Assembly: GCA_041661275.1 (NCBI GenBank)
Contig: JBAZUU010000003.1
Span: 25,586 to 89,585 of the forward strand
Length of the DNA stretch: 64,000 bases
Direction: 5' to 3'
From: Parcubacteria group bacterium
GTDB taxonomy: Bacteria; Patescibacteriota; Minisyncoccia; Moranbacterales; UBA2206
The position numbers were made by a program, and so were the translations under genes. This document shows, piece by piece, positions 1 through 64,000 of the stretch. Position 1 is the first letter of the stretch. The number at the start of each line of letters is the position of its first letter. The notes under the pieces were generated by a model. It made no database searches. It was given only the letters and a program-made list of their open reading frames with translations, and had not been told where the DNA came from.

Positions 1-75
1 TTGACAAATTATATTGTTATGTGCTATTATTTTTTGACATCACAAGACTAGGTAAAAAGCTAATTTTTCATTCTT

Positions 76-1149
76 ATGAATCATAATACGACCCAAAAAT
101 TGGAAGACGTAAATAAGACGCAAAAAACCGGATCAAAACCGGATTTTTCTGGTTTGGTCAATCAAATCCTGTCATTTTTACCGGAGAGAACGCGAGATAT
201 TTTCAAAAGGCGATATGGATTGGCTCACGAAAAAGGGGAGACGCTGGAAAAAATCGGATCTGATTATGGCATAACCCGCGAGCGCGTTCGCCAGATCGTG
301 GCTGACGCTCAAAAAAATATTTCCGCCAATTTGAGCGAGACTGATTTTTTGCAGGCGGAAAATGGTTTGATTTTTACAATTGAAAAAAATAATGGTATAA
401 TTAAGGAAAGCGTAATAGTTAATCAATTCAATTCGGATGGGATCGCGACAGCGAATGCCATCAAGTTTTTGGCCGAATGTTCCTCTAGGATAAAAATAGC
501 CGAAGAAAAAGGGCTCTTGGAAAAATCCTGGGTCGCTTCTTCCCAGATGGAAGAAAAAGCCAAAAAAGTAGCGCAAAAAGCGGAAGAAATTCTCAAAAAC
601 GAAAAAAAGACATATTCTGCGGAAAAAATGAGCGAAGAGTTGAGAAAAATCTTTCCGGAGATGAGTGAACAGGAGATAATGAACTATCTGGAAGTGTCCG
701 TCAGGGTAAAAAAGAACAAATTTGGAAAATGGGGGATATATAACTGGCCGGAAATCAGCCCAAAAGGAACAAGAGAAAAAGTTTATCTGATCCTCAAAGA
801 GAAGAAACAGCCCCTTCATTTTGCTGAAATTGCCAAGTTGATTGATGAATATAAACTGGGAACAAAGAAAGCTCATCCGCAAACGGTGCACAACGAATTG
901 ATCAAAGACGATCGTTTCGTGCTCATCGGTCGGGGAATGTATGCTTTGGCCGAATGGGGATATAAGGAAGGAACAATTAAAGATGTTCTTCAGGAAATCA
1001 TTGAAAAAAGCGGACATCCATTGAAGCGAGAAGAGATCCTTCGGGAAGTGATGAAGCGCCGAAAAGTGAAAAAAAGCACAGTGCTCATCAATCTTAATAA
1101 TCGTGGAATATTTGAAAAACAAAAAGATCATTACTCTTTGAAAAGATAG
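76..1149 (+). CDS. Sigma-70 region 4-like HTH domain protein (N-terminal sigma region 4.2 motif only, long uncharacterised C-terminus)
   Basis: ORF track 357 aa. Motif ETLEKIGSDYGITRERVRQIVADAQKNI resembles sigma-70 region 4.2 (TLEEVG..GVTRERIRQIEAKAL). Confidence 0.55.
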   Translation: MNHNTTQKLEDVNKTQKTGSKPDFSGLVNQILSFLPERTRDIFKRRYGLAHEKGETLEKIGSDYGITRERVRQIVADAQKNISANLSETDFLQAENGLIFTIEKNNGIIKESVIVNQFNSDGIATANAIKFLAECSSRIKIAEEKGLLEKSWVASSQMEEKAKKVAQKAEEILKNEKKTYSAEKMSEELRKIFPEMSEQEIMNYLEVSVRVKKNKFGKWGIYNWPEISPKGTREKVYLILKEKKQPLHFAEIAKLIDEYKLGTKKAHPQTVHNELIKDDRFVLIGRGMYALAEWGYKEGTIKDVLQEIIEKSGHPLKREEILREVMKRRKVKKSTVLINLNNRGIFEKQKDHYSLKR

Positions 1150-1346
1150 CCCTGATGCTTTACGCGATTGTCTCTGCCGATACGCGCTTCGGCGCGGTAG
1201 TTTGGTTGAAGTAGCTAATTCCGACAGTACGGCTAGATAATCATATCAAAAAACTATCAAGCGCCTCCGTAAGCGTATCGCCATCAACAATCGCGTAAAG
1301 CATATTATAAAACAAAAATATTTAATTTCTACAACGTTAGAAAAAA

Positions 1347-2618
1347 ATGATTATAAACAGCGAACTTTTATATACTCTTCATATCCTCGGTGTAGCTTTT
1401 TATCACACCTGGTGGATAATCTTGCCTTTTGGTCTTTACTGGATTTTTAAAATTCTTCATACAGACTTTGTCTTTATCCGATCTTCCAACTCCTATTTCC
1501 GCAGTTTGCAATGGACGTTTTTAGAAGTTATTCCGCCCAAAGAAATTGAACGAGGGCCGAAAATGATGGAGTCTGTTTTTCAGGGTCTTTCTGGAGTGAC
1601 CACCACTCCTAATAATTTTGATCTCTGGGTCGACGGGAAGTGGATCCAGGATCGTTTTAGTTTTGAAATTTTTGGGGAGAACGGACAGGCTCATTTCATC
1701 ATCCGGGTTCAAAAAAGGCTGCGCAATATGGTGGAGGCTAATATATATGCCCAATATCCGGGCGCGGAGATTATGGAAGTGGATGATTACACACTCCGTT
1801 TCCCCAAGATTATGCCTAACAGAGATTGGGATTTTTGGGGAACGGATTTTAGATTTACCGCTCCCATCCCGATACCTATCAAAACATATGACAAATTTGA
1901 AGAAGATATCACCGGAGAAATGATTGATCCAATGTCTTCTCTTATGGAAGTCATTGGCACTTTGCCGCCCAACCAGTATATTTGGATGCAATATGCTATT
2001 GAGCCGAAACTGGAAAAGTGGAATTATGAGGACGCGCATAAGGTAGTTCTCGATAAGCTCAAAAAGAAAGAAAGTCCGGCCAAGATGAATTTTCTGGATC
2101 ATCTGATGGATGTTTTGTCCAATTTTTTCAAGGGCTTTTCAGCGCCACCGGAATTTGCCGTGGTCGCCAAAAATCAGGATCAGCCGCTGGAGTTCAAATT
2201 GAGCCCCCTGGAAAAAGATCTTTTGAAAGCGACAGAGGAAAAAATGGGAAAAAACATTTTCAATACAAAAATGAGATTTATCTATATCGGCAAGCGGGAA
2301 AATTTCGATAAGAATACAGTAGGCAATTTCATCGGCGGGATAAAACAATTCAACGACATGAACTATAATCAGGTTATTCCGGAAGACGTCAGCAAAACTT
2401 ACGGCAAAATATTTTTCAAGGATGTTACCGCCAGTTTCAGAAAAAGAAAAATATATAAAAGATATAGAGACAGGGATCCGACCGGGGTTACCGTTCTTTT
2501 TTCCACCAAAGAAATGGCCACTGTCTATCACTTTCCGGATATGGGAGTTAAATCTCCCGCTGTTCCGCGCGTGGCTTCGAAATTGGGCAGCGCCCCGGCT
2601 AATTTGCCGATAGAATAG
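1347..2618 (+). CDS. Hypothetical membrane-anchored protein (N-terminal TM helices), likely partner of the downstream ATPase
   Basis: 423-aa ORF with hydrophobic N-terminus (LHILGVAFYHTWWIILPFGLYWIFKIL). Its stop lies 3 nt before the next gene start. Confidence 0.5.
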   Translation: MIINSELLYTLHILGVAFYHTWWIILPFGLYWIFKILHTDFVFIRSSNSYFRSLQWTFLEVIPPKEIERGPKMMESVFQGLSGVTTTPNNFDLWVDGKWIQDRFSFEIFGENGQAHFIIRVQKRLRNMVEANIYAQYPGAEIMEVDDYTLRFPKIMPNRDWDFWGTDFRFTAPIPIPIKTYDKFEEDITGEMIDPMSSLMEVIGTLPPNQYIWMQYAIEPKLEKWNYEDAHKVVLDKLKKKESPAKMNFLDHLMDVLSNFFKGFSAPPEFAVVAKNQDQPLEFKLSPLEKDLLKATEEKMGKNIFNTKMRFIYIGKRENFDKNTVGNFIGGIKQFNDMNYNQVIPEDVSKTYGKIFFKDVTASFRKRKIYKRYRDRDPTGVTVLFSTKEMATVYHFPDMGVKSPAVPRVASKLGSAPANLPIE

Positions 2619-2621
2619 CTT

Positions 2622-4472
2622 ATGAATAAGATTAATTTCTTTGCTAAAACTAATTTCCGCAATCAGGAGAGGACGTTCGGGATAAAAAGGGAGGATCGTA
2701 CCCGCCACATGTATGTCATTGGAAAAACGGGTATGGGGAAAACGAATCTTCTGGAGAATATGGCCATTCAGGATATCCGTGATGGCGAGGGTGTTTGCGT
2801 TGTCGATCCGCACGGAGAATTTGCCGAAAAAATGTTGCGAGCCGTTCCGCCCGAGCGTATAAATGACGTTGTCTATTTCAATCCGGCGGACAAAGAATTT
2901 CCGGTGGCTTTTAATATTCTGGAAGCGGTTGATGAGGACAAAAAAAATCTGGTGGCTTCGGGTATGATGGGTGTTTTCAAAAAAATATGGCCGGACGTTT
3001 GGAGTCCGCGGATGGAATATATTCTCAATAATACAATTCTCGCTCTTCTTGATTATCCTGGCTCAACCATGCTTGGCGTCAACCGGATGATGTTTGACAA
3101 GGATTATCGGAAACGCGTTTATCCTAAAATAAAGGATCCGGTGGTCAAATCATTCTGGATCAACGAATTTGACAAATGGGAAGATAAATTCCGAAAAGAA
3201 GCAGTGGCGGCCATCCAAAATAAAGTCGGCCAATTTTTGTCTTCTGTCGTCATCCGCCATATTGTCGGCCAGCCGAAATCGACGATCGATATGCGAGAGA
3301 TTATGGATAACAAAAAAATTCTTATCGTCAATCTTTCGAAGGGCAGGATAGGAGAAGACGCTATGAGACTTTTGGGCGGTATGGTTGTAACAAAGATCCA
3401 GCTGGCGGCCATGGGAAGAGTGGATATCAATTCTGAAGATCGAAAAGACTTTTATCTCTATGTCGATGAATTCCAGAACTTTGCCACGGAGTCTTTTGCC
3501 AATATTTTATCCGAAGCCAGAAAATATCGCTTGAATCTGATCCTGGCTCACCAATATATCAATCAGCTGGTCTTTGATAATAATTCCGTGGTGCGTGACG
3601 CTGTTTTTGGCAACGTCGGAACGATGGTTACTTTTCGGGTTGGGGCGGATGACGCGGAATTTCTGGAAAAAGAATTCGAGCCGGTTTTTATGATGAATGA
3701 TCTGGTCAACTTGGCAAAATACAATGTTTATCTTAAGCTAATGATTGACGGGATAACCGGCGATGCTTTTTCCGCAACCACTTTACCACCGGCCGATCTG
3801 TCGGAGACTACCGGAAATGAAGAAAAAGCTATTAAGGTTTCCCGAGAAAGATATGGAAAAAGCCGAGCGGAAGTGGAAGAAAAGATCGCCCGCTGGAGCG
3901 GAATGATGGATATGGAAGAATATGATAATCTGGCCGCTAAAAGAAATAATAATGCCAGTCCGGCCGTCCCTATTGCTCCGCCCAGATTTAATCCGCCTGC
4001 AAATCAAGCAGTAACACAAGTCAGAAGAGAAGAAGTCAGAGAAAGAGTAGCTTATACGCCAAGACCAGCTAGTGTTTCTGTTTCGCCTCCAAAACCAGAT
4101 ATAAAACAAAATATTGAGGAAAAACCAATGTTTTCGGCGGTGTGCGACACGTGCGAGGAAAAAATCAGTGTTCCTTTCAAGCCCGATCCATCACGTCCAA
4201 CTTTTTGCAAAGAGTGCCTGAAGGATTATCAAAGGGCTAAAGCCCGGGCGCAAGCCAAGCCGGATAATTATCAAAAGCCTGATAATCGTTACGAAAAAAG
4301 AGAACCGGAAAAGAAAGAATATCAACCGAACGCTTTTGTCCCCAGGGAAAGACCGATGAGTCTCAATCAAATTTCGCATATGGCTCCCAAAAAATTCAAA
4401 CGCGCGCGGCCACAGGTAAATTTGAGCGAAGTGCGGGAATTAATTGATAAAACTAAAAAAAATGATAACTGA
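2622..4472 (+). CDS. P-loop NTPase of the VirD4/TraD/TrwB-like (DUF87/HerA-FtsK-like) family with C-terminal CxxC..CxxC zinc ribbon
   Basis: Walker A YVIGKTGMGKTNLLENM followed by VVDPHGEF (similar to DPKGE of coupling proteins). Walker B-like LYVDEFQNF. C-terminal CDTCEEK...CKEC zinc ribbon. Confidence 0.5.
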   Translation: MNKINFFAKTNFRNQERTFGIKREDRTRHMYVIGKTGMGKTNLLENMAIQDIRDGEGVCVVDPHGEFAEKMLRAVPPERINDVVYFNPADKEFPVAFNILEAVDEDKKNLVASGMMGVFKKIWPDVWSPRMEYILNNTILALLDYPGSTMLGVNRMMFDKDYRKRVYPKIKDPVVKSFWINEFDKWEDKFRKEAVAAIQNKVGQFLSSVVIRHIVGQPKSTIDMREIMDNKKILIVNLSKGRIGEDAMRLLGGMVVTKIQLAAMGRVDINSEDRKDFYLYVDEFQNFATESFANILSEARKYRLNLILAHQYINQLVFDNNSVVRDAVFGNVGTMVTFRVGADDAEFLEKEFEPVFMMNDLVNLAKYNVYLKLMIDGITGDAFSATTLPPADLSETTGNEEKAIKVSRERYGKSRAEVEEKIARWSGMMDMEEYDNLAAKRNNNASPAVPIAPPRFNPPANQAVTQVRREEVRERVAYTPRPASVSVSPPKPDIKQNIEEKPMFSAVCDTCEEKISVPFKPDPSRPTFCKECLKDYQRAKARAQAKPDNYQKPDNRYEKREPEKKEYQPNAFVPRERPMSLNQISHMAPKKFKRARPQVNLSEVRELIDKTKKNDN

Positions 4473-4737
4473 CCCAACGCAGATGAGCGACGAAGACAAA
4501 AAGAGAAAAAAACATTCCATCGAAATGGAAATGGTCATTTTAGAATCGGACCAAAAAAAGATGATCAGTCAAAAAACGGCGTTGGAAGCAGAAATCAGAA
4601 AATTGAAATATGATGAAGAAAGGATAAGGGTGACACTTGATGAAAAGAAAGAAGAACTGGAAAAAGCGACATATATTTTGACTCAAAATGAGGAGGAAGT
4701 GAAAAGGCTCAAAAAGCAACTTAATTTGGTAATATAA
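4462..4737 (+). CDS. Small coiled-coil hypothetical protein
   Basis: ORF track 4444..4737 starts at TTG. Internal ATG at 4462 overlaps the upstream stop by 11 nt. K/E-rich heptad-like sequence. Confidence 0.3.
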   Translation: MITDPTQMSDEDKKRKKHSIEMEMVILESDQKKMISQKTALEAEIRKLKYDEERIRVTLDEKKEELEKATYILTQNEEEVKRLKKQLNLVI

Positions 4738-4741
4738 AAGT

Positions 4742-4984
4742 ATGGCCGCGTCTTATTTAAAAGAAATTGTGACTAAAAGAGCCGAAGATATTAAGTTGGA
4801 ACTGGCTGGTTCGGAAAAAGATGCTATCTTTTATCTTGACAGAAAGCTAGACCATGAAGATATTGATTTTATCGGCGCCATGACCGAACTCCGGAAGAAA
4901 TTCGGCAGAAAATTTACCGAACCTGATTACAAATACATGGGCAATGAGATCCATAGGAAATTATATAATAAGCCTTATTTTTAA
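4742..4984 (+). CDS. Small hypothetical protein (80 aa)
   Basis: ORF track. Tightly spaced with its neighbours. Confidence 0.35.
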   Translation: MAASYLKEIVTKRAEDIKLELAGSEKDAIFYLDRKLDHEDIDFIGAMTELRKKFGRKFTEPDYKYMGNEIHRKLYNKPYF

Positions 4985-4995
4985 ATACAGAAAAT

Positions 4996-6849
4996 ATGAC
5001 AGCGAAAGAACTTCGTCAGAAATATTTGGATTTCTTTGAAAGCAGGGGACATGCAATTGTTCCAAGCGCTTCTTTGATTCCGGAAAATGACCCTACAACA
5101 CTCTTCACCGGTTCGGGAATGCAGCCGATGGTGCCATATCTTTTAGGAGAAAAACATCCATTGGGGACAAGAATTACTGATAGCCAAAAATCTTTTCGGA
5201 CTCAGGATATTGAAGAAGTGGGGGATAATCGGCATACTACTGTTTTTGAAATGTTGGGTAACTGGTCGCTTGGTGATTATTTCAAAAAAGAACAAATAAA
5301 TTGGATGTTTGAATTTTTGACCAATGAATTAAAACTAGATCCTGACCGTATATATGTAACAGTGTTTAGAGGAAATGAAAAGATAGGAATCCCAAGAGAT
5401 GACGAATCAGTAAAAATTTGGCAGGAAGTATTTAAAAAATCCGGAATTGAAGCAAGGCCAATTGATTTTTCTGAGCGGGATGGAATGCAGGGAGGAAGAA
5501 TCTTCTATTACGACGAAACAAAAAACTGGTGGTCGCGCGCCGGAGTGCCAGCCAATATGCCAGTAGGCGAGCCGGGAGGGCCTGACAGTGAAATGTTTTG
5601 GGATTTTGGAGTGGAACATAAGTTTCATGAAAATTCCAAATGGAAAGATGAGCCATGCCATATCAATTGTGATTGCGGAAGATTTTTGGAAATCGGAAAT
5701 AATGTCTTTATGGAGTATGTTAAAACGGAAAAAGGTTTTGAACTTCTGAAACAAAAAAATGTTGATTATGGAGGCGGGCTTGAACGCCAAATCGCAGCTA
5801 AGCTGGATACCCCAGATATATTTCTAACGGATATATTTACCCAAGCTATAAAAACAATTGAAAAACTATCAGGCAAGACATATTCTGGCAATGAAGAAGC
5901 GTTTCGAGTAATCCTGGACCACCTAAGGGCGTCTACACTCTTAATAGGCGATGGCGCATATCCGTCCAATAAGGATCAGGGATATTTTGTCAGAAGGCTT
6001 ATAAGGCGCGCTGTTAGATTTGCGCATAAGTTGGGTATAGAAAATAATTTCTGTTCCCAAATCGCGAAAGTTTATATTGAATATTACAAGGATCCATATA
6101 TAAGTCTTGAAAATGATAAAGAGAAAATTTTTAATGAGTTAGAAAATGAAGAAAATAAATTTAGAAAAACTCTTAAAAAGGGGGAATCTATGATAATAAA
6201 ATTAGAGGCGCACGATGTTACTGGAGAAGCTGCCTTTGATTTATATCAAACTTACGGATACCCAATAGAAATGGTAGAAGAGGCCGCCAAAGAAAGAGGC
6301 CTGAATATAGCAGACAATTTTAAGAATGTATTTCAGCAGGAGCTACAAAAACACCAAGATCTTTCCCGTACCGCTTCTGAAGGAAAATTTAAGGGCGGGC
6401 TGGCTGACCACAGCGAAAGGACTACTCAATTGCATACAACCGCGCATTTGATGCTGGCAGGACTGCGAAAAGTGCTGGGTGATCATATCCATCAGAAAGG
6501 ATCCAATATCAATGGCGAAAGAATCCGTTTTGACTTTTCGCACGGCGAAAAGATGACCGATGAACAAAAAAAAGCAGTAGAAGAATTTGTGAATACGGCC
6601 ATTAAGGCCGCGGTGCCGGTAACCCTGGAAGAAATGAGCCTAGAAGAGGCGCGGGAAGCTGGGGCGGAAGGCGCGTTTGAGGATAAATATGGTGACCGGG
6701 TGAAAGTATATACAATAGTTGGTTTTTCCAAAGAAATTTGCGGCGGCCCGCATGTAGAAAACACCGGCGATATCAAGGGTGTGTTTAAAATCACCAAAGA
6801 AGAGAGCTCCAGCGCGGGTGTGAGAAGGATAAAAGCGGTGGTGGAATAA
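4996..6849 (+). CDS. alaS: Alanine--tRNA ligase (short form lacking C-terminal C-Ala domain)
   Basis: N-terminus LRQKYLDFFESRGH and TGSGMQPM are classic AlaRS catalytic-domain motifs. Editing-domain HTTAHLMLAGLRKVLGDHIHQKGS (HxxxH) and C-terminal GGPH are present. Confidence 0.9.
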   Translation: MTAKELRQKYLDFFESRGHAIVPSASLIPENDPTTLFTGSGMQPMVPYLLGEKHPLGTRITDSQKSFRTQDIEEVGDNRHTTVFEMLGNWSLGDYFKKEQINWMFEFLTNELKLDPDRIYVTVFRGNEKIGIPRDDESVKIWQEVFKKSGIEARPIDFSERDGMQGGRIFYYDETKNWWSRAGVPANMPVGEPGGPDSEMFWDFGVEHKFHENSKWKDEPCHINCDCGRFLEIGNNVFMEYVKTEKGFELLKQKNVDYGGGLERQIAAKLDTPDIFLTDIFTQAIKTIEKLSGKTYSGNEEAFRVILDHLRASTLLIGDGAYPSNKDQGYFVRRLIRRAVRFAHKLGIENNFCSQIAKVYIEYYKDPYISLENDKEKIFNELENEENKFRKTLKKGESMIIKLEAHDVTGEAAFDLYQTYGYPIEMVEEAAKERGLNIADNFKNVFQQELQKHQDLSRTASEGKFKGGLADHSERTTQLHTTAHLMLAGLRKVLGDHIHQKGSNINGERIRFDFSHGEKMTDEQKKAVEEFVNTAIKAAVPVTLEEMSLEEAREAGAEGAFEDKYGDRVKVYTIVGFSKEICGGPHVENTGDIKGVFKITKEESSSAGVRRIKAVVE

Positions 6850-6850
6850 A

Positions 6851-6900
6851 TGTCAGAACCACTGATTATCACATGAACTTGCATGATTTCACTTGATTTT
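6851..6900. repeat. Solo copy of the AACCACTGATT repeat family immediately after the alaS stop
   Basis: cagaaccactgattatcacatgaacttgcatgatttcacttgat shares the core with 11319-11350. Confidence 0.45.
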
Positions 6901-6917
6901 TAAAACTATTAAATAAT

Positions 6918-7259
6918 ATGAAAATTGTTACTGATAAAATTACAATAGCTGAATTAAAAGAAATGTCCGGAAAAATGTTTGGTAATCTGGTCAAGGCTGT
7001 TGTGGATGTGGAAAAAGAAATTATGGCAGTAGATGCCGAACTTCATGCTGACGAAGAGGCCTTGATGTTGGAAAACGGATCAAAGCAGGAAAATCTTTGG
7101 GGGATAAATATTTACCCTGAAATGGAAGGCGAAGATTTTGTGGAATTTGATTCTATGATTAATATCCGTCCGGCGCAAAATAATCGCAGTCGAGGAGTTG
7201 AAAGTGAAGAAATGCAAAAAAGGATATTGGAAATTGTTAATAAGCTTGTAACTAAATGA
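6918..7259 (+). CDS. DUF5674-like small protein
   Basis: 113 aa, MKIVTDKITIAELKEMSGKMFGNLVKAVVDVEKEIMAVDAELHADEE...ENLWGINIYPE resembles the DUF5674 family. Its stop overlaps the next ORF (ATGA). Confidence 0.5.
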   Translation: MKIVTDKITIAELKEMSGKMFGNLVKAVVDVEKEIMAVDAELHADEEALMLENGSKQENLWGINIYPEMEGEDFVEFDSMINIRPAQNNRSRGVESEEMQKRILEIVNKLVTK

Positions 7260-7588
7260 ACATTCAACATAAAGAACTAGCCGGTGGACGGTGGAATAAA
7301 CTTTCTTTTTTTGAGCAGATGGCCAATGTTGGCAGTGAAGTAGAAAGAACAATAAAATGGAAAGACAAAAGTAACAAGGAATATTCTGAACTGGCCTTTT
7401 TTCGCGCGCTTGAACTGCTTGATTTGACTATTGCGGATAAAAAAAATATTTCTAAATTAAGAGAGATAGTCAGAGCGCGGGAGGCTCTGGCAGACTATTT
7501 TGTCTTTGATAATGAATATCACTCAACAGACAAGTCCTGGCAAAATTATTTTTACGCCTTCAGCTTTGCAGCCAGGCTGAATAACTGA
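7256..7588 (+). CDS. Hypothetical protein
   Basis: 110-aa ORF translationally coupled to the upstream gene. Confidence 0.45.
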   Translation: MNIQHKELAGGRWNKLSFFEQMANVGSEVERTIKWKDKSNKEYSELAFFRALELLDLTIADKKNISKLREIVRAREALADYFVFDNEYHSTDKSWQNYFYAFSFAARLNN

Positions 7589-7642
7589 CTTATTAGGTAA
7601 CTATACGATAAAAAGAATGGCCTCAAAAGGGTCTTTTTTCGT

Positions 7643-7671
7643 TTGACAGGCGGATAAAAATATGCTATAAT
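7643..7671 (+). promoter_or_regulatory. Sigma-70 consensus promoter TTGACA-N17-TATAAT
   Basis: ttgaca at 7643-7648 and tataat at 7666-7671 with a 17-nt spacer. It sits upstream of the structured leader and small ORF that precede tyrS. Confidence 0.6.
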
Positions 7672-7708
7672 GGACGGTTAGTTGATCGAACTTTGACAAT
7701 GAAATATG

Positions 7709-7775
7709 CCTACATTCGGCCACTTTTTGCCTTTACTTGGTTATCCATTTTGAGGCAAAAATTGGCTGAATGTGG
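7709..7775 (+). other. Long RNA hairpin (about 21 bp, 20/22 pairs) in the 5' leader
   Basis: cctacattcggccactttttgcc pairs with ggcaaaaattggctgaatgtgg, including one bulge and G-U pairs. Confidence 0.5.
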
Positions 7776-7815
7776 AAGAAAGATAATAAACCCGACAAAA
7801 TTCATAGGAGAAGAG

Positions 7816-7998
7816 ATGAAAAAGAATCTGATGGTAATTTTTGTTTGTGCAGCGCTGCTTTTTTCTGCAGCCGATGTTTTCGCAGTTTCCACGTCCAGAA
7901 CGTTTCTGGGCGACAATATTTCGTTGCCCAAAAATTTTGAAAATGAAACCTCAATCAGAGGTTTTTTATATTTCCAAAAAACCCTTGCTTGCTGGTAA
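7816..7998 (+). CDS. Small secreted protein (60 aa, signal peptide MKKNLMVIFVCAALLFSAADVFA)
   Basis: Strong SD aggagaagag then ATG. In frame within ORF-track ORF 7693..7998. Confidence 0.35.
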   Translation: MKKNLMVIFVCAALLFSAADVFAVSTSRTFLGDNISLPKNFENETSIRGFLYFQKTLACW

Positions 7999-8039
7999 AG
8001 TTTATGTTAAATTTGGCATAAATGTGATAAAATAAATTT

Positions 8040-9260
8040 ATGGTAAAAATAATCACTGACGAAAAACTAGTAGACGAATTTTTGGAACGCGGTGTGGCGG
8101 AAATTTATCCGGATAAAACCACTTTCAAGAAGAAACTTTTGAGCGGAGAAAAAATTCGTGTTTATTGTGGTTTTGATCCGAGCGCGCCGTCACTTCATAT
8201 TGGAAATGCCATTCTTATCAATAAATTATCTGAACTGCAGAAACTTGGTCATGAAGTGATATTTCTTATCGGTGATTTTACCGGAATGATCGGTGATCCG
8301 ACAGATAAATCTGCCGTCAGAAAAAAATTGACACGGGAAGAAGTTCTGGAAAACGCTAAAAATTATCAAAAGGAAGCTTCGGCCTATCTGTTTTTTGATA
8401 AAGAAAATCCAGCGACGGTAAAATACAACAGCGAATGGAATGATAAACTTTCCTATAGGGATCTTATGGAAGTGGCTTCCAATTTTACCGCCCAGCAAAT
8501 GTTTGCGCGAGATATGTTCCAGGAAAGGATAAAAAACGACAAACCGATCTATCTCCATGAATTTCTATATCCTTTGGCGCAAGCCTATGATTCAGTGGCG
8601 ATGGATGTGGATTTGGAAATTGGAGGCAATGACCAGATGTTCAATATGATGTGCGGACGAGATTTAATGAAAGCCATGAAAAACAAAGAAAAATTTGTGC
8701 TGACAATGAAGCTCCTGGCTGACAATGAAGGAAAGAAAATGGGAAAGAGCGAAGGAAATGTAGTTTGGCTTTCCGATAGTCCACAGAATATGTATGGCAA
8801 AGTGATGTCTTGGCCGGACGGAGTCATTGGGATTGGGTTTGAACTTTGTACGAATATTAAATTTAGCGAGGTAAAAGAAATATATGTTGAACTGGAAGAT
8901 GGAAAAATTAATCCTAGAGATCTGAAGATGAAGTTGGCGTATGAAATAACCAAAATTAATCATGGAGAGGAAAAAGCTGACGCGGCGCAGGATTATTTTG
9001 TAAAAACTATCCAAAAAAAAGAAATTCCGGATGATGTTTCTCCGTCGCTGCCTCCTCCGGGAGAAGTTACTCTTGTAGAATTTTTAGTTAGGGAAAACAT
9101 GGCCGAAAGCAAGGGTGATGCGCGTAGAAAAATTGAACAAGGCGGAGTAAGTATCGATGGTGAAATAATTAGAGATTACAAAGGTATTATTGATGAAAGT
9201 TGGGATGGAAAAATTGTAAAAGTCGGAAAGAAAAATTTTCGAAAAATTACGTTTGAATAG
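8040..9260 (+). CDS. tyrS: Tyrosine--tRNA ligase (bacterial type with C-terminal S4-like domain)
   Basis: HIGH motif (SLHIGN), KMSKS-like KMGKS, and a C-terminal S4-like domain (VREN...ARRKIEQGGVSIDGE). Confidence 0.9.
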   Translation: MVKIITDEKLVDEFLERGVAEIYPDKTTFKKKLLSGEKIRVYCGFDPSAPSLHIGNAILINKLSELQKLGHEVIFLIGDFTGMIGDPTDKSAVRKKLTREEVLENAKNYQKEASAYLFFDKENPATVKYNSEWNDKLSYRDLMEVASNFTAQQMFARDMFQERIKNDKPIYLHEFLYPLAQAYDSVAMDVDLEIGGNDQMFNMMCGRDLMKAMKNKEKFVLTMKLLADNEGKKMGKSEGNVVWLSDSPQNMYGKVMSWPDGVIGIGFELCTNIKFSEVKEIYVELEDGKINPRDLKMKLAYEITKINHGEEKADAAQDYFVKTIQKKEIPDDVSPSLPPPGEVTLVEFLVRENMAESKGDARRKIEQGGVSIDGEIIRDYKGIIDESWDGKIVKVGKKNFRKITFE

Positions 9261-9469
9261 CGATAATTCTTGCAAAATTTACTTTTATCTTTTACTTTTT
9301 AATTTTTACCTTGAAAAGTTATCCACAGTTCAAAAAAGGGCATTGACAAATATTCTAAAAGTTTTATATTTAAGACTGTGAGTAGTTTTTAATATAAAAA
9401 TTAATTTAACTAAAAAAACTATCTAGTAATTTTAAATTTTTTACACTGGATATTTTCCTACAATAAAAA

Positions 9470-9949
9470 ATGGAAGAAACAAATGGGGTAGGGACTACGC
9501 AATTTGGTTCCCACCTGACGCTAGACGGTTATGGCGGAGACTTTGACAAATTAAACAGCAAAGAAATAGTGTATAAGTGTCTCGACGAGCTTGTGGAAAA
9601 GTTAGGGATGCATAAGCTGACTGAACCGATGGTGGTGGAATGCGGCGCGGTCAATCCCAAAGATTCCGGAGGCTTTTCCGGGTTCACGATGATCATCGAA
9701 AGCCACATCAGTGTCCACACATTCCCGTATCGGAAGTTCGTCTCCGTGGATGCCTACACCTGCAAGGGCTCAATTGACAAAGAGTTTGTGGTAAATTATT
9801 TTAAAGAAGCATTCGGGCTGAAAGAAGTGGAAATAAACTATATCGTTCGCGGAAAGAAATTCCCGGCAGAAGATATAATCGTCAAAGAAGCTGAAGAAAC
9901 TGAACGAAGCGGCGTTGGAGCGTTGAATCTGCAAACGGAAAACATCTAG
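9470..9949 (+). CDS. speH: S-adenosylmethionine decarboxylase proenzyme (pyruvoyl-dependent, SpeH/class 1 type)
   Basis: Motif ESHISVHTFPY matches the ESH self-cleavage site of small AdoMetDCs. Size is 159 aa. Confidence 0.75.
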   Translation: MEETNGVGTTQFGSHLTLDGYGGDFDKLNSKEIVYKCLDELVEKLGMHKLTEPMVVECGAVNPKDSGGFSGFTMIIESHISVHTFPYRKFVSVDAYTCKGSIDKEFVVNYFKEAFGLKEVEINYIVRGKKFPAEDIIVKEAEETERSGVGALNLQTENI

Positions 9950-10047
9950 CAATTACATAGCAAAAAAAGCGCCGGGTTTCCGGCTCTTTTTAATTGTCGA
10001 AAAACTCTATTTGGTTTATAATAAAGACACAAATACAAAATTTTACA

Positions 10048-11316
10048 ATGGGAATTTTTTCCAAAATTTTAGGTTTTAGCAATATTTCTAACGACTATCT
10101 TTTGTCACTGGATATTGGTACAGAAGTGGTGAAAGCGCTCGTTTTTAAGGTGGACAAGGAAACCGGAGACGGAATTGTTTTGGGTGTGGGGCGGGCACGC
10201 CAGGGATTGGGTGACATGCATAGTGGCGCCGTGTCTGATATTTCCGGCGTCATCGAAAATTGCCGGCGGGCGATCGAAATCGCCAAAACTATGGCCGGAG
10301 TGAAAAAAGCGGAAAAAGCCGTTGTGGGAATTGCCGGAGAACTGGTAAAGGGAACAACTACCACAGTGCACTATGAAAGGATAAAGCCGGAGATCAGGAT
10401 TGATTTGCCGGAATTGAAAAATATAGTCCAGAAAGTCCAGTGGAAAGCTTTTGACCGCATACGCCAGCAATTGGCTTGGGAAACGGGACATAGTGAAATT
10501 GAAGTGAAACTGATAAATGCCGTCATTGTCGATGTCAGGATTGATGGCTATAAAATTACCAATCCGGTCGGATTTCAGGGGCGGGACGTTTCTATCGCTA
10601 TTTTTAACGCTTACGCGCCAATGGTTCATCTGGGGGCTTTGCAAACTATTGCTGACGAATTAAAGTTGCAACTTATAAATATTGCCGCTGAACCATACGC
10701 GGTCGCCAAATCAATGGGTGTGGAAGAAATTACTGATTTTTCTGCCGTATTTATTGATATTGGTGGCGGAACAACAGACATTGCCATTGTTCGCAATGGC
10801 GGATTGGAAGGAACAAAAATGTTCGCGCTCGGTGGCCGGGCTTTTACCAAAAGACTGTCAAGAGATTTAGGCATGAATTTTGAAGAGGCGGAGCTTTTAA
10901 AAATACGCTATGCCGAAGGGAGATTATCGCCTGACGTCAGCGCCAAGATAGAAAAAATTCTGGAAGATGATTGTAATGTCTGGGTTTCGGGAGTGGAACT
11001 TTCGCTTGCTGAATTTGCCGAGGCTGATCTTTTACCTTACCGTTTCTTTTTATGTGGCGGGGGGTCGGGTCTTCCTGGGATAAGAAAAGCGCTTCTTTCT
11101 ACCGCGTGGAGAAAAAATATGCCGTTTGCCAAAGATATTGAAGTTGGATTTCTGCAACCTAAAGACGTGGCCAATATCCATGACAAGACCGGAGCTTTGA
11201 AAGATCCGCAGGACATCACGCCAATGGGGCTGGCCAATCTGGCGCTTGATCTGGTCGGAGAAGAAAAGGTGATGGCGGGGATATTGCGAAGAGCGGTAAA
11301 GATGATACAGAAGTAG
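10048..11316 (+). CDS. ftsA: Cell division protein FtsA (actin-like ATPase)
   Basis: LSLDIGTEVVKALVF (phosphate 1), IAAEPYAVAKS, and FIDIGGGTTDIAIV (phosphate 2) follow the FtsA pattern. ORF track begins at 9994; the ATG at 10048 (MGIFSK) is more likely. Confidence 0.8.
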   Translation: MGIFSKILGFSNISNDYLLSLDIGTEVVKALVFKVDKETGDGIVLGVGRARQGLGDMHSGAVSDISGVIENCRRAIEIAKTMAGVKKAEKAVVGIAGELVKGTTTTVHYERIKPEIRIDLPELKNIVQKVQWKAFDRIRQQLAWETGHSEIEVKLINAVIVDVRIDGYKITNPVGFQGRDVSIAIFNAYAPMVHLGALQTIADELKLQLINIAAEPYAVAKSMGVEEITDFSAVFIDIGGGTTDIAIVRNGGLEGTKMFALGGRAFTKRLSRDLGMNFEEAELLKIRYAEGRLSPDVSAKIEKILEDDCNVWVSGVELSLAEFAEADLLPYRFFLCGGGSGLPGIRKALLSTAWRKNMPFAKDIEVGFLQPKDVANIHDKTGALKDPQDITPMGLANLALDLVGEEKVMAGILRRAVKMIQK

Positions 11317-11490
11317 TCTGAACCACTGATTATCACTGATTTTCACATGAAGACACATGAATTTTGATAAGCAAGTTAGCATTTTAAAAAGCTAAAAGCC
11401 ATTTATTAAAAATCAGAGAAATAAATAAAAAAATGAACACCACTAAACTTCACGTGAAATCAGTGTTTTCGTGTGAGAATCAGTGGTTCA
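11317..11490. mobile_element. MITE-like element bounded by imperfect 40-nt inverted repeats (GTCTGAACCACTGATT...)
   Basis: Left end gtctgaaccactgattatcactgattttcacatgaag. Right end cttcacgtgaaatcagtgttttcgtgtgagaatcagtggttcagac is its imperfect reverse complement. The interior is AT-rich. Related solo copies lie at 6851-6900 and 48041-48058. Confidence 0.45.
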
Positions 11491-11497
11491 GACAATT

Positions 11498-13423
11498 ATG
11501 CATCAAACATTTTATATTGACATCGATGAAGAGATAACTTCAGTCGTGGAGCGTCTCAAAAAAGCTCGCGCCAGCGAGATTATTATGGTTGTTCCGAAAA
11601 GGGCGCTTCTGATTCAGAGCATCATTAATTTGCGGCTTTTGAAAAAAGAAGCAGAAGGAATGGGACTCCAACTGATGATTGTCACGCAGGATAAACTGGG
11701 AAAACTCCTTATTGAAAAAGCCGGAATTCTGGTTCAGCAGAAACTGGATGACGCGGATGATGAAATAGTGGACATTAGAGATAATAGTTCCGGCTATCAC
11801 CAGGAAAATAGTTCGGAATTGCCTTCTGAAAAAAAAGATCCTTCCGATGGCAGGCTGGATAAACTTGGTTCAGACAGCTATTTCCATAGCGCGGGAGCGC
11901 CAAAGGAAAAGCCAAAAGATAAAATATATGCTCTGGCCGGCAATGAAGCGGCGGAAAAAATAACCAACAAGGAATTGGTGACAGAAATTGGAAAAGATAT
12001 CAGAAAAAATTCTCCCAAAAGAATGGATTTGGGAATTGGCGCAAACACAAAGACAATTGCTAGCGGATTAGATAAACCGGACAGCTTATCCTGGGAGCCG
12101 GAAGCGGGACAAGTGGGCAAATATTTTTTGGGGGACAATAAGAATAGTTCTTTTGATCAGGATAAAAAGATAGAGCATTTCTTTCATCCGGAACACGATA
12201 CCCAAGCGCCCAGGCCTGAAAAGATCAGAAAAAAGATGGATTTTTCCAAGCTGAAAAGGGTGGTTTTGGCGATTGTCATCATAGCCATACTTTTTGGTCT
12301 GGGAGTGGCGGCATATGTCTTTATTCCTAAGGCTGACATATCTTTGGCCATCAAGCAAAAAATAAAAGAGCAGGATTATACTTTGAAGGGAGATGCGGCG
12401 AAGTCCGGTATTGATATAGAAAACGAAATCATCCCGGTAAAAATAGTGGAGATAACCAGTGAGGCGACCAGGGATTTTCCCACAACCGGCTCCGGGAAAA
12501 AATCGGTTTCAAGCCAGAAAGCGCATGGAACGATAACTATATACAATGAATTTAGTTCTTCCCCTCAGTCGCTGGTGGCGACCACCAGATTTTTGAGCGA
12601 CAGTGGAAAGCTTTTCCGACTGGTGGGTGCTGTAACTGTTCCTGGAACATCGAGCGTGAATGGAGAAACAAAACCAGGGGCGATCGAAGCAGAAGTAGCG
12701 GCTGATCAGGCCGGAGAAGATTATAACATCGAACCGACAAAATTTTCCATTCCTGGTTTCAAGGATAATGGTAATGACAAATATACCAAAATTTACGCCA
12801 AATCAACCAAAGCCATGAGTGGAGGAGGCAGCTCCACTGCATCAAACGGAGAAGCAAAGGCTATCACCACGGACGACATAGCCAAAGCCAAAAGCGAAAT
12901 ACTCGTTGACCTGAATAAGGATGCCAAGGATAAAATTTCAGCCGGATCCGCTGGCATGGTCGTTTTGAATGATGCTATTAATAATGATGAAGCAACATAT
13001 AAGACTTCTAATTCAGTGGGTGAAGTGGTTGATAAATTTCAGATCATTGCAAGTTCGCGTTCACAGGCCATTGTTTTTAACGAGAAAGACTTGAAAGAAT
13101 TGATCAGCGCGCTTCTGGCCAAATCAGCCGGAGGAACTAAGATGGATTCAAGCGAGATTTCACTGGAGTATGGCAAGTCATTGCCTGATTTCAAAAATAA
13201 GACACTCGATATCAAAGTGCACGCCGTGGGCAAAATCGGAGGCGGAATAGATCTGGAAAAATTCAAGAAAGAAATAGAGGGAAAAAACAACGATGAGTTT
13301 GAAAGTTACTTGAGTAATTATCCGGACATTACTAAAGCGGAAGTTACTTATTGGCCGCCATTTATTTCCAAAATTCCGAGATTTTCTCAAAGAATAGGAG
13401 TGACTCTTGACACATCTCAATAA
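11498..13423 (+). CDS. Hypothetical single-pass membrane protein with D/K/S-rich linker
   Basis: ORF track 11483 has a GTG start that overlaps the right inverted repeat; ATG at 11498. TM helix VVLAIVIIAILFGLGVAAYVFI. Low-complexity acidic regions. Confidence 0.5.
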   Translation: MHQTFYIDIDEEITSVVERLKKARASEIIMVVPKRALLIQSIINLRLLKKEAEGMGLQLMIVTQDKLGKLLIEKAGILVQQKLDDADDEIVDIRDNSSGYHQENSSELPSEKKDPSDGRLDKLGSDSYFHSAGAPKEKPKDKIYALAGNEAAEKITNKELVTEIGKDIRKNSPKRMDLGIGANTKTIASGLDKPDSLSWEPEAGQVGKYFLGDNKNSSFDQDKKIEHFFHPEHDTQAPRPEKIRKKMDFSKLKRVVLAIVIIAILFGLGVAAYVFIPKADISLAIKQKIKEQDYTLKGDAAKSGIDIENEIIPVKIVEITSEATRDFPTTGSGKKSVSSQKAHGTITIYNEFSSSPQSLVATTRFLSDSGKLFRLVGAVTVPGTSSVNGETKPGAIEAEVAADQAGEDYNIEPTKFSIPGFKDNGNDKYTKIYAKSTKAMSGGGSSTASNGEAKAITTDDIAKAKSEILVDLNKDAKDKISAGSAGMVVLNDAINNDEATYKTSNSVGEVVDKFQIIASSRSQAIVFNEKDLKELISALLAKSAGGTKMDSSEISLEYGKSLPDFKNKTLDIKVHAVGKIGGGIDLEKFKKEIEGKNNDEFESYLSNYPDITKAEVTYWPPFISKIPRFSQRIGVTLDTSQ

Positions 13424-13579
13424 TTGCCTTAAGATAATAAAGGAATTTGTAAAACAGAATATTCACACATAAATAGAGGGAATTTCCTGGATTCAGGAAT
13501 TTGGAATGACTCACGCTTCCCGGGGCTTTTTTACGAGCTCTGGAAGTCCGTCTATTTTTTTGTTTTTCCGAGATTTTAT

Positions 13580-13801
13580 ATGGTAAATGATAAAGAATTA
13601 GTCAAATTTGAAGGAGTGGTCGAGGAAACCTTGCCCAGCACTACTTTTCGAGTGAAATTAGATAATGGACACGAAATCCTGGCTCATATTTCCGGCAGAA
13701 TGAGAGTAAACTATATCCGGCTTATTCCGGGCGACCGGGTGCTGGTGGAAATGAGTCCCTATGATCTGACTAAGGGAAGGATAACCCAGAGATTAAAATA
13801 A
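13580..13801 (+). CDS. infA: Translation initiation factor IF-1
   Basis: 73 aa. KGRITQRLK and [20 protein letters not shown] are typical of IF-1. It is the first gene of the alpha operon. Confidence 0.9.
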
Positions 13802-13804
13802 ACC

Positions 13805-13919
13805 TATGAAGGTGAGAGCTTCTGTCAAAAAAATTTGTGATAAATGCAAAACAGTAAAGCGTAAGGGAAAACTTTACGTGATTTGTTCTAATCCAAAACA
13901 TAAGCAAAGACAGGGATAA
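13805..13919 (+). CDS. rpmJ: 50S ribosomal protein L36, apparently disrupted by a +1 frameshift (extra G near 13860/13861)
   Basis: ATG at 13805 encodes [19 protein letters not shown] then hits TAA at 13862. The +1 frame continues [19 protein letters not shown] to 13919. Deleting one G from gcgg restores full-length L36. Confidence 0.5.
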
Positions 13920-13923
13920 AACT

Positions 13924-14310
13924 ATGTTACGAATATCGGGAGTAAATATTCCAGACGACAAAAGAATAGAAGTATCTCTAACCTATATCTATGGCATAGG
14001 ACAGTCTACTGCGACCAAAATTCTGGAAGAATTGGAAATCGACACCTTGAAAAGGACTAAAGATCTGACAGAAGAAGAGCAGAATAAAATCAGAACTCAT
14101 GTAGAAAAAAGGATAAAGGTAGAAGGGGAATTAAAATTGGCCGTGCGGGATAACGTAAAAAGACTGAAAGAAATTGGGTCTTACCGGGGGACAAGACATC
14201 AGAAGGGCTTGCCAACGAGAGGTCAAAGGACTAAAACCAATACCCGAACAGTGAGAGGAAATGTGAGACGAACGATGGGATCAGGAAGAGTGAAGACGGA
14301 GAAAACTTAA
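13924..14310 (+). CDS. rpsM: 30S ribosomal protein S13
   Basis: [26 protein letters not shown] plus conserved operon position. Confidence 0.9.
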
Positions 14311-14400
14311 AACGATGCTAATCCACGAATAAAGGCGAATCTGCGAATTGCTAATAATTCGCAATTAGCGGATTAGCGTATATTAGCAGATTAGCATCAC
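14311..14400. repeat. Array of short GCTAAT/ATTAGC and CGAAT repeats forming an imperfect palindrome between rpsM and rpsK
   Basis: gatGCTAATc...GCTAATaattcgcaATTAGCggATTAGCgtatATTAGCagATTAGCatc. Confidence 0.5.
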
Positions 14401-14408
14401 TTAAAATT

Positions 14409-14885
14409 ATGTCTGAAAAAGAAATTAAAACCGAAGAACTCAAGGAAACAGTTGAAAAGACTGAAAATTTAGCAGTGGAGGAAAAAGTAGCACCATCTGA
14501 CGCGGAAAAAAAGAAGAAAGCCAAAAAGATCAAAAGGCAAATTTCCAAGGGAAAGGCTAGTATCAAATGCACCTATAATAATACCATGGTCACTCTTTCT
14601 GATTCTAATGGACAGGTTTTGGCCTGGGCTACATCAGGGCTTCTGGGATTTAAGGGTGCGAAAAAAGCGACTCCTTATGCCGCGACTCAAGTAGTGGCGA
14701 ACGTTGCAGAAAAAGTGAGAAAATATGGCCTCAAGGAATTGGAAGTTTATGTAAAGGGCGTAGGTTCGGGAAGGGAAGCTTCAATAAGAGCTTTAGCTAA
14801 CAATGGATTCGATCTGATTTTAATAAAAGATATAACACCAATTCCACATAACGGATGCCGGCCGAAAAAGCCAAGGCGAGTATAA
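14409..14885 (+). CDS. rpsK: 30S ribosomal protein S11 (with K/E-rich N-terminal extension)
   Basis: ASIKCTYNNTMVTLSDSNGQVLAWATSG...TPYAA is the S11 core. Confidence 0.9.
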   Translation: MSEKEIKTEELKETVEKTENLAVEEKVAPSDAEKKKKAKKIKRQISKGKASIKCTYNNTMVTLSDSNGQVLAWATSGLLGFKGAKKATPYAATQVVANVAEKVRKYGLKELEVYVKGVGSGREASIRALANNGFDLILIKDITPIPHNGCRPKKPRRV

Positions 14886-14889
14886 ATTT

Positions 14890-15522
14890 ATGGCAAGAAA
14901 CACAGATCCAAAATGCAGACTTTGTCGAAGAGCCGGAGAAAAGCTCTTTCTTAAGGGTGACAGATGCGCTTCGCCCAAATGTGGCATCGTTCGAAAAGCT
15001 TATGCTCCCGGAATGCACGGAAAAAAGATGAGCCGCAACAAAAGCGAATACGGAGCGCAATTGGCTGTGAAACAAAAAATCAAAAGAATTTATGGAGTGA
15101 TGGAAAGACAATTTAGAAAACATTTTGATGAGGTGAAGAATAAAAAAGGAATTACCGGAGACCTTCTGCTCGCGCGATTGGAAACACGACTGGATAACGT
15201 AGTCTACAGACTGGGTCTTGCCAGTTCCCGGGCGCAAGCCAGGCAAATAGTAACTCACGGCCTCATCGCTGTTAATGGCAAAAAGGTTGATATTCCTTCA
15301 TATCAGGTGAAAGTTGGCCAGATAATTTCCGCCAGCGCCACTAAAAAAGACAAAAATTATTATAAATCATTGGAACAGGCTATAAAAAACAAGAAAGATT
15401 TTCCAAGCTGGTTGAGTTTTGACGCCGGGAAAATGGAAGGAAAGATTATGTCCTCTCCTACGCGTGACGATATGGGAGTGATGCTGGACGCGCAGGTTGT
15501 CGTTGAATATTATTCCAGGTAA
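14890..15522 (+). CDS. rpsD: 30S ribosomal protein S4
   Basis: N-terminal zinc ribbon CRLCRRAGEKLFLKGDRCASPKC and an S4 domain. Confidence 0.9.
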   Translation: MARNTDPKCRLCRRAGEKLFLKGDRCASPKCGIVRKAYAPGMHGKKMSRNKSEYGAQLAVKQKIKRIYGVMERQFRKHFDEVKNKKGITGDLLLARLETRLDNVVYRLGLASSRAQARQIVTHGLIAVNGKKVDIPSYQVKVGQIISASATKKDKNYYKSLEQAIKNKKDFPSWLSFDAGKMEGKIMSSPTRDDMGVMLDAQVVVEYYSR

Positions 15523-15539
15523 TTAATTATAAAAAAATT

Positions 15540-16505
15540 ATGCAAGCTATTACACTTCCTCAAAAACCGAAGTATAAGGATGAGGGGAATAACATGGGAA
15601 AATTTGAAATTGAAGGATGCTACCCGGGTTATGGAACAACTCTGGGAAATGCGCTTCGACGCGTGCTTCTTTCCTCGCTTTCCGGCGCGGCTGTTGTTTC
15701 TGTCAAAATCAAAGGCGTGAAACACGAATTTTCTACCATTCCTAATGTTCAGGAAGATGTTATTCAGATCATATTAAACTTGAAACAGGTCAGATTTAAG
15801 CTACATAAAGACGAACCAGCCAGGGTGACACTAAAAGTTAAGGGTGAAAAAGAGATAAAGGCCGGAGCTATCACTTGTTCTTCGGATGTGGAAATTGTGA
15901 ATCCGGAAGCGCATATCGCGACCATTACCAGCGCTAAAGGTGAAATTGAAATGGAAATGGAAGTGGAAAGTGGCATTGGTTATGTTCCAGTGGAGCAACA
16001 GGAAAGAGAGAAAAAGGAAGTGGGGACGATCGCGCTTGATGCCATTTATACTCCAATAAAGAGAGTCAACTATACTATTGAGAATATGCGAGTGGGGAAA
16101 AGAACTGATTTTGAAAGGATTAATCTGATCGTGACAACGGATGGAAGCATTGCTCCTCAGGAAGCTTTTTCCAAGGCGGTCAATATTCTTGCGGAACAGT
16201 TTGAGGTATTGAAAAAACTCGATGAAAAAGATGAAAAAGAAGAAGTGATTGAGGAAAAAGACGAAAAGGATGAAAAAGTCGAAAAAGAGGAAAAAATTGA
16301 CGATCCGAAAGAAGTTTTAGTCACCGACCTCAAAAGTCTTTCTACCAGAACTTTGAATGTTCTGGAAAAAAGCAAAATCAAGAATCTGGGAGGAATTTTA
16401 AAGCTCACCGAAGATCAGCTGAATGATTTGGAAGGAATGGGAGGCAAGGGGATAAAGGAGATAAAAAAAGCTATTGGGGATTATGGATTTAATCTTAAGA
16501 AGTAA
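15540..16505 (+). CDS. rpoA: DNA-directed RNA polymerase subunit alpha (with acidic KDE-rich linker insertion)
   Basis: GYGTTLGNALRRVLLSS is the alpha NTD motif. The CTD follows a low-complexity EKDEK linker. Start may be the ATG at 15594. Confidence 0.85.
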   Translation: MQAITLPQKPKYKDEGNNMGKFEIEGCYPGYGTTLGNALRRVLLSSLSGAAVVSVKIKGVKHEFSTIPNVQEDVIQIILNLKQVRFKLHKDEPARVTLKVKGEKEIKAGAITCSSDVEIVNPEAHIATITSAKGEIEMEMEVESGIGYVPVEQQEREKKEVGTIALDAIYTPIKRVNYTIENMRVGKRTDFERINLIVTTDGSIAPQEAFSKAVNILAEQFEVLKKLDEKDEKEEVIEEKDEKDEKVEKEEKIDDPKEVLVTDLKSLSTRTLNVLEKSKIKNLGGILKLTEDQLNDLEGMGGKGIKEIKKAIGDYGFNLKK

Positions 16506-16532
16506 GAAGAAAGAAGTAAGAAGAAAGCGAAT

Positions 16533-16898
16533 ATGAGACACCAAAAACATGGAAGAAAATTTGGCAGAGTGAGAAATCAAAGAAAGGCGCTCCTGAAAAC
16601 GATGCTGGGGAGTTTGATTATGCGTGAAAAAATCCAAACAACCGAGGCCAAAGCTAAGGAACTGAAAAGCAAGATCGACCGAATCATCAACAAAGCGAAA
16701 AAGACGAAGAATAAGGATATGAAAGTGGCTATCATCAGGGATTTGAAAGATAGCATCCCGATGATGGCGGTAAGCAAATTAATTACCAAAGACTTTATAG
16801 CTAAAGTTGAAGGAAGAACCAGTGGATATTCACGAGTGATCCGATTGCCAAGAAGAAAGGGTGATGGAGCAAGAATGGCAGTAGTGGAGTTAGTTTAA
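16533..16898 (+). CDS. rplQ: 50S ribosomal protein L17
   Basis: MRHQKHGRKFGRVRNQRKALL is the L17 N-terminus. Confidence 0.9.
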   Translation: MRHQKHGRKFGRVRNQRKALLKTMLGSLIMREKIQTTEAKAKELKSKIDRIINKAKKTKNKDMKVAIIRDLKDSIPMMAVSKLITKDFIAKVEGRTSGYSRVIRLPRRKGDGARMAVVELV

Positions 16899-16987
16899 TA
16901 GCGATACGAATGACACGAATTGCATACGAATGCCACGAAGGAGTCAATTAGTATCATTCGCATGTAATTCGTAGATTAGTATCGCTT
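16899..16987. repeat. ACGAAT/ATTCG hexamer array forming an imperfect palindrome between rplQ and rplM
   Basis: Four copies of acgaa(t) followed by two copies of attcg. Outer arms gcgatac...gtatcgc. Confidence 0.5.
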
Positions 16988-16999
16988 TGAAGGAAATTT

Positions 17000-17395
17000 A
17001 TGAAACCGATCAGTCGAAAATATCATTTGTTTAATGCCGAAGGGAAGACTCCTGGACGAATGGCGACAGAGATCGTAAAGGTTCTCCGTGGCAAGAACAA
17101 GGTTGATTGGACTCCACATATTGATGCGGGAGATTTCGCCGTGGTTATCAATTCTGATAAGATAGCGGTTCTTGGTGGAAAAGAAAGCAAAAAAACCTAT
17201 TATCATTTTAGCGGATATCCGGGAGGAATCAGCGCCATAAAATTAAAAGACCAGATTGTGAAGGACTCAAGAAAAGTTATCAAGGACACTCTTTATGGAA
17301 TGCTTCCGAAAAACAAACTGCGCGACCGGATGATGACGAGACTTTTAGTGTATAAAGATGATAAGCATACACATAAGATAGAGATAACGCATTAA
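17000..17395 (+). CDS. rplM: 50S ribosomal protein L13
   Basis: GRMATEIVKVLRGKNK...DAGDFAVVIN is the L13 pattern. Confidence 0.9.
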   Translation: MKPISRKYHLFNAEGKTPGRMATEIVKVLRGKNKVDWTPHIDAGDFAVVINSDKIAVLGGKESKKTYYHFSGYPGGISAIKLKDQIVKDSRKVIKDTLYGMLPKNKLRDRMMTRLLVYKDDKHTHKIEITH

Positions 17396-17506
17396 TTTAA
17401 AATTTTAAATTTAGAATTTTAAATCAAATCTTAATTTTAAATTTAAAATTAAATCATTTAAAATTCATTTCAAATTTCAAATTTAGAATTTAAAATTATT
17501 AGATAT

Positions 17507-17956
17507 ATGGTTACAAAGAAAGTTAAAGAAAAAGCAGAACCCAAAGAAGAAGCAAAAGCTTCCCGGTATTTTTACGGTCTCGGAAAAAGAAAAACAGCTA
17601 TTGCGCAGGTGCGGATCTACGTAGCCGGGAAAGAAGGAAAGGGAGTTGTGGTCAATGAAAAATCATTTGAAAAATATTTTCCGATCGCGCGTCTACGAGA
17701 TCTGGTGAAAGAGCCCTTAGCTTTGGCCGGACAAGACGCCAAGTTCGATGTCAGCGCCAGAGTTCACGGTGGGGGAGTGAATGCCCAAGCGGAAGCTATC
17801 AGACTGGGAATTTCTCGGGCGCTTATTGAATTCAACCCCGAACTGCGAAAATCACTCCGAGACAATGGATTTTTGACCCGTGATTCCAGGATTGTGGAAC
17901 GAAAAAAACCAGGTTTGCGAAAAGCCCGAAGAGCGCCACAGTGGGCAAAACGCTAA
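17507..17956 (+). CDS. rpsI: 30S ribosomal protein S9
   Basis: C-terminal GGGVNAQAEAIRLGISRAL...RKKPGLRKARRAPQWAKR is S9. Confidence 0.9.
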   Translation: MVTKKVKEKAEPKEEAKASRYFYGLGKRKTAIAQVRIYVAGKEGKGVVVNEKSFEKYFPIARLRDLVKEPLALAGQDAKFDVSARVHGGGVNAQAEAIRLGISRALIEFNPELRKSLRDNGFLTRDSRIVERKKPGLRKARRAPQWAKR

Positions 17957-17984
17957 TTTTGAGTACATTACATTTATATATACC

Positions 17985-18011
17985 AAAAATCCTGTGAAAG
18001 CGGGATTTTTG
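17985..18011 (+). terminator. Rho-independent terminator after rpsI
   Basis: Hairpin atcctgtgaaagcgggat followed by ttttt. Confidence 0.55.
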
Positions 18012-18041
18012 GCTTATATAGGGGATAATATGATCTTATGT

Positions 18042-18070
18042 TTGACAAAATGGTTAAAAAGGAGTATAAT
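18042..18070 (+). promoter_or_regulatory. Sigma-70 consensus promoter TTGACA-N17-TATAAT
   Basis: ttgaca 18042-18047 and tataat 18065-18070, spacer 17 nt. A roughly 115-nt leader with nested stems (acagc...gctgt; ctctacgtcgtgtagag) follows. Confidence 0.55.
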
Positions 18071-18188
18071 GTAAGGTTGAACATTAAAAATTTATACCTA
18101 GCCATTTAACAGCCATTTTCTGGCCAGCTCTACGTCGTGTAGAGGCAGCCGGAAATGTGCTGTTAAAAACAAATGAAAGGTAGAGACA

Positions 18189-18704
18189 ATGGAAAACGTA
18201 CTCGAACTTTTTAGTAAAGGCAAGGATCTTTCTGCTGATTTGGCAGAAAAAGTTGAAAAAGTTTGTTTGATTGTTGAAAGGTTGGACAAGTTTAAATCTG
18301 GTGAAGAAAGAAGAATTTTGTGGGAAGAATTTGAAGACATGCTCGGAATTGAAGTCGAGATATGTCATCAAGTAATAAAGGATGATGAGACCGGAGAAGT
18401 GATTGATGAATACGTCGAGTGTTCAGTCAATCAACGCCCGGACAACCTTTTCTGGCACCTCTGTCAGAACTTGCCCTCACTTTACACGGTTGATTGGACT
18501 GAAGGAAGGGATTACGTCATTCTTCCTAATGGTTTTGTAATCGAGCTGTGTAGCACTGGACTGTATTATTCGAAAAACATCAATTCGCTCACGAATCGGA
18601 TTCTTGATGAAATCAAGAGTCAAGAAGAATATCGAAAAGAATGTGAAGAGTCGGAGCGAGAGTATTACTCCTCAGAAGAATGTCGGGAGTGGTACAAGAA
18701 GTAG
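18189..18704 (+). CDS. Hypothetical acidic Cys-rich protein inserted within the ribosomal protein gene cluster
   Basis: 171-aa ORF with six or more Cys and an E/S-rich tail. No recognisable motif. Confidence 0.45.
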   Translation: MENVLELFSKGKDLSADLAEKVEKVCLIVERLDKFKSGEERRILWEEFEDMLGIEVEICHQVIKDDETGEVIDEYVECSVNQRPDNLFWHLCQNLPSLYTVDWTEGRDYVILPNGFVIELCSTGLYYSKNINSLTNRILDEIKSQEEYRKECEESEREYYSSEECREWYKK

Positions 18705-18915
18705 GAACTATTATATCGAAATTGAGTACTGCAAAGAAGCCGGATAGTAGAAAAATAGAAACTTGATTTTGTTTAATTAGGCTAAGAGCACAAGATTAGA
18801 GAAATGGGTCTAATCTTATCAATCCCTAGGATTTACACCGCGCTTGTAAGTCCTTTTTTATTTTCCAAAACAAAACCGCCCTTTTGAGGCGGATTTATTT
18901 TGTTAGAGTTGTATG

Positions 18916-19209
18916 TTATTTCTTCTTTTTCTTGGAAATTGTCTTTTTGATCTCCGGTTTGGTTTTGACGCGTTCTTTCTTTTTCGGTTTCGCAGCCAAT
19001 TTCTTGGCGGCAATTTCTGTCAGTTTCTTGAAGCGGTCAACTCGTCCGGCGGTGTCCATCAGCTTCTTTTTGCCGGTATAAAATGGATGGCAAGCGGAGC
19101 AGATTTCCACTTTCATTTCCGGCATAGTTGAGCCGGCGGTAATGACATTGCCGCAAGCGCAAGTAATTTTGGCGTTTTTGTAGTATTTGGGATGAATATT
19201 CTTTTTCAT
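18916..19209 (-). CDS. rpmE: 50S ribosomal protein L31 (with K-rich C-terminal tail)
   Basis: [28 protein letters not shown]...[13 protein letters not shown] is the L31 zinc-ribbon pattern. Confidence 0.85.
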
Positions 19210-19260
19210 GATATCTCTACGAATTACGAATCTGTACGAATGTACGAATTACGAATCCTG
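19203..19260. repeat. Five tandem ACGAAT hexamers upstream of rpmE (minus strand)
   Basis: ctACGAATtACGAATctgtACGAATgtACGAATtACGAATcc. Confidence 0.5.
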
Positions 19261-19479
19261 TTAAAATCTAGTTTTAGTTACTAAATTAGCCTATCACAAG
19301 GGTTTAAAATTGACAAGAGGCGCCGGAGTTGATATATTGTATTAGTACCATTTGGTATAAAACACATACTTATTTAGGCTTTATCCTGTCCCGCCATAAT
19401 TTTGCGAAGCAAAACTAAAGCGGGTTATTAAAGCCATACAGCAAATAAGTAGAGGATAATTAATTAAGGAATAAACAAT

Positions 19480-20307
19480 ATGACAAATGGAAAAAACGCT
19501 CCAAAAGCGGAGCAGGAAAGTGCCGGCCAGGTGAAAAAATCTGCCGGGTGTTTTGACGGTTTTGATTTTTCGTCGCTCGAAATCAAAATTGAAGACATGT
19601 TCAAGGGCGGCGTCCATTTCGGACACAATAAGTCCAGGAAAGATCCGAGGATGGATCAATATCTATTTGGCGTCAAAAATGACATCAGCATCATCGATCT
19701 GGAAAAGACTGAAGAGAAACTGAAAGAGGCGATGGAGTTTGTCACTAATACAGTGGCTGAAGGGAAAAATATTCTTTTTGTCGGAACGAAAAAACAAGCT
19801 CAAAAAATGATTGTGGAAGCGGCCAGGATTTGTGAGATGCCCTATGTCAGTGAAAGATGGCTGGGGGGAACATTCACTAATTTCGACATCATCTCCAAGA
19901 GAACGAAATTTTTGCGTGATGGTCAGGAAAAGATGAAAAGAGGGGAATATACCCACTATACAAAATTTGAGCAGATGAAAATTGCCGAAGAGCTCAATCG
20001 ATTGGAATCAAGAATGGGCGGGATAAAAGAGATGGTAAAATTGCCCGGAGCTATATTCATCGTCGGCGTCATTGAAGACGATCTGGCCATCAAGGAAGCG
20101 ACAGCCAAAAATATTCCCATCGTGGGGCTGGTTGATTCCAATGTCAATCCGGAGCGTGTCACGTATCCCATTCCGGCCAACGAAGACGCGCTGTCTTCGA
20201 TAAAGCTAATGCTGGCCTATATGGTGAAAGCAGTATTGGAGGGAAAAAATAACGCGGTAGTGGCAAAAGCTAAGGAAGAGAAAGAAAAAATCAAGGAGGA
20301 GAAATAA
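19480..20307 (+). CDS. rpsB: 30S ribosomal protein S2
   Basis: MFKGGVHFGHNKSRKDPRM and ILFVGTKKQA are S2 motifs. Confidence 0.9.
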   Translation: MTNGKNAPKAEQESAGQVKKSAGCFDGFDFSSLEIKIEDMFKGGVHFGHNKSRKDPRMDQYLFGVKNDISIIDLEKTEEKLKEAMEFVTNTVAEGKNILFVGTKKQAQKMIVEAARICEMPYVSERWLGGTFTNFDIISKRTKFLRDGQEKMKRGEYTHYTKFEQMKIAEELNRLESRMGGIKEMVKLPGAIFIVGVIEDDLAIKEATAKNIPIVGLVDSNVNPERVTYPIPANEDALSSIKLMLAYMVKAVLEGKNNAVVAKAKEEKEKIKEEK

Positions 20308-20449
20308 ATTTAAAAATCACAAATCCAAAATTACAAATCACAAATAAATTACAATATCAAAATCCAAAATTAAAAACCGTTTTGGATTTAGAAAATTAGA
20401 GTTTTGAATTTATTTGGAATTTGGCGCTTGAGATTTGGAATTTAATAGC

Positions 20450-20893
20450 ATGTTGGATAAAATTAAAAATTTACGAGAAAAAACCGGCGCGGGAATGGTG
20501 GAGATCAAAAAAGCGCTTGAAGAAACAGGTGGAGATGAGGCGAAAACTCTCGAAATTCTAAGAGCTCATGGGCAGGAAAAGGCTCAAAAAAAATCCGACC
20601 GGGTCGCCGGCGAGGGTTTTATCGTTTCCTATGTTCATCCCAATGGGAAAGTTGGATCTATGGTGAAACTAATGTGTGAGACAGACTTTGTGGCTATGAA
20701 TGATGATTTCAAAAATCTTGCTCGTGACATCGCTATGCATGTGGCGGCGATGAATCCGGAAGATGCGGTCGCGCTTCTTGCTCAACCGTTCGTCAAGAAT
20801 CCTGAAATAACCGTCGGAGAGCTGATCATTCAAAACATTTCGAAGATTGGTGAGAATATCCAAGTGGGAGAATTTTCAAGAATGGAAATATAA
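20450..20893 (+). CDS. tsf: Elongation factor Ts (short form)
   Basis: IKNLREKTGAGMVEIKKALEETGGD is the UBA-like N-terminus of EF-Ts. The gene follows rpsB. ORF track starts at TTG 20435. Confidence 0.8.
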   Translation: MLDKIKNLREKTGAGMVEIKKALEETGGDEAKTLEILRAHGQEKAQKKSDRVAGEGFIVSYVHPNGKVGSMVKLMCETDFVAMNDDFKNLARDIAMHVAAMNPEDAVALLAQPFVKNPEITVGELIIQNISKIGENIQVGEFSRMEI

Positions 20894-20910
20894 TTATTGC
20901 CAGAAGTATT

Positions 20911-21687
20911 ATGCCTAAATTTTTGATAAGAGTTTATTCCTGGGAAACGCCGAAGGTATATTTTTCCGAGATCGTTCTGGCCAAAGGGGAAAGCGTCATT
21001 GTAGCTACTGATTTTTGCAATGAATTGGGAATAGTTGAAGAGGCTGCCACGGAAAATAAGGAAGAAGCGGCGTTAAAAATATTACGGGTGGCAACATCCA
21101 GAGATAGAGAAGTTTTTTCCGGATATGAAAAAGAAGGGCCGCAACTAATGTCTGTTTGCCGGGAAGAAGCAAAGAAAATGAATTTGGAAATGAAAGTAGT
21201 TGACGCGCGAGTCAGTCTTGACGGAAAGCAGGTGATATTTGTTTTCACGGCTGACGGACGGATCGATTTTCGGGAGCTGGTCAAAAAACTTTCCAAAGAT
21301 CTGAAGAAAACTATCCGAATGCAGCAAATCGGTTCACGAGATGAGGCAAAAAAATTAGGCGGATTTGGAATATGTGGAAGGACTTTGTGTTGTGTTAATT
21401 CCAAGGGAAATATTCCGTCCATTTCTACTGATATGGCCAGGATCCAGCAAATTTCCCATCGCGGCGCGGAAAGAATTTCCGGGCTTTGCGGACGCCTCAT
21501 GTGTTGTCTGGCTTATGAAACGGAACAATACAAAGAAATGATGGCCGGTATGCCTGAAATGTACAGCGTAGTTAATACTAAAGAAGGCAGAGGGACAGTC
21601 ATTGAAATCAATGCTATCGAGCAGAAGATAAAGGTCAAATTGGAAAAAGGAGAATATATCACCATAACCAAAGAAGATTTGAAATAA
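20911..21687 (+). CDS. PSP1 C-terminal domain protein (RicT/YaaT-like)
   Basis: Repeated GICGRTLCC and GLCGRLMCCLAYE motifs are characteristic of PSP1/RicT. Confidence 0.7.
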   Translation: MPKFLIRVYSWETPKVYFSEIVLAKGESVIVATDFCNELGIVEEAATENKEEAALKILRVATSRDREVFSGYEKEGPQLMSVCREEAKKMNLEMKVVDARVSLDGKQVIFVFTADGRIDFRELVKKLSKDLKKTIRMQQIGSRDEAKKLGGFGICGRTLCCVNSKGNIPSISTDMARIQQISHRGAERISGLCGRLMCCLAYETEQYKEMMAGMPEMYSVVNTKEGRGTVIEINAIEQKIKVKLEKGEYITITKEDLK

Positions 21688-21690
21688 CAT

Positions 21691-22386
21691 ATGGCTTATT
21701 CCATTATACCTCCAATAGTAGTAGTCTTGAGCCTTATCGGTATAATTTTGTTTTTGATGAAAAAGGCTCCGCAAGTGAGACAGCTGAGAGAAGATGTTTC
21801 GAAGAGAGAATCGGGCGTCCTTTCTCCGGTAGCCAATGGCATTTCCAACGGATCGAAAATGCAATCAGTGAAACACGGATTTTTTCTGACACTGGAAAAA
21901 ATGACAAGAAAATTCAAGGTGATGTTTTTGAAGCTGGAAAATAAATTTACCTCATGGAACGAATCGATGAGGCAAAAGAGAAAAAATCATTCAGAAGAGG
22001 CAATGCCGAAAACGGATCAGCATAACGAAGTTTTTTCCGGTGACTTCAGACGCTCAGAAGATAATACTCAAAAAGTTGGCAGAAGAGGAATTTTCGTTCG
22101 GGAATCACTGGAAGAAAGGCTGAATCGTCCGATGGTGAGCGAAAAAGCAGTTATGCCGGAAGCGATACAACCGGAAATAAAAGACAGATTTGAAAAATTG
22201 CTCATCGAAAGGATCGCCGTCAATCCGAAAGACACCGAAGCTTATGAACGGTTGGGTGAATATTATTTTGAAATCCGCAATTACAATTATGCCAAAGAAT
22301 GTTTCAAGCAAGTGATCAAGCTCAATCCTGCCAACCAGGATGCCAAGAACCGGATGAAGAGATTGGAAAAGATTTTGTCGAGATAA
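21691..22386 (+). CDS. Membrane-anchored protein with C-terminal TPR-like repeat
   Basis: N-terminal TM helix (IIPPIVVVLSLIGIILFLM). C-terminus EAYERLGEYYFEIRNYNYAKECFKQVIKLNPAN is TPR-like. Confidence 0.5.
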   Translation: MAYSIIPPIVVVLSLIGIILFLMKKAPQVRQLREDVSKRESGVLSPVANGISNGSKMQSVKHGFFLTLEKMTRKFKVMFLKLENKFTSWNESMRQKRKNHSEEAMPKTDQHNEVFSGDFRRSEDNTQKVGRRGIFVRESLEERLNRPMVSEKAVMPEAIQPEIKDRFEKLLIERIAVNPKDTEAYERLGEYYFEIRNYNYAKECFKQVIKLNPANQDAKNRMKRLEKILSR

Positions 22387-22403
22387 ATTCTTTTTGTCAA
22401 TGT

Positions 22404-22475
22404 GCCGAAGTAGCTCAATGGTAGAGCAGCGCTCTTGTAAAGCGAAGGTTGGGGGTTCAAGTCCTCTCTTCGGCT
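22404..22475 (+). tRNA. tRNA-Thr (anticodon TGT)
   Basis: Manual fold. Acceptor gccgaag/cttcggc. D-arm gctc-aatggta-gagc. Anticodon loop cttgtaa. T-arm ggggg-ttcaagt-cctct. No encoded CCA. Confidence 0.7.
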
Positions 22476-22493
22476 CGTTAAAATAAAAATAAA

Positions 22494-22892
22494 ATGCACA
22501 TAAAAACAAAAGGATATATTGCAGAAATGTATGTAACGGCGCGGCTAATTGAAGACGGATGGCGAGTGTTGCATCCAATCGGAGAAAATAATCGGTATGA
22601 TCTGGTTGCTGAACGCGACGGAAAATTTATCAGAATCCAGGTTAAATATGTGACACCTAAAAAAGGTGTTTTGGATGTAAATTGCAGAAGTAGTAATAAT
22701 TGGTCAGTTTTGCATTATTCAGCTAAGGAAATTGATGTTATAGCAGCTTATAATGCGCAAACCAGAGATATCTATTACATACCAGTTTCAAAAATAAATA
22801 GAAGTTTGATAAAATTAAGAATATTTCCAACAAAAAACAACCAGAAGATAAATATTAATTCAGCAGAAAAATTTTTAAAATTAGAATATTAA
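22494..22892 (+). CDS. YraN-like (UPF0102) PD-(D/E)xK endonuclease family protein
   Basis: GYIAEMYVTARLIEDGWRVLHPIGENNRYDLVAERDGKFIRIQVKY matches the YraN pattern (G..aE..a...L...G..il.....GEIDLIa.dg...FVEVKtR). The gene is embedded in the tRNA cluster. Confidence 0.5.
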   Translation: MHIKTKGYIAEMYVTARLIEDGWRVLHPIGENNRYDLVAERDGKFIRIQVKYVTPKKGVLDVNCRSSNNWSVLHYSAKEIDVIAAYNAQTRDIYYIPVSKINRSLIKLRIFPTKNNQKININSAEKFLKLEY

Positions 22893-22897
22893 TATAT

Positions 22898-22980
22898 GGG
22901 TGTGTCGCATAGTGGCAATTGCTCCTGACTGTAAATCAGGCGTCCTACGGACTTCGCAGGTTCGAGTCCTGCCGCACCCA
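22898..22980 (+). tRNA. tRNA-Tyr (anticodon GTA, long variable arm)
   Basis: Acceptor gggtgtg/cgcaccc. Anticodon stem-loop cctga-ctgtaaa-tcagg. Variable arm cgtcctacggacttcg. T-arm gcagg-ttcgagt-cctgc. Confidence 0.8.
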
Positions 22981-23013
22981 CATAAAATAAATAGTTTGCC
23001 GTTGTTTCGATGT

Positions 23014-23088
23014 CGGGATTGCCGAGATAGCTCAGTTGGTAGTCGCCTCATCGGCGACCTGCCGAAGAGGCAGGAGCACGTCCTTGCC
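23014..23088 (+). pseudogene. Disrupted tRNA-Gly(GCC)-like 5' half: intact D-arm, 31-nt insertion, sequence through anticodon GCC, then truncated (no T-arm or 3' acceptor)
   Basis: gccgagaTAGCTCAGTTGGTAG[tcgcctcatcggcgacctgccgaagaggcag]GAGCACGtCCTTGCCt matches tRNA-Gly(GCC) up to position 36, then diverges. No TTCRA T-loop before the next tRNA. Confidence 0.35.
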
Positions 23089-23102
23089 TGATTTCGTTTA
23101 AT

Positions 23103-23174
23103 GCCCAGGTAGTTCAGTGGCAGAACGCTTCCATGGTAAGGAAGAGGTCGAGAGTCCGATTCTCTCCCTGGGCT
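23103..23174 (+). tRNA. tRNA-Thr (anticodon GGT)
   Basis: Acceptor gcccagg/cctgggc. D-arm gttc-agtggca-gaac. Anticodon stem-loop cttcc-atggtaa-ggaag. T-arm gagag-tccgatt-ctctc. Confidence 0.75.
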
Positions 23175-23273
23175 CAAGTTTAATAAAATTAATTGTATCC
23201 CTCATCCGTCTCCGACTATCCGTCGGAGCCACCTTCTCCCAGAGGGAGAAGGGGATTTGAAGGGACTGAATAT

Positions 23274-23429
23274 ATGGCGCGAGAAAATTTGGTGAAAATG
23301 CGATGCTCCGATTGTAAAAGTATCAATCATTTCACAACCAGAAACAAGAAAAAAATCAAAGAGAAATTGGAACTAAAAAAGTTCTGCAAAAAATGCCGGA
23401 AAAATACCGTGCACAAAGAGATGAAATAA
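23274..23429 (+). CDS. rpmG: 50S ribosomal protein L33
   Basis: MARENLVKMRCSDCKSINHFTTRNKKKIKEKLELKKFCKKCRKNTVHKEMK is the L33 zinc-ribbon pattern. ORF track 23193 has extra upstream residues. Confidence 0.8.
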   Translation: MARENLVKMRCSDCKSINHFTTRNKKKIKEKLELKKFCKKCRKNTVHKEMK

Positions 23430-23473
23430 GTGAGTGTCCGCCTTCGCTCTTTTCGAGCTTCGGCGGGACGAAG

Positions 23474-23547
23474 GCGGGATTCGTACAGTGGTAGTACATC
23501 GGTCTCCAAAACCGACGACGTAGGTTCGATTCCTACATCCCGTGCCA
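23474..23547 (+). tRNA. tRNA-Trp (anticodon CCA, CCA end encoded)
   Basis: Acceptor gcgggat/atcccgt. D-arm gtac-agtggtag-tac. Anticodon stem-loop tcggt-ctccaaa-accga. T-arm gtagg-ttcgatt-cctac. Discriminator g, then cca. Confidence 0.8.
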
Positions 23548-25137
23548 ACGTGTAATCAGCGAGCTTAATTGCTCGCTTTTTACTTTGTTAGAGCCACTTT
23601 CTCTCGGTTCTAACCCTTCATATTCACTATGCAAGGCAGGATACTTGTTTGTGATAGGCACAAACCAATCTTTGGCTTGAATGGCGGATATTTTGTCTTT
23701 TATGGCGTGGTTCGAGCCTAAATGCAAAATAAGCTCTCGTTTGCCCTCAAGGTCTCTTTTGAGAAATTCATTATGGGCGTAAGCCGCAAAAGAAAATGTC
23801 TTTTCCGTGAGCTCCAGCGTTTTTTCTTTGTTTTCTTCGGCGTGTTTCAGTTTATCCTCAAACTGGGCGATATTTTTCTTTAGCGTTTCCCGTTCAACTA
23901 CAAATTCATCATCGGTAATCAAATTTTTATAACGCATAGCCGTGAGGCTGGCAAGCTGATTTTTAGTTTCCGAAAGCGTTCTCTCTTGCATCTCTTTTAT
24001 TTTCTTCTCGTTATCAATCTCGGTGCCCTTTTTACTTTCGATAACTTCCAACGCCCAAGACAAAAATTCGGGAATCATTTCGTATTTTTCCAGTTCATAT
24101 TCCAGTTGCTCAAAAAGTTTTCTTTCCTCTAAAACTTTATTCTGCGTGCATTTTCTTTTTTTACTCTTTCTGGTGCAGTGATAATACGTATAGGCTCTTA
24201 GCTCGCCCGTGCTTTTAATGAGTTTATATTTTGTCTCTGCGGTATACATACAGCCACATTCCGGACAGCGGAACAAGCCAGTGAAAGGGAAATGGTGTTT
24301 TTTGGGTCTGGGTTTTCCCGCTCGTCCCAAAATGGCTTGAGCTCGGTCATATTCTTCGAGCGTTATCATTGGGGTGTGTTTTCCTGGATATTGTATGTTA
24401 TTGTGTTCGATAATTCCTGCATAAAAGATATTGGTAAAAATTTTATACATACCGCTCATTGCTAATGGCTTGTCTCCTAATCTCTTTTTCTTTATTGTCC
24501 GGAATCCCCATTCATTATTGAGCTTATTAAGGACTTGAGGCACTGTGTAATCACCAGTAAGCATTAAATCCCAAGCTTTACGAAGCAATCTGAATCGCAA
24601 TGGGTCTATTGGCATTGTGTGCGTTGCCAAATCATTTAAATAGCCTGTAGGTGCCATTCCAGGTCTCCACCCATCCTCTCGTTTCTTCTGGTTTCCTCTT
24701 TTAACAACCGTGCTTAAATCTCGAGAATACTGGTTAGCCATTCCACTTTCAACACTAAAAAGCAATACATTGTCCTCGGGTTTGTATTCCTTTTCTATTG
24801 TTTGGATTGATTTAATAACTCCTTGTTGCAAGAGCCAGCTTATTTTCCCGCTGTCTATTGGATTTCTGGAAAGACGGTTAAGGTGCCAGCATAAAATGCC
24901 ATCCGCCTCTCCACTTTCAATTCTTTTTATCATCTCATCGAATAGGGGACGATTGTTCGGTTTTTTGGCGGACTTTGATTCTTTGTAGGTATTCTTCACA
25001 TTAAAGCCCCTGTCCTTGGCTAATCGCTCCAGGCTTCCAACTTGGTCTTCGATTGATTGCACCTGGCGGTCTTCGCTTTCTGAAGATTTTCGAGCGTAGA
25101 GAAAATATTTTATTTCTTGCGGTTTAGTTGTTGCCAT
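23533..25137 (-). CDS. Large serine recombinase (phage/ICE integrase type)
   Basis: 534 aa. N-terminal resolvase catalytic domain (YARKSSESEDRQVQSIEDQ with catalytic Ser). Recombinase domain, zinc ribbon (CPECGC...YYHCTRK), C-terminal coiled coil. Confidence 0.8.
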   Translation of the reverse strand: MATTKPQEIKYFLYARKSSESEDRQVQSIEDQVGSLERLAKDRGFNVKNTYKESKSAKKPNNRPLFDEMIKRIESGEADGILCWHLNRLSRNPIDSGKISWLLQQGVIKSIQTIEKEYKPEDNVLLFSVESGMANQYSRDLSTVVKRGNQKKREDGWRPGMAPTGYLNDLATHTMPIDPLRFRLLRKAWDLMLTGDYTVPQVLNKLNNEWGFRTIKKKRLGDKPLAMSGMYKIFTNIFYAGIIEHNNIQYPGKHTPMITLEEYDRAQAILGRAGKPRPKKHHFPFTGLFRCPECGCMYTAETKYKLIKSTGELRAYTYYHCTRKSKKRKCTQNKVLEERKLFEQLEYELEKYEMIPEFLSWALEVIESKKGTEIDNEKKIKEMQERTLSETKNQLASLTAMRYKNLITDDEFVVERETLKKNIAQFEDKLKHAEENKEKTLELTEKTFSFAAYAHNEFLKRDLEGKRELILHLGSNHAIKDKISAIQAKDWFVPITNKYPALHSEYEGLEPRESGSNKVKSEQLSSLITRWHGM

Positions 25138-25249
25138 ATGATTATTATAATAATTTATTACTGATATAATTTTACCAAAAACGATTAGTTAAATTACATT
25201 TCAGGAAAAATGTGAAAAATTTTTGGAAAATTTATTGATGTTTTCATTA

Positions 25250-26002
25250 TCAACGAAAAAGTCGACTAAAAATATCCGGAGGCTCTTTTACGGGTATTAT
25301 TTTTTTCTTATGACGTAACTGCTCGAGTTTTTGTGTAATTTCTTTCATCCCGAGGATTCCACCCACGCCCCTAATTTCATTGATAGCCAGTTTTATATCT
25401 TCTTTCTTATAATATGTCTTATAAAATGACAAAGCCTTATTGGTTTCAGATTCTTCTGTATTTATTTTTTTTGGCTCGATTTCATCATATGATTTAATCC
25501 TATGATTTACAGGGTCAAATTCTACCTTAGTTGCGAGTTCATTTTGACTCTCTACCTTGTCCATTTTGACACTAGGCTCCAGATAGATGTTTTCCTTTTC
25601 AAAGCCAGGAAGCTTTTTCCAGACGGAAGTATCCAGAAGATAATAATTATTTACCATTCTTTTTCCAGGACGATTTACAAAAATCAGGTTGTACCTCTCA
25701 AGTTCTTTTAAGCCCTTCGATACGTACCGATTGTTGCAAATCCCGCCCTCTCTAACGATTTTTTCCATTCCTGGGAAGCACGCCTGAGTTTTTGCGTTAG
25801 CGTGTTTTGCTAATGAAAAATAAACCAGCGTAGCGTGCTTCGAAAGATTTTTGGCGTATCCCCATTCGTAATACTCATTGTCCACAAAAAATCTCTTTTG
25901 CTTGCCCTTTCTTCTAATCGGAAAATCAGGAGAAAACCCTCCGTGAGTCATTTTGAAAGCGGTGCTTCTGATTATTTTGTCTATACGTTTTATTTCACTC
26001 AT
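25250..26002 (-). CDS. HTH (winged-helix) DNA-binding protein, replication-initiator/HTH_36-like
   Basis: LVYFSLAKHANAKTQACFPGMEKIVREGGICNNRYVSKGLKELERYNLIFV resembles plasmid/phage HTH replication proteins. Confidence 0.4.
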   Translation of the reverse strand: MSEIKRIDKIIRSTAFKMTHGGFSPDFPIRRKGKQKRFFVDNEYYEWGYAKNLSKHATLVYFSLAKHANAKTQACFPGMEKIVREGGICNNRYVSKGLKELERYNLIFVNRPGKRMVNNYYLLDTSVWKKLPGFEKENIYLEPSVKMDKVESQNELATKVEFDPVNHRIKSYDEIEPKKINTEESETNKALSFYKTYYKKEDIKLAINEIRGVGGILGMKEITQKLEQLRHKKKIIPVKEPPDIFSRLFR

Positions 26003-26193
26003 ATTATTTTCATTTCCCGCCGCCTTTTTTGTAATAGCTTAAATTCCCGTTCCATCATCGGTTTATAAGTAAGCTCGACCTCACGTACAAGGCTTTCTGC
26101 CTGTTCGTGAGCCTCACTTAAATCAAGCTCCTTCCCGAGAAGCTCTCTATATAAAATCTGAAATTTTTTGATTTGTTTATCGGATAACGACAT
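25999..26193 (-). CDS. Small hypothetical protein (64 aa)
   Basis: ORF track. 4-nt overlap with the downstream gene. Confidence 0.35.
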   Translation of the reverse strand: MSLSDKQIKKFQILYRELLGKELDLSEAHEQAESLVREVELTYKPMMEREFKLLQKRRREMKII

Positions 26194-26311
26194 TTTTTGA
26201 AAATTAAAAATAGGCTATGTTTCAAGCCTACTTAAATTAAAAATGATTGTCGTTCTAGTCCGAGTGTTTCTTACATTTCTATGTGAATTTCTTAATACTT
26301 CTTAATGTTTC

Positions 26312-27001
26312 TTACTCGTCGATGTTTTTTAATTTTGCAATCCCTTCAGCAAGTTTATCTGGGTCTATGCTAAATTCTTCTATTTTATCTTTGGGAATGA
26401 AATTTCTAAATTTTACAGCATTCATTGAAACCTCAAAAAATAATTTCCGTATCTCATTGTTAAATCCAAGGTCGTTTAATATATGATGAAAGTCTTTTCC
26501 GATGGTCGCTTTCTCATTTTTTTCAATTTCATCCCTACGAATCAGTCTGTTGGGATTGCAAAAGACGTAGTTAAAAAAGTGGTCATTTTCTGACTCAAAG
26601 TTCGGCTTAGAAAGTTTATATTTATCATCCAGCGATATAGTTCTGTCTTCTTTGATGCTTATGTAATGACAATCCTTTTTGTTTATACGTCTTTCAAATT
26701 TTATTCCGTGTTCTTCACATAATTTGTCAAACCCAGGGCTTATTATTTTAATATCATACCAATTCGTTTTATTTTTATTTGCCTTTGCTCCATTTCTTGA
26801 TTTTTTTCTGCTCAAAATTTTTATAGCCTCAAAAACTTCTAAAACTTTTTCGACTATGTCTCTCTGGGTTTCTGGAAGTGGGTCTGTTTCTTGCGTATCA
26901 ATCTTGTACCACGTCCTGTCGCTTATTTTGGGATAATTTTCAAAATTATTTACAATTTTTTCAAGTACCCATTTTCTTTGTCGGGCTGATACTGAACTCA
27001 T
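26312..27001 (-). CDS. Hypothetical protein
   Basis: 229-aa ORF. No motif recognised. Confidence 0.45.
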   Translation of the reverse strand: MSSVSARQRKWVLEKIVNNFENYPKISDRTWYKIDTQETDPLPETQRDIVEKVLEVFEAIKILSRKKSRNGAKANKNKTNWYDIKIISPGFDKLCEEHGIKFERRINKKDCHYISIKEDRTISLDDKYKLSKPNFESENDHFFNYVFCNPNRLIRRDEIEKNEKATIGKDFHHILNDLGFNNEIRKLFFEVSMNAVKFRNFIPKDKIEEFSIDPDKLAEGIAKLKNIDE

Positions 27002-27269
27002 ATTTTTTATATTATTATTGATTCTTATATCCTTAACTTACCTCAAATCCGCCTTAAAATCAACTGAAAAACTTGATATTCTGGCTTTTTTGTAGTATCT
27101 TATAAGTGTTCACCTGCAGCAAATTTTTCGTGAGGAAAACTGCCTTTTCTATCCGATTACGGGTAGTAAGCGGCGGTCGAGTTCCATAATCGGACTTCCT
27201 CACGGATTGTCTGTTGTGGGTGAACGGCTCGGTCGTCGCTTTTTGTTTTGGCTAAATATTTATTTTAAT

Positions 27270-27842
27270 ATGATGAAAACTAAAATTCTGCCGATTATCA
27301 TTGGTTTAGGAATCGGAGTCGTAATATCTCCCGTCCTGGGAATGGCAATCAGCCCAACTAGAAATCTAATTATGAAACTGGCTCCCCAAGAAGCTATCTT
27401 GAGCTTGGCAGATAAAATCAAACAAAAGGAGACGAGCGAACAACAAAAATTAAGTTCTGAAGAAAAAGTCCAAGAAGTAATTCAGGAATCACAACCTGCA
27501 GAAAGTATTACGGAACCTCGACAGGAAATTATTCCCGCAGTTCAATCAGAAAACGACAAGGGACAGATAGAAGCCTGCCAAAATGCCAAAACCGAATGTG
27601 AGAAAAAAATAAAAAATATCAATAATGAAATAGATGATTTGGAAAACCAGGTCAAGGAGCAAGAAAAATTATATGGTGAAGCCAAAGAAAAGTATGGAAA
27701 CAGTACGAGCGACGGAGAGATAAAAATGTTGAAATATCGTGAGGCTATGTTGAAAAAATCAGAAGGAGATTTGAAATCCAGAAAGAAAGAGCTCCAGAAT
27801 ATCACTGGCGGAGAATGTAAAAATTATAATAAAACTTGTTAA
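27270..27842 (+). CDS. Membrane-anchored/secreted coiled-coil protein
   Basis: Start MMKTKILPIIIGLGIGVVISPVLG (TM/signal) within ORF-track ORF 27207. E/K-rich coiled coil. Confidence 0.45.
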   Translation: MMKTKILPIIIGLGIGVVISPVLGMAISPTRNLIMKLAPQEAILSLADKIKQKETSEQQKLSSEEKVQEVIQESQPAESITEPRQEIIPAVQSENDKGQIEACQNAKTECEKKIKNINNEIDDLENQVKEQEKLYGEAKEKYGNSTSDGEIKMLKYREAMLKKSEGDLKSRKKELQNITGGECKNYNKTC

Positions 27843-27846
27843 AAAA

Positions 27847-28239
27847 ATGAATCCACACTTTCAAAAAATAGGCGATGTTTTCCTAAATATTTCCAAAATT
27901 TGGGCTGGCGGGTGGGTTGTTATTATAGTCGCGTCTTTTCTAATAAATTCTGATAGCGATTTTATTCAAAATTTTTCGATACTGGATTTTTTCATTTTTT
28001 TAACCTTGGCATTTAGTCCATATATAATCATTAAAATAATAAAAATCGGGATGGAAAACAAAATAATAAATAACCAAGCAAAAAAGTATTGGCTGGTTTT
28101 AATTTTTATATTGATTTTTGGAGTTATTTTTTATTGGTTTGAATACCGACCAAGCCAGGCAAGAAAACAATGTTCCGCAAAATCATTCAGCGATAACTTA
28201 TATAAAAAATGTTTGCGGGAAAAGGGCTTGGAAAAATGA
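27847..28239 (+). CDS. Small multi-pass membrane protein
   Basis: 130 aa with three hydrophobic segments. Confidence 0.45.
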   Translation: MNPHFQKIGDVFLNISKIWAGGWVVIIVASFLINSDSDFIQNFSILDFFIFLTLAFSPYIIIKIIKIGMENKIINNQAKKYWLVLIFILIFGVIFYWFEYRPSQARKQCSAKSFSDNLYKKCLREKGLEK

Positions 28240-28694
28240 GCTATAAATCAAGCCAGTTTTACTTTTTATCTCTTTTGCTCTATATTTAAGGCACTTCACA
28301 AAGAAATCGAAACAAAGTATCCCGAAGGGAAGCGGACAGGAAACTGACCCAGAAGCCATATAAAATACCAGCGAGCATTAGTTCTTTTGTCGCCCTTGGC
28401 GAATAAGTCTCGCAGTATTTCCAATGAGAAGGTTGTCATCTTCTCACCGCACCGACCAAAAAGACGCTGGAAAGAATAATCCGCCGTAGGAGGAAAAATC
28501 TCAGCCTCGGGGTGTATCGAACGGTGCTAACATCCCCTAGACCAAGTAAAGGCCACTGCTTGTTTCGCAGAACAGTTCCATATCCTTACACGGGCAACCG
28601 TAGATGTAGGGTTATAGTTTATTTGTCCCAATTTAGCTTTTTGAGCTATATAGCTTTTTATACAGTTAATCCAATAAAGCCTTTGGCAACAAAA

Positions 28695-29402
28695 ATGCTT
28701 AGGAAAAAGCTATTAAGCAAAAAAGGGGCGATTTTGTCTCTTATTCTACTTTTTGGCATAATCGCAGTTATTTTTCTTTGGAATTATGAATTTAAGCCGG
28801 AAGAGAAACAGCAGATATGCCAACCGCTATTTTTGGAATACACCTTCGGCGATATTGATTCCCGCTTCAATCTGAAAAACGAAGAACTTATCGAAATGCT
28901 GAAAGACAGTGAGAAGATTTGGGAGGAACCGTTGGAATACGACGTTCTTCGCTACAATCCCGAAGCGTATTTTAAGATAAATTTTGTCTTTGACGAAAGA
29001 CAAGAATACGATATGCTCGAACAGGAATATTCCGAGCTTCAATATTCCCTCAATTTCTCGGAAAAAACCAAGAAAGAAACAGCAAAAATCCAAAAAGAAA
29101 TGGCTGTCATAGAAGCCAAGCAAGATTTGCTCTCCGATAAAATTTACAGCTCGGGAGAAAAATACGAGAAAGACGAAGCTTATACCCAGGGAGATTATAC
29201 GGGAAACTCCATCAATATTTATAATTTTGACGATAGGGATGAATTAGTAACGCTTCTCGCTCACGAGTTCGGGCACGCCTTGGAAGTTCCTGACAACCAA
29301 GACCCTGATTCGATTATGTGTGGGATTAACAGCGGACATTTTCGGCAGGCTACCCCAGATGATTTGGAAAAGGCGAAAGATTTTTGTGTAAGTTCAGAAT
29401 AG
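28695..29402 (+). CDS. Zincin-like metallopeptidase (HExxH) with N-terminal signal anchor
   Basis: HEFGHALEV...D..DSIMCG zinc-binding motif. Start at ATG 28695 (MLRKKLLSKKGAILSLILLFGIIAVIF); ORF track extends upstream to 28512. Confidence 0.5.
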   Translation: MLRKKLLSKKGAILSLILLFGIIAVIFLWNYEFKPEEKQQICQPLFLEYTFGDIDSRFNLKNEELIEMLKDSEKIWEEPLEYDVLRYNPEAYFKINFVFDERQEYDMLEQEYSELQYSLNFSEKTKKETAKIQKEMAVIEAKQDLLSDKIYSSGEKYEKDEAYTQGDYTGNSINIYNFDDRDELVTLLAHEFGHALEVPDNQDPDSIMCGINSGHFRQATPDDLEKAKDFCVSSE

Positions 29403-29449
29403 ATTTTTCGACATATAGCTTACAGTATTGAGAAATCTAAAAAAGTAAA

Positions 29450-30727
29450 ATGGACATACTTAGAAAGCCAATAAATTCATTTGGTCATAGCGATATAGTA
29501 TCTTTTTGTCAGGAAAAAAATCCTGAAGGTGTCCAGTTGGATTATAAGAAGGAACTTCCTCAAAGAGGCCTTGCTAAACATTTTGCCGCATTTTCAAATA
29601 CCAGAGGCGGTGTATTGATAATCGGGGTCGAGGAGGATAAAAAATCAGGATTTCCAGTTATGTGGGACGGAATCGAAGGAGATGCAAAAATGATTGAAAA
29701 AATTCACCAGGAAGCAAGTAATGTTGAGCCGATTCCTTCGTATGAAGTGCACGCTACCGATAAAATTGACGGCAGAAATTTTATTATTATTAGAATATTT
29801 GAAGGAGACAAAACTCCTTATTATGTCCAAAATGATTCTAATGTTTGGGTAAGGACTGGAAACATAAGTAATCCTATTGATATTGCCTCTCCAGATGGAT
29901 TGGAGTTGTTGTTTGGAAAAAAGGAAAAAGCTGAAAAGGCTAGAAATAATTTTTTACTGATAGGCAAGGAATTACACGAAGCGGCGATTGAGAAAGAAGA
30001 GAAAAAAATAAGAGAAGGATGGAAAAAAGAAATAGAAAAAGAAGGAGGTACGACTATTTTTAGATATGAAAAAATAATCGGAATTGATGATGCGATATGC
30101 AAAATAACACTACAGCCATATTTTCCAAGTAAATCACTTGTAGCTCCAAAAGAAATTAAAGACAATATTGATTCAATCCGCTTTAGAAATGGCAATTTTA
30201 CATTTCCGCAGTTAAATGTCGAGCCATCACCAAAAGGAATAAGATATTTTTCTTATCAAAGAAGCAGAGAAATACTTGAATCTCAGATAGTTCTTGGACA
30301 AGGACTAATTCAAAATATTTTTACAGTTTCAAGGAAAGGTCAGGATGAAGAACCTAGAATAATAAGCCTCCAAGCAATCGCCACTAGAGTTTTTGGAATA
30401 TTTAGATTTGCCGATAAATTCTACAATAAATACGGCTATCAGGGAGTGCTCATTGGAAGTATAGAAATAAGCGGGGCTGAAGATGCTCTAGCCAGAAGGA
30501 TAGTGCCATCGGGTATGGATTTTTGGGATAATGATAAAATAAAAGATAGCTTGCTGTCCGATTATTTATGGGAAATAAAAATTGATACAAGGATATTAAA
30601 AGAAAAGGATAAACTGAAAAAATATTACGAAGAAGTTCTGGAAGAAATTTATTGGGATTTTGGTTTTGAAGAATTTGGCGAAGGTGTTATTGATAAATTT
30701 TTTAAAGATAGCGGGTTCACATTCTGA
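29450..30727 (+). CDS. AlbA_2/Schlafen-like (divergent AAA, putative DNA-binding) domain protein
   Basis: N-terminus VQLDYKKELPQRGLAKHFAAFSNTRGGVLIIGVEED follows the AlbA_2 (PF04326) pattern E..lE.K......l.k.i.AfaN..GG.l.iGv.d. Confidence 0.5.
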   Translation: MDILRKPINSFGHSDIVSFCQEKNPEGVQLDYKKELPQRGLAKHFAAFSNTRGGVLIIGVEEDKKSGFPVMWDGIEGDAKMIEKIHQEASNVEPIPSYEVHATDKIDGRNFIIIRIFEGDKTPYYVQNDSNVWVRTGNISNPIDIASPDGLELLFGKKEKAEKARNNFLLIGKELHEAAIEKEEKKIREGWKKEIEKEGGTTIFRYEKIIGIDDAICKITLQPYFPSKSLVAPKEIKDNIDSIRFRNGNFTFPQLNVEPSPKGIRYFSYQRSREILESQIVLGQGLIQNIFTVSRKGQDEEPRIISLQAIATRVFGIFRFADKFYNKYGYQGVLIGSIEISGAEDALARRIVPSGMDFWDNDKIKDSLLSDYLWEIKIDTRILKEKDKLKKYYEEVLEEIYWDFGFEEFGEGVIDKFFKDSGFTF

Positions 30728-31006
30728 TGATTTATCAAGGTCAATTTCAGGGGGTAATTTTGGTTCATATTACATTTTTAATACCCACCTCTTCATAGAA
30801 GGGTTTGAAATCTTAATAGAATCTGGAATATCTGATAGCTAAACTCCAGATTATAATTTCCGCGAAAATGTTGACAAAATGCCGAAAGTGTTATACGATA
30901 GCACATCGGTTCTTTTTATTTCTATGCGGGCTATAAATGGCTGAAATCCATTAAAAATATAGGTGACTTCAACATCAGAAAAAAAACCAAAAGGAGGCAA
31001 GTAATT

Positions 31007-31885
31007 ATGAAATCCGTAAAAACAGTAATGATACTGGCGGAAGAAAAAAGGAAGCGTGCAGATGTTCTGGCTCAACAGGCCAAGGACATTTACACCGAAG
31101 TCAGTCAGGATTGGAACAACATTGCCCAACGTATCAGGGATGGAGAAACCTCGGGCGACCCGCTCAAGGATTTTATCGCCACAAGGTATTTCGCATTCGA
31201 CGAAAAAACCGAAGAGCGTTTCCGTGCCCTTCAAGCAAGGTTCAAGAATTTTCAAGGGCAATATGCAATGCTGGTGCGGGTAAGTAAGGAGAGGAGTCAC
31301 GCACATAGCGATAATTTCGTCGAAAAAACGGAGTTGAGCGTCGGTGTCCTCAGCGGAGACTCATTTATCCTTGACCCGCCTCAGGCACTGTTCTGGTTTC
31401 CTACGGGCGGTAAGAATGCCGTTTGCTACGACCGCTTCAATCAAAACCCCGTTTATATGCGTGAGGGCGACCTGACTCTTCCGCTCCTTGAAGATATGGG
31501 GCTCAAAACATCGTCTGAACTGCAAATCCTCATCGGAGACGAAGAAGTTGCTGGCTGGTTTGAGGAACAGCGTGGTGAAAATTATTTCAAGGTTTTTTGT
31601 GGCTTCAATGCAGTTCTGGGCAGGTCAGTGATACATCCCAGGCTCTCGGTCTATCTCAGCAAAAAACGGGACGAGTGGCTTAAGGAACACGACGCCTTGA
31701 AAGCCAAGAAGGTCTGGCTGGAAGCCGAGTGCAAGCGACTCAAGAAGCCAGGCGTAACCGACGGCAGTGTGGTCAAAATGGAAAAAGAAATTCAGGAAAT
31801 TCCCGAAAGGATAAAGGCCATCATCTCTGAGGCTTCTGGCTGGGGCGTCAATGACCTGGACTGGGAAAACGCCACCGCAGCCTAA
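31007..31885 (+). CDS. Hypothetical protein (gene 1 of a GC-rich three-gene cassette)
   Basis: 292-aa ORF. SD aaaaggagg before ATG. Promoter-like ttgaca-N17-tacgat at about 30873-30901. GC markedly higher than flanks. Confidence 0.5.
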   Translation: MKSVKTVMILAEEKRKRADVLAQQAKDIYTEVSQDWNNIAQRIRDGETSGDPLKDFIATRYFAFDEKTEERFRALQARFKNFQGQYAMLVRVSKERSHAHSDNFVEKTELSVGVLSGDSFILDPPQALFWFPTGGKNAVCYDRFNQNPVYMREGDLTLPLLEDMGLKTSSELQILIGDEEVAGWFEEQRGENYFKVFCGFNAVLGRSVIHPRLSVYLSKKRDEWLKEHDALKAKKVWLEAECKRLKKPGVTDGSVVKMEKEIQEIPERIKAIISEASGWGVNDLDWENATAA

Positions 31886-32101
31886 CGCAGTCCATTACAG
31901 CCCGTGTTTTTTGGAGAAGGAACACTACCGTTCCTTCTCCCCATTTCTAAGTTTGGCAGTAAATGGTAAATTTGGATGATGGATTAAATAAAGTTCTTTT
32001 TAGCGATATGACTTCGGGATGAAGTCATATAAAAAATTATTAACTCGATAGTAAGCGGGATGCTTCCTATCATAACCAGCTAAAAGCTGAAGGAGTTTGT
32101 G

Positions 32102-32662
32102 ATGAGCACTATGTCCGAAAAAAGAAGAGATGCGTTTTTTGAGGAATTTCCTTGGCTCAGCAAATATGTAAAGTTGAAACACAGGAAATATATCAGAAGC
32201 ATCAAGGTGTCCAGAGCGGATAAAGACTTACTCGGAAGAACTGCTTTGTCTGAGTTTATCGACAAAGGCGAGGACAGCTACTATATTTTCGAGCAACTCG
32301 TCCTTCTTGATGAAAATGGCGACATCCTAAAGCGAGAACTTCCCTCAGAGGATTTCAGTATCTGGAGACCTTGCACCTGGAGAAGGCATCGTTTCATTGT
32401 TGGCAGAGTAACCGAACCTCATACTGTTGCAGAATGTATTGTTAGTCTCGGTTCTGAATCTGAAAGGATTGCGTTTATCTTTTCTGTTTTCTGTAATAAC
32501 CTTGTAATCTACAAGCCTCCCAAGAAGTTTAATATTCAGACGCTTCTAGAAGAGGTTGAAGAAGATAAGAGACGGGAAGCGGAAGAAGAGAAGAAAAAAG
32601 AAGCAGAAATCTTTGATGCTCAAAAACAATCTATCCGAAAAGAATGGGAATCGCTGGATTAA
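32102..32662 (+). CDS. Hypothetical protein (gene 2 of the GC-rich cassette)
   Basis: SD aaggag then ATG 32102. K/E-rich C-terminus. Confidence 0.45.
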   Translation: MSTMSEKRRDAFFEEFPWLSKYVKLKHRKYIRSIKVSRADKDLLGRTALSEFIDKGEDSYYIFEQLVLLDENGDILKRELPSEDFSIWRPCTWRRHRFIVGRVTEPHTVAECIVSLGSESERIAFIFSVFCNNLVIYKPPKKFNIQTLLEEVEEDKRREAEEEKKKEAEIFDAQKQSIRKEWESLD

Positions 32663-32681
32663 CTAAAAAGGAGAACCTTCT

Positions 32682-33041
32682 ATGGTTGCCGAGACGTGGA
32701 CAGTTTCAACTGAGGACAAGCTCGGGTTTAGGATGTATCCTCTTCGGGACGAGAAACGCCAGTTTCCTGATATGGTGCCTGTGAGCATACACATTGGTAA
32801 GTTTTCCTGTCGTGGATATGTGCCCAGCGAAGAATACGACGGGCATTACGAGTCGCCGTATGCGGAACTCATCGTTAAATATGACAGTTCCGAAAGGATG
32901 CAACCCGACCTGACCAAGTGGAATTTCCAGAAGATGTCCTGCTGGCTGACAAAGGACGCTGTAGCCTATTCGCTCTATATCAAGAAGCAGAAATTGGAGC
33001 GGTTACGAACTTACCTGCGAAATTCCTGCAGGCTTCCGTAA
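32682..33041 (+). CDS. Hypothetical protein (gene 3 of the GC-rich cassette)
   Basis: 119-aa ORF 19 nt after gene 2. SD aaaaggag. Confidence 0.45.
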   Translation: MVAETWTVSTEDKLGFRMYPLRDEKRQFPDMVPVSIHIGKFSCRGYVPSEEYDGHYESPYAELIVKYDSSERMQPDLTKWNFQKMSCWLTKDAVAYSLYIKKQKLERLRTYLRNSCRLP

Positions 33042-33070
33042 CAGCATCTTTCAGACAATCATTGACCAAA

Positions 33071-33110
33071 AGGCGGCACAGAGAACCATATTCTGCACCG
33101 CCTTTTTCTT
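33071..33110 (+). terminator. Rho-independent terminator closing the GC-rich cassette
   Basis: ggcggcacagagaaccatattctgcaccgcc hairpin followed by tttttctttt. Confidence 0.5.
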
Positions 33111-33148
33111 TTGAACGAAAAAAATTAAAAATTTTTATCTAGAAAGTT

Positions 33149-33200
33149 TTTAGAAGTATTTCTGGCTATGTCTCATTTTTATCCCCCCTCCCTCTTGTTA
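33149..33200 (-). pseudogene. 5' gene remnant A (SD GGGAGGGGGG plus ATG, ORF MRHSQKYF*), paralogous to remnant B
   Basis: Minus-strand ATG at 33173-33175 preceded by gggagggggg. About 85% nt identity with 36222-36272. Confidence 0.4.
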
Positions 33201-33225
33201 GGGGTTTGTGTTATAATTTGCTTGT

Positions 33226-34210
33226 GATGCTATCATTAGAAACTAAAACTAAAGAAATAATCGACAGTCTAGTCCGACTAGCTAGGGAAGTAGAAATTTG
33301 CAATGGAATGGGCTTTTTTGATGGCAATAAATGTGCCGAAGATTTTTTTAAGGGCATTTTGAACCGTGTTTATGACTGCAATCTTATCAATCTTAATTTG
33401 GAAAAAAATAATTTTCCAGCAGTTGACTTAGGCGATAAATCCAAGAGATTAGCAATTCAAGTTACAGCGAGCACGGGGAGAGCAAAAATTTCAAATTCTA
33501 TAACGAAATTTGTAAATCATAACCTCTACGAAACTTATAAAAAGCCAATATTCTTAATCATTGGAAAAAAGCCAAAATATTCCAAAAATTTCGATGCCGA
33601 CACGGAGGGAAAATTTATTTTCAACCCTTCTGAAGATATTTTAGATATTACCGATTTAATAAAAATAATTTCTTCTTTACCCGTTGAAAAAATCACAGAC
33701 CTTAATGAGTTTATTATTTCTAATGTTACCGACGTATTATCTATTGACCCGATTAAAATTAACGAGCAGGATATTAAAAATTTAATTCTAGGCATAAGAG
33801 ATGCTATAAATGACGATACCTCGTTTAAACAAAAATATTCCAGTGATATTCCGATGAGATTCCAGGATTATATTGTAGAAAAAAATAAACTAAACGAGAT
33901 AGATAAATTGTTTTTTGAACAGGTGTTCGCTAGAAGTCTCGCGTATAGCGATGATATTAAGAATTTTTTATCCGACCCCATAAACGCAGAGATAAAAGAG
34001 TGGTATTTTACTATTAGTAGTGAACTTCAGAATGAATATATAAAAAATAGAGATAATTTCGATTTGTTGGAATTTATAGACAAGATTTATGATAAGGTCT
34101 GTAGAAAATTTAAGGCGGATTTGTCATATGACAAAAGAAAAATTAAGGTAATGCTTCATTGTATGTATTTTCATTGTGATTTAGGAATAAATCCAGAGGA
34201 AAAAACATAA
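33226..34210 (+). CDS. Putative effector with SMEK-like/restriction-endonuclease-fold N-terminal domain (candidate ABC-3C C-component)
   Basis: Motif NFPAVDLGDKSKRLAIQVTASTG (D...QVT, PD-(D/E)xK-like). ATG 33226 preceded by tataat at 33211. ORF track begins at TTG 33206. Confidence 0.4.
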
Positions 34211-34452
34211 TGATAACACCAAATAAATATACAAATTTAGACTTATCAGTCTTGAATATCGGGGCTGAAATTGTTAAGGTGCTTCAGAAAAGCAGTCTTC
34301 TTAAATATGATGACCTGTTAAATCAGATTCTGCTAAAGAAGGGGAGGGGGGCGAAAGAAATTTTTGTCTATTCTTTAAATTTTTTATTTGTTCTGAATAT
34401 AATTAAATACCATAGTTCTGAGGATATAATCGAATTTTATGAAACTCGTTAA
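34210..34452 (+). CDS. Small protein (80 aa), candidate ABC-3C middle component
   Basis: Start overlaps the upstream stop (TAATG). Its end overlaps the downstream ATPase by 14 nt. Confidence 0.4.
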   Translation: MITPNKYTNLDLSVLNIGAEIVKVLQKSSLLKYDDLLNQILLKKGRGAKEIFVYSLNFLFVLNIIKYHSSEDIIEFYETR

Positions 34453-36199
34453 GATATATTCTAATATTTCCAGTATGAAGCCAGTTATTTTTAATTCTGG
34501 CTTAAATATAATATACGGCGATGTAAGTCAATATGAAGGAGACAGCAATGAGCATAATTTAGGAAAAACTTCGCTTGTCTACCTGATAGATTTTTTGTTA
34601 TTAAAAAAAATAGATAAAAATAATATATTTAGGAAAAGAAGGAGTAATTTCTTAGGCTGGGATTTTTATTTGGAAGTAGAGCTGGATGATAAATCATACC
34701 TTACGATTAAAAGAAATCTGGTTAATGATTCCAGAATATCAATTAAGCTTCATAAGGAAGGAAATCAGGACTTGTCGTCGGAGGTGTTTTGGGACTATAA
34801 AGATAAATCAATAAGTGCGAAAAAAGAAGAGGAAAATGCGGTTAAGATTTTGAAAAATATATTGAAATTCGATGTCTTAAGCGAATATAATTTGAGGCAT
34901 TTTCTTTCCTATCTTCTAAGAACCCAAAATGATTATGCGGATGTTTTTAGATTAAGCACGTTCAAAAAAGACAAAAACTGGAAGCCACCCCTTCTTTCTC
35001 TATTTGGATATAACGGACAACTATTTGAGAAGAAGTATGATTTAGAGCAGGAAATTTCTATCCGTAGAGAATTGATTGCAAAAATGAAGTCGGATAATCT
35101 CATAGAGAAATCAGAGGAAGCTTTCAAATTACAAGCTGCCATTAAGGCTAGGGAGGATGAAAAGAAATCAATAGAAAAAAATCTTGAAATGCTCAATTTT
35201 TTTACCAGGGATGAACAAATGACGGAAAAAATAGTGAAAGAATTTGAGACAAAAATTAGTATCCTAAATTCTGAGGAATATAGCCTAAAATACGAGGTCG
35301 ACAAGATTAATAAATCATTGGAAAATAATGTTTCCGTTAAAGTTTCTGATGTTAAAAAGATATATGAAGAGGTGGAAATATTTTTTCCAGATAAGCTTAC
35401 TAAATCTTATGAGGAATTAGCCAATTTTAATAAGCAAATTTCAGACGAGAGGTCAAAATACCTAAAAAAAGAATTGGACAATCTGAATGATAGGCTGATG
35501 ATTATTAAAAAAGACCTCAAGGAATATAATGATAAGTTATCAGAAGCCTTATCGATAATAAAGGAGAAAGATGCATTTATAAAATTTAGGAAATATCAAA
35601 ATGAGCTTATAAAAATAGAAACAGACATTGCCATATATAAACAAAAAATTGAGAGTATAGACACTATAGAAAATTATAGTAATGCGATTAGCGAGATAAG
35701 AGAAAAATCCAAAGAAATATCCTCAATAATTAAGGGGGATTTGGCGGAAGAAAAAAATCCATTGCAAGAAATACGTGAGATGTACACTGAGATTTTTAGA
35801 AAAACTATGGATGGAACTGCTACTTTCGCAATAACTCCAAATAAATATGGTTATTTTGATTTTGAGCCGTTTGTAATAAGCGGCGGTGATTTAACAGGGC
35901 AGGGAGATGGATACACCGCTACAAAAGTTCAATGTGCCGCGTTTGTTATAGCGGCATTGGCTTACTATTCAAAAAATTCTTTTTATAAATTTGCCTATCA
36001 CGATGGCATTTTTGAGGGCTGGGGAGATAATCCTAAGATAAATTTTATCAATCTAATTAGGGAATATTGTGATAAATATAAAATTCAGTATATCGCAAGT
36101 ATGATAAAAAGTGATATTCCCAAAAACTTTGATTTTGAAAAAGAAGAAATAATAATTACTTTAGACAAAAACCAGCCATTATTTGGTATCAAATTTTGA
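34439..36199 (+). CDS. SMC/ABC-type ATPase with long coiled-coil insert (candidate ABC-3C ATPase)
   Basis: N-terminal head KLVKIYSNISSMKPVIFNSGLNIIYGDV...NLGKTSLVYL (RecF/SMC-like Walker A). Roughly 230-aa heptad-rich coiled coil. C-terminal head with FAYHDGIFEGWGD (Walker B/D-loop-like). Confidence 0.5.
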   Translation: MKLVKIYSNISSMKPVIFNSGLNIIYGDVSQYEGDSNEHNLGKTSLVYLIDFLLLKKIDKNNIFRKRRSNFLGWDFYLEVELDDKSYLTIKRNLVNDSRISIKLHKEGNQDLSSEVFWDYKDKSISAKKEEENAVKILKNILKFDVLSEYNLRHFLSYLLRTQNDYADVFRLSTFKKDKNWKPPLLSLFGYNGQLFEKKYDLEQEISIRRELIAKMKSDNLIEKSEEAFKLQAAIKAREDEKKSIEKNLEMLNFFTRDEQMTEKIVKEFETKISILNSEEYSLKYEVDKINKSLENNVSVKVSDVKKIYEEVEIFFPDKLTKSYEELANFNKQISDERSKYLKKELDNLNDRLMIIKKDLKEYNDKLSEALSIIKEKDAFIKFRKYQNELIKIETDIAIYKQKIESIDTIENYSNAISEIREKSKEISSIIKGDLAEEKNPLQEIREMYTEIFRKTMDGTATFAITPNKYGYFDFEPFVISGGDLTGQGDGYTATKVQCAAFVIAALAYYSKNSFYKFAYHDGIFEGWGDNPKINFINLIREYCDKYKIQYIASMIKSDIPKNFDFEKEEIIITLDKNQPLFGIKF

Positions 36200-36203
36200 T
36201 TTT

Positions 36204-36272
36204 TTAAATAAGAGGTTTCAGGAAGGATTTCTGGCTAAGCCTCATATTTTAGACCCCCTCCCCCCATTCGGC
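36204..36272 (-). pseudogene. 5' gene remnant B (SD GGGGGGAGGGGG plus ATG, ORF MRLSQKSFLKPLI*), paralogous to remnant A
   Basis: Minus-strand ATG at 36243-36245. Peptide MRLSQKSF vs MRHSQKYF in A. Confidence 0.4.
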
Positions 36273-36325
36273 GGGTTTGGAGTCAGCTTTTTATAAAAAA
36301 TATAATAGTGGGTAGGGGATAGCGA

Positions 36326-36517
36326 TTACTGATGATTTTTTCTTAGGTCAGGTATGTAAATATACTCTTTTTTGTTCTCAAAGATAGTTATGACTTCCTC
36401 TACAACTGCGTGCCAGTCAAAACAAGGCTTATTTAGGCCTTGTTTTTGTATGGGGGTGGTAGGATGTTCGAACTGGCCGGCAAGCCGTTGACTTATGGCT
36501 GATTTTATGCAAGTATA
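36326..36517 (-). pseudogene. 3' gene remnant C1 (63 codons, no start; ends ...WHAVVEEVITIFENKKEYIYIPDLRKNHQ*)
   Basis: Codon-by-codon minus-strand translation from stop at 36326-36328 up to the in-frame stop at 36518-36520. Paralogous to 37980-38087. Confidence 0.45.
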
Positions 36518-36606
36518 TTAAGTCATAGCTCTTTTACAGGCAAAAAGCAGGCTACAGGCAGTAGCCAGAATTGCACCGGCTGATTATCAGAAAAAGGAGA
36601 ATAGGC

Positions 36607-37221
36607 ATGCAGGCGAGAATTAAAGGCTTTGTAGTAGGAGCCGACAGACCCTTTGAGGGTGGCGTCAGAGGCAAAAAGGTTTGGAAAGTCCGAGTCAAGG
36701 ATGAAAGTCACGAAGACAACGGCAAAAAGTTTGAGGTTGCCGAAGGCCATTGGAAGAGATTTTTTTCCAAAGGGCTTGATGTGACATTTGAACTCGGAAA
36801 TTTCCAGGAAGGCGGACAGGCAGTTCGCAAAGCTATCAATGTCAAGTTGTTAGACAACAAAACGGAAGCAAAGGAGCTTCCAATGGAAAAAGCGAAAATT
36901 GTCCAAGACCCTGACACTCTGTACGTGCTTATCACGGAATGTCGCGGCGAACTCAGCGTCTACTTCACTGGCTTTGAGACCGAGGAAGAAGCGGTTGCAT
37001 TTTTTATCAAGGAAACTGGCGAGAATGAAGCGGATTCGGAAAAGGTTGTTTGTTTTATTCCCTTCAATATCTATGATTGGACAGAAGACGCTCTTGATCC
37101 TGATATTGTAAATGGATTCGCGGTCGTTCGTTCTCTCGTAGGTATTACTTCCGCTCAGGAAGCCTTGGAAAAAATGATGACTGTTATTCTCAGGTCTTTT
37201 GCTACCAGAAAGGAAGAATAA
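36607..37221 (+). CDS. Hypothetical protein (gene 1 of a two-gene cassette)
   Basis: SD aaaaaggagaatagg then ATG 36607 (MQARIKGF...). ORF track starts at 36571. Confidence 0.45.
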   Translation: MQARIKGFVVGADRPFEGGVRGKKVWKVRVKDESHEDNGKKFEVAEGHWKRFFSKGLDVTFELGNFQEGGQAVRKAINVKLLDNKTEAKELPMEKAKIVQDPDTLYVLITECRGELSVYFTGFETEEEAVAFFIKETGENEADSEKVVCFIPFNIYDWTEDALDPDIVNGFAVVRSLVGITSAQEALEKMMTVILRSFATRKEE

Positions 37222-37222
37222 C

Positions 37223-37891
37223 ATGCGTATTCTGGTCATTGACGATACTCAGGGACATCTCGATGCGGCTCGACAAACTCTTTCAGGGCACGACCTTACT
37301 CTTTGCTCTTCTCATGACGAAGCTGTTAAGCTTCTCCTTTGGAAATACGATGATAATGAGAAGAGTCAAAGAATCAAGCAATATGAATCAGAAGGTCTGA
37401 AGTGGACTGATGCCTACGAAAAGGCGGAACAGGAAACAAGATTGCCCTATTGGGAGGTCGTTCTTTGTGACCTGCTCATGCCTGCTGGTAGCAGAGAACA
37501 GGGTTCGGGTCGTCATTTAGTTGGTCAAGAAATGGCTGTTGGTTGGTCACTCGCTTTGCAGGCAGTAAAAAACGGTGCCAACTATGTAGCCGTGATTACT
37601 GAATTAAATCATCACCAACATCCTGCTAGTGCCATGATTGATAAAATCAATGGGCACATTTTCACCATTGACAATGCTAAAATGCTCATGACCAATTACG
37701 TCGAAACCGTTGGTATTAAGGGTACCGAGGGTAAATGTATTGAATGCGGTGGTACTGGCAAGCACAGAAAGTGGGGATATGAAGATAATTGCCACTTCTG
37801 CAAAAACGGCATCGACTTTTTGGTAAAGGGCAAGGATTGGGGTAAGATTCTCAACCTGCTTCTCACAGGAAAAAGCATCGATGACGAATAA
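37223..37891 (+). CDS. REC (CheY-like receiver)-like domain protein with C-terminal zinc ribbon
   Basis: MRILVIDD start and VVLCDLLMP (phospho-acceptor-like D). C-terminus CIECGGTGKHRKWGYEDNCHFCKNG. Confidence 0.4.
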   Translation: MRILVIDDTQGHLDAARQTLSGHDLTLCSSHDEAVKLLLWKYDDNEKSQRIKQYESEGLKWTDAYEKAEQETRLPYWEVVLCDLLMPAGSREQGSGRHLVGQEMAVGWSLALQAVKNGANYVAVITELNHHQHPASAMIDKINGHIFTIDNAKMLMTNYVETVGIKGTEGKCIECGGTGKHRKWGYEDNCHFCKNGIDFLVKGKDWGKILNLLLTGKSIDDE

Positions 37892-37892
37892 T

Positions 37893-37955
37893 AGTGTGGA
37901 CTGAGCAGACCTACTGCTCCTGCCAAGGCGAACGCTTTGGCAGTTTTTTATTTAT
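37893..37955 (+). terminator. Tandem hairpins plus T-run after the two-gene cassette
   Basis: ctgccaaggcgaacgctttggcag followed by ttttttatt. Confidence 0.45.
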
Positions 37956-37979
37956 ATAGTGAGCGACACAGTGGGGTAG

Positions 37980-38087
37980 CTATACATTTAAACTCAAATC
38001 AGGAATATAAATATACTCTTTTTTATTCTCAAAAATAGTTCTAACGTCCTTTACTAAGGCGTGCAAATATCCTAAAAATGGCTCTAA
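37980..38087 (-). pseudogene. 3' gene remnant C2 (35 codons; ...LEPFLGYLHALVKDVRTIFENKKEYIYIPDLSLNV*)
   Basis: Minus-strand translation. In-frame stop immediately upstream. The C-terminal 20 aa match C1. Confidence 0.45.
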
Positions 38088-38180
38088 TTAGCCATTTTTT
38101 GTTGGGTAGGCACGCAGCTGGGGTTATGTTAGGCTAAAAACGTGAAAATACCATATTTATTCTTCTTTTTCACGGTTATG

Positions 38181-38209
38181 TTGACAAAAACGTGAAAAAA
38201 GAGTATAAT
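38181..38209 (+). promoter_or_regulatory. Perfect sigma-70 consensus promoter TTGACA-N17-TATAAT with flanking aaaacgtgaaaa direct repeats
   Basis: ttgaca 38181-38186 and tataat 38204-38209. Two copies of aaaacgtgaaaa at 38138 and 38187. Confidence 0.6.
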
Positions 38210-38217
38210 TGTAATAT

Positions 38218-39105
38218 ATGACAAAAACACTCAATGTCTACAATAAAATAAGTTTTCTTCGTGAAAGATATTATAAAGCGTCTATTGGTAAAGAAGCGCT
38301 TATTAAACTTATTGCTGAAACTGAAATTGCCGAGCAGGTATATAACTCGAATGCAATAGAAAACAGCACGCTCACGCTTGAAGAAACTGAAAAAATACTC
38401 CTTCAAATTGATCTGGACAGATATATAACTGAACGAGAAATTTTTGAGGCTAAAAATCTAGCGAGAGTCGTGTCGTATATTAGCAAGAGGGCCAAGGAAC
38501 AAGAGCTTGCTCTTGAGGTGATTTTGTCGCTACACAAGATGCTGATTTCTAATATTCGTGATGATATTGCGGGAAGATTCAGGCGTGACAATGAATTTGT
38601 TCGAGTTGGAAATTATATCGCTCCTGGTCCGCAAGAAGTGTTGGGTCGTCTTGAAAAAATGTTAAATGAATATAACGCGGAAAGTCATGAAAATATTATC
38701 AAACGCATAGCAAGATTACATCTTGCTTTTGAGCATATTCACCCTTTCTGCGATGGTAATGGACGAATCGGGCGAGTAATTAATAATTATTTGCTGATGC
38801 GAGAGGGATTTGTTCCAATAAACATAAAATTTATTGATAGAAAAAAATATTACGAAGCATTTAAAGAATTTGACGTGAAAGGCGCGACTGCTGTCATGGA
38901 GGAAATTGTAGGAAAGGCGTTGACCAATAGTTATTACAAGCGTTTGGCCTATTTGGAGGGAAAGGAAATTATCACCCTGGCTGATTATGCGAAAAAGAAT
39001 AAAATTTCTCACTCGAATCTTATTAATAAAGCAGGAAGACAAACTATCGAAGCTTTTTTAGAAAAAGGAATTTGGAAGATTGGCGTCGATCATAACGGAA
39101 AATAA
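38218..39105 (+). CDS. Fic family protein (AMPylase/Fido domain)
   Basis: HPFCDGNGRIGR is the Fic motif HPFx(D/E)GNGR. Confidence 0.8.
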   Translation: MTKTLNVYNKISFLRERYYKASIGKEALIKLIAETEIAEQVYNSNAIENSTLTLEETEKILLQIDLDRYITEREIFEAKNLARVVSYISKRAKEQELALEVILSLHKMLISNIRDDIAGRFRRDNEFVRVGNYIAPGPQEVLGRLEKMLNEYNAESHENIIKRIARLHLAFEHIHPFCDGNGRIGRVINNYLLMREGFVPINIKFIDRKKYYEAFKEFDVKGATAVMEEIVGKALTNSYYKRLAYLEGKEIITLADYAKKNKISHSNLINKAGRQTIEAFLEKGIWKIGVDHNGK

Positions 39106-39289
39106 TTAATATTTGCGTGATTGATGGTTAAATCTATCCCATCAACGCCATTGCGCGCTCCTTTTTTACCTCAATTCGATCCCAATTTTCCAAAATATTG
39201 TTTCTAGTCGTATCTACTAGCCCGTGCGAAATTTGCTAAAATAGCCGTTAGATTATAAAATAGAGCCAAGGGAAGAACCCCTTGGTTTT

Positions 39290-41092
39290 TTGTTGAAAAA
39301 TATGATTAGCAGAAATTCGAAAAAAGATAATACTGTCCAATTTGATTTTCGTCAATTTTGGATCAAACTCTGGAGGCTTTTGGTTCCGGCGCACGGCAAA
39401 ATAATAAAGTTTGTCATTTTTGTCGTGGTTTTGGAAATTTCCAGGATGGCCGGGCCGTATATTTTAAAATACATAATCGACCTTATCACTAATTTTCAAG
39501 CGGAAAAGATTGGCCAGATGATCGGGCTCATCGCTCTGATGTTTGTGGCTAATCAAGCGGTGTCTATAATGAACTTTTTTTCTGACAGAAGGATTTTTGA
39601 TATTCTCATTACCGTCGAATCATATCTTTCTGACATATCATTTAAAAAATTAGTCTTTCTTGATTTGGGCTATCACGAACGGGAGAATAGCGGAAATAAG
39701 GTGTATAAGATCCAAAAAGGGATTACCAAGATCGATGAGATGATCAGCAGTTTTTCCTGGGAGGTCATTCCGACAAGTATTCAAGTTGTCGTAACTACAG
39801 TTGTCCTCTTTTTCATTAATTGGCGATTTGGAGTGACCATTTTGGTTTTTGTGCCGATATTTTTGTGGTTATCTTTGATTGTAAACAGCACTAATTATTT
39901 AACCAGAAAAAAACGACATGATTTGCAGGAAGACGCGGCCGGATTTATGGCTCAATCGATTGTTAATATAAATACGGTTCAATCATTTGTCCAGGAAAAG
40001 CGGGAGAGGAAAAATTTTCGCGGTATGATGGATCGGGTCTTTGAAATGATTCTTTGGGAATATGGTCGGTATATGAAATATAATCTTTGGCGCAACCTGG
40101 TGATTGACCTTGGGAGAGCGTCCATGTTGCTTTTTAGCATCTATCTTGTGTGGAATAACTCTATTACGGTAGGCAGTATGATATTTGTTTTCACAATTTC
40201 TGAAAAAGCATTAATTTCTCTTTATCGCATCTCGAGGATTTATGACAAAATCATGGAAGCAGGGGAGTCGGTAGTAAGAGTCGATGATTTATTTCAGGAA
40301 AAAGAAGATATTTTCAATAATCCGAAAGGAATTAGACCTAAGGAAATGGAAGGTGCTATCGAATTCAAGCAAGTGGATTTTTCCTACAGGAGTAGCGATA
40401 TTAAGGCATTGGAAAATGTTAGTTTTAAAATCACTTCCGGTTCAGTAACGGCTTTAGTTGGACCATCGGGTGGAGGGAAAACTACTGTTGCCAGGATGGT
40501 TTATCGACACTATGACCCTCAGGAAGGTCAAGTGTTTTTGGATGGTAAGGACTTGAGGGAATATGACCTCTTTTCTTTTCGAAAATTTTTTGCCATTGTT
40601 CCGCAGGAAGTAGAGATATTTAACACATCAGTAAGAGATAATATTTCTTATGCCAAGCCGAGTGCCAGCATGAAAGAAATTGTGGCAGCGGCGCGCATAG
40701 CTAATGCAGAGGAATTTATTTTGAAGTTAAGGGAAGGCTATGATACAGTGGTTGGAGAGCGCGGGGTAAAATTATCCGGCGGACAAAGGCAGAGAATTGG
40801 GATTGCCCGGGCGGTACTGGCTAATCCACGAGTTTTAATCTTTGATGAAGCGACATCCAACCTGGATTCATACTCAGAAAAACTAATTCAGGAGGCGCTG
40901 GATAAAATTGAGAAGGGTCGGACAGTGATAATCATTGCCCACCGCTTAAGTACCATCAAAAAGGCGGATAAGATAATTGTTTTGGAAAATGGAAGAGTGG
41001 TGGAAGAGGGGAGTCACATTGAACTTTCCCGTGAGGAGAAGGGACTTTATCATAAACTTCTGGAGTTACAGAGAATGGGGGATGTGGAGTAG
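39290..41092 (+). CDS. ABC transporter permease/ATP-binding protein (type I exporter, MsbA-like)
   Basis: Six-TM N-terminal domain. NBD with Walker A GPSGGGKTT, signature LSGGQRQRIGIARAV and Walker B ILIFDEATS. Confidence 0.85.
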   Translation: MLKNMISRNSKKDNTVQFDFRQFWIKLWRLLVPAHGKIIKFVIFVVVLEISRMAGPYILKYIIDLITNFQAEKIGQMIGLIALMFVANQAVSIMNFFSDRRIFDILITVESYLSDISFKKLVFLDLGYHERENSGNKVYKIQKGITKIDEMISSFSWEVIPTSIQVVVTTVVLFFINWRFGVTILVFVPIFLWLSLIVNSTNYLTRKKRHDLQEDAAGFMAQSIVNINTVQSFVQEKRERKNFRGMMDRVFEMILWEYGRYMKYNLWRNLVIDLGRASMLLFSIYLVWNNSITVGSMIFVFTISEKALISLYRISRIYDKIMEAGESVVRVDDLFQEKEDIFNNPKGIRPKEMEGAIEFKQVDFSYRSSDIKALENVSFKITSGSVTALVGPSGGGKTTVARMVYRHYDPQEGQVFLDGKDLREYDLFSFRKFFAIVPQEVEIFNTSVRDNISYAKPSASMKEIVAAARIANAEEFILKLREGYDTVVGERGVKLSGGQRQRIGIARAVLANPRVLIFDEATSNLDSYSEKLIQEALDKIEKGRTVIIIAHRLSTIKKADKIIVLENGRVVEEGSHIELSREEKGLYHKLLELQRMGDVE

Positions 41093-41151
41093 GAGGATAA
41101 TAGAAAAACGAACCATCAAGGCTCGTTTTTTTTGTGGGCTGTGGATAACTT

Positions 41152-42384
41152 TTAAGATAGTATTTTTTCGATTTCAGCAGGGGAGACTACTTTCGAATCA
41201 TGCTCCCCTCTTTTTTTAATTTCTACTCCCCCACTGGCCAAACTTTTTTTGCTAACAACGACGCGGTATGGGATTCCAATGAGATCAGAATCGGCAAACT
41301 TTTCTCCGGCGCTTATCTCTTCCCTATCGTCATAAAGCACTTCAATATTTTTCTTCGTCAAATCATTATAAATTTTTTCCGATTCCAAATTTTGCCCAAG
41401 GCTAATCAAATGGACTTTGAAGGGCGCGACAGTTTCCGGCCAGATTATTCCTTTGTCGTCATGAAAAACTTCGACAATCGTTCCCATCGTTCTTTGCGGT
41501 CCGATGCCGTAACAACCCATGATGATATCTTTTTTCTGTCCGGACTCATCAGTGTAGTTAAGATCAAATGGTTTGGAGTATTTTGTTCCCAGCTTAAAAA
41601 TATTTCCCACTTCCACTGCCTTGTCTTCTGTTAGTTTTGTATTTCCGCAGAGTGGGCATTTATGCTCTAAATCTTCAATTATTTCTTTATTGATAGCGAT
41701 GTGGCATTTTTCGCAAATATAAATCGTGTCCTCTCCGGCCGCAGTTACAGTTTGAAATTCGTGGGAATATTTGGAAAATGATCCTCCGGAAGCATAAGTC
41801 AGATATGTTTTTTCGCCCAGTCCCACGCGTTCAAAAACATTTTTGTAGGCCTGCGTTGCCCGATCATAATATTTATCCAAATCTTCTTGTGAAGCGTGGA
41901 AGGAATATAGATCTTTCATAATAAATTCGCGCATTCTTAAAATCCCCGATTTAGCTCTCTTTTCTTTTCGAAATTTATTCTGAAATTGATAGACATATTT
42001 TGGCAGGTCTTTATATGAACTGACAAATTTTTTGGCCAGTGGCGAGACAATTTCTTCGTGGGTCGGCGCCAACGCCATATTATTGTCGTCATCATATCCA
42101 AACTTGACCAGTGCGTCGAGAGTTTCCCATCGTCCAGTCTTTTCCCAATTTTCCTTGGGGTTGATAGACGGCATAAAAATTTCCTGTCCGTCGATGGCGT
42201 TCATCTCTTCGCGGATTATATCTTCCACTTTTTGATAAACCCTGATTCCTAGTGGCAGATAGGTATAAACGCCGGCCATGAGCTTGTCGATATATCCCGC
42301 TCTGATTAACAATTGAGCGTTCACGCTTTCTTCATCTCTCGGCGCGTTCTTTTGAGTTTTGGTGAATAGTTGTGATTGATACAT
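41152..42384 (-). CDS. proS: Proline--tRNA ligase (short form without editing insertion)
   Basis: LIRAGYIDKLMAGVYTYLPLG is a ProRS motif. Class II motifs and a C-terminal anticodon-binding domain are present. Confidence 0.85.
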   Translation of the reverse strand: MYQSQLFTKTQKNAPRDEESVNAQLLIRAGYIDKLMAGVYTYLPLGIRVYQKVEDIIREEMNAIDGQEIFMPSINPKENWEKTGRWETLDALVKFGYDDDNNMALAPTHEEIVSPLAKKFVSSYKDLPKYVYQFQNKFRKEKRAKSGILRMREFIMKDLYSFHASQEDLDKYYDRATQAYKNVFERVGLGEKTYLTYASGGSFSKYSHEFQTVTAAGEDTIYICEKCHIAINKEIIEDLEHKCPLCGNTKLTEDKAVEVGNIFKLGTKYSKPFDLNYTDESGQKKDIIMGCYGIGPQRTMGTIVEVFHDDKGIIWPETVAPFKVHLISLGQNLESEKIYNDLTKKNIEVLYDDREEISAGEKFADSDLIGIPYRVVVSKKSLASGGVEIKKRGEHDSKVVSPAEIEKILS

Positions 42385-42460
42385 AAGTTTTATATATATA
42401 GTAATTTAATAATCTCATAACCATATTTAAAAATCAAATACTTATTTTTATGACGGGCTA

Positions 42461-42488
42461 CCTGACAACGCGCATGCGCGTTGTCAGG
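42461..42488. promoter_or_regulatory. Perfect 28-bp palindrome cctgacaacgcgcatgcgcgttgtcagg upstream of proS
   Basis: A 14-bp inverted repeat with no spacer, 77-104 bp upstream of the proS start. Confidence 0.45.
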
Positions 42489-43332
42489 CTTGATTTCAAT
42501 AGATCGCATATTACTTTCCCAAAGATATTATGCCGTTTTTCAATGGTACCTTTTTGGGGATATCAGTGCTGTTGGTGAGTCGATGATAGAGAAGAATCCA
42601 CATTTTTTCTCTGTCGAGTTCTTTGTGGAAGACGAAGAAGTCTAATAGACAACACTCATCTTCAACAAAACATCCAGCGTATGCCAACACTTTTCCGCAT
42701 CCACCGACTACAACCTGACAGTTAGTATGTCGAATATCGCGCGGCCTTCTTTTTGTGGATGCCTCGTCGTTTTGGAGCAGTTTGCATACCTGACGTGACT
42801 GTGACCAGCTGGGCTTTTTGATCCGTGCCATTGATATTTCTCCTAGTCGCTGAGTTTTGGTTGATCGTTACTTCTGGAAATACCACAGTTTTTTTCTTGT
42901 TTCTATTGAAATTAAAGAACTAAAAAACAACCCCTCCTGAGGTCGTTCATCTTATTCTCTATTGTCCTAAAAATTAGGCTCTACGAAACAACCTCAAAGC
43001 GGGGGTTATTTCTGGTCGCGGGCTTTTGATTGTCGCTAATGTCTTCATGATTTTAGTATAGAGCGGGTATGTGGTTTTTGTCAAATTTCCAAGGCTAAAT
43101 TTAATCTGAAAGAGTCAGTGGATAAAAATAATAGTTGTTATTCAAAAAAGAGCGGCATACCCCTTAAGATTGTCAAAAGAAAATTTAAGGATTGTCTTTT
43201 AGTAACGGATGGTTCAGGTGATTGTTGCGGGGCAAAGTTAGCGCGCATACCTTGTATTTTGATTCAGCCCAGAAAAATCCCGTTATTTTTATTTGATAAA
43301 CAAGCGAAAATGTGTCATTATGGGGTAAATCA

Positions 43333-43605
43333 ATGAAAAAAGGAAATAATAAGATTATTATTTATACGACTGATGACGGTAAGGCGAAGATTGAGGTGAA
43401 ACTGGATAATGAAACCGTTTGGCTAACGCAGAAGCAGATGGCGGAGCTTTTTAATTGTAGCGTGGAAAATGTTATTTTTCATTTGCAGAATGTGCTTGAA
43501 AGCGGTGAAATAAGGGAAAAAGCAACTACTAAGGATTCCTTAGTAGTTCAAAAAGAGGGAAGCCGCACCGGGTTTATCAGGCTATTTTTCCATTTAAATA
43601 TATGA
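43333..43605 (+). pseudogene. RhuM-family (virulence/Fic-associated) N-terminal fragment, about 90 aa (full-length about 330 aa)
   Basis: IIIYTTDDGKAKIEVKLDNETVWLTQKQMAELFNCSVENVIFHLQNVLESGEI matches the RhuM N-terminal domain. Confidence 0.4.
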
Positions 43606-43615
43606 TTAGAATAAT

Positions 43616-44416
43616 ATGAAACCATTATACATCCTCAAAATAGGCGGGAGTGTGGCGACTTATAAAAATAAGCCAGGCATATCCGTTCGAAACTCGCTTC
43701 TCAAAAAAATCGGTCAGTCAATAAAAAAATCCCAGGAAAAGGGAAATTTTGATTTGATTCTGATTCATGGCGCGGGAGCAGCCGGACATCAGCTAGCCAA
43801 AAAATATAGTTTACAGGAGGGGATTGGCGTAAATCCAAAAAAATGGTACGGAGCTTTGATTTCTAGACTTGCTAATAATAAATTAAACACAGCTATCGCG
43901 GAAACTTTTACAAAAATCGGACTTAGAATAGCGCCGGTACACACTGCATCGGCCATCATTCAAAAAAATAAAAAAATTAGTCGCTGCAGCTTAAAAATGA
44001 TTCAAGAGGCATTGCGGCAAAATTGCATTCCTATTCTTTATGGTGAAATGGTTTTTGATACTAAACTTGGCATGTCGATCTGTTCTGGTGATGCCATTGC
44101 GCCATACCTGGCCAAAAAACTGGAGGCCAAAAAAATCATGTTTGCTTCTGACATTGATGGTATATTTACTCAAGATCCACATATTTATAAGGATGCCGAA
44201 TTGATCGAAAAAATAAATTTGAAAGAGATAAATCAAAAAGCGAAAGTTTCTCATTCGCATAATGTTGACGTGACAGGCGGGCTTTTAGGAAAAATAAACA
44301 AAATAGAATTTTCTGATAATTTGCAATCGATTGAAATTTTTAATGGTCTTGATCCGGAAAATTATCAAAAAATATTTCTTGGTCAAAAATTTTCACACAC
44401 AATAATTCTGCCATAA
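43616..44416 (+). CDS. Isopentenyl phosphate kinase (amino acid kinase family)
   Basis: ILKIGGS, LIHGAGAAGH, CSGDAIAPYLA, ASDIDGI and DVTGGL align with IPK motifs (ILKLGGS, LVHGGGAFGH, ISGDDIVPYLA, ATDVDGV, DVTGGM). Confidence 0.65.
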   Translation: MKPLYILKIGGSVATYKNKPGISVRNSLLKKIGQSIKKSQEKGNFDLILIHGAGAAGHQLAKKYSLQEGIGVNPKKWYGALISRLANNKLNTAIAETFTKIGLRIAPVHTASAIIQKNKKISRCSLKMIQEALRQNCIPILYGEMVFDTKLGMSICSGDAIAPYLAKKLEAKKIMFASDIDGIFTQDPHIYKDAELIEKINLKEINQKAKVSHSHNVDVTGGLLGKINKIEFSDNLQSIEIFNGLDPENYQKIFLGQKFSHTIILP

Positions 44417-44426
44417 GAAAAGCGGC

Positions 44427-44915
44427 CTAGGCCGCTTTGGCAAGCTTTTTGATGAGCTTGCGGTAATAAGGAGAATCAAGGAAATGATCCAGTATCGGAC
44501 TGGTTTCAATCCGGACGGAATGACGAAAGAGCTCGGGGATAGTTTTCCAGCCGAAGTAGGCGACGTCATCATCTTCGGGTTGAAGAATTTGGTTACGGTC
44601 GCCAGTGAAAATTCCATAGCCGTAGGCAGTGAAAACGTCACGCCTTCCCGGTATCAAATTGAATTTTTCCCGAAAGATGTGGCAGATCTTCACCTGGCCG
44701 TTAAGAAATCCCATTTCCTCCTTGATAAGACGGAGGATTGTGCCATGTGGAGTAACATCTTTTTCCTCAAAAGTTTCCAGAGGAAAAGAAATCATCCCTT
44801 TCTTTTTAAAATACTCCGGCTTATCTCGCAGCTCTTTTACGGTAAAAACTTCAAGTTCACCGGAGTCGTTTATAGAAAAAACCGGAAACCCTACTCCTAA
44901 AATATTTTTGGCCAT
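44427..44915 (-). CDS. NUDIX hydrolase-like protein (degenerate Nudix box)
   Basis: PLETFEEKDVTPHGTILRLIKEEMGF resembles GX5EX7REUXEEXGU. Confidence 0.4.
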   Translation of the reverse strand: MAKNILGVGFPVFSINDSGELEVFTVKELRDKPEYFKKKGMISFPLETFEEKDVTPHGTILRLIKEEMGFLNGQVKICHIFREKFNLIPGRRDVFTAYGYGIFTGDRNQILQPEDDDVAYFGWKTIPELFRHSVRIETSPILDHFLDSPYYRKLIKKLAKAA

Positions 44916-45088
44916 GATCCCCTCCTTTTTTGAGCCAAAGCTAAAAGTGCTATATTAGAGATTAGCACAAGAAAGTAGGGGTAGGCAAATAGCGTTTGCG
45001 CAAATTGGCGGCTGTATTATAATAGAAATAGACATAAAAACGCATCCAAGAAAGTTTGAGCAATCAAACATAATTGGTGTGGGGATAA

Positions 45089-45634
45089 ATGGACAACAAA
45101 AACAAAATTTTCTTCGCGGTGTTTTTTACGCTTATTGCGGCAGTGGTGATCATCACTTTCACTAAATACTTCGTAGCCAAGGACTATTATATAGAAGCCC
45201 AGGCCGATTGTGATCCTTATACGCAAAAGTGTTTTATCTGGAACTGCGATCCTAATTCGCAAGTTGAGGGTGAAAAATGCACCGGGGATCCGGAAACGGA
45301 TATCTGGTATTATCAAAACGTTAAAAAAATAGCTAACGAAATTCCTCTTTGCGATCCAAATTCTGAAAATTGCAACGCGTTGGCATGTGAAGCCGGAATG
45401 GATTGTGAAGTGACATATTGCGATGAGTCAACAGTCGAGGAAGGAATAACGTGCAATGATCCGGTGAAATATACAGAGGAAAATCCAGTCGAAGAAGAAA
45501 GTAGTGCCGAAGAATGCGCTCCGGATGACGAGGAATGCATAAACACCGAGGACTCGAGTGATAGTATTGATTCCAGTGATGAGAGTAGTTCGGGCGATGA
45601 ATCGAGTGTCAATGTTGAAAATTTTGTGAGTTAA
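45089..45634 (+). CDS. Secreted/membrane-anchored Cys-rich acidic protein
   Basis: N-terminal hydrophobic segment, 12 or more Cys, D/E/S-rich tail. Confidence 0.45.
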   Translation: MDNKNKIFFAVFFTLIAAVVIITFTKYFVAKDYYIEAQADCDPYTQKCFIWNCDPNSQVEGEKCTGDPETDIWYYQNVKKIANEIPLCDPNSENCNALACEAGMDCEVTYCDESTVEEGITCNDPVKYTEENPVEEESSAEECAPDDEECINTEDSSDSIDSSDESSSGDESSVNVENFVS

Positions 45635-45782
45635 GGTTTCAAGGGAACGCGTAACAGCGTTCCCTTTTTAAGTTGTACAAAGGAGTTGTTATTTGACAAT
45701 CTTTTTTTGCGGCTGTATAAGATAGTCAGCATAGTGTTCATTAAATTTATATTGCAACTAACCCGAAAAAGGGAGAAAGTCG

Positions 45783-47114
45783 ATGTTAAAAGTACTGAAG
45801 ATGTCAATGATTTTGGTTTGCTCGATTTTTTTTGTCACGTCAGTCGATGCCGGCGGCAAGCCGGAAAACAGGCCGGCTCCAGCGCCAAGAGCAGCTCCTG
45901 CGCCTCGACAACAAGCGCCAAGACAGCAGATGGCACCAAGGCAACAAGCGCCAAGACAGCAGATGGCACCAAGGCAACAAATGGCGCCAAGGCAAGCGCC
46001 CCAGCAGCGTCCTCAGATGCAGCAGCAACGTCCACAGGGTTTCGGGCAACAGAAATCCTTCGGCAATCAGGGATCTGCTGGCAATAGATTTGGCAACCAG
46101 GGAGCCAATGATCGAGGTAATAGATTCGGTCAGCAGGGATCCGGAAAAGCCGGTAGTACAGGAAGTAGATTTGGCAACCGGGGATCCGACGGTAGCAAAT
46201 TCAGTCAGCAAGGAACTGGCAAGTCTGGCGACAAAACCAGTAGCAAATTTGACCATCAAGGTGCCCAGGGAACTGGAAAGGCCGGTAGTAAATTTGGCCA
46301 GCAAGGAACTGGTAAAGCCGACAGTAGATTTGACAGGCAAAAAACCGGAAAATCTGGCAACAAGCTTGGAAAAACCGGTGAAAAATCCAGTGTCCAGGGT
46401 GCTGGCAAAGGTAAGCAGCCTGACACGGGAAAAATCGCCTCGGACAAAAACAAGCCGGGTGGCGAGAAGATCGGCGGTAAGAATCAGCCGATTGCCGGAA
46501 AACCATCTATGGATGGCAAAAAGCCTATGGACGGAAGAATGTCCGGCCAGAAAATGAACAGACCCAACAGATCCGAGCTGGGCGAGAAAATGAAGAGATC
46601 GCCCAACAAAGAGGCTCTTCGCGACGCGAAGATGGGGCGAAAAGCCGAGCGCGCGAAATTCAGGGACGATCCTAAGCATCACAGACTCAGAGAGCATGAG
46701 CACTCGATGGTGCGCAGTAGCTTTGAATCGCATTCCTGGAGTTACTCAGAATATTCCTACACCTCCACCACTTTTTATGAATCATATGGATATGCACCAG
46801 CACCGTGGTGCTTCGAACTGGCGCCGTATTACGGCGTTTGGGACACAACGTATCTTGGATTCGTTGTAGCCAATGCCGTCGAAATGGAAAGTTCCATTTT
46901 TTATTACCATCACAGAGGGGAAGAGGAGTTGATGGCATGGCGCGCAGAAATGGATCGATTGGCTCAGCAGGATGCTGAACTGGCCGCGCAACTAGCGGTG
47001 CTGGATGAACAAGCGCAGCTGCTGGCAAGCCAAGGCATTGCGGTCAACCCAAACTATGTTCCTGATGCTCCTGTTTTTGCTCCGGAAATTGTGGAGCAAA
47101 TGCAATTAGAATAA
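45783..47114 (+). CDS. Secreted low-complexity repeat protein (APRQQ and FGQQGTGK repeats)
   Basis: Signal peptide MLKVLKMSMILVCSIFFVTSVDA. Tandem peptide repeats. GC-rich relative to the window. Confidence 0.55.
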   Translation: MLKVLKMSMILVCSIFFVTSVDAGGKPENRPAPAPRAAPAPRQQAPRQQMAPRQQAPRQQMAPRQQMAPRQAPQQRPQMQQQRPQGFGQQKSFGNQGSAGNRFGNQGANDRGNRFGQQGSGKAGSTGSRFGNRGSDGSKFSQQGTGKSGDKTSSKFDHQGAQGTGKAGSKFGQQGTGKADSRFDRQKTGKSGNKLGKTGEKSSVQGAGKGKQPDTGKIASDKNKPGGEKIGGKNQPIAGKPSMDGKKPMDGRMSGQKMNRPNRSELGEKMKRSPNKEALRDAKMGRKAERAKFRDDPKHHRLREHEHSMVRSSFESHSWSYSEYSYTSTTFYESYGYAPAPWCFELAPYYGVWDTTYLGFVVANAVEMESSIFYYHHRGEEELMAWRAEMDRLAQQDAELAAQLAVLDEQAQLLASQGIAVNPNYVPDAPVFAPEIVEQMQLE

Positions 47115-47156
47115 CAAGCTCTTCTGGTTTCAGTGAGAACTGGATCTGAGCAATAT

Positions 47157-47200
47157 AAACCCCCGGCTTCGCCTTGTGCGAGATCGGGGTCCTTTTTTTC
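47157..47200 (+). terminator. Rho-independent terminator
   Basis: ccccggcttcgccttgtgcgagatcgggg hairpin followed by tcctttttttc. Confidence 0.55.
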
Positions 47201-47266
47201 AATTTAAAAACCCCGCCGACGTAGCGCCGATGGGGGTAGTGCATTGGCAGCCGATGGGGGTAGTGA

Positions 47267-47875
47267 TCAGCGACGTTTGCCGCTGGATTTGCCATGGATC
47301 CTTCTATCTGAATCTTTGATCGCTTGCGCGGGAAACCTCTTGCCATCGATCCGGCAAAACGATAAACCGTAGCCAGTCGACGAGTCGCTGGCACAGCAAT
47401 TGAATTTCTTGTCCACGAAAAGAAGAACCGGCAATTTACAGGCATCGGCTGGTCCGATGTCCAGCAATTCCATAAACTTCTTCTCCGCTTCGGAGCGCGA
47501 TGTTTCGATGTCGATATCCGTAATGATGATTCCGAAAGGATATTTACTGTTTTTGAGAGCATATATTCCATAGCTCTCATTTTCAAAAAGACATGGCTCA
47601 TCGACGTTACAGTCGATAAACTGGCAGAAATCGGTCACCGACACCGCGCCACGGCCGAAATTGAAGTTGACTCTTTCTCCGGTTGGCGCTGGCGTCGGGC
47701 TTTGGGCGCGCTGTTGTTGGCGCGCATTTTCGTTTTCAATAATGGTGCCGAATACTCCGCCGATAATTCCACTAATCGCATTGGCGGTATCCTCATCCAA
47801 TCCAGCCCTGGCAGGTGGCGCCAAAAAGGCGAAACAAAGGGACACAACGAAAAGCACGGTCAAAATTTTTTTCAT
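47267..47875 (-). CDS. Secreted protein (signal peptide, Cys-containing)
   Basis: MKKILTVLFVVSLCFAFLAPPARA signal. GC-rich. Confidence 0.5.
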   Translation of the reverse strand: MKKILTVLFVVSLCFAFLAPPARAGLDEDTANAISGIIGGVFGTIIENENARQQQRAQSPTPAPTGERVNFNFGRGAVSVTDFCQFIDCNVDEPCLFENESYGIYALKNSKYPFGIIITDIDIETSRSEAEKKFMELLDIGPADACKLPVLLFVDKKFNCCASDSSTGYGLSFCRIDGKRFPAQAIKDSDRRIHGKSSGKRR

Positions 47876-48034
47876 GACTCTCTCCTTGTTTATAGGTAGT
47901 AGGAACTATTGAAATGCGATAAAAAATGATCTTTCGACTTTTGCTCAATGTATCACCGCTTGGAAAAAGTGTCAAACGAGACAATCCGTGGTTATGATAA
48001 TTTTAATTTTCTTACGGTTCATAGCCTTGCTTAT

Positions 48035-48105
48035 TTGACGAACACCACTGATTTTCTCTATAATACACTCATGCAGGAACTTTGGTGGAAAAGGACAAAA
48101 AATAT
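48035..48105 (+). promoter_or_regulatory. Promoter (TTGACG-N18-TATAAT) plus partial copy of the repeated RNA element, serving as 5' leader of the DUF4143 gene
   Basis: ttgacg 48035-48040 and tataat 48059-48064. Transcribed sequence acactcatgcaggaactttggtggaaaagg is homologous to 49463 and 55428. The spacer contains the aacaccactgatt repeat core. Confidence 0.45.
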
Positions 48106-48165
48106 GGAATAGAATTTAATAACCTATACTTGACTAAAATATACAATTATAATAAACTATAGTCT

Positions 48166-49434
48166 ATGAAAATAGATAAGGAACAATTAGTGAGAATAAT
48201 CGATTTTTGGCGGGAAAACGCGCGGGAAAATAACCTTTTTGACCGCGATGTTTTGAATGGAATCGATTTGAAAAGCAAAGAAATCATTGATTTGGTCGGG
48301 CCGAGACGAAGCGGAAAATCGTCGGTATTAAAACTGATTATAAAAAAAATGGCGCTGGGAAACGATTTCTTATATCTCAATTTTGAGGATCCGTTTTTTG
48401 TTGAAAATAACAATCCTCAAATAATAGAAGAGTTTGTAAATGTTTACAGGGAGTATTTTGACGCCAAGGTAAAATATCTTTTTCTTGATGAAATACAAGA
48501 AATAAAAAATTGGGAAAAAGCGGTGAGAAAATTAAGAGACGGGGGAAAATACAAAATATTCATAACCGGTTCCTCATCCAAATTATTGAGTCGGGAGCTG
48601 GCAACTCTTCTGACCGGACGGCACCTGTCATATCGCGTTTTTCCTCTTTCTTTTTCTGAATTTCTAAAATTTGAAAAGGTGGAAATAAGGAACAAGCGGG
48701 ATCTGATTCTTAAGGATAAATTGTTGCAAAAGAAATTTGATCAATATCTTGATCAAGGAGGATTTCCTGAACCGGTTTTGGAAAAAAATCATGAGCTCCT
48801 CAAAAATTATTTTTTTGATATTTTGGAAAAAGATATCATGGCTCGCCATGAAGTGAGGGACAGGATAACACTGGAAAAGATGGCTGTTTTTCTTTTGACT
48901 AATTCGGCTAAAATCGTTACCCAGGAGTCTTTGAAAAATAATTTTAATATTTCTTTTGAAACTGTTTCAACTTATCTGGAATATTTCAAAAACGCGTTTT
49001 TATTGTTTGATCTTATGCAATTCTCATATTCTCTCAAAAAACAACAGAAGGCTTTCAAGAAATTTTATGCCGTGGATACCGGACTGGCCGGAAACGTGAG
49101 CTTCAGGTTTTCCGAAGATAAAGGCAGAATATTGGAAAACGCGGTTTTTTTGGAATTAAAAAGAAGAGGCGGTGAAGTCTATTACTATAAGACGAAGGAG
49201 GGGCTGGAAACAGACTTTTATGTGAAAAACTCGGCGGGCGGAAATCTTATTCAGGTTTCCTGGAGTATTAGTGAAAAAGACGTCAAGGACAGGGAGATAA
49301 AAAACATATTCGCCGCCATGGATGAGTCGAAAATAAAAAAAGGTCTGATGCTTACTTATGGGGAAAATGATATAATAAAAAAAGATGGCAAGGAAATAAG
49401 AGTAATGCCGGCGTATCGCTGGATGCTGGAGTAG
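48166..49434 (+). CDS. ATP-binding protein, DUF4143/AAA_14 family
   Basis: Walker A GPRRSGKSS and Walker B LFLDEIQ are typical of archaeal-type ATPase (DUF4143) proteins. Confidence 0.6.
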   Translation: MKIDKEQLVRIIDFWRENARENNLFDRDVLNGIDLKSKEIIDLVGPRRSGKSSVLKLIIKKMALGNDFLYLNFEDPFFVENNNPQIIEEFVNVYREYFDAKVKYLFLDEIQEIKNWEKAVRKLRDGGKYKIFITGSSSKLLSRELATLLTGRHLSYRVFPLSFSEFLKFEKVEIRNKRDLILKDKLLQKKFDQYLDQGGFPEPVLEKNHELLKNYFFDILEKDIMARHEVRDRITLEKMAVFLLTNSAKIVTQESLKNNFNISFETVSTYLEYFKNAFLLFDLMQFSYSLKKQQKAFKKFYAVDTGLAGNVSFRFSEDKGRILENAVFLELKRRGGEVYYYKTKEGLETDFYVKNSAGGNLIQVSWSISEKDVKDREIKNIFAAMDESKIKKGLMLTYGENDIIKKDGKEIRVMPAYRWMLE

Positions 49435-49469
49435 TTCAATTTTATTAATAGGAGTGCTATAATACAACT

Positions 49470-49587
49470 ATGCAGGAATTTTGGCAGAAAAAGATAAAAA
49501 TACATATAATATTTGAGTCGCTGGAGAGTTATAACGAAAGCGTATATTTTTAGATTTTGAAAGCCGTCCATTTGGACGGTTTTTTTG
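49470..49587 (+). ncRNA. Candidate small RNA (copy 1 of repeated element) with own promoter and intrinsic terminator
   Basis: Promoter ttcaat-N17-tataat (49437-49463). Terminator ccgtcc-attt-ggacgg plus ttttttt (49564-49587). About 85% identical to 55435-55551. Confidence 0.45.
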
Positions 49588-49669
49588 TAAAAAAACAGAC
49601 AATTTAGAAGTTGACAAATAAACCAAACAGGTATATAATAACCAGTTATCATAACGTCTTTAAATAACT

Positions 49670-50269
49670 ATGAAAAAGTCAAAAAGAACCATCGAACAAG
49701 ATAAATTTTCAGTGGAAATATTGGATCATAATAGCAAAAGAGTTGTGGATGAATTGGTGTGTCTTGAAGAAAAATGCTTTCCGTTGGAAATGAGAAATCC
49801 TTCGAGTGATGATTATTATTCTGCCGTTCTCAACGACCCGAAAAACATCAGTCTACTTCTAAAATACAAAGGAAAAGTTGTTGGTTTTTTGGTAGCCAAG
49901 GAATATAAGCGAGTTTATGATTCTTTGTCTAACCATGACCCCGATCTTCGGGAAAATAAGAAAAGACTCTTTTATGTCGACCTCATTCAGATCCATCCTC
50001 GCTTCAAAATTAACGGAGGGCTTAGTCTTCTTGTTTCCAAGCTGATTGAAAAGGCTCTGGAAAAAGATCTTCAGGGATTTTGCCTGCATGCTCGAAAGAA
50101 AAATGGATTGAGCCAATTTTTGCAGAAAATTTTTGATTGCAAAAGACTTCACTCTATCGACAACTGGCTGGGATTTGGCGAACAGTTTGATTATCTCGAA
50201 TTTGCTATAAATAAAAAGATCGTAAAAAAAATAATCGGAAAACTCAATCCGATACACGCGCTGAATTAA
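49670..50269 (+). CDS. GNAT-like acetyltransferase family protein (weak)
   Basis: 199-aa ORF with a weak acetyl-CoA-binding-like segment. Confidence 0.3.
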   Translation: MKKSKRTIEQDKFSVEILDHNSKRVVDELVCLEEKCFPLEMRNPSSDDYYSAVLNDPKNISLLLKYKGKVVGFLVAKEYKRVYDSLSNHDPDLRENKKRLFYVDLIQIHPRFKINGGLSLLVSKLIEKALEKDLQGFCLHARKKNGLSQFLQKIFDCKRLHSIDNWLGFGEQFDYLEFAINKKIVKKIIGKLNPIHALN

Positions 50270-50281
50270 TGAATTAAACTT

Positions 50282-51583
50282 ATGCGAATATTAGTTGTTT
50301 CAATGGATGCGTCAGGGGGGGATTTGGCCTGGAGGCTTCAGGAGGAGGGCAATGAAGTGAAAACCTATATCCACAAAAAGGCTCACCAAAAACATTACGA
50401 CGGAATTTTAGAAAATAAAATCAAGGATTGGGAGAAAGAACTTCACTGGGTCGGGAAAAAAGGACTCATTGTTTTTGACTATTCTGGGATGGGCGAAATC
50501 CAGGACAGTCTCCGGAAAAAAGGATATAATGTCGTCGGCGGATGCCGGATCGGCGATCTTCTGGAAGGTAATAGAAAATTTGGACAAAGGATTTTTTCCC
50601 AAGTGGGGATGGAGATAGAAGCTTCCCGGACTTTTTATTGTATTGATGAAGCGATAGATTTTATCCGGAGGAACCCGGCCGCCTGGGTTATCAAACAAAA
50701 TGGCCAGCTGGACAAAGATTTAAATTATGTAGGGAAGCTGGAAGATGGGCGGGACACTATCGCGGTTCTGGAACTTTATAAAAAAATTCTTCCCAAAACT
50801 TTTGTTAATCTGGATCTCCAAAAAAGGATAGACGGAGTGGAAATCGGAGTCGGCCGCTATTTCAACGGCAAGGATTGGGTTGGTCCGATCGAATTCAACA
50901 TTGAACACAAATCACTTTTTCCTGGAGGCTTGGGACCAAAGACATATGAAATGGGAACGATTATGTGGTACTCTGATAATGAGAAGAATAAACTCTACCA
51001 GGCGACAACAGCGAGAATGAAAAAATTTCTCCAAAATATCGGATTTATCGGAGACTTTGAGATAAATTGCATAGTTAGCAAAGATCACATTTTCCCTTTG
51101 GAAGCGACTACCCGTTTTGGCTATCCCGCACTGCAACTGCAGGCTCAATTCCATCAGTCGCCGTGGGGAGAATTTCTTTTGGCTCTGGCCAGAGGAAAAA
51201 AATATGATTTGAAATGGAAAAAGGGGATGGGGATTATAAATCTGGTAGCTGCTCCCCCATTTCCTTATCATGCCAGAGAACCAAGGCAATCTTCCGAGGG
51301 GATGGAAGTGATTATTGATCCAAAAACTTTCAAGCATAAGAGAAAAAATATCCATCTGGAAGAAGTTTATCAGTCAAAAAAGGACGGAAAACTTTATGTT
51401 TCTTCTGAGCAAGGATACGTTCTTCATGTTTCGAGCGTCAAAGACACGCTTTTCGAAGCAAGAGCAGAAGTTTTGGAAATTATAAAAGACATTACTATTC
51501 CCAAAATGTTCTTCCGAAACGACATCGGCGCCAAATTCCTGAACGAAGAAAAACCGAAGTTGAAGAAGTGGGGGTATATTTAA
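50282..51583 (+). CDS. ATP-grasp enzyme, phosphoribosylamine--glycine ligase (PurD)-like
   Basis: MRILVVSMDASGGDLAWRLQEEGNEV resembles the PurD N-terminus (MKVLVIGSGGREHALAWKL). Size 433 aa. Confidence 0.45.
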   Translation: MRILVVSMDASGGDLAWRLQEEGNEVKTYIHKKAHQKHYDGILENKIKDWEKELHWVGKKGLIVFDYSGMGEIQDSLRKKGYNVVGGCRIGDLLEGNRKFGQRIFSQVGMEIEASRTFYCIDEAIDFIRRNPAAWVIKQNGQLDKDLNYVGKLEDGRDTIAVLELYKKILPKTFVNLDLQKRIDGVEIGVGRYFNGKDWVGPIEFNIEHKSLFPGGLGPKTYEMGTIMWYSDNEKNKLYQATTARMKKFLQNIGFIGDFEINCIVSKDHIFPLEATTRFGYPALQLQAQFHQSPWGEFLLALARGKKYDLKWKKGMGIINLVAAPPFPYHAREPRQSSEGMEVIIDPKTFKHKRKNIHLEEVYQSKKDGKLYVSSEQGYVLHVSSVKDTLFEARAEVLEIIKDITIPKMFFRNDIGAKFLNEEKPKLKKWGYI

Positions 51584-51668
51584 ATTTGCTCAATTTTAAG
51601 GGTCGAAGTATTGCGTGATTATTGCGCGATTCTTGCGCGATTCATGAAAATCGTGTATAATAGAGATA

Positions 51669-52723
51669 TGCTAAAACCACAATATAAACTCACCAACAAA
51701 ATACTTAAAAACCTGACGGATATCGCTGAAGCAAAGGGGATTATTGAAAAAGCTAAACTTCTCCCCAGGCACGAACTAAAGCTCAAGCGTCAGGCGATGA
51801 TAAGGATGTCTCATAGTTCCACGGCTATTGAAGGCAATATTTTGGACATCCGCCAGGTTGAGGCTCTCTATGCTAATAAGAAAATAGACGCACCGGATCG
51901 GGATATTTATGAAGTAAAAAACTATTTGGAAGCTCTGAAATATATAGAGAAGTTTGTCAAAAGTGGAAAGCCGATTTCAGTAAAAGTGTTACTCAAAATT
52001 CATTCGCTGGTAACCAACAAAACTTTGCCAGTCGAGCAGTCGGGTCATTTTCGCCAAAGTCCGGTCTATGTCGTCAAAAGAAGATTGGGATTTCCGGACG
52101 AAATAGTTTATGCCGGGCCTGTCGCGGCGAATGTTCCTTATCTTTGTAACGATTTGATTGAGTGGATAAACAAAAGCGAAAAAGAAGAAACAAATCCGGT
52201 TATTGTGGCCGGAGTAACTCATTTGGAAATTGCGGCCATCCATCCGTTCAGCGATGGTAACGGAAGAACGGCCAGAGCTTTGGCTACTTTGATATTATAT
52301 AAGCGAGGCTATGATTTTAGACATTTATTCGCTTTGGAAGATTATTATAATAAAGATCTGCCAAGCTATTACAAGGCCATAAATGTCGGTAAAAATTATG
52401 AAGAGAGAAAGACAGAAATTACCTATTGGCTGGAATATTTTGTGGAGGGTTTTAGAGACGAAATTATGAGCGTCAAAAATCAAGTTACAACACTAGCTCT
52501 TAAAAAGGTAGATAAAAATATTGGAAGTCAGGTGTATCTAACGCCAAAGCAACAGCAGATATTGGATTTTGTTGATCAGCTGGGAAGAATAAAGGTTAGT
52601 GATGTAGTGGATATTTTGAAATGTCCTCAAAGAACGGCTCAGCTGGAACTACAGAAACTCAAAAAGCTGGGGATTATCAAACAAGTCGGTAAAGGTAAGG
52701 CGACTTATTACAAGTTGAAGTAA
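51669..52723 (+). CDS. Fic family protein with C-terminal winged-helix domain
   Basis: HPFSDGNGRTAR Fic motif. Start ATG 51669 (MLKPQYK) is preceded by tataat and a triplicated ttgcgcgatt repeat. Confidence 0.75.
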
Positions 52724-52791
52724 AAATATGCGAGAAGTTGCTTATTGCAGGGCTGCTATTTTTCAGTAGAATTAATATAAAAGTGCGAGAT

Positions 52792-53542
52792 AAAAGGGGT
52801 CAAGTACCTTTTCTATCAAACAGTAATATGAGCAATATGATATACTCAACACATGGCTAGAATTCCAAGAAATCCAATAGGTGATGTTGCCTATCATGTG
52901 CTTAATCGTGCCAATGGGCGAGAGCAGATTTTTAATAAAGAAAAAGATTACGAAGCTTTCATAAAAATCATTCAAGAAGCCAAGGAAAAATATCCAGTGG
53001 ATATTTTTACCCTTTGCCTCATGTCCAATCATTGGCATTTTTCTTTGAGTGCCAAAAAAGGAGAAAATATTTCCAATTTCATGCGCTGGGTAACTCACAC
53101 CCATACTCAACGTTATCATTCCCATTACAAAACTATCGGTTACGGCCATCTCTATCAGGGTAGATATAAATCTTTCCCTATTGAAAAAGATAACCATTTT
53201 CTCCAAGTTTGCCGCTATATTGAAAGAAATCCGATCAGGGCTGGATTAGTAAGAAAAGCTCAGAATTGGAAATGGTCAAGTCTTTGGATAAGAAAAAATG
53301 GAACCAAAGAACAAAAAGCATTATTATCAGACTGGCCGGTAGAAATGCCGATTGGATATCTGGAATGGGTTAATGTTTTAGATAAAAACGAAGAAGACAA
53401 GCTAAACAAAATACGATATGCTCTCAAAAGAGGGTGCCCCTATGGCGAAGATAGCTGGGTTAAGAAAACAGCAAAAAAACTAAACTTAATTTCCACATTA
53501 ATTCCCAGAGGCAGACCGAAAAAAGGTACCTGACCCCTTTTT
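52792..53542. mobile_element. REP-RAYT-REP unit: IS200-like HUH Y1 transposase gene flanked by inverted REP-like hairpins
   Basis: Left aaaaggggtcaagtaccttttc (52792-52813). Right gaaaaaaggtacctgaccccttttt (53518-53542) is its imperfect reverse complement. Each is itself a small hairpin. Confidence 0.55.
52853..53533 (+). CDS. REP-associated tyrosine transposase (RAYT) / IS200-like Y1 HUH transposase
   Basis: HuH motif LMSNHWH and catalytic Tyr region YQGRYKS. 226 aa with a C-terminal extension typical of RAYTs. Confidence 0.65.
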   Translation: MARIPRNPIGDVAYHVLNRANGREQIFNKEKDYEAFIKIIQEAKEKYPVDIFTLCLMSNHWHFSLSAKKGENISNFMRWVTHTHTQRYHSHYKTIGYGHLYQGRYKSFPIEKDNHFLQVCRYIERNPIRAGLVRKAQNWKWSSLWIRKNGTKEQKALLSDWPVEMPIGYLEWVNVLDKNEEDKLNKIRYALKRGCPYGEDSWVKKTAKKLNLISTLIPRGRPKKGT

Positions 53543-53554
53543 CTCTCTCCCCAA

Positions 53555-53720
53555 GAAAGCTATCATAGAGGCGTTGAAAAAAAGCGGTATTAAAAAAGGA
53601 GAAAAACTGTATGATTTAGGTGCGGGAAATGGAAGGATTTTAGTGATTGCTGAAAAAGAATTTGGCTTAAAATCAATTCTGTCCAAATTTGTTAGGATTG
53701 ATACTAGTGTATGTTTAATT
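53555..53720 (+). pseudogene. Class I SAM-dependent methyltransferase N-terminal fragment (motif I) with no start and truncated after about 55 codons
   Basis: Translation KAIIEALKKSGIKKGEKLYDLGAGNGRILVIAEKEFGLKS contains the DLGAGNG SAM-binding motif. Confidence 0.35.
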
Positions 53721-53858
53721 TAATTTTGCTGATTAATAAGTTACAAATAGGCCTGTTTATTAAACTTTATTTATTTTTTCGACCATCGAAATTAAATTAA
53801 TAACGCACTAGTCCTATAATTATTGTTAAATTCAATAAATATTATTACAATCATCAAT

Positions 53859-55181
53859 ATGCCAAATGAAATATACGCAGGTCACATCTATCCAAACGAA
53901 CTTCTTCGTCCTCCTAAAGATAATATTCCTTCATTAGAACACGTATATTTTGTTGTAGGTACAGTTATGAGTGACATTGGTAAAGGATGGCTTTCAGGTT
54001 CGATAGCTAGTACTTTAGATAATCCCCTGATAATAAAAATAGATCCGATGCTAAATCAAAGTTTTCCTGAAAACGTAGGTATCCCTATGGACAATACACA
54101 CGTAACAGATGACTTTAAAACATATCAGCGTTTAGGATTAGAGACAAAAGTTGATAACAATATCGTAATGGGACAGATATGGAGAGAATATCTAAGTCAT
54201 TCCCAAATTCCTATGCAGATAACCGAAGGATCAATTAAAAAACAGACTTATGCGGATGTGGCGGATTATTTTTCAGATAAACTACTCAATATGATTAAAT
54301 CATCTCATGCTAAAAATGTTGTAATTGAAATTGGAGGTACGCCAGTAGATTCAGAACAAGATGTACTTCCATCCACTTTCCGTTTAATGGGGATCAAGAC
54401 GAATGTTGTACCTGAGCTCATTCTTCTCTCATATTTTGAAACGAGAGAGGATAATGCTAACGATGGGAAAAAAGGTTTGAAAACTCAAATTATTCGACAA
54501 GGAATACGCGATGCAACCACAAAATATGCAGGATTACCATTAAAATCTGTATTTGTACGAAGAAGGCGCGTTTCCGAGTCAATTGTGTCTGTATCATTGC
54601 AGGATGAATTATTGAGGGTGGCATATGAGACACAAATATCTCCACAAAAATTAACACTTCTTGAAAATTATCAAGATGTTACAGAATTAATGAAATATAT
54701 ATCGGAATCTGGTATTTTTAAAGAAATTGATAAACCACTGATGGTTAGTGCATGTATCTTGGGAATACCATGTAGGTTTGATGGAGCATCAAAACCAGTG
54801 GGAGATCGAAAAATGAATGTTATTTTATCAAATGGATCTGCTTTAATTTTATGTCCTGAAATATTAGCAGGTTTACCCACACCAAGAGGACCGTATAATA
54901 TAACTTCAGGTAGTGGAGAAGATGTTTTAAATGGAATTGCAAAAGTAGTTGATAACGATGGAAATGACGTGACGGATCTATTTATAAAAGGTGCAGTAGC
55001 AACATTAAAAGCACTTATGAATAGGGGTATTAAAAAAGCATATTTACGTGAAGGTAGTCCATCATGTGGAATAAATAGAATTACTACAAAATTGGATGGA
55101 AAAGTATCTGCTATGGGTGTAACGACTGCTTTACTACAACGCTGGGGTATAGAGTGCATCTCATCTGATGCAGTTGTTTAG
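53859..55181 (+). CDS. Fusion protein: CTP synthase N-terminal (amidoligase)-like domain plus DUF523 (TudS-like, Cys-rich) domain
   Basis: N-terminus VYFVVGTVMSDIGKGWLSGSI, IIKIDPMLN and VVIEIGGTPVDSEQD parallel CTP synthase motifs. C-terminus ACILGIPCRFDGASKP...ILCPEILAGLPTPRGP matches DUF523. AT-rich codon usage. Confidence 0.45.
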   Translation: MPNEIYAGHIYPNELLRPPKDNIPSLEHVYFVVGTVMSDIGKGWLSGSIASTLDNPLIIKIDPMLNQSFPENVGIPMDNTHVTDDFKTYQRLGLETKVDNNIVMGQIWREYLSHSQIPMQITEGSIKKQTYADVADYFSDKLLNMIKSSHAKNVVIEIGGTPVDSEQDVLPSTFRLMGIKTNVVPELILLSYFETREDNANDGKKGLKTQIIRQGIRDATTKYAGLPLKSVFVRRRRVSESIVSVSLQDELLRVAYETQISPQKLTLLENYQDVTELMKYISESGIFKEIDKPLMVSACILGIPCRFDGASKPVGDRKMNVILSNGSALILCPEILAGLPTPRGPYNITSGSGEDVLNGIAKVVDNDGNDVTDLFIKGAVATLKALMNRGIKKAYLREGSPSCGINRITTKLDGKVSAMGVTTALLQRWGIECISSDAVV

Positions 55182-55434
55182 GACATATATGGATAATTCA
55201 GTAATACTTTGTAGCGCATGTTTGGGATGGAAAACATGGTGTTTTTGCAGTAGCTACTAGCGAGAAAATAACTAGCTCGGTCACTTTCTCGTTAGAACCT
55301 ACCGTATGGCAAGAGCCAAGCTATCCAGAGCCAGGAGAAATCGTTCTTCTTGGTAATCTTCGTAAGAAGCGGGCTTGATCAAAAATGAGCCACATGTGTT
55401 TGACTAACAGAGCTTGTTTTTCGTATAATACACT

Positions 55435-55551
55435 TATGCAGGAAATCAGGAATAAGAAGATAAAAATACATACAATATTCGAGTCGCTCGAGAATCAAAA
55501 CGAAAGCGTATATTTTTAGTTTTTGAAGGCCGTCCATTGGGGCGGTTTTTT
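55435..55551 (+). ncRNA. Candidate small RNA (copy 2 of repeated element) with promoter TTGACT-N18-TATAAT and intrinsic terminator
   Basis: ttgact 55399-55404 and tataat 55423-55428. Terminator gccgtcc-attg-gggcgg plus ttttttt. Its G-U replaces the A-U of copy 1, keeping the stem. Confidence 0.45.
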
Positions 55552-55573
55552 TGTCGGAAAAGATTGAGGATTG

Positions 55574-55860
55574 ACCCCGCACTAACTTTTGTTTGTTATG
55601 CATTACGTTTATATTATACAGAATGAATTAGCCGAATTATATTATGGTTGTACCGGTAATCTTAAGAAAAGATTTTTTGAGCATAACAACAATAAATCCT
55701 TTTCTACCAAAAGTCATAAGTGGAAACTGATCTATTACGAAGCATATACGGCCGAGGAAGACGCATGGAATAGAGAAAAACAGCTAAAGCAATATGGCCA
55801 AGCCCTGGGTCAGTTGAAAAGGAGACTTAAAAAATCTTTGAACAAAAGTTAGTGCGGGGT
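55574..55860. repeat. Perfect 20-bp inverted repeats (accccgcactaacttttgtt / aacaaaagttagtgcggggt) bracketing the GIY-YIG gene
   Basis: 55574-55593 and 55841-55860 are exact reverse complements. The right copy contains the stop codon. Confidence 0.6.
55598..55852 (+). CDS. GIY-YIG nuclease family protein (UPF0213/YhbQ-like)
   Basis: YVYIIQNE...YYGCTGNLKKRFFEHN is the GIY-YIG motif with conserved R and E. Confidence 0.65.
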   Translation: MHYVYIIQNELAELYYGCTGNLKKRFFEHNNNKSFSTKSHKWKLIYYEAYTAEEDAWNREKQLKQYGQALGQLKRRLKKSLNKS

Positions 55861-55927
55861 TGACAAACGGCCTTTTGCGTAGTATTATATCTAGTCAACT
55901 AAAACCGTTTGCTTTATAGAAAATATA

Positions 55928-56752
55928 ATGGAAATTTTTGAAAATAAAACAATACAGACTAAGGAGATGCTGGATTTTCATCTGGACATTAAAAAACTAA
56001 GGGAAATTCCAGTCGAAATTGATAGTTGGGCGTATAAGCAGGTAGGCAAGAAAAATGACGGGTCGTTTAAGGATAATTATCAGAATCTGGAAGTCAGGGA
56101 ATGCGGAGAAAGCCTGGTTGATATAAGCGATTTTAATTTATCAAATAAAGATTATTATTTTCAGAAGTTTTCTGGAGAAAAAGAAATTTTGGCCAAAAAA
56201 CTAGTTACCGAAAAAGTTTTTCTCAGAAAAAGTCATGCTGAACGATTAGCCAGGGCGGATAAATATTTTCGAGAAAGAGGACTGTATATTAACATTGTTT
56301 CGGGCTGGCGGCATCCAGAGTTTCAAAAAATAATCAAAGAAGAATATGCGAAAAAATTTGGACAAGAAAAAGCGGATAGATTATTTGCTTCTGTTGACAG
56401 AAGAGTTCCAGCTCCGCATTCCACAGGCGCTTCCTTTGATGCTGAGTTACGAGATTTATCCTCAAGTAAAAAGATAAAAATGAACGTTTGTTTTAATAAC
56501 GAAGTGATTCATGGCCTGTATTGGGCAGAAGAACTATTAAAAGAAGGGAAACTCGATAATATTAGTGCGGAGGCTGTGAGAAATCGAAGAATTCTTTATC
56601 ATGGCTTGTGTTCAAAAGGCGTGGTTTTTGAAAAAAAAGAAGATCTCTTTGTTGCCCATCCGGGGGAATACTGGCATTATGGCGATGGCGATACATTAAG
56701 CTCCTTTTTAAAGAAAAAAAAGTTTATAAAATACGGCATAGTTTATCCGTGA
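55928..56752 (+). CDS. M15 family D-Ala-D-Ala dipeptidase (VanX/DdpX-like)
   Basis: SGWR...PHSTGASFD...EYWHYGDGD follows the VanX zinc-binding pattern (SxHxxGxAxD, WEWWH). Confidence 0.6.
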   Translation: MEIFENKTIQTKEMLDFHLDIKKLREIPVEIDSWAYKQVGKKNDGSFKDNYQNLEVRECGESLVDISDFNLSNKDYYFQKFSGEKEILAKKLVTEKVFLRKSHAERLARADKYFRERGLYINIVSGWRHPEFQKIIKEEYAKKFGQEKADRLFASVDRRVPAPHSTGASFDAELRDLSSSKKIKMNVCFNNEVIHGLYWAEELLKEGKLDNISAEAVRNRRILYHGLCSKGVVFEKKEDLFVAHPGEYWHYGDGDTLSSFLKKKKFIKYGIVYP

Positions 56753-56777
56753 TTTAATAAATTATAAGCTAATAATT

Positions 56778-57929
56778 ATGAGTAAAAAAGGAAAAAAGTA
56801 TTTTAACAATAGCGTAGTTAATCCTATACATACTTCTGCTACGTACTACTTTGAAGACACAAAGCAGGTTGTTAGATATCATAACAAAAAGGAAAAAGTT
56901 GGTAGATATGGGCGGTATGATAATCCTAATTGGCTAGAAGTAGAAGAAAAATTAGCTAAACTGGATCTTTGCGAAAGCGCTCTTATTTTTCCTTCCGGAA
57001 TGAGCGCGATTGCCACAACGTTAATGAGTCTCAGTGAAAAAGGAAAAAGAATAATTTATACAGGAAAAGGATATCGAAACATACGAAACTTATGCGGTAA
57101 TATTCTAACTAAATTTGGAGTAGATGCTATTTCGTTGTCGCCAGCCAATTCAGAAAAATTCATGGCTGATTTTAAAAAATACTATAATGATAATACTAGT
57201 GTCGTATTTTTAGAGATTCCATCAAATCCTCATCTTCATCTCGTTGATTTGGAAAAAATTAAAAAAATAATCAACAAAAATACTTTGTTAATCGTCGATA
57301 GTACATTTTCTTCTCCCATAAATTTTCAACCTGTTGAGTGGGGCGCTGATATAGTTATTCATAGTTGCGGAAAATATATAGGTGGTCACGCTGATTTGAT
57401 GGCAGGAAGCGTTGCGGGAAAAAAGGAAATTATCGAAAAAATTAGAAATTATAGAAATGTAATGGGAAGTATTGCTGAATCCCATAGTGCATATTTATTG
57501 AATCGAAGCATTGCGACATTGAAAATGAGGATTGAATATTTGAATCAGTCGGGGCTTAAGTTAGCCAACTTTTTGGAAAATCATCCGAAAGTCAAAAAAG
57601 TTTTTTATTCCGGATTGCCGTCATATTTCAATCGAGATCTTGCGGAAAAATATTTAAAGGGTCATGGTGGAGTGGTAACATTTGAATTGGATTTGTCGAA
57701 AGAGAAAACGGCTAAATTTGTAGATTCACTGAAAATTCCATATATGGGAACCAACTTTGGATCATGCCATTCTATGGTCGAGCAATGCTCAATTTTCACT
57801 TATTATAATGAAACAAAAAAGGTTAGGGACGATTTGGGGATTAGCGACACCTTAATCAGGTATAGTATTGGATTTGAGAATGTAGAAGATATCATAAATG
57901 ATATCAGTAAAGTGTTGGAGAAAATTTAG
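56778..57929 (+). CDS. Cys/Met metabolism PLP-dependent enzyme (cystathionine gamma-synthase/beta-lyase/methionine gamma-lyase family)
   Basis: YGRYDNPNW, SGMSAI and PLP-lysine region SCGKYIGGH. AT-rich codon usage. Confidence 0.75.
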   Translation: MSKKGKKYFNNSVVNPIHTSATYYFEDTKQVVRYHNKKEKVGRYGRYDNPNWLEVEEKLAKLDLCESALIFPSGMSAIATTLMSLSEKGKRIIYTGKGYRNIRNLCGNILTKFGVDAISLSPANSEKFMADFKKYYNDNTSVVFLEIPSNPHLHLVDLEKIKKIINKNTLLIVDSTFSSPINFQPVEWGADIVIHSCGKYIGGHADLMAGSVAGKKEIIEKIRNYRNVMGSIAESHSAYLLNRSIATLKMRIEYLNQSGLKLANFLENHPKVKKVFYSGLPSYFNRDLAEKYLKGHGGVVTFELDLSKEKTAKFVDSLKIPYMGTNFGSCHSMVEQCSIFTYYNETKKVRDDLGISDTLIRYSIGFENVEDIINDISKVLEKI

Positions 57930-58027
57930 GCCATCGGATTTGAGATGGAAAATATGCATTTAATGATAGAGCGGGGTTTTTGCAGTATCGTCGTTGTTTA
58001 ACAATCTGTTCAGAAAGGAAGTGGCAT

Positions 58028-59086
58028 ATGTCGCAAAAAATTTCCAGTTTATTGGACGGTTTAAGTAAGAAGTGGCTTTTAAGGGAAGATGACGATACTT
58101 GGAAAAAGTGGGTGGATTTCAAGTCTCGGGATCGGGAAGATCTTATCGACCTCTTGTCGGCTAATATCAGAGACACTTTAAAAGCCAGAGCCCTTTTTTT
58201 GCTTTTGATTCTGGTAGATCGTTGGAATACGATCTATTGGAAGGGCGAGATCGGTGTTTTTCGTAAGGCTGGATTTTTCAAAGATCTTTCGCCAGTATTG
58301 GCGAATCTGGCGGTTATGTTGCTCCGTACATTTTTGGATGCAACCGCTGAAAAAATTGAAGGAGTGAGTCGTCATGAGATAGGAAGCGCTAGAAATTATT
58401 ACAATGACTCTCTTCTTAGCGTCCTGTCGGCATTACCAGAAAAGGAAGCACTGAAAGTTTTTGAGTCGTATTCGTTTAATGATCTTGTTTCTCCCTGGTG
58501 TGATACGGAGAGTTGTTCCGGCTACAAACCCTTGAAAACACTTTTTTTCCGTAGTGATGTTGATGTAAAGTGGAAGCTTCTTGCTCACGAAAAGATGCAA
58601 CAGATTATTGCGGACGAAGTGTCTGGTAAGGCACTACCTCGTACTAGCTGGGAGACGGCGCTTCCTCACTATATAGAGGTAGTGCAGCAACAGCTCTATC
58701 TTCGAAGGGGATTAAACTACCCTACGGAATTATTTGCTGATCAGATCAGGCTTGTTACCGATGAAACTCATTATGGTAAGGCTTCTATTGAGCTTCGCCA
58801 TCTCCCCCAAATCATAACTCTGTTGGCAGGAGATTCTTACCGAGATATCCGATGCCAGCTCTACAGATTTATTCTGTTGGGCAATGCACAAGAATTTCAG
58901 ATATGGGATGAAAGCCTCTTTCATTCGGCCAAGCTTATGCTAGATGAGTTGGGGGAGGGTGATAGCAATATCACCAAACGTCTCCAATCTGCCATCGATG
59001 ATTGGCAGAAAAAAGGCAGAGAGAACAAGGATCGTCAGTTTGAGGCTAGGCGAGACGAAGAGTCGGTTCTGTCTCAAATGAGATAG
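58028..59086 (+). CDS. Hypothetical protein
   Basis: ORF track 57980..59086; ATG 58028 (MSQKISS) is preferred. Higher GC. Confidence 0.45.
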   Translation: MSQKISSLLDGLSKKWLLREDDDTWKKWVDFKSRDREDLIDLLSANIRDTLKARALFLLLILVDRWNTIYWKGEIGVFRKAGFFKDLSPVLANLAVMLLRTFLDATAEKIEGVSRHEIGSARNYYNDSLLSVLSALPEKEALKVFESYSFNDLVSPWCDTESCSGYKPLKTLFFRSDVDVKWKLLAHEKMQQIIADEVSGKALPRTSWETALPHYIEVVQQQLYLRRGLNYPTELFADQIRLVTDETHYGKASIELRHLPQIITLLAGDSYRDIRCQLYRFILLGNAQEFQIWDESLFHSAKLMLDELGEGDSNITKRLQSAIDDWQKKGRENKDRQFEARRDEESVLSQMR

Positions 59087-59194
59087 GCATAATTTTTTTA
59101 CAGAGCTCCCAGCAGATTCAGTCTGTCGGGGGCTCGTTTTTATTAAAATCCAAAACTGCTAAAAGTTTAAAATTCCCCGATTTTGTGCTAAAAT

Positions 59195-59677
59195 TTGAGT
59201 ATGGAGAAAGGAAAATTGGTATGTGTGTTGTTCAATGCTGGCAGGAAAGACGAGCTGACTTCGGAATGCCGGCTAAGGATAAAAGCGGGGCTGACAATTG
59301 AAAACGCAACTCTTTGTTTGGTCGGGGAAAAGACGTGGCTAATGAAAACTATTTGTTCCGACAGATTTATAATAGAACTGAATAACTGTAGTGATACTAT
59401 CGGCAATATTAGAGAAATAGAGAAATTTGCGCGACAAGAGGGTTTTCACGATATTTTAATAATAAGCAGCTCCTATCATCTAAGAAGAATCAAGTTATTA
59501 CTGAACATAATTGGGCTTGAGGCGGATGTGCGGGCGGCGGAGGATATTATGGGCGTGAAAAAAGCAATCAGTTTCACAGAGCCTTTAATATACTTCGCGA
59601 CTCTTATTTTTTGGAAGTTGAGAATTATAAACAAGCAGAAGATAAAAGGAGAAGTCAATATTCAGAAAAAATTATGA
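59195..59677 (+). CDS. DUF218/YdcF-like family protein
   Basis: LVCVLFNAGRKDE...ILIISSSYHLRRIKLL resembles DUF218 motifs. Confidence 0.4.
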   Translation: MSMEKGKLVCVLFNAGRKDELTSECRLRIKAGLTIENATLCLVGEKTWLMKTICSDRFIIELNNCSDTIGNIREIEKFARQEGFHDILIISSSYHLRRIKLLLNIIGLEADVRAAEDIMGVKKAISFTEPLIYFATLIFWKLRIINKQKIKGEVNIQKKL

Positions 59678-60159
59678 CAGCAGAAGAAGGCAAGACTATA
59701 TTAATCAAGCCGCATCATTTTTTGGATATTATAAAACTATACGGTTCTGGTTTGGAAGAATTTATTCCCGATAAAGAGTACAGCCACGATTTTTGGAAAG
59801 TGGGAAATGATATTCTTCGAAATCCGAATATTGAAATGGAATTAACTTTGGGAGCTGATGATATTTGCGTGCCGTGTAAATTTATCAAAAATGGATTATG
59901 CTCCGATATGACTGATATAGATTCCGGTGAAATTTCCAAGGACGAGTGGAATAAAACGATCGACAGGAGATTGTTGGAAATGTTGGGTCTTAATGAGGGG
60001 GATAAAATTACGGCAATTGAATATTGCAACTTAGCGAGTAGAATTATTACCAGGGAAAAAATATTGAAAGTGTGGAAAGAAAAGCCGGTCGAGATTACGG
60101 AAAAGAGGGTGGACTTACTGTTGAAAGGTATTGAGAAATATATTAAAAATGTGGGTTAG
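59674..60159 (+). CDS. Hypothetical protein
   Basis: ATGA overlap with the upstream stop. ORF track extends to 59611. Confidence 0.4.
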   Translation: MTAEEGKTILIKPHHFLDIIKLYGSGLEEFIPDKEYSHDFWKVGNDILRNPNIEMELTLGADDICVPCKFIKNGLCSDMTDIDSGEISKDEWNKTIDRRLLEMLGLNEGDKITAIEYCNLASRIITREKILKVWKEKPVEITEKRVDLLLKGIEKYIKNVG

Positions 60160-60301
60160 GTGCTAAGATTTGGATATGGAAAAAGCGAGCGTCAAAAACT
60201 GCCTTTCGGGTGGTTTTTTGATCCAAAAAACTCTTTGACAAAACGGCCATTTGGGTGTATAATGTTAGGTTATGTCAATAAACACGAGCAGGGACAAAGG
60301 A

Positions 60302-61378
60302 ATGACTTTTTTCTACCTTTTTCTGGTAGATTTTCTTATCGCAACTCAATCCGTGTTGTTTTCTGTTTTTCCCGAGAGCTTTATCCAGCTTGAAGGAACC
60401 GGATCGATGAAAATCTATCTGCTTTCTTTTATTTTGTCATTTTTTGTCTTTTGTCTTTTTTCTGGTGTATTCAAAAATCATAAGGAAAATGAGAGGGTGG
60501 TGAGGCAGGGACTGGCGTTTTTTATGTTGGGGAATTTAATTTGCCTTCTTTTTCCTCAGTCTGATTTTTTTATCCTGGGAATAATTCTATCGGGTCTGGC
60601 GACGGGTATGATACTTTTGGGCCAAATCGGAATTATCTGGATTACGGAAAACAAAAAATCAAAGAAATTTTCTTTTTGGATGGTATTGGCTTTTTTTCTG
60701 GGATTTTTTATCGGACCTTATGCAATGAATTTTCTTTCAGGCCCGAATTTTGACCAGGTCAAAGTTTTTTCTATTTTGGGGGCGACAATCGCTTTTTTAG
60801 CGATCTTTTTCATATGTCGAATACCGGACAAGATTTTTTCTGTATTTTCCTTTATAATAAAAGATATGCCGAAGTATATAAGAAACAAAAAGAGAAGACT
60901 GGCTATTTTGGGAATAGGATATCTTGGAAATGCTATCATTGTTTATGGATTTGATTACTTTTTATATCCCTATGTCATTTGGAAATTTGGAATTTTGAAA
61001 GGTGGAGCAGTGATGACTCTCCTTTCTTTTATCATTTGTTATGTCACGATACTTTTCTATGATTGGGCCAAGCAGGACTGGCTGGGCATAGAAATCATAA
61101 AAGAAGTCAAGGAATATAACGGGAAATCAATGATTGGCCGATTTACTTCCTGGATATTGAAAAAAAGCGAGCCGGTCGTACTTATATTTCTTTCCATTAA
61201 ATTTGATCCCTTCATAACCACAGCTTACATGAGAAAAGGAGCGGAAAAATATAATGGGTTGGGGAAGCGTGACTGGGTCATATTTATGTCCAGTTTATTT
61301 GTAGGAAATGTTTATTGGACTTTTGTGGCATTTACAGGAGTTTCAGTGATTGAATATGCTTGGAAATTTATCAGCTAG
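60302..61378 (+). CDS. Multi-pass membrane protein
   Basis: Multiple hydrophobic helices. Start is ambiguous (60272, 60302 or 60407). Confidence 0.5.
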   Translation: MTFFYLFLVDFLIATQSVLFSVFPESFIQLEGTGSMKIYLLSFILSFFVFCLFSGVFKNHKENERVVRQGLAFFMLGNLICLLFPQSDFFILGIILSGLATGMILLGQIGIIWITENKKSKKFSFWMVLAFFLGFFIGPYAMNFLSGPNFDQVKVFSILGATIAFLAIFFICRIPDKIFSVFSFIIKDMPKYIRNKKRRLAILGIGYLGNAIIVYGFDYFLYPYVIWKFGILKGGAVMTLLSFIICYVTILFYDWAKQDWLGIEIIKEVKEYNGKSMIGRFTSWILKKSEPVVLIFLSIKFDPFITTAYMRKGAEKYNGLGKRDWVIFMSSLFVGNVYWTFVAFTGVSVIEYAWKFIS

Positions 61379-61437
61379 GGCGCTTTTGCTTTAATGTTTT
61401 TTGTGGTAAAATTTAATCATTGGAATTTAGAAAAAAT

Positions 61438-61956
61438 ATGGCAAAAAGAATGTTTTCTTGGATGAATCCGAAATTAGAAGTAAGGGAGACAGAAAAATAT
61501 GGAAAAGGTGTTTTTGCAAAAGAAGATATAGAAAAAAACGAACTACTTGCAATTTTTGGTGGCTATGTTTTGACATTAGAGGAAGAAGAAGGATTATCAG
61601 GAGAATTTGCAGATACAGGAGTTCAGATCCATGATGATTTCGTATTAACTTCCAAAGAACAAAAAGAAGATACGGATTGTTTTAATCATAGTTGCGATCC
61701 AAATGCTGGATACAATGGGCAAATATTTCTGGTGGCTATGGAAAATATCGAAAAAGAAAAAGAAGTAACTTTCGATTATGCTATGGTGTTGCATAAAGCA
61801 GAGAAATCAAGGGAGTATAAGATAAAATGTCTTTGCGGTTCGGAAAAATGCAGAGAATATATAACAGAGAATGACTGGAAAATACCAGAACTTCAAAAAA
61901 AATATGATGGATATTTCCAATATTTTTTGCAAGAGAAAATAAATAAATTAAAATAA
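61438..61956 (+). CDS. SET domain protein (protein-lysine methyltransferase-like)
   Basis: C-terminus FDYAMVLHKAEKSREYKIKCLCGSEKCREYI matches the SET/post-SET pattern (FDY...C.CG...CRG). Confidence 0.6.
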   Translation: MAKRMFSWMNPKLEVRETEKYGKGVFAKEDIEKNELLAIFGGYVLTLEEEEGLSGEFADTGVQIHDDFVLTSKEQKEDTDCFNHSCDPNAGYNGQIFLVAMENIEKEKEVTFDYAMVLHKAEKSREYKIKCLCGSEKCREYITENDWKIPELQKKYDGYFQYFLQEKINKLK

Positions 61957-61960
61957 AAAA

Positions 61961-63619
61961 ATGTTTTGCACGGACATACCAGCTCCTTTCTGGCTAATCT
62001 TTTCCAAAACCACACCTGCGTTACTTTATTATTCCCATATACCAACGGCCATCATCTCATTACTTATTGGTTTTTTTGTATTCTACAAAAACAGAACTCT
62101 TGCAAGTAAAATATTATTTGCCATATCTATAGTATTTTCTTTGTGGATTTTTTCAAGCTTAATTGCTTGGACAAACATTGATAGTAGAATAATAATGTTT
62201 TCATGGGCATTATCTGGCTTGCTTTATTCTTCGATATACATTTTGGGGCTATATTTCGTGTATGTTTTTATAGATAAGAAAGACATATCTATTTGGATAA
62301 AATCAATAATCGGACTACTTTTTCTGCCAGTTATATTGCTTTCAGCTACAAAGTTTAATTTAGCGGGATTTGATTTAGTTAACTGCGAAGCGCAAGAAGG
62401 AGTATATTTCACAAATTATTATTATTTTTTGGGTCTTTTAATTTCTGTGTGGATATTAATACTGGCTGTTTTGCGGTATCGAAAAGCTGAAAAAGAATTT
62501 AAAAAACAAATAATATATCTGACAATCGGAATAGAATTATTCTTATTTTCTTTTTTCGTCACCGGATTTTTGGCGAGCTACATGGTAGAAAAAGGAATGA
62601 TCACTGATTTTGGACTTGAGCAATACGGCCTCTTCGGCATGACAGTTTTTATGGGATTTTTGGCCTATCTGATCGTCAAATTCAAAGCGTTTAATATAAA
62701 AATGATCGCCACTCAAGCCTTGGCAGTGGCGATGGTAATTTTGATTGCTTCGCAATTTGCGTATGTTCAAAATTTTACTAATAAAATTCTAACTGGTATA
62801 ACACTGGCACTTTCCATTATTGGCGGGTGGATGCTGGTGCAGTCAGTAAAACTGGAGGTACAGAGGAAAGAACAACTCCAGGAAATGACGGACAAGCTGG
62901 CGTCGGCCAATGATAAGTTGCGCACGCTCGACAATGCCAAATCGGAATTTATTTCTATCGCTTCCCATCAATTGCGAACTCCTCTCACCGCGGTGAAGGG
63001 CTACGGCTCTCTGCTTTTGGAAGGATCGTATGGCAAAGTGACGGAAAAACAGAAAGATGTTCTCAATAAGATGTACCAATCCAATGAACGCCTCATAACG
63101 TTGGTCGAAGATATGCTCAATCTGTCGAGAATTGAATCGGGCAGGATGGAATATAAGTTTGAGAAAGTGAAGATAGAGGAGCTTTTGAGCGAAACTTATG
63201 ACACTTTCATTTTGCGGGCTAAAGAGCGGGGATTGACGCTCGAGATGGTGAAGAATGAAAAACCGCTTCCCGAAGTGATGACCGACAGAAACAAGATTAG
63301 AGAAATTATTTCCAATTTTACAGACAATGCCATCAAATATACGCCTTCCGGCGGAGTGAAAATCAAAGCCTTTGAAAAAGACGGCAAGCTGACAGTGGCG
63401 GTGAGCGACACCGGAATTGGCATTCCCAAAGACGAAATTCCCTATTTGTTCGAAAAATTCTCGCGTGGAAAGGATGTTTCTCGGCTCAACGCCGGAGGCA
63501 CAGGTCTTGGGCTGCACGTGGGGATAAAGATGATAGAAGAACTGCACGGTCGCATCTGGATAGAATCCGCAGGCACGGGGAAGGGCTCGACATTTTTTGT
63601 GGAACTGCCGGTGGGGTAG
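61961..63619 (+). CDS. Membrane sensor histidine kinase
   Basis: Seven-TM N-terminus. HisKA H-box ASHQLRTPLTAVKGY. HATPase G-boxes DTGIGIP and GGTGLGL. Confidence 0.8.
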   Translation: MFCTDIPAPFWLIFSKTTPALLYYSHIPTAIISLLIGFFVFYKNRTLASKILFAISIVFSLWIFSSLIAWTNIDSRIIMFSWALSGLLYSSIYILGLYFVYVFIDKKDISIWIKSIIGLLFLPVILLSATKFNLAGFDLVNCEAQEGVYFTNYYYFLGLLISVWILILAVLRYRKAEKEFKKQIIYLTIGIELFLFSFFVTGFLASYMVEKGMITDFGLEQYGLFGMTVFMGFLAYLIVKFKAFNIKMIATQALAVAMVILIASQFAYVQNFTNKILTGITLALSIIGGWMLVQSVKLEVQRKEQLQEMTDKLASANDKLRTLDNAKSEFISIASHQLRTPLTAVKGYGSLLLEGSYGKVTEKQKDVLNKMYQSNERLITLVEDMLNLSRIESGRMEYKFEKVKIEELLSETYDTFILRAKERGLTLEMVKNEKPLPEVMTDRNKIREIISNFTDNAIKYTPSGGVKIKAFEKDGKLTVAVSDTGIGIPKDEIPYLFEKFSRGKDVSRLNAGGTGLGLHVGIKMIEELHGRIWIESAGTGKGSTFFVELPVG

Positions 63620-63781
63620 GAAGAGGATGAGTTATATAGCCGTTGTCATATAGCCGTTTGACATACTTACTTTAACATGATAACCTAAGTCATTAGACCT
63701 TTAAAAATTTAATAGAGGGTCTAGACAGGCGTAGAACTCATGATAAAATGAACTAATTGCTTTGTATAAAGGAGACTTTGT

Positions 63782-64000
63782 TATGAATAGGGCAAAAATC
63801 ATTGAGGATATTTCAAGAACAACCGAGGAGATTTTTTCCTTGGAGGAGTTAAAGAAGCTGTTGAAGTCAGGACGTCAACTTCGTATTAAATACGGAATAG
63901 ATGTGACTGCGCCCACGCTTCACATCGGCCATGCTGTTAATCTCTGGATGATGAGAAAATTTCAGGATTTGGGTCACAAAGTCGTCTTTTTAATTGGAGA
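63782..64000 (+). CDS. Class I aminoacyl-tRNA synthetase of the TyrRS/TrpRS family, second TyrRS-like paralog (partial, runs off window)
   Basis: [39 protein letters not shown] has the HIGH motif and resembles tyrS at 8040. Confidence 0.55.

Follow-up and report, generated by a model that had tools for sequence, protein, structure and literature searches.

The window, i.e., the whole stretch of DNA that was analysed, comprises 64,000 nt from a Parcubacteria group bacterium (GCA_041661275.1, contig JBAZUU010000003.1, positions 25,586-89,585 of the forward strand). The genes and features considered here are the following:

48166-49434, + strand: AAA_14/DUF4143 ATPase, candidate defence family PDC-S01 (PADLOC, 359 bits; Pfam)
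51611-52723, + strand: Fic-domain protein, SoFic single-gene defence model (PADLOC, 186.9 bits; Pfam Fic)
52853-53533, + strand: RAYT, a REP-associated tyrosine transposase (Pfam Y1_Tnp, 72 bits)
53535-53690, + strand: class I SAM methyltransferase, probably an N-terminal remnant (translation shows motif I, DLGAGNGR)
53859-55181, + strand: fusion gene, CTP-synthase amidoligase-like plus TudS, 440 aa (ORF, Pfam, AF2 model)
53949-54740, + strand: glutaminase-less CTP-synthase amidoligase (ALase)-like domain of the fusion gene (Pfam, family profile, Foldseek, residue table)
54741-55166, + strand: TudS/DUF523 [4Fe-4S] desulfidase domain of the fusion gene (Pfam, 6z92 match, Foldseek, invariant columns)
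55400-55561, + strand: promoter-like site and copy B of a small-RNA-like repeat
55589-55852, + strand: small GIY-YIG protein, 87 aa (Pfam GIY-YIG, 48.6 bits)
55928-56752, + strand: M15 (VanX/DdpX-like) D-Ala-D-Ala dipeptidase-family gene (Pfam, motifs, homologues)
56778-57929, + strand: Cys/Met-metabolism PLP enzyme (Pfam, 351 bits)

The RAYT, GIY-YIG, VanX-like and PLP genes had all been named in the first-pass annotation and are all present according to ORF and Pfam analyses. The RAYT, which scored 72.3 bits against the NCBIfam model REP_Tyr_transpos (cut-off 80), is flanked by a 21-nt inverted repeat (52792-52812 and 53521-53541), and the methyltransferase remnant, with weak Pfam matches (E about 0.006), is likely a pseudogene fragment. 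The promoter-like site (TTGACT-18-TATAAT, 11/12 match) precedes a repeat of about 140 nt with an intrinsic terminator at its end, whose copy B (55424-55561) is 85% identical to copy A (49458-49595); no Rfam family was found for this repeat at gathering score. A 14-nt inverted repeat (55573-55586 and 55848-55861) flanks the GIY-YIG gene. The M15 gene gave 22.3 bits in Pfam, under the cut-off of 27, but it shows the zinc motifs H-x6-D and E-x-x-H, and PF01427 is found in its homologues. The PLP enzyme belongs to the family of cystathionine gamma-lyase/synthase or methionine gamma-lyase, and lies under every NCBIfam equivalog cut-off. The Fic and AAA_14/DUF4143 genes are upstream context, and the Fic gene is no part of the enzyme described below.

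The ORF of the fusion gene is unbroken from 53823 to 55181 (+ strand, 452 aa). Its true start is likely the ATG at 53859, which matches the N-termini of the homologues and the NCBI/JGI protein (P0001) and gives a protein of 440 aa. This protein is found in NCBI as MFA6047792.1/MFA6485203.1, under the name '2-thiouracil desulfurase family protein', and 100% identical copies are present across independent NCBI, JGI, ENA and Logan assemblies. Its AF2 model has a pLDDT of 83.3 and a pTM of 0.77. When the same fusion was searched for in other genomes, as the first-pass annotation had proposed, the architecture was found in more than 10 divergent homologues, with a conserved domain junction; in a set of 1.84 billion representatives these fusions make up about 10 clusters, and 3 loci of the family were found among 185,579 species genomes. 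The closest non-identical homologue shares 54-57% identity. In a rough tree the family is a clade of its own, which a long branch separates from E. coli PyrG, and fusions occur in at least 3-4 clades. The gene is intact, two-domain, genuine and very rare. The fusion had been described as not known to be standard and, in fact, no description of a CTPS-like plus TudS pairing was found in the searchable literature.

In CTP synthase, the amidoligase domain uses ATP to phosphorylate UTP at O4, after which a nucleophile can displace the phosphate. Pfam CTP_synth_N matched residues 43-306 of the 452-aa ORF with 39.4 bits (gathering cut-off 26.1 bits), over profile positions 4-263 of 265, and the family profile, compared with PDB sequences, matched CTPS with E = 5e-14, so that the concern that the N-terminal domain might not be CTP-synthase-like under a profile search was checked and fell away. 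Foldseek matched this domain to isolated CTPS synthetase domains with an rmsd of 3.3-3.8 A and a TM of 0.74-0.78. In a comparison with E. coli PyrG, the sequence of which was confirmed with 1s1m, counterparts of K18, K40, D42, D72, E140, G142, G143, E149 and R211 are kept in 24/24 family members, those of D147 and K187 in 22/24, and that of T188 is kept as well. The NH3-tunnel/gate segment 47-58 is shorter and has Pro in place of H57, a loss that fits an enzyme without a glutaminase partner. Some UTP- and ATP-contact residues are changed with respect to CTP synthase (K189 to Q/R, Q192 to R, K239 to P/E, D240 to N). The N-terminal domain is thus a CTP-synthase-type amidoligase without the glutaminase domain, in which the catalytic residues are kept.

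In TudS, a [4Fe-4S] cluster held by three Cys binds the sulfur of 4-thiouracil nucleotides, and C4=S is hydrolysed to C4=O. Pfam 2-thiour_desulf (DUF523/TudS) matched residues 307-448 of the 452-aa ORF with 103.7 bits, TudS 6z92 was matched with E = 4e-24 (E = 3e-33 with the family profile), and Foldseek gave an rmsd of 2.1 A at 41% identity. The first-pass view of the gene as a CTP-synthase-N::DUF523 fusion is therefore confirmed for both domains by Pfam, by the family profile against PDB sequences and by Foldseek. The equivalents of Cys10, Cys43, Cys104, Glu45, Ser101 and Ser103 are invariant in the TudS domain of the family; their roles, as cluster ligands and catalytic Glu and Ser, are taken from PMC10611767. 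Most family members also have an equivalent of the phosphate-binding Arg17 (R306 in the window protein), and the Tyr110 region differs in the window clade. The C-terminal domain is a TudS-type desulfidase with all cluster and catalytic residues kept.

Of 17 distinct loci, about 13 have the two halves either fused or side by side; in L012, L014, L015, L024 and L030 they are adjacent, co-directional genes with gaps of -4 to +15 nt, and members without a TudS neighbour also exist as stand-alone genes (L016, L026-L028). NUDIX and TudS genes recur beside the CTPS-like enzyme, a NUDIX hydrolase being the usual neighbour: a MutT/NudG-type NUDIX lies downstream of the fusion in L006, HAD hydrolases are found in L006 and L008 and a MazG-like gene near the fusion in L004, and NUDIX::TudS fusions exist (P0024). 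In L018, a stand-alone class-I glutamine amidotransferase is located 1.1 kb from the fusion. A TtuA/NcsA-type PP-loop thiolase::TudS protein (P0109) is an independent fusion. At least four contigs (L014, L015, L024, L030), and in part L031, carry a five-gene operon composed of a protein of about 950-1,120 aa with a tentative class III nucleotide-cyclase-like region, a NUDIX, the CTPS-like gene, TudS and a variable effector, namely 2TM/PycTM (PADLOC, 158 and 100 bits), TIR or KAP NTPase. These operons look like anti-phage signalling systems. PADLOC gave no match of a PycC or CD-NTase model in them and no model matching the core genes, either there or at the window locus; no cyclase-like or effector gene was found beside the window fusion by ORF, Pfam and PADLOC analyses.

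The fusion and the gene pair point to a so far undescribed chemistry that acts on position 4 of pyrimidine nucleotides. The earlier suggestion of pyrimidine or thio-nucleotide chemistry is reasonable on domain content, whereas the exact reaction stays at the level of a proposal. Our leading proposal, made tentatively and rated somewhat short of an even chance, is that the fusion enzyme would convert a 4-thio-U nucleotide to U and then to C. The TudS domain would desulfurise 4-thio-UTP or 4-thio-UMP, arising from tRNA turnover or from scavenged nucleotides, to the uridine nucleotide; the amidoligase domain would then phosphorylate UTP at O4 with ATP and aminate it with free ammonia to give CTP, and NUDIX, MazG or HAD partners would shuttle nucleotides between the triphosphate and monophosphate forms. 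The net effect would be sanitation of thio-pyrimidines and their salvage into the normal U/C pool in a salvage-dependent organism. Domains and fold, the conserved amidoligase and invariant TudS residues, the coupling of the genes and the house-cleaning neighbours support this proposal, as do the loss of the NH3 gate and the glutamine amidotransferase gene of L018. Several observations stand against it. UTP, stable and abundant, gives no obvious reason for tight coupling and repeated fusion; sanitation leaves unexplained the operons in which a cyclase-like protein accompanies TIR, KAP or 2TM/PycTM effectors; the family is far too rare for a general salvage route; and the changed UTP- and ATP-contact residues suggest that the substrate may not be UTP. 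Moreover, TudS favours 4-thio-UMP about 10-fold over 4-thio-UTP (PMC10611767), whereas CTP-synthase chemistry needs the triphosphate.

A close rival, itself doubtful, is the synthesis of 4-thio-UTP: the amidoligase would activate O4 of UTP with ATP, and TudS, in the position of the glutaminase, would deliver hydrosulfide where CTP synthase uses ammonia, either in the form of a [4Fe-5S] cluster or through channelled H2S. The neighbouring NUDIX, MazG, stand-alone TudS and HAD proteins would then break down a product that is toxic or acts as a signal, or keep it in check. The domain order is that of CTP synthase, with the nucleophile-donating domain at the C-terminus, and the ammonia tunnel/gate segment is lost. 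A labile 4-phospho-UTP would require tight coupling, in keeping with the fusions in several clades and the short gaps between the separate genes. The TudS cluster takes up sulfide as [4Fe-5S], and the enzyme is not inhibited by it (PMC10611767). Counting P0109 and the window family, fusion of TudS to an ATP-dependent activator of a base carbonyl has thus occurred twice, and this reading also accounts for the hydrolase neighbours and for the operons with signalling-type effectors. If true, no earlier case of free-nucleotide thiolation would precede it, and its mechanism would be analogous to that of TtuA, NcsA and archaeal ThiI. However, we know of no biosynthesis of a free 4-thio nucleotide. 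The hydrolytic Glu45, Ser101 and Ser103 are invariant, as is expected of a desulfidase, but might serve the reverse reaction as well; each domain has a separate enclosed active site, and direct attack by the cluster would need a composite one; and no conserved sulfur-donor gene lies nearby, the PLP enzyme of the window belonging to another gene pair.

It is unlikely that the amidoligase-like domain performs no amination of its own and is a targeting or regulatory nucleotide-binding module, directing TudS to nucleoside triphosphates or gating it by ATP or CTP. RudS, in which DUF1722 redirects TudS to tRNA, is a precedent (PMC11417400), a number of the residues that contact ATP and UTP are not those of CTP synthase, and the NCBI name refers to the TudS family only. 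Nevertheless, the P-loop Lys, K40, both Mg2+ carboxylates and the GG oxyanion motif are invariant in 24 divergent members, a full catalytic set that is not expected for a domain that only binds, and the stand-alone members have no TudS neighbour.

Less probable still is the use of an amine other than ammonia, either a small molecule or the amino group of a protein, to give an N4-substituted cytidine nucleotide or a nucleobase conjugate. The product would be, or would modify, a Pycsar-like defence signal that TudS and NUDIX edit or reset, and the window gene would be a stripped-down relative. The recurrent five-gene operon with its variable effectors of signalling-defence type and its large, tentatively cyclase-like first protein is consistent with this, and type IV CBASS carries nucleotide-modifying accessory genes (QueC/TGT). 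Yet the idea is entirely inferential, with no candidate amine donor; the window locus is devoid of cyclase-like and effector genes, and the core genes match no PADLOC model.

The first-pass annotation had described 53700-57930 as an AT-rich foreign block bounded by the RAYT unit and the small-RNA-like repeat; that it is one coherent foreign functional block is not supported. In the GC3 profile, AT-richness holds strongly for the fusion gene, with the lowest value of the 63 ORFs of the window (0.21 vs. a mean of 0.40, z = -2.6), and only mildly for the PLP (z = -1.4), M15 (z = -1.2) and GIY-YIG (z = -0.4) genes, which several genes elsewhere in the window equal. The repeat is not a boundary, because it is internal, between the fusion gene and the GIY-YIG gene, and no repeat marking the 3' edge near 57930 was found in the window sequence. 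It is very improbable that the block is one horizontally acquired operon whose PLP enzyme and VanX-like peptidase serve the fusion enzyme, for example in sulfur supply. The genes are co-directional and contiguous, all with below-average GC3, and H2S release by a PLP enzyme of the Cys/Met family is conceivable in principle, but comparative gene-neighbour data contradict this reading. No M15 or PLP neighbour was found among the annotated genes at the other fusion loci of the window clade that were read (L003/L010, L004/L005, L006/L007/L011, L008, L009, L018, L019, L020/L023). In Moranbacteria contigs the PLP and M15 genes adjoin each other where there is no fusion gene, and the M15 homologues of other candidate-phylum (CPR) bacteria share 65-78% identity, as compared to 54-57% for the best non-identical homologue of the fusion; the two are therefore a separate conserved pair, apparently with no functional tie to the fusion gene. 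Furthermore, the promoter/terminator cassette and the GIY-YIG unit lie in between. The fusion gene stands alone in its deviant composition, within a variable region that also holds the RAYT, the GIY-YIG gene, a pseudogene remnant and defence genes.

An artefact, be it a missed frameshift, an assembly join of two adjacent genes or a decaying pseudogene, is rejected as having next to no probability: other lineages do encode the two halves as separate neighbouring genes and one related contig (L022) has a split ORF, but the identical protein in independent assemblies, the more than 10 divergent fusion clusters with a common junction and the intact catalytic residues speak against it.

As for known systems, the likeness to Pycsar and type IV CBASS lies in the effectors and the tentative cyclase-like protein in the operons of relatives, whereas the window locus has neither next to the fusion; Tal et al. 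are said to have described Pycsar, in 2021, as two-gene systems without CTPS-like, TudS or NUDIX genes. With TtuA, NcsA and archaeal ThiI there is a functional analogy only, i.e., ATP activation of a uracil carbonyl and a three-Cys [4Fe-4S] cluster that can carry a terminal sulfide. Those enzymes act on tRNA and adenylate by means of a PP-loop domain whose active site also holds the cluster, whereas the fusion protein, from which the SGGxDS motif is absent, has a P-loop phosphorylating domain and its cluster in a separate TudS fold. RudS (TudS-DUF1722), the eraser of tRNA s4U8, likewise joins TudS to a partner that sets its specificity (PMC11417400); the partner in the window protein is instead N-terminal and an ATP-dependent amidoligase, and no tRNA-binding element is evident in Pfam. 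The TudS enzymes that have been characterised are monomers of about 150-170 aa with no fused partner (PMC10611767); their three Cys ligands, Glu45, Ser101 and Ser103 (PDB 6Z92/6Z96) are common to the fusion family, in which TudS is the C-terminal part of, in the window, 440 aa. Finally, CTP synthase PyrG (EC 6.3.4.2) shares with the N-terminal domain the amidoligase fold, the full length of the CTP_synth_N profile, the P-loop GKG and the equivalents of the catalytic residues given above. The fusion protein reaches 27.9 bits against the PyrG equivalog (NCBIfam cut-off 462.75 bits), its P-loop reads SDIGKGW instead of SSLGKG, the tunnel/gate residues 47-58, H57 included, are shortened and altered, and the class-I glutaminase domain of PyrG is replaced by TudS.

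The first-pass annotation had read the gene at 53859-55181 as a fusion of a divergent CTP synthase N-terminal domain with a DUF523 (TudS-like) domain. This reading was correct, as Pfam, profile searches against PDB sequences and the comparison of the AlphaFold2 model with Foldseek all agree. In the 452-aa ORF, CTP_synth_N (PF06418) spans residues 43-306 and is matched over positions 4-263 of the 265 of the profile, with a score of 39.4 bits against a gathering threshold of 26.1, while 2-thiour_desulf (DUF523/TudS) spans residues 307-448 with 103.7 bits. When a profile built on 15 family members was compared with the PDB sequences, TudS was retrieved with an E-value of 3e-33, followed only by CTP synthases (best E = 5e-14). 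The model of the fusion protein (pLDDT 83.3, pTM 0.77) matched the synthetase domains of CTP synthases with an rmsd of 3.3-3.8 Å (TM 0.74-0.78) and the TudS crystal structures 6z92 and 6z96 with an rmsd of 2.1 Å (TM 0.81, 41% identity). The 440-aa protein, NCBI MFA6047792.1, is identical in the NCBI, JGI, ENA and Logan assemblies. The same fusion was also found in other genomes: both domains are present in 17 of the 27 proteins returned by a word-indexed search of 5.8e9 clusters, and 1.84e9 representatives, searched exhaustively with HMMER, gave about 10 fusion clusters, among which the junction is conserved; in the window gene it lies near position 54735. With the same protein in these assemblies and the same junction in the relatives, the gene is real and not the product of a missed frameshift; it is also rare, and an artefact of any kind is practically out of the question.

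The N-terminal domains of 24 family members were aligned to E. coli PyrG (reference identical to PDB 1s1m, residues 1-286). The equivalents of the P-loop residue K18, and of K40, D42, D72, E140, G142-G143, E149 and R211, are kept in all of them, and those of D147 and K187 in 22. In E. coli CTP synthase structures, D72 and E140 are Mg2+ ligands and K18 is the P-loop Lys, roles that reportedly go back to the work of Endrizzi et al. The hallmarks of the amidoligase domain of CTP synthase are present in the N-domain of the fusion protein (P-loop Lys, K40, D72/E140 and the EIGGTxGDxE motif), which, on its profile matches, is a genuine member of the CTP_synth_N family. The ammonia tunnel and gate segment (residues 47-58) is shortened in the family, H57 being aligned with a Pro in 21/24 sequences and P54 with a gap in 23/24. 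Moreover, S15 is replaced by Asp, giving the signature SDIGKGW, and K189, Q192, K239 and D240 are altered relative to PyrG. Because the catalytic set is kept and the gate is changed, the N-domain looks like a working ATP-dependent phosphoryl-transfer or ligase domain that is not fed with ammonia by a glutaminase.

In the C-terminal domain, C299, C332 and C403 (440-aa numbering) correspond to the cluster ligands Cys10, Cys43 and Cys104 of TudS, and E334, S400 and S402 to Glu45, Ser101 and Ser103, which are catalytic in TudS (PMC10611767); all six are invariant in the family. The equivalent of the phosphate-binding Arg17 is found in most members. This region is a genuine TudS-family domain, with a predicted [4Fe-4S] cluster. 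TudS favours monophosphate, and its proposed role is to keep 4-thio-UTP out of RNA (PMC10611767). In a survey of TudS sequences, 58.9% were stand-alone and 40.1% fused to DUF1722, and CTP synthase was not mentioned (PMC11417400). Other unusual TudS architectures were seen among the proteins from the HMMER search: P0109 joins a PP-loop thiolase of the TtuA/NcsA [4Fe-4S] type to TudS (PDB 6scy, E = 2e-19; TudS, E = 5e-23), P0164 carries TudS after a 218-aa N-terminal domain that by eye resembles SpoU/TrmH methyltransferases, and P0040 is a tandem pair of TudS domains.

Amidoligase-like proteins of 240-300 aa lacking a fused partner formed about 25 clusters in the HMMER search of 1.84e9 representatives. 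At most loci, a TudS gene on the same strand lies directly 3' of the stand-alone amidoligase-like gene, with gaps of -4 to +15 nt, and with fusions included, the two are linked at roughly 13 of the 17 distinct loci. Fusions are spread over at least 3-4 clades of a rough neighbour-joining tree. The usual third partner is a NUDIX hydrolase, whose gene lies separately upstream in L014, L030 and L025 and downstream in L016 and L006, whereas in L015 (P0022) and L024 NUDIX is joined to the amidoligase-like protein at its N-terminus; NUDIX::TudS fusions also exist (P0024). These arrangements indicate a strong evolutionary coupling of the amidoligase-like domain with TudS and NUDIX. The family was found in 3 loci among 185,579 species genomes, and a metagenome scan gave 12 family loci. 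No relatives of the amidoligase-like domain were found in IMG/VR viral contigs, GenBank phages or PLSDB plasmids, and the pairing was not found in the literature on TudS/DUF523, CTP synthase, NUDIX, 4-thiouridine, Pycsar and anti-phage signalling. In L021 (384-3657), the CTPS-like gene comes after that of a CHAT-protease-domain protein of 831 aa and is the last before the contig end. On the 793-kb contig L012 (8001-14773), three proteins are encoded in succession, namely a CTPS-like one of 449 aa, a TudS-containing one of 265 aa and an ARMT1-like/GlnD-like one of 1537 aa, with relA/spoT and ftsZ close by.

The fusion gene had been placed in a single AT-rich foreign block, 53700-57930, bounded by the RAYT unit and a small-RNA-like repeat. 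All genes from 52.8 to 58 kb are on the + strand, and the features of the region are as follows.

48166-49434: PDC-S01-type AAA_14/DUF4143 ATPase, upstream of the block (anti-phage defence model, PADLOC 359 bits)
51611-52723: SoFic-type Fic protein, upstream of the block (anti-phage defence model, PADLOC 187 bits)
52853-53533, +: RAYT transposase, with a 21-nt inverted repeat on either side (52792-52812 / 53521-53541, 95%)
53535-53690, +: fragment of 50 residues resembling the N-terminus of class I SAM methyltransferases; motif I, encoding KKGEKLYDLGAGNGRILVIAEKEFG, no continuation
53859-55181, +: fusion gene (CTP_synth_N and TudS)
55400-55561, +: promoter-like site, then a cassette of about 140 nt with a terminator (copy B, 55424-55561)
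55589-55852, +: GIY-YIG gene (87 aa), bracketed by a 14-nt inverted repeat (55573-55586 / 55848-55861, 13/14)
55928-56752, +: M15/VanX-like gene
56778-57929, +: Cys/Met-metabolism PLP enzyme

The AT-rich character stood for the fusion gene, whose GC3 of 0.21 (z = -2.6) is the lowest among the 63 ORFs of the window (overall GC about 39%), but did not hold for the PLP, M15 and GIY-YIG genes, with unremarkable z-scores of -1.4, -1.2 and -0.4; AT-rich genes are also present elsewhere in the window. A GC-rich (0.51) ORF at 45783-47114 contains 33-nt repeats spaced by 75-93 nt. In 9 of 9 loci of the window clade (L001, L003, L004, L006, L008, L009, L018, L019, L020), the fusion is poorer in GC3 than the genes around it (z from -0.2 to -2.4). 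This fits a gene that moves between hosts and suggests either that AT-rich donors passed it on repeatedly by horizontal transfer or that codon selection is weak.

The repeat taken as a boundary of the block turned out to be internal to it, and no repeat was found at the 3' edge, near 57930. Copy B follows a near-consensus promoter of the sigma-70 type (55400-55429, 11/12), and copy A (49458-49595, +), which is 85% identical in direct orientation, keeps the same TATAAT box. Each copy ends with a GC-rich hairpin followed by a T-run; the folding z-scores are modest (-1.6 and -1.8) and no Rfam match was found for the repeat. The repeat resembles either a small-RNA gene that was duplicated or a mobile cassette of promoter and terminator. 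At gathering scores, Rfam detected only four tRNAs in the whole window and nothing in the block; the tRNA genes form a cluster (Thr, Tyr, Thr, Trp) at 22404-23547. The bracketing inverted repeats suggest that the RAYT and GIY-YIG genes are each a discrete mobile unit. The methyltransferase fragment that separates RAYT from the fusion gene probably represents the remnant of a pseudogene; it was compared with the methyltransferases flanking the L019 and L020 fusions and is unrelated to them. With the two defence-type genes, the 48-58 kb interval has the appearance of a variable region or a defence island. PADLOC gave no match for the fusion, M15, PLP, GIY-YIG and RAYT genes. Neither canonical pyrG nor thiI was found in the 64-kb window by a scan that took in CTPS-like and TudS matches only.

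The fusion homologues have neighbourhoods unlike that of the window gene and unlike each other's:

L003: integrase
L004: MazG-like gene, S24 peptidase, MmeI-type restriction-modification gene
L006: NUDIX, MFS transporters, HAD hydrolase
L008: stand-alone TudS, HAD hydrolase, HEPN/ResIII genes
L009: ABC/HlyD transport genes
L018: GNAT and glutamine amidotransferase genes
L019: stand-alone TudS, methyltransferase

No M15 or PLP gene was found beside the fusion in these seven loci. The glutamine amidotransferase of L018 (261-965; NCBIfam PRK08250, 344 bits) is a stand-alone class-I enzyme encoded 1.1 kb upstream of the fusion, with the GNAT gene on the opposite strand between them; it could supply ammonia in trans, in this one occurrence.

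The M15 protein has homologues 65-78% identical in other CPR bacteria, and both it and the fusion protein have 100% identical copies in a Parcubacteria group bacterium MAG. In Moranbacteria contigs (L032, L033 and L034), the PLP and M15 genes are adjacent in an order that is the reverse of that in the window, with a divergent PALP gene (cysteine synthase/CBS-type) alongside and the fusion gene absent; together they form a small gene cluster conserved in distant CPR genomes. The M15 translation shows HSTGASFD and EYWH, in agreement with the patterns H-x6-D and E-x-x-H that in VanX/DdpX D-Ala-D-Ala dipeptidases contain zinc ligands and the catalytic Glu. It scores 22.3 bits with Pfam Peptidase_M15, under the cut-off of 27, and its close homologues are assigned to PF01427 and named D-alanyl-D-alanine dipeptidase by JGI. 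Since the fusion neighbourhoods differ and PLP and M15 are adjacent elsewhere in the absence of the fusion, the interval 53700-57930 consists of at least two unrelated units, the fusion and the M15/PLP pair, with small mobile or regulatory elements interspersed between them. The VanX-like and PLP genes are bystanders and the region around the fusion is a mosaic; that it works as a single operon is very unlikely. Overall, the original observation was confirmed in part and its interpretation received partial support.

At four loci, and partly at a fifth, the CTPS-like gene belongs to a conserved five-gene operon with the order: protein of about 950-1,120 aa, NUDIX, CTPS-like gene, TudS and a variable gene. 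The loci and the genes in the last position are the following.

L014, 1-4960: TIR_2 and FGE-sulfatase
L015, 236-7111: QatA-like KAP NTPase and FGE-sulfatase
L024, 2-4644: 2TM/PycTM effector (PADLOC 158 and 100 bits, Pfam PycTM 41 bits)
L030, 1161-8198: QatA-like KAP NTPase and FGE-sulfatase; complete operon on a contig of 8.9 kb, JAANSX010265677.1
L031, 2015-5848: part of the operon

The large proteins are 31-39% identical to one another across contigs, and as a whole they have no Pfam or PDB match. Their centre contains the class III nucleotide cyclase motifs DIsNYs, RIGLH and GNGIxxAxRI...QILCSQ. Pfam Guanylate_cyc matched one of the four just over threshold (23.4 vs 21.9 bits, E = 5e-5), and one hhalign test, chosen on the cyclase hypothesis and run against seven cyclase domains, gave a collinear alignment of 137 columns (P = 0.0075). 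The PADLOC PycC models did not detect a cyclase in the large protein, nor did profile searches of the whole protein and of its central region against PDB sequences, and the catalytic residues are complete in one member only. Considering the borderline Pfam match, the single hhalign test, these negative searches and the incomplete catalytic residues, we regard the cyclase-like region as tentative. The AlphaFold model of the large protein, from a three-sequence alignment, had a pLDDT of 39.9. The core genes match no PADLOC model, and no description of the operon was found in the TudS, CTP synthase, NUDIX and Pycsar literature. Defence and conflict systems typically combine a constant core with an exchangeable effector, here of TIR, KAP or 2TM type. 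The operon has a seemingly Pycsar-like character and is apparently a hitherto undescribed candidate for such a defence system. The window fusion has none of the operon partners adjacent and is a solo, fused version beside other defence genes.

The fusion protein combines two domains that are predicted to be catalytically intact and that both act on uracil C4 in known enzymes. Our preferred reading, which we hold tentatively, is a sequential sanitation and salvage of thio-pyrimidine nucleotides. The TudS domain would remove sulfur from 4-thio-UTP or 4-thio-UMP, the amidoligase domain would then aminate UTP to CTP with ATP and free NH3, and NUDIX, MazG and HAD partners would adjust phosphate levels. 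We base this proposal on the known activity of TudS, its proposed role against 4-thio-UTP in RNA, the house-cleaning neighbours and the lifestyle of CPR bacteria, which depends on salvage. However, a stable intermediate makes tight coupling needless, the monophosphate is the preferred substrate of TudS, members of the family are exceedingly rare and the defence-like operons are left unexplained.

The main rival, which we consider rather doubtful, is that TudS replaces the glutaminase as donor and delivers hydrosulfide to 4-phospho-UTP, giving 4-thio-UTP. This would explain the domain order, the lost ammonia gate and the tight coupling of amidoligase and TudS. It would also account for the operons of signalling type and for the neighbouring hydrolases, which would act as safety valves; a parallel is offered by the independent thiolase::TudS fusion P0109. 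On the other hand, the two active sites occupy separate folds, and we know of no case of thiolation of free nucleotides. Somewhat less probable still is that CTPS-like and TudS form a novel enzyme for nucleotide modification (an ATP-driven thiolase acting on C4 of free UTP, or an enzyme that makes some other substitution at C4) which, with NUDIX, would be the signal-making or editing module of an undescribed Pycsar-like anti-phage system made up of the five genes above, the window gene being a mobile stand-alone fused version of that module. It is improbable that the amidoligase domain only binds a nucleotide, and more improbable that it uses another amine and gives N4-substituted nucleotides.

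Both halves of the protein are well studied, and their pairing is undescribed as far as we found: it brings together an ATP-dependent enzyme that activates the C4 carbonyl of uracil and an iron-sulfur site that deals with sulfur on that same atom. Both possible outcomes would be new. If the sanitation and salvage reading is true, the fusion would provide a dedicated route from 4-thio-U to U/C nucleotides, with a bearing on the handling of modified nucleotides by CPR bacteria, which depend on salvage; if thiolation is true, it would be the first case in which a thiolated free nucleotide is synthesised. The pair also recurs with effectors typical of cyclic-nucleotide immunity, which makes L030 a clonable candidate defence system with a modified-pyrimidine component.

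Compared with known systems, the fusion protein is not PyrG, since it has no glutaminase domain (its C-terminal 146 residues are TudS, and no class-I glutamine amidotransferase match was found), the ammonia gate (P54, H57) is lost in the family, and it scores 27.9 bits against a PyrG equivalog cut-off (TIGR00337) of 462.75. It is not RudS, because it has no DUF1722 domain (no Pfam match). TtuA/NcsA-type thiolases have a PP-loop SGGxDS domain, whereas the N-domain of the fusion is of the P-loop CTPS type. With respect to Pycsar-like systems, the window fusion has no adjacent cyclase or effector gene and no PADLOC match, whereas its relatives in L014, L015, L024 and L030 are accompanied by effectors and by the tentative cyclase-like region. 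The architecture is one of known parts, in a pairing that stands apart from the major TudS forms (stand-alone and DUF1722).

Follow-up and report, generated by a model that had tools for sequence, protein, structure and literature searches.

Why should the gene for a small GIY-YIG nuclease lie between two perfectly complementary repeats, one of which contains its own stop codon? An earlier note on this locus offered two answers: a messenger RNA clamped by a long-range stem between its 5' and 3' ends, or a tiny mobile unit that carries the nuclease between terminal inverted repeats. We analysed the locus within the 64,000-nucleotide (64-kb) stretch of DNA that contains it, hereafter the window, and alongside homologous loci. 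A repeat finder confirmed the perfect inverted repeat, in which ACCCCGCACTAACTTTTGTT at 55574-55593 faces its complement at 55841-55860 (20 nt, 100% complementary, 247 nt between), with the stop codon in the right arm. A scan of the 64-kb window allowing up to three mismatches found only these two copies of the arm; the shuffle expectation has a mean of 0.04, and none of 100 shuffles reached two. The motif TTGAC, which had been remarked on both outer sides, is present at 55571-55575 and 55860-55864. Parsed without overlap, the arms are 19 bp long (55575-55593 and 55841-55859) and are flanked by a 4-bp direct repeat, TTGA, which contributes the twentieth (A-T) arm pair. The window element is 55575-55859, approximately 285-290 bp, and its 19-20-nt arms are the element ends. 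The element and its immediate surroundings comprise the following features.

55528-55552, + strand: intrinsic-terminator-like hairpin and T-run, host context (from sequence and fold)
55571-55574, + strand: left TTGA direct repeat, resembling a target-site duplication (from sequence)
55574-55593, + strand: left arm (19-bp core 55575-55593), with the outer motif CCCCGCAC that is conserved family-wide
55598-55852, + strand: gene for an 84-aa single-domain GIY-YIG nuclease (PF01541)
55668-55681, + strand: inner stem, 5' strand, inside the coding sequence (repeat finder, RNAalifold)
55826-55839, + strand: inner stem, 3' strand
55841-55860, + strand: right arm (19-bp core 55841-55859), encoding the last residues N-K-S and the stop
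55860-55863, + strand: right TTGA direct repeat, also the first 4 bases of the downstream -35 hexamer
55860-55888, + strand: promoter-like TTGACA-17-TATTAT, host context (11 of 12 consensus positions)

The arms of the window element follow the pattern CCCCGCACTAAC...GTTAGTGCGGGG, and the flanks joined with a single TTGA, as if the element were removed, would read ...GAAAAGATTGAGGATTGACAAACGGCC.... The start codon is the ATG at 55598, in keeping with the homologues, which begin MHYVY; the alternative TTG at 55589 would lengthen the protein to 87 aa. The TAG stop at 55850-55852 falls inside the right arm. Neither a Shine-Dalgarno sequence nor a promoter belonging to the GIY-YIG gene was recognised. 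We considered a promoter formed from the left TTGA and the arm (TTGACC) and rejected it, its best -10 placing the transcription start inside the ORF. The element is intergenic, between an intrinsic terminator and the promoter of the next gene. The terminator, which a consensus scan did not list, lies 18 nt upstream of the left TTGA and 21 nt before the left arm. On the other side, the right TTGA opens the promoter-like site of the downstream gene (55928-56752), and the duplication leaves its -35 intact. Rfam gave no match in 55150-55950 or nearby, and no intron model matches.

The enclosed ORF is, as the earlier note had it, an 84-aa GIY-YIG protein (55598-55852), which matches the Pfam GIY-YIG family PF01541 at E=9e-13 and has no other domain. 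In the family alignment Y5, Y15, G17, R25, H29 and E60 are invariant, and the catalytic Tyr, Tyr, Arg and Glu are intact. By profile, its nearest solved relatives are the UPF0213/YhbQ-type structures 1zg2 (E=3e-11) and 1ywl (1e-7), followed by SLX1 (3e-3), a structure-specific nuclease whose substrate is branched DNA. The UPF0213 label that had been given to the gene is approximate: the profile match to 1zg2 is strong, whereas the single-sequence match to UPF0213 structures is weak (E=0.045). No NCBIfam model matches the protein (TIGR01453, at E=0.007, is below cut-off), nor does it match PHROG. On sequence similarity, it is assigned to a clade related to UPF0213 (YhbQ/BH0048), not as a demonstrated member, and 84-aa genes of this kind should not be annotated as housekeeping UPF0213 proteins. 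We know of no description of an inverted-repeat bracket for UPF0213 genes. To our knowledge, GIY-YIG enzymes are hydrolytic nucleases, among which strand-transfer activity is not known. A homologue search returned at least 119 close relatives, with lengths of 84 aa or very close to it and mostly from Parcubacteria and Moranbacteria; among 1.8 billion representatives, the family profile recovers 3,955 clusters (at 50% identity) with E<=1e-10. Across the window subfamily dN/dS is 0.03-0.14. Between the window copy and L001 it is 0.03 with a dS of 1.24, so that synonymous sites are saturated, and yet the arms of the two are identical; the protein and the arms are therefore both strongly constrained.

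To place the bracket in a wider setting we collected 165 loci with relatives of the gene from genomes and metagenomes, covering CPR and several other phyla, and scored the best inverted repeat between the zone just 5' of the start and the zone around the stop, with a threshold of 13 and with 503 equal-size windows shifted by 700-1200 nt as controls. A bracketing repeat was found in 137 of the 165 homologous loci (83%) against 0.4% of the shifted controls; relatives of the gene do carry similar flanking repeats, as the earlier note had wondered. The element mostly spans approximately 260-350 bp. Its outer arm ends are conserved across phyla, reading (A)YCCNGCAC or CCCCCACAC on the left with the complement on the right; the outer 8 nt follow YCCNNCAC, and the inner parts of the arms vary by lineage. 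Within the window subfamily (18 alignable members), 96.7% of arm cells pair, and compensatory changes on both sides occur in 8 of the 20 arm pairs. The covariation score of the arms is 0.339 compared with 0.119 in shuffles, none of 500 of which reaches it, and pairing falls to 34-50% when the partner is shifted by 1-3 columns. The pairing of the arms is maintained by compensatory changes.

The surroundings of these genes are not conserved. Synteny is absent among the homologues nearest in sequence: the top three, at 92, 85 and 80% identity, have wholly different gene neighbourhoods. One protein (P0004) is encoded twice in a single sample, on contigs of equal coverage (L004 and L005); the two loci are identical at 291 of 291 positions from the first to the last arm base and 31% identical beyond, so that the limits of the mobile unit coincide with the tips of the arms. 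Of the 84 non-redundant copies that lie outside RNA genes, 27 carry a perfect 4-bp direct repeat right next to the arms; the figure for controls, in which left and right junctions were paired across loci, is 3.3% (p=1e-19). The commonest of these repeats are TTGA (8), TAAA (4) and TGTG (3), and the TTGA pair of the window also flanks independent copies in L001, L003, L005, L009, L088, L060 and L077. Some flanking repeats are longer (5-9 nt), the 9-nt case being that of L074, where the element adjoins the 5' end of a tRNA gene. Two thirds of the copies outside RNA genes have no perfect 4-bp repeat, and those inside rRNA and RNase P RNA genes are not flanked by a duplication; the mechanism may therefore not be uniform, and the copies in RNA genes may have arrived by homing or have lost the duplication signature.

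Copies with the same arms and no gene also exist. One of these, 116 bp long (L088 1350-1463), is flanked by TGAA on a contig that also carries a gene-bearing copy flanked by TTGA; minimal hairpins in L119 and L047 are flanked by TTTA and TAAA, respectively, and others are found in L012, L097, L064, L071 and L152. The 64-kb window contains no gene-less copy, and its gene-bearing copy is single. Upstream of the orthologues of the window's downstream gene in three relatives (L168-L173, 78-67% identity), a GIY-YIG element is absent. The search for further copies or empty sites proposed in the earlier note thus succeeded in its first part, with copies both gene-bearing and gene-less; an exact empty site for the window locus was not found, the intergenic DNA of the relatives being too diverged to align. 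That note had also described the outcome that would count against it, namely relatives with the gene and no repeats, and no copies elsewhere; the relatives proved to have the repeats and other copies proved to exist. The combined pattern is the autonomous/MITE pattern of a transposable-element family.

At least 49 of the 165 loci are inside 16S or 23S rRNA genes or RNase P RNA genes, at hairpin tips, and all 49 of these copies are co-oriented with the host RNA. At the tip of 23S helix 25 the arrangement is AGTGGGAG, element, TGACYGCG; in E. coli 23S rRNA these flanks surround the 13-nt hairpin 540-552, as checked against positions 532-560. At least two further insertion sites occur in 23S rRNA besides helix 25, those in 16S rRNA are near positions 65 and 1440 (numbered on the Desulfobacula 16S gene of L069), and some rRNA operons carry two elements. 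In RNase P RNA the element replaces P3, immediately before GAGGAAAGUCC. One RNase P RNA gene (L152 2127-2338) holds two tandem gene-less hairpin elements with the same arms (CCCCCCACCAATTTTG...), one at the P3 position and the other just past GAGGAAAGUCC. Outside RNA genes, 61 of 72 copies point the same way as the gene upstream of them and 50 of 68 the same way as the gene downstream, a bias that could stem from replication-strand or gene-strand bias and not from a need for transcription.

In five further TTGA-flanked copies, all independent, the element likewise borders on a TTGAC(A/T) hexamer that is followed after 16-17 nt by a hexamer resembling a -10 box. Judging from these junctions, insertions of the lineage of the window copy therefore seem to target -35 boxes, which the duplication then restores. 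The three TGTG-flanked copies (L010 3263-3271, L011 1037-1045 and L089 990-998) all abut TGTG(G/T)ATAA, which is the reverse complement of the DnaA-box-like TTAT(C/A)CACA. This motif hints that protein-binding sites or regions of DNA opening are a second kind of preferred target.

Fold prediction, a check that the earlier note had proposed, places the arm stem (20-23 bp) in both the minimum-energy and centroid structures, in RNA (z-score about -3.4) and in DNA. Mismatches in the arms lean towards G.T (G.U in RNA) on the sense strand, 40 against 20 for A.C (p=0.013). An inner stem of 13 bp (55668-55681 with 55826-55839) is kept by RNAalifold with two covarying pairs. We rejected it as a family-wide feature, since the enrichment of same-locus over cross-locus pairing is confined to the window-like subfamily. 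From the presence of the arm stem in the folds, the G.U excess, the sense-only orientation in RNA genes and the use of intervening-sequence sites, we infer that the arm helix has a role at the RNA level. The 5'-3' stem of the earlier note thus probably holds, with covariation in its favour as well; on its own it cannot explain the duplications and the gene-less copies. Two of the commonest flanking repeats, TTGA and TGTG, are self-complementary on the sense strand, and on that strand alone, once G.U wobbles are allowed; this adds 4 bp to the RNA helix (RNAalifold columns 3-6 paired with columns 300-303). The extension could be coincidence or selection among insertion sites.

We consider it probable, at roughly 0.7, that the window copy is a member of a tiny (approximately 260-350 bp) selfish family in which the GIY-YIG gene lies in the loop of its own hairpin. 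The mobile unit with terminal inverted repeats, proposed before any relative had been looked at, is borne out by the bracket at 83% of loci, the unrelated contexts, the identity limited by the arm tips, the 4-bp duplications and the ORF-less copies. Among systems described so far, the nearest is Ssn/SRM. Ssn proteins are single-domain GIY-YIG nucleases that bind hairpin repeats (NTS/SRM) in ssDNA only (Chenal et al. 2025, Nat Commun, PMC11893778). They cleave a few nucleotides upstream of the hairpin and depend on both the sequence and the structure of the stem; the loop is dispensable, inserts in it are tolerated and the stem may be split over two strands (PMC11893778). The same authors compare NTS-ssnA-NTS to an insertion sequence and speculate that its origin was IS-like (PMC11893778). 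In both systems the GIY-YIG protein is small and consists of one domain (84 aa here against 94 aa in N. meningitidis), and the gene is tied to hairpin inverted repeats whose 5' half is rich in C and whose 3' half is rich in G (CCCGC...GCGGG). Dispersed gene-less hairpins, a feature of Ssn genomes, have a counterpart here in the gene-less copies of related contigs (L088, L012, L097, L047, L119 and L152), where they lie close to the gene. They differ in layout: an ssn gene has a separate hairpin of 20-50 nt on each side, whereas here there is one hairpin and the gene is its 247-nt loop. PMC11893778 carries no report of 4-bp target duplications, identical arm-delimited copies, the gene-in-loop layout or residence in rRNA and RNase P RNA genes, and neither Patescibacteria nor rRNA is mentioned in it. 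A regular-expression search of the whole window for the SRM motif HGTCWY..YYVSBRH..WNVSBRG..RNCYNB gave 0 matches, a plasmid tblastn for a link to SsnA gave 3 weak matches only, and no Ssn protein by name, from Neisseria or elsewhere, came up in homologue searches, one of which started from the Methylomicrobium protein.

By analogy with Ssn, a mechanism can be sketched for the selfish family. When the DNA becomes single-stranded, the arms would snap back as a split Ssn-type hairpin with the gene in its loop; the encoded nuclease would recognise the conserved base of the stem and nick just outside it, and host repair or replication would then finish copying or insertion. In RNA, the arm helix of approximately 20-23 bp would close off the insertion so that the host RNA still folds, and the ORF-containing loop could be freed, for example by RNase III as with 23S intervening sequences. 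The helix would also set free the mRNA of a gene with neither a recognisable promoter nor a recognisable Shine-Dalgarno sequence, whose expression would come from upstream read-through. A fuller reading that joins all of these steps is one we offer tentatively, with more doubt than confidence: the element would be the smallest known autonomous bacterial mobile DNA (approximately 285 bp), its nuclease would recognise its own ssDNA hairpin and insert it with a 4-bp duplication at exposed or structured DNA, the arms would render it harmless as an RNase III-type RNA helix, and the dispersed Ssn-type repeats of other bacteria would be MITE-like remnants of elements like this. Were it true, essential structural RNAs of CPR bacteria would tolerate insertions by means of a self-closing RNA helix, and the targets would include the 5' ends of tRNAs and the -35 boxes of promoters, besides hairpin tips in the strongly transcribed genes for rRNA and RNase P RNA.

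Several other known systems share some of these properties. Bacterial 23S intervening sequences, found at helix 25 and helix 45, are cut out by RNase III with no religation of the transcript, and some contain ORFs, which belong to a different family (23S_rRNA_IVP). Relatives of the window element resemble them in residing at helix 25 and other variable hairpin tips in sense orientation, with ends that pair into a long, covarying stem of 20-23 bp. They differ in that the window copy is intergenic, outside RNA genes, and that the same element type also occurs at P3 of RNase P RNA, at a tRNA 5' end and at -35 boxes and has gene-less derivatives. Insertion sequences with terminal inverted repeats, and their MITEs, likewise combine such ends with autonomous and gene-less copies and with a short target-site duplication, the counterpart of which here is the perfect 4-bp repeat at 27 of 84 copies. 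The element differs in encoding no transposase of the DDE, serine, tyrosine or HUH class, its sole protein being an 84-aa GIY-YIG domain, and in its length of approximately 285 bp, which even the smallest insertion sequences exceed more than twofold (IS200 is approximately 700 bp). With IS200/IS605 and REP/RAYT systems the family shares a probable dependence on ssDNA hairpins and an orientation bias, but those systems use Y1 enzymes, each of their ends has its own subterminal hairpin, and the target is not duplicated. Homing endonucleases of the I-TevI type join the catalytic domain to a DNA-binding domain and are usually encoded within a group I intron or as free-standing phage genes; the 84-aa protein has no added DNA-binding domain and no intron around it. 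The insertions that hold GIY-YIG ORFs in CPR rRNA genes have been reported not to be introns of group I or group II (PMC11270868); inverted repeats go unmentioned in that study. Our literature search turned up neither GIY-YIG insertions in RNase P RNA of bacteria nor bacterial GIY-YIG elements with target-site duplications. The architecture and behaviour of the family appear not to have been described previously, and the window copy is an ordinary member of it.

How well do other explanations account for the same observations? One is that the repeats act in RNA only, as the closing helix of an intervening sequence (an RNase III substrate) that frees or stabilises the mRNA of the nuclease while the host RNA stays functional, and that the gene spreads by ordinary homing on empty double-stranded sites with a protein that ignores the arms. 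In its favour are 49 of 49 rRNA and RNase P RNA copies in sense orientation, a sense-strand G.U bias (40 against 20), covariation in the arm stem and the inner stem, and insertions at helix 25 and related sites, which are classical intervening-sequence positions (PMC11270868). Homing, however, needs homologous flanks and leaves unaccounted for the insertions at unrelated intergenic sites with 4-bp duplications, as well as the ORF-less copies with the same arms. The 84-aa catalytic domain also has no counterpart of the DNA-binding domain of known GIY-YIG homing enzymes, and the strict conservation of the outer 8 arm nucleotides across phyla points to sequence-specific recognition, not to a generic helix. 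We therefore regard this combination of RNA helix and homing as unlikely. An immobile, vertically inherited housekeeping gene, whose mRNA is clamped by the 5'-3' stem for stability or translational control, would likewise explain the stem in the minimum-energy and centroid folds (z about -3.4) and the strong purifying selection. It is highly improbable given that synteny is absent among homologues, that identical copies with sharp boundaries stand at two loci (L004/L005), that the gene is absent beside the orthologous neighbour gene in relatives, and that target-site-like duplications and gene-less copies are found.

Another enzyme might instead move the arms as REP- or MITE-type ends with the GIY-YIG gene as a passenger, and a candidate is at hand, a Y1_Tnp ORF being present in the window (52853-53533) and Y1 transposases being established to work on hairpin repeats. 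This has very little to recommend it once the family is considered, for a Y1 homologue occurs in the flanks of only 2 of approximately 165 GIY-YIG loci, against arms at 83% of loci across phyla, and IS200/IS605-type elements produce no target duplication; we rejected the Y1 transposase as mobiliser on this lack of association. That the complementarity arose by chance, or that the right arm is just a terminator, has nothing in its favour beyond the A/T-rich composition. The shuffle expectation of 0.04 and a bracket with covariation in 137 loci make it next to incredible.

The selfish-family reading would bear on several fields. Ssn-type nucleases would gain a natural history, as the engine of a selfish hairpin element whose autonomous and gene-less forms can both be seen, as can its insertion signature. 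It is also a candidate explanation for the unexplained non-intron insertions in CPR rRNA genes, one that extends to RNase P RNA. Cultured hosts with 23S-borne copies (Methylotuvimicrobium sp. KM1, Methylomicrobium sp. wino1 and Lagierella massiliensis) provide testable systems, and since a nuclease and the stem that it presumably recognises come together in every element, the family supplies hundreds of candidate enzyme/site pairs for ssDNA-cutting tools.

Some loci show more complex arrangements. The 23S rRNA genes of two cultured methanotrophs, both with complete genomes, carry head-to-tail arrays: a gene-bearing unit flanked by two gene-less units in Methylotuvimicrobium sp. KM1 (L064 2849-3368), and a gene-bearing unit beside which one gene-less unit was found in Methylomicrobium sp. 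wino1 (L071 2880-3300). The junctions in these arrays (right arm, 4 nt, left arm) form local hairpins that resemble the repeats described around ssn genes. A second, divergent GIY-YIG gene of 82 aa lies 1 kb from the first in L005 (2827-3075, - strand), beside a tRNA gene, and several other loci hold two family members within a few kb. By eye, the copy at approximately 2985-3275 of L074 sits at the extreme 5' end of a tRNA gene with anticodon GCA; the insertion duplicates 7-10 nt of the acceptor stem (GGGCCCGTAG), and so the tRNA gene stays intact.

Elsewhere in the window, 2 kb upstream of the element, the + strand at 52853-53533 carries an ORF of 226 aa whose product has an IS200-like Y1 transposase domain (PF01797, E=6e-20); an 83-aa Y1-related fragment adjoins the orthologous M15-like gene in L170. 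The next ORF, of 452 aa (53823-55181, + strand), joins a CTP-synthase N-terminal-like region (PF06418, residues 43-306) to a 2-thiouracil desulfurase domain (PF04463, residues 307-448), a fusion that is unusual. Further downstream, a near-consensus promoter, TTGACT-18-TATAAT (55400-55429, + strand), is followed by approximately 100 nt with no convincing ORF and then by the terminator at 55528-55552. This arrangement suggests that 55400-55552 may be a small transcript; the segment has no Rfam match, and its fold is no better than those of shuffles (z -1.15). The only Rfam matches in the window come from a cluster of four tRNA genes at 22404-23544 on the + strand.
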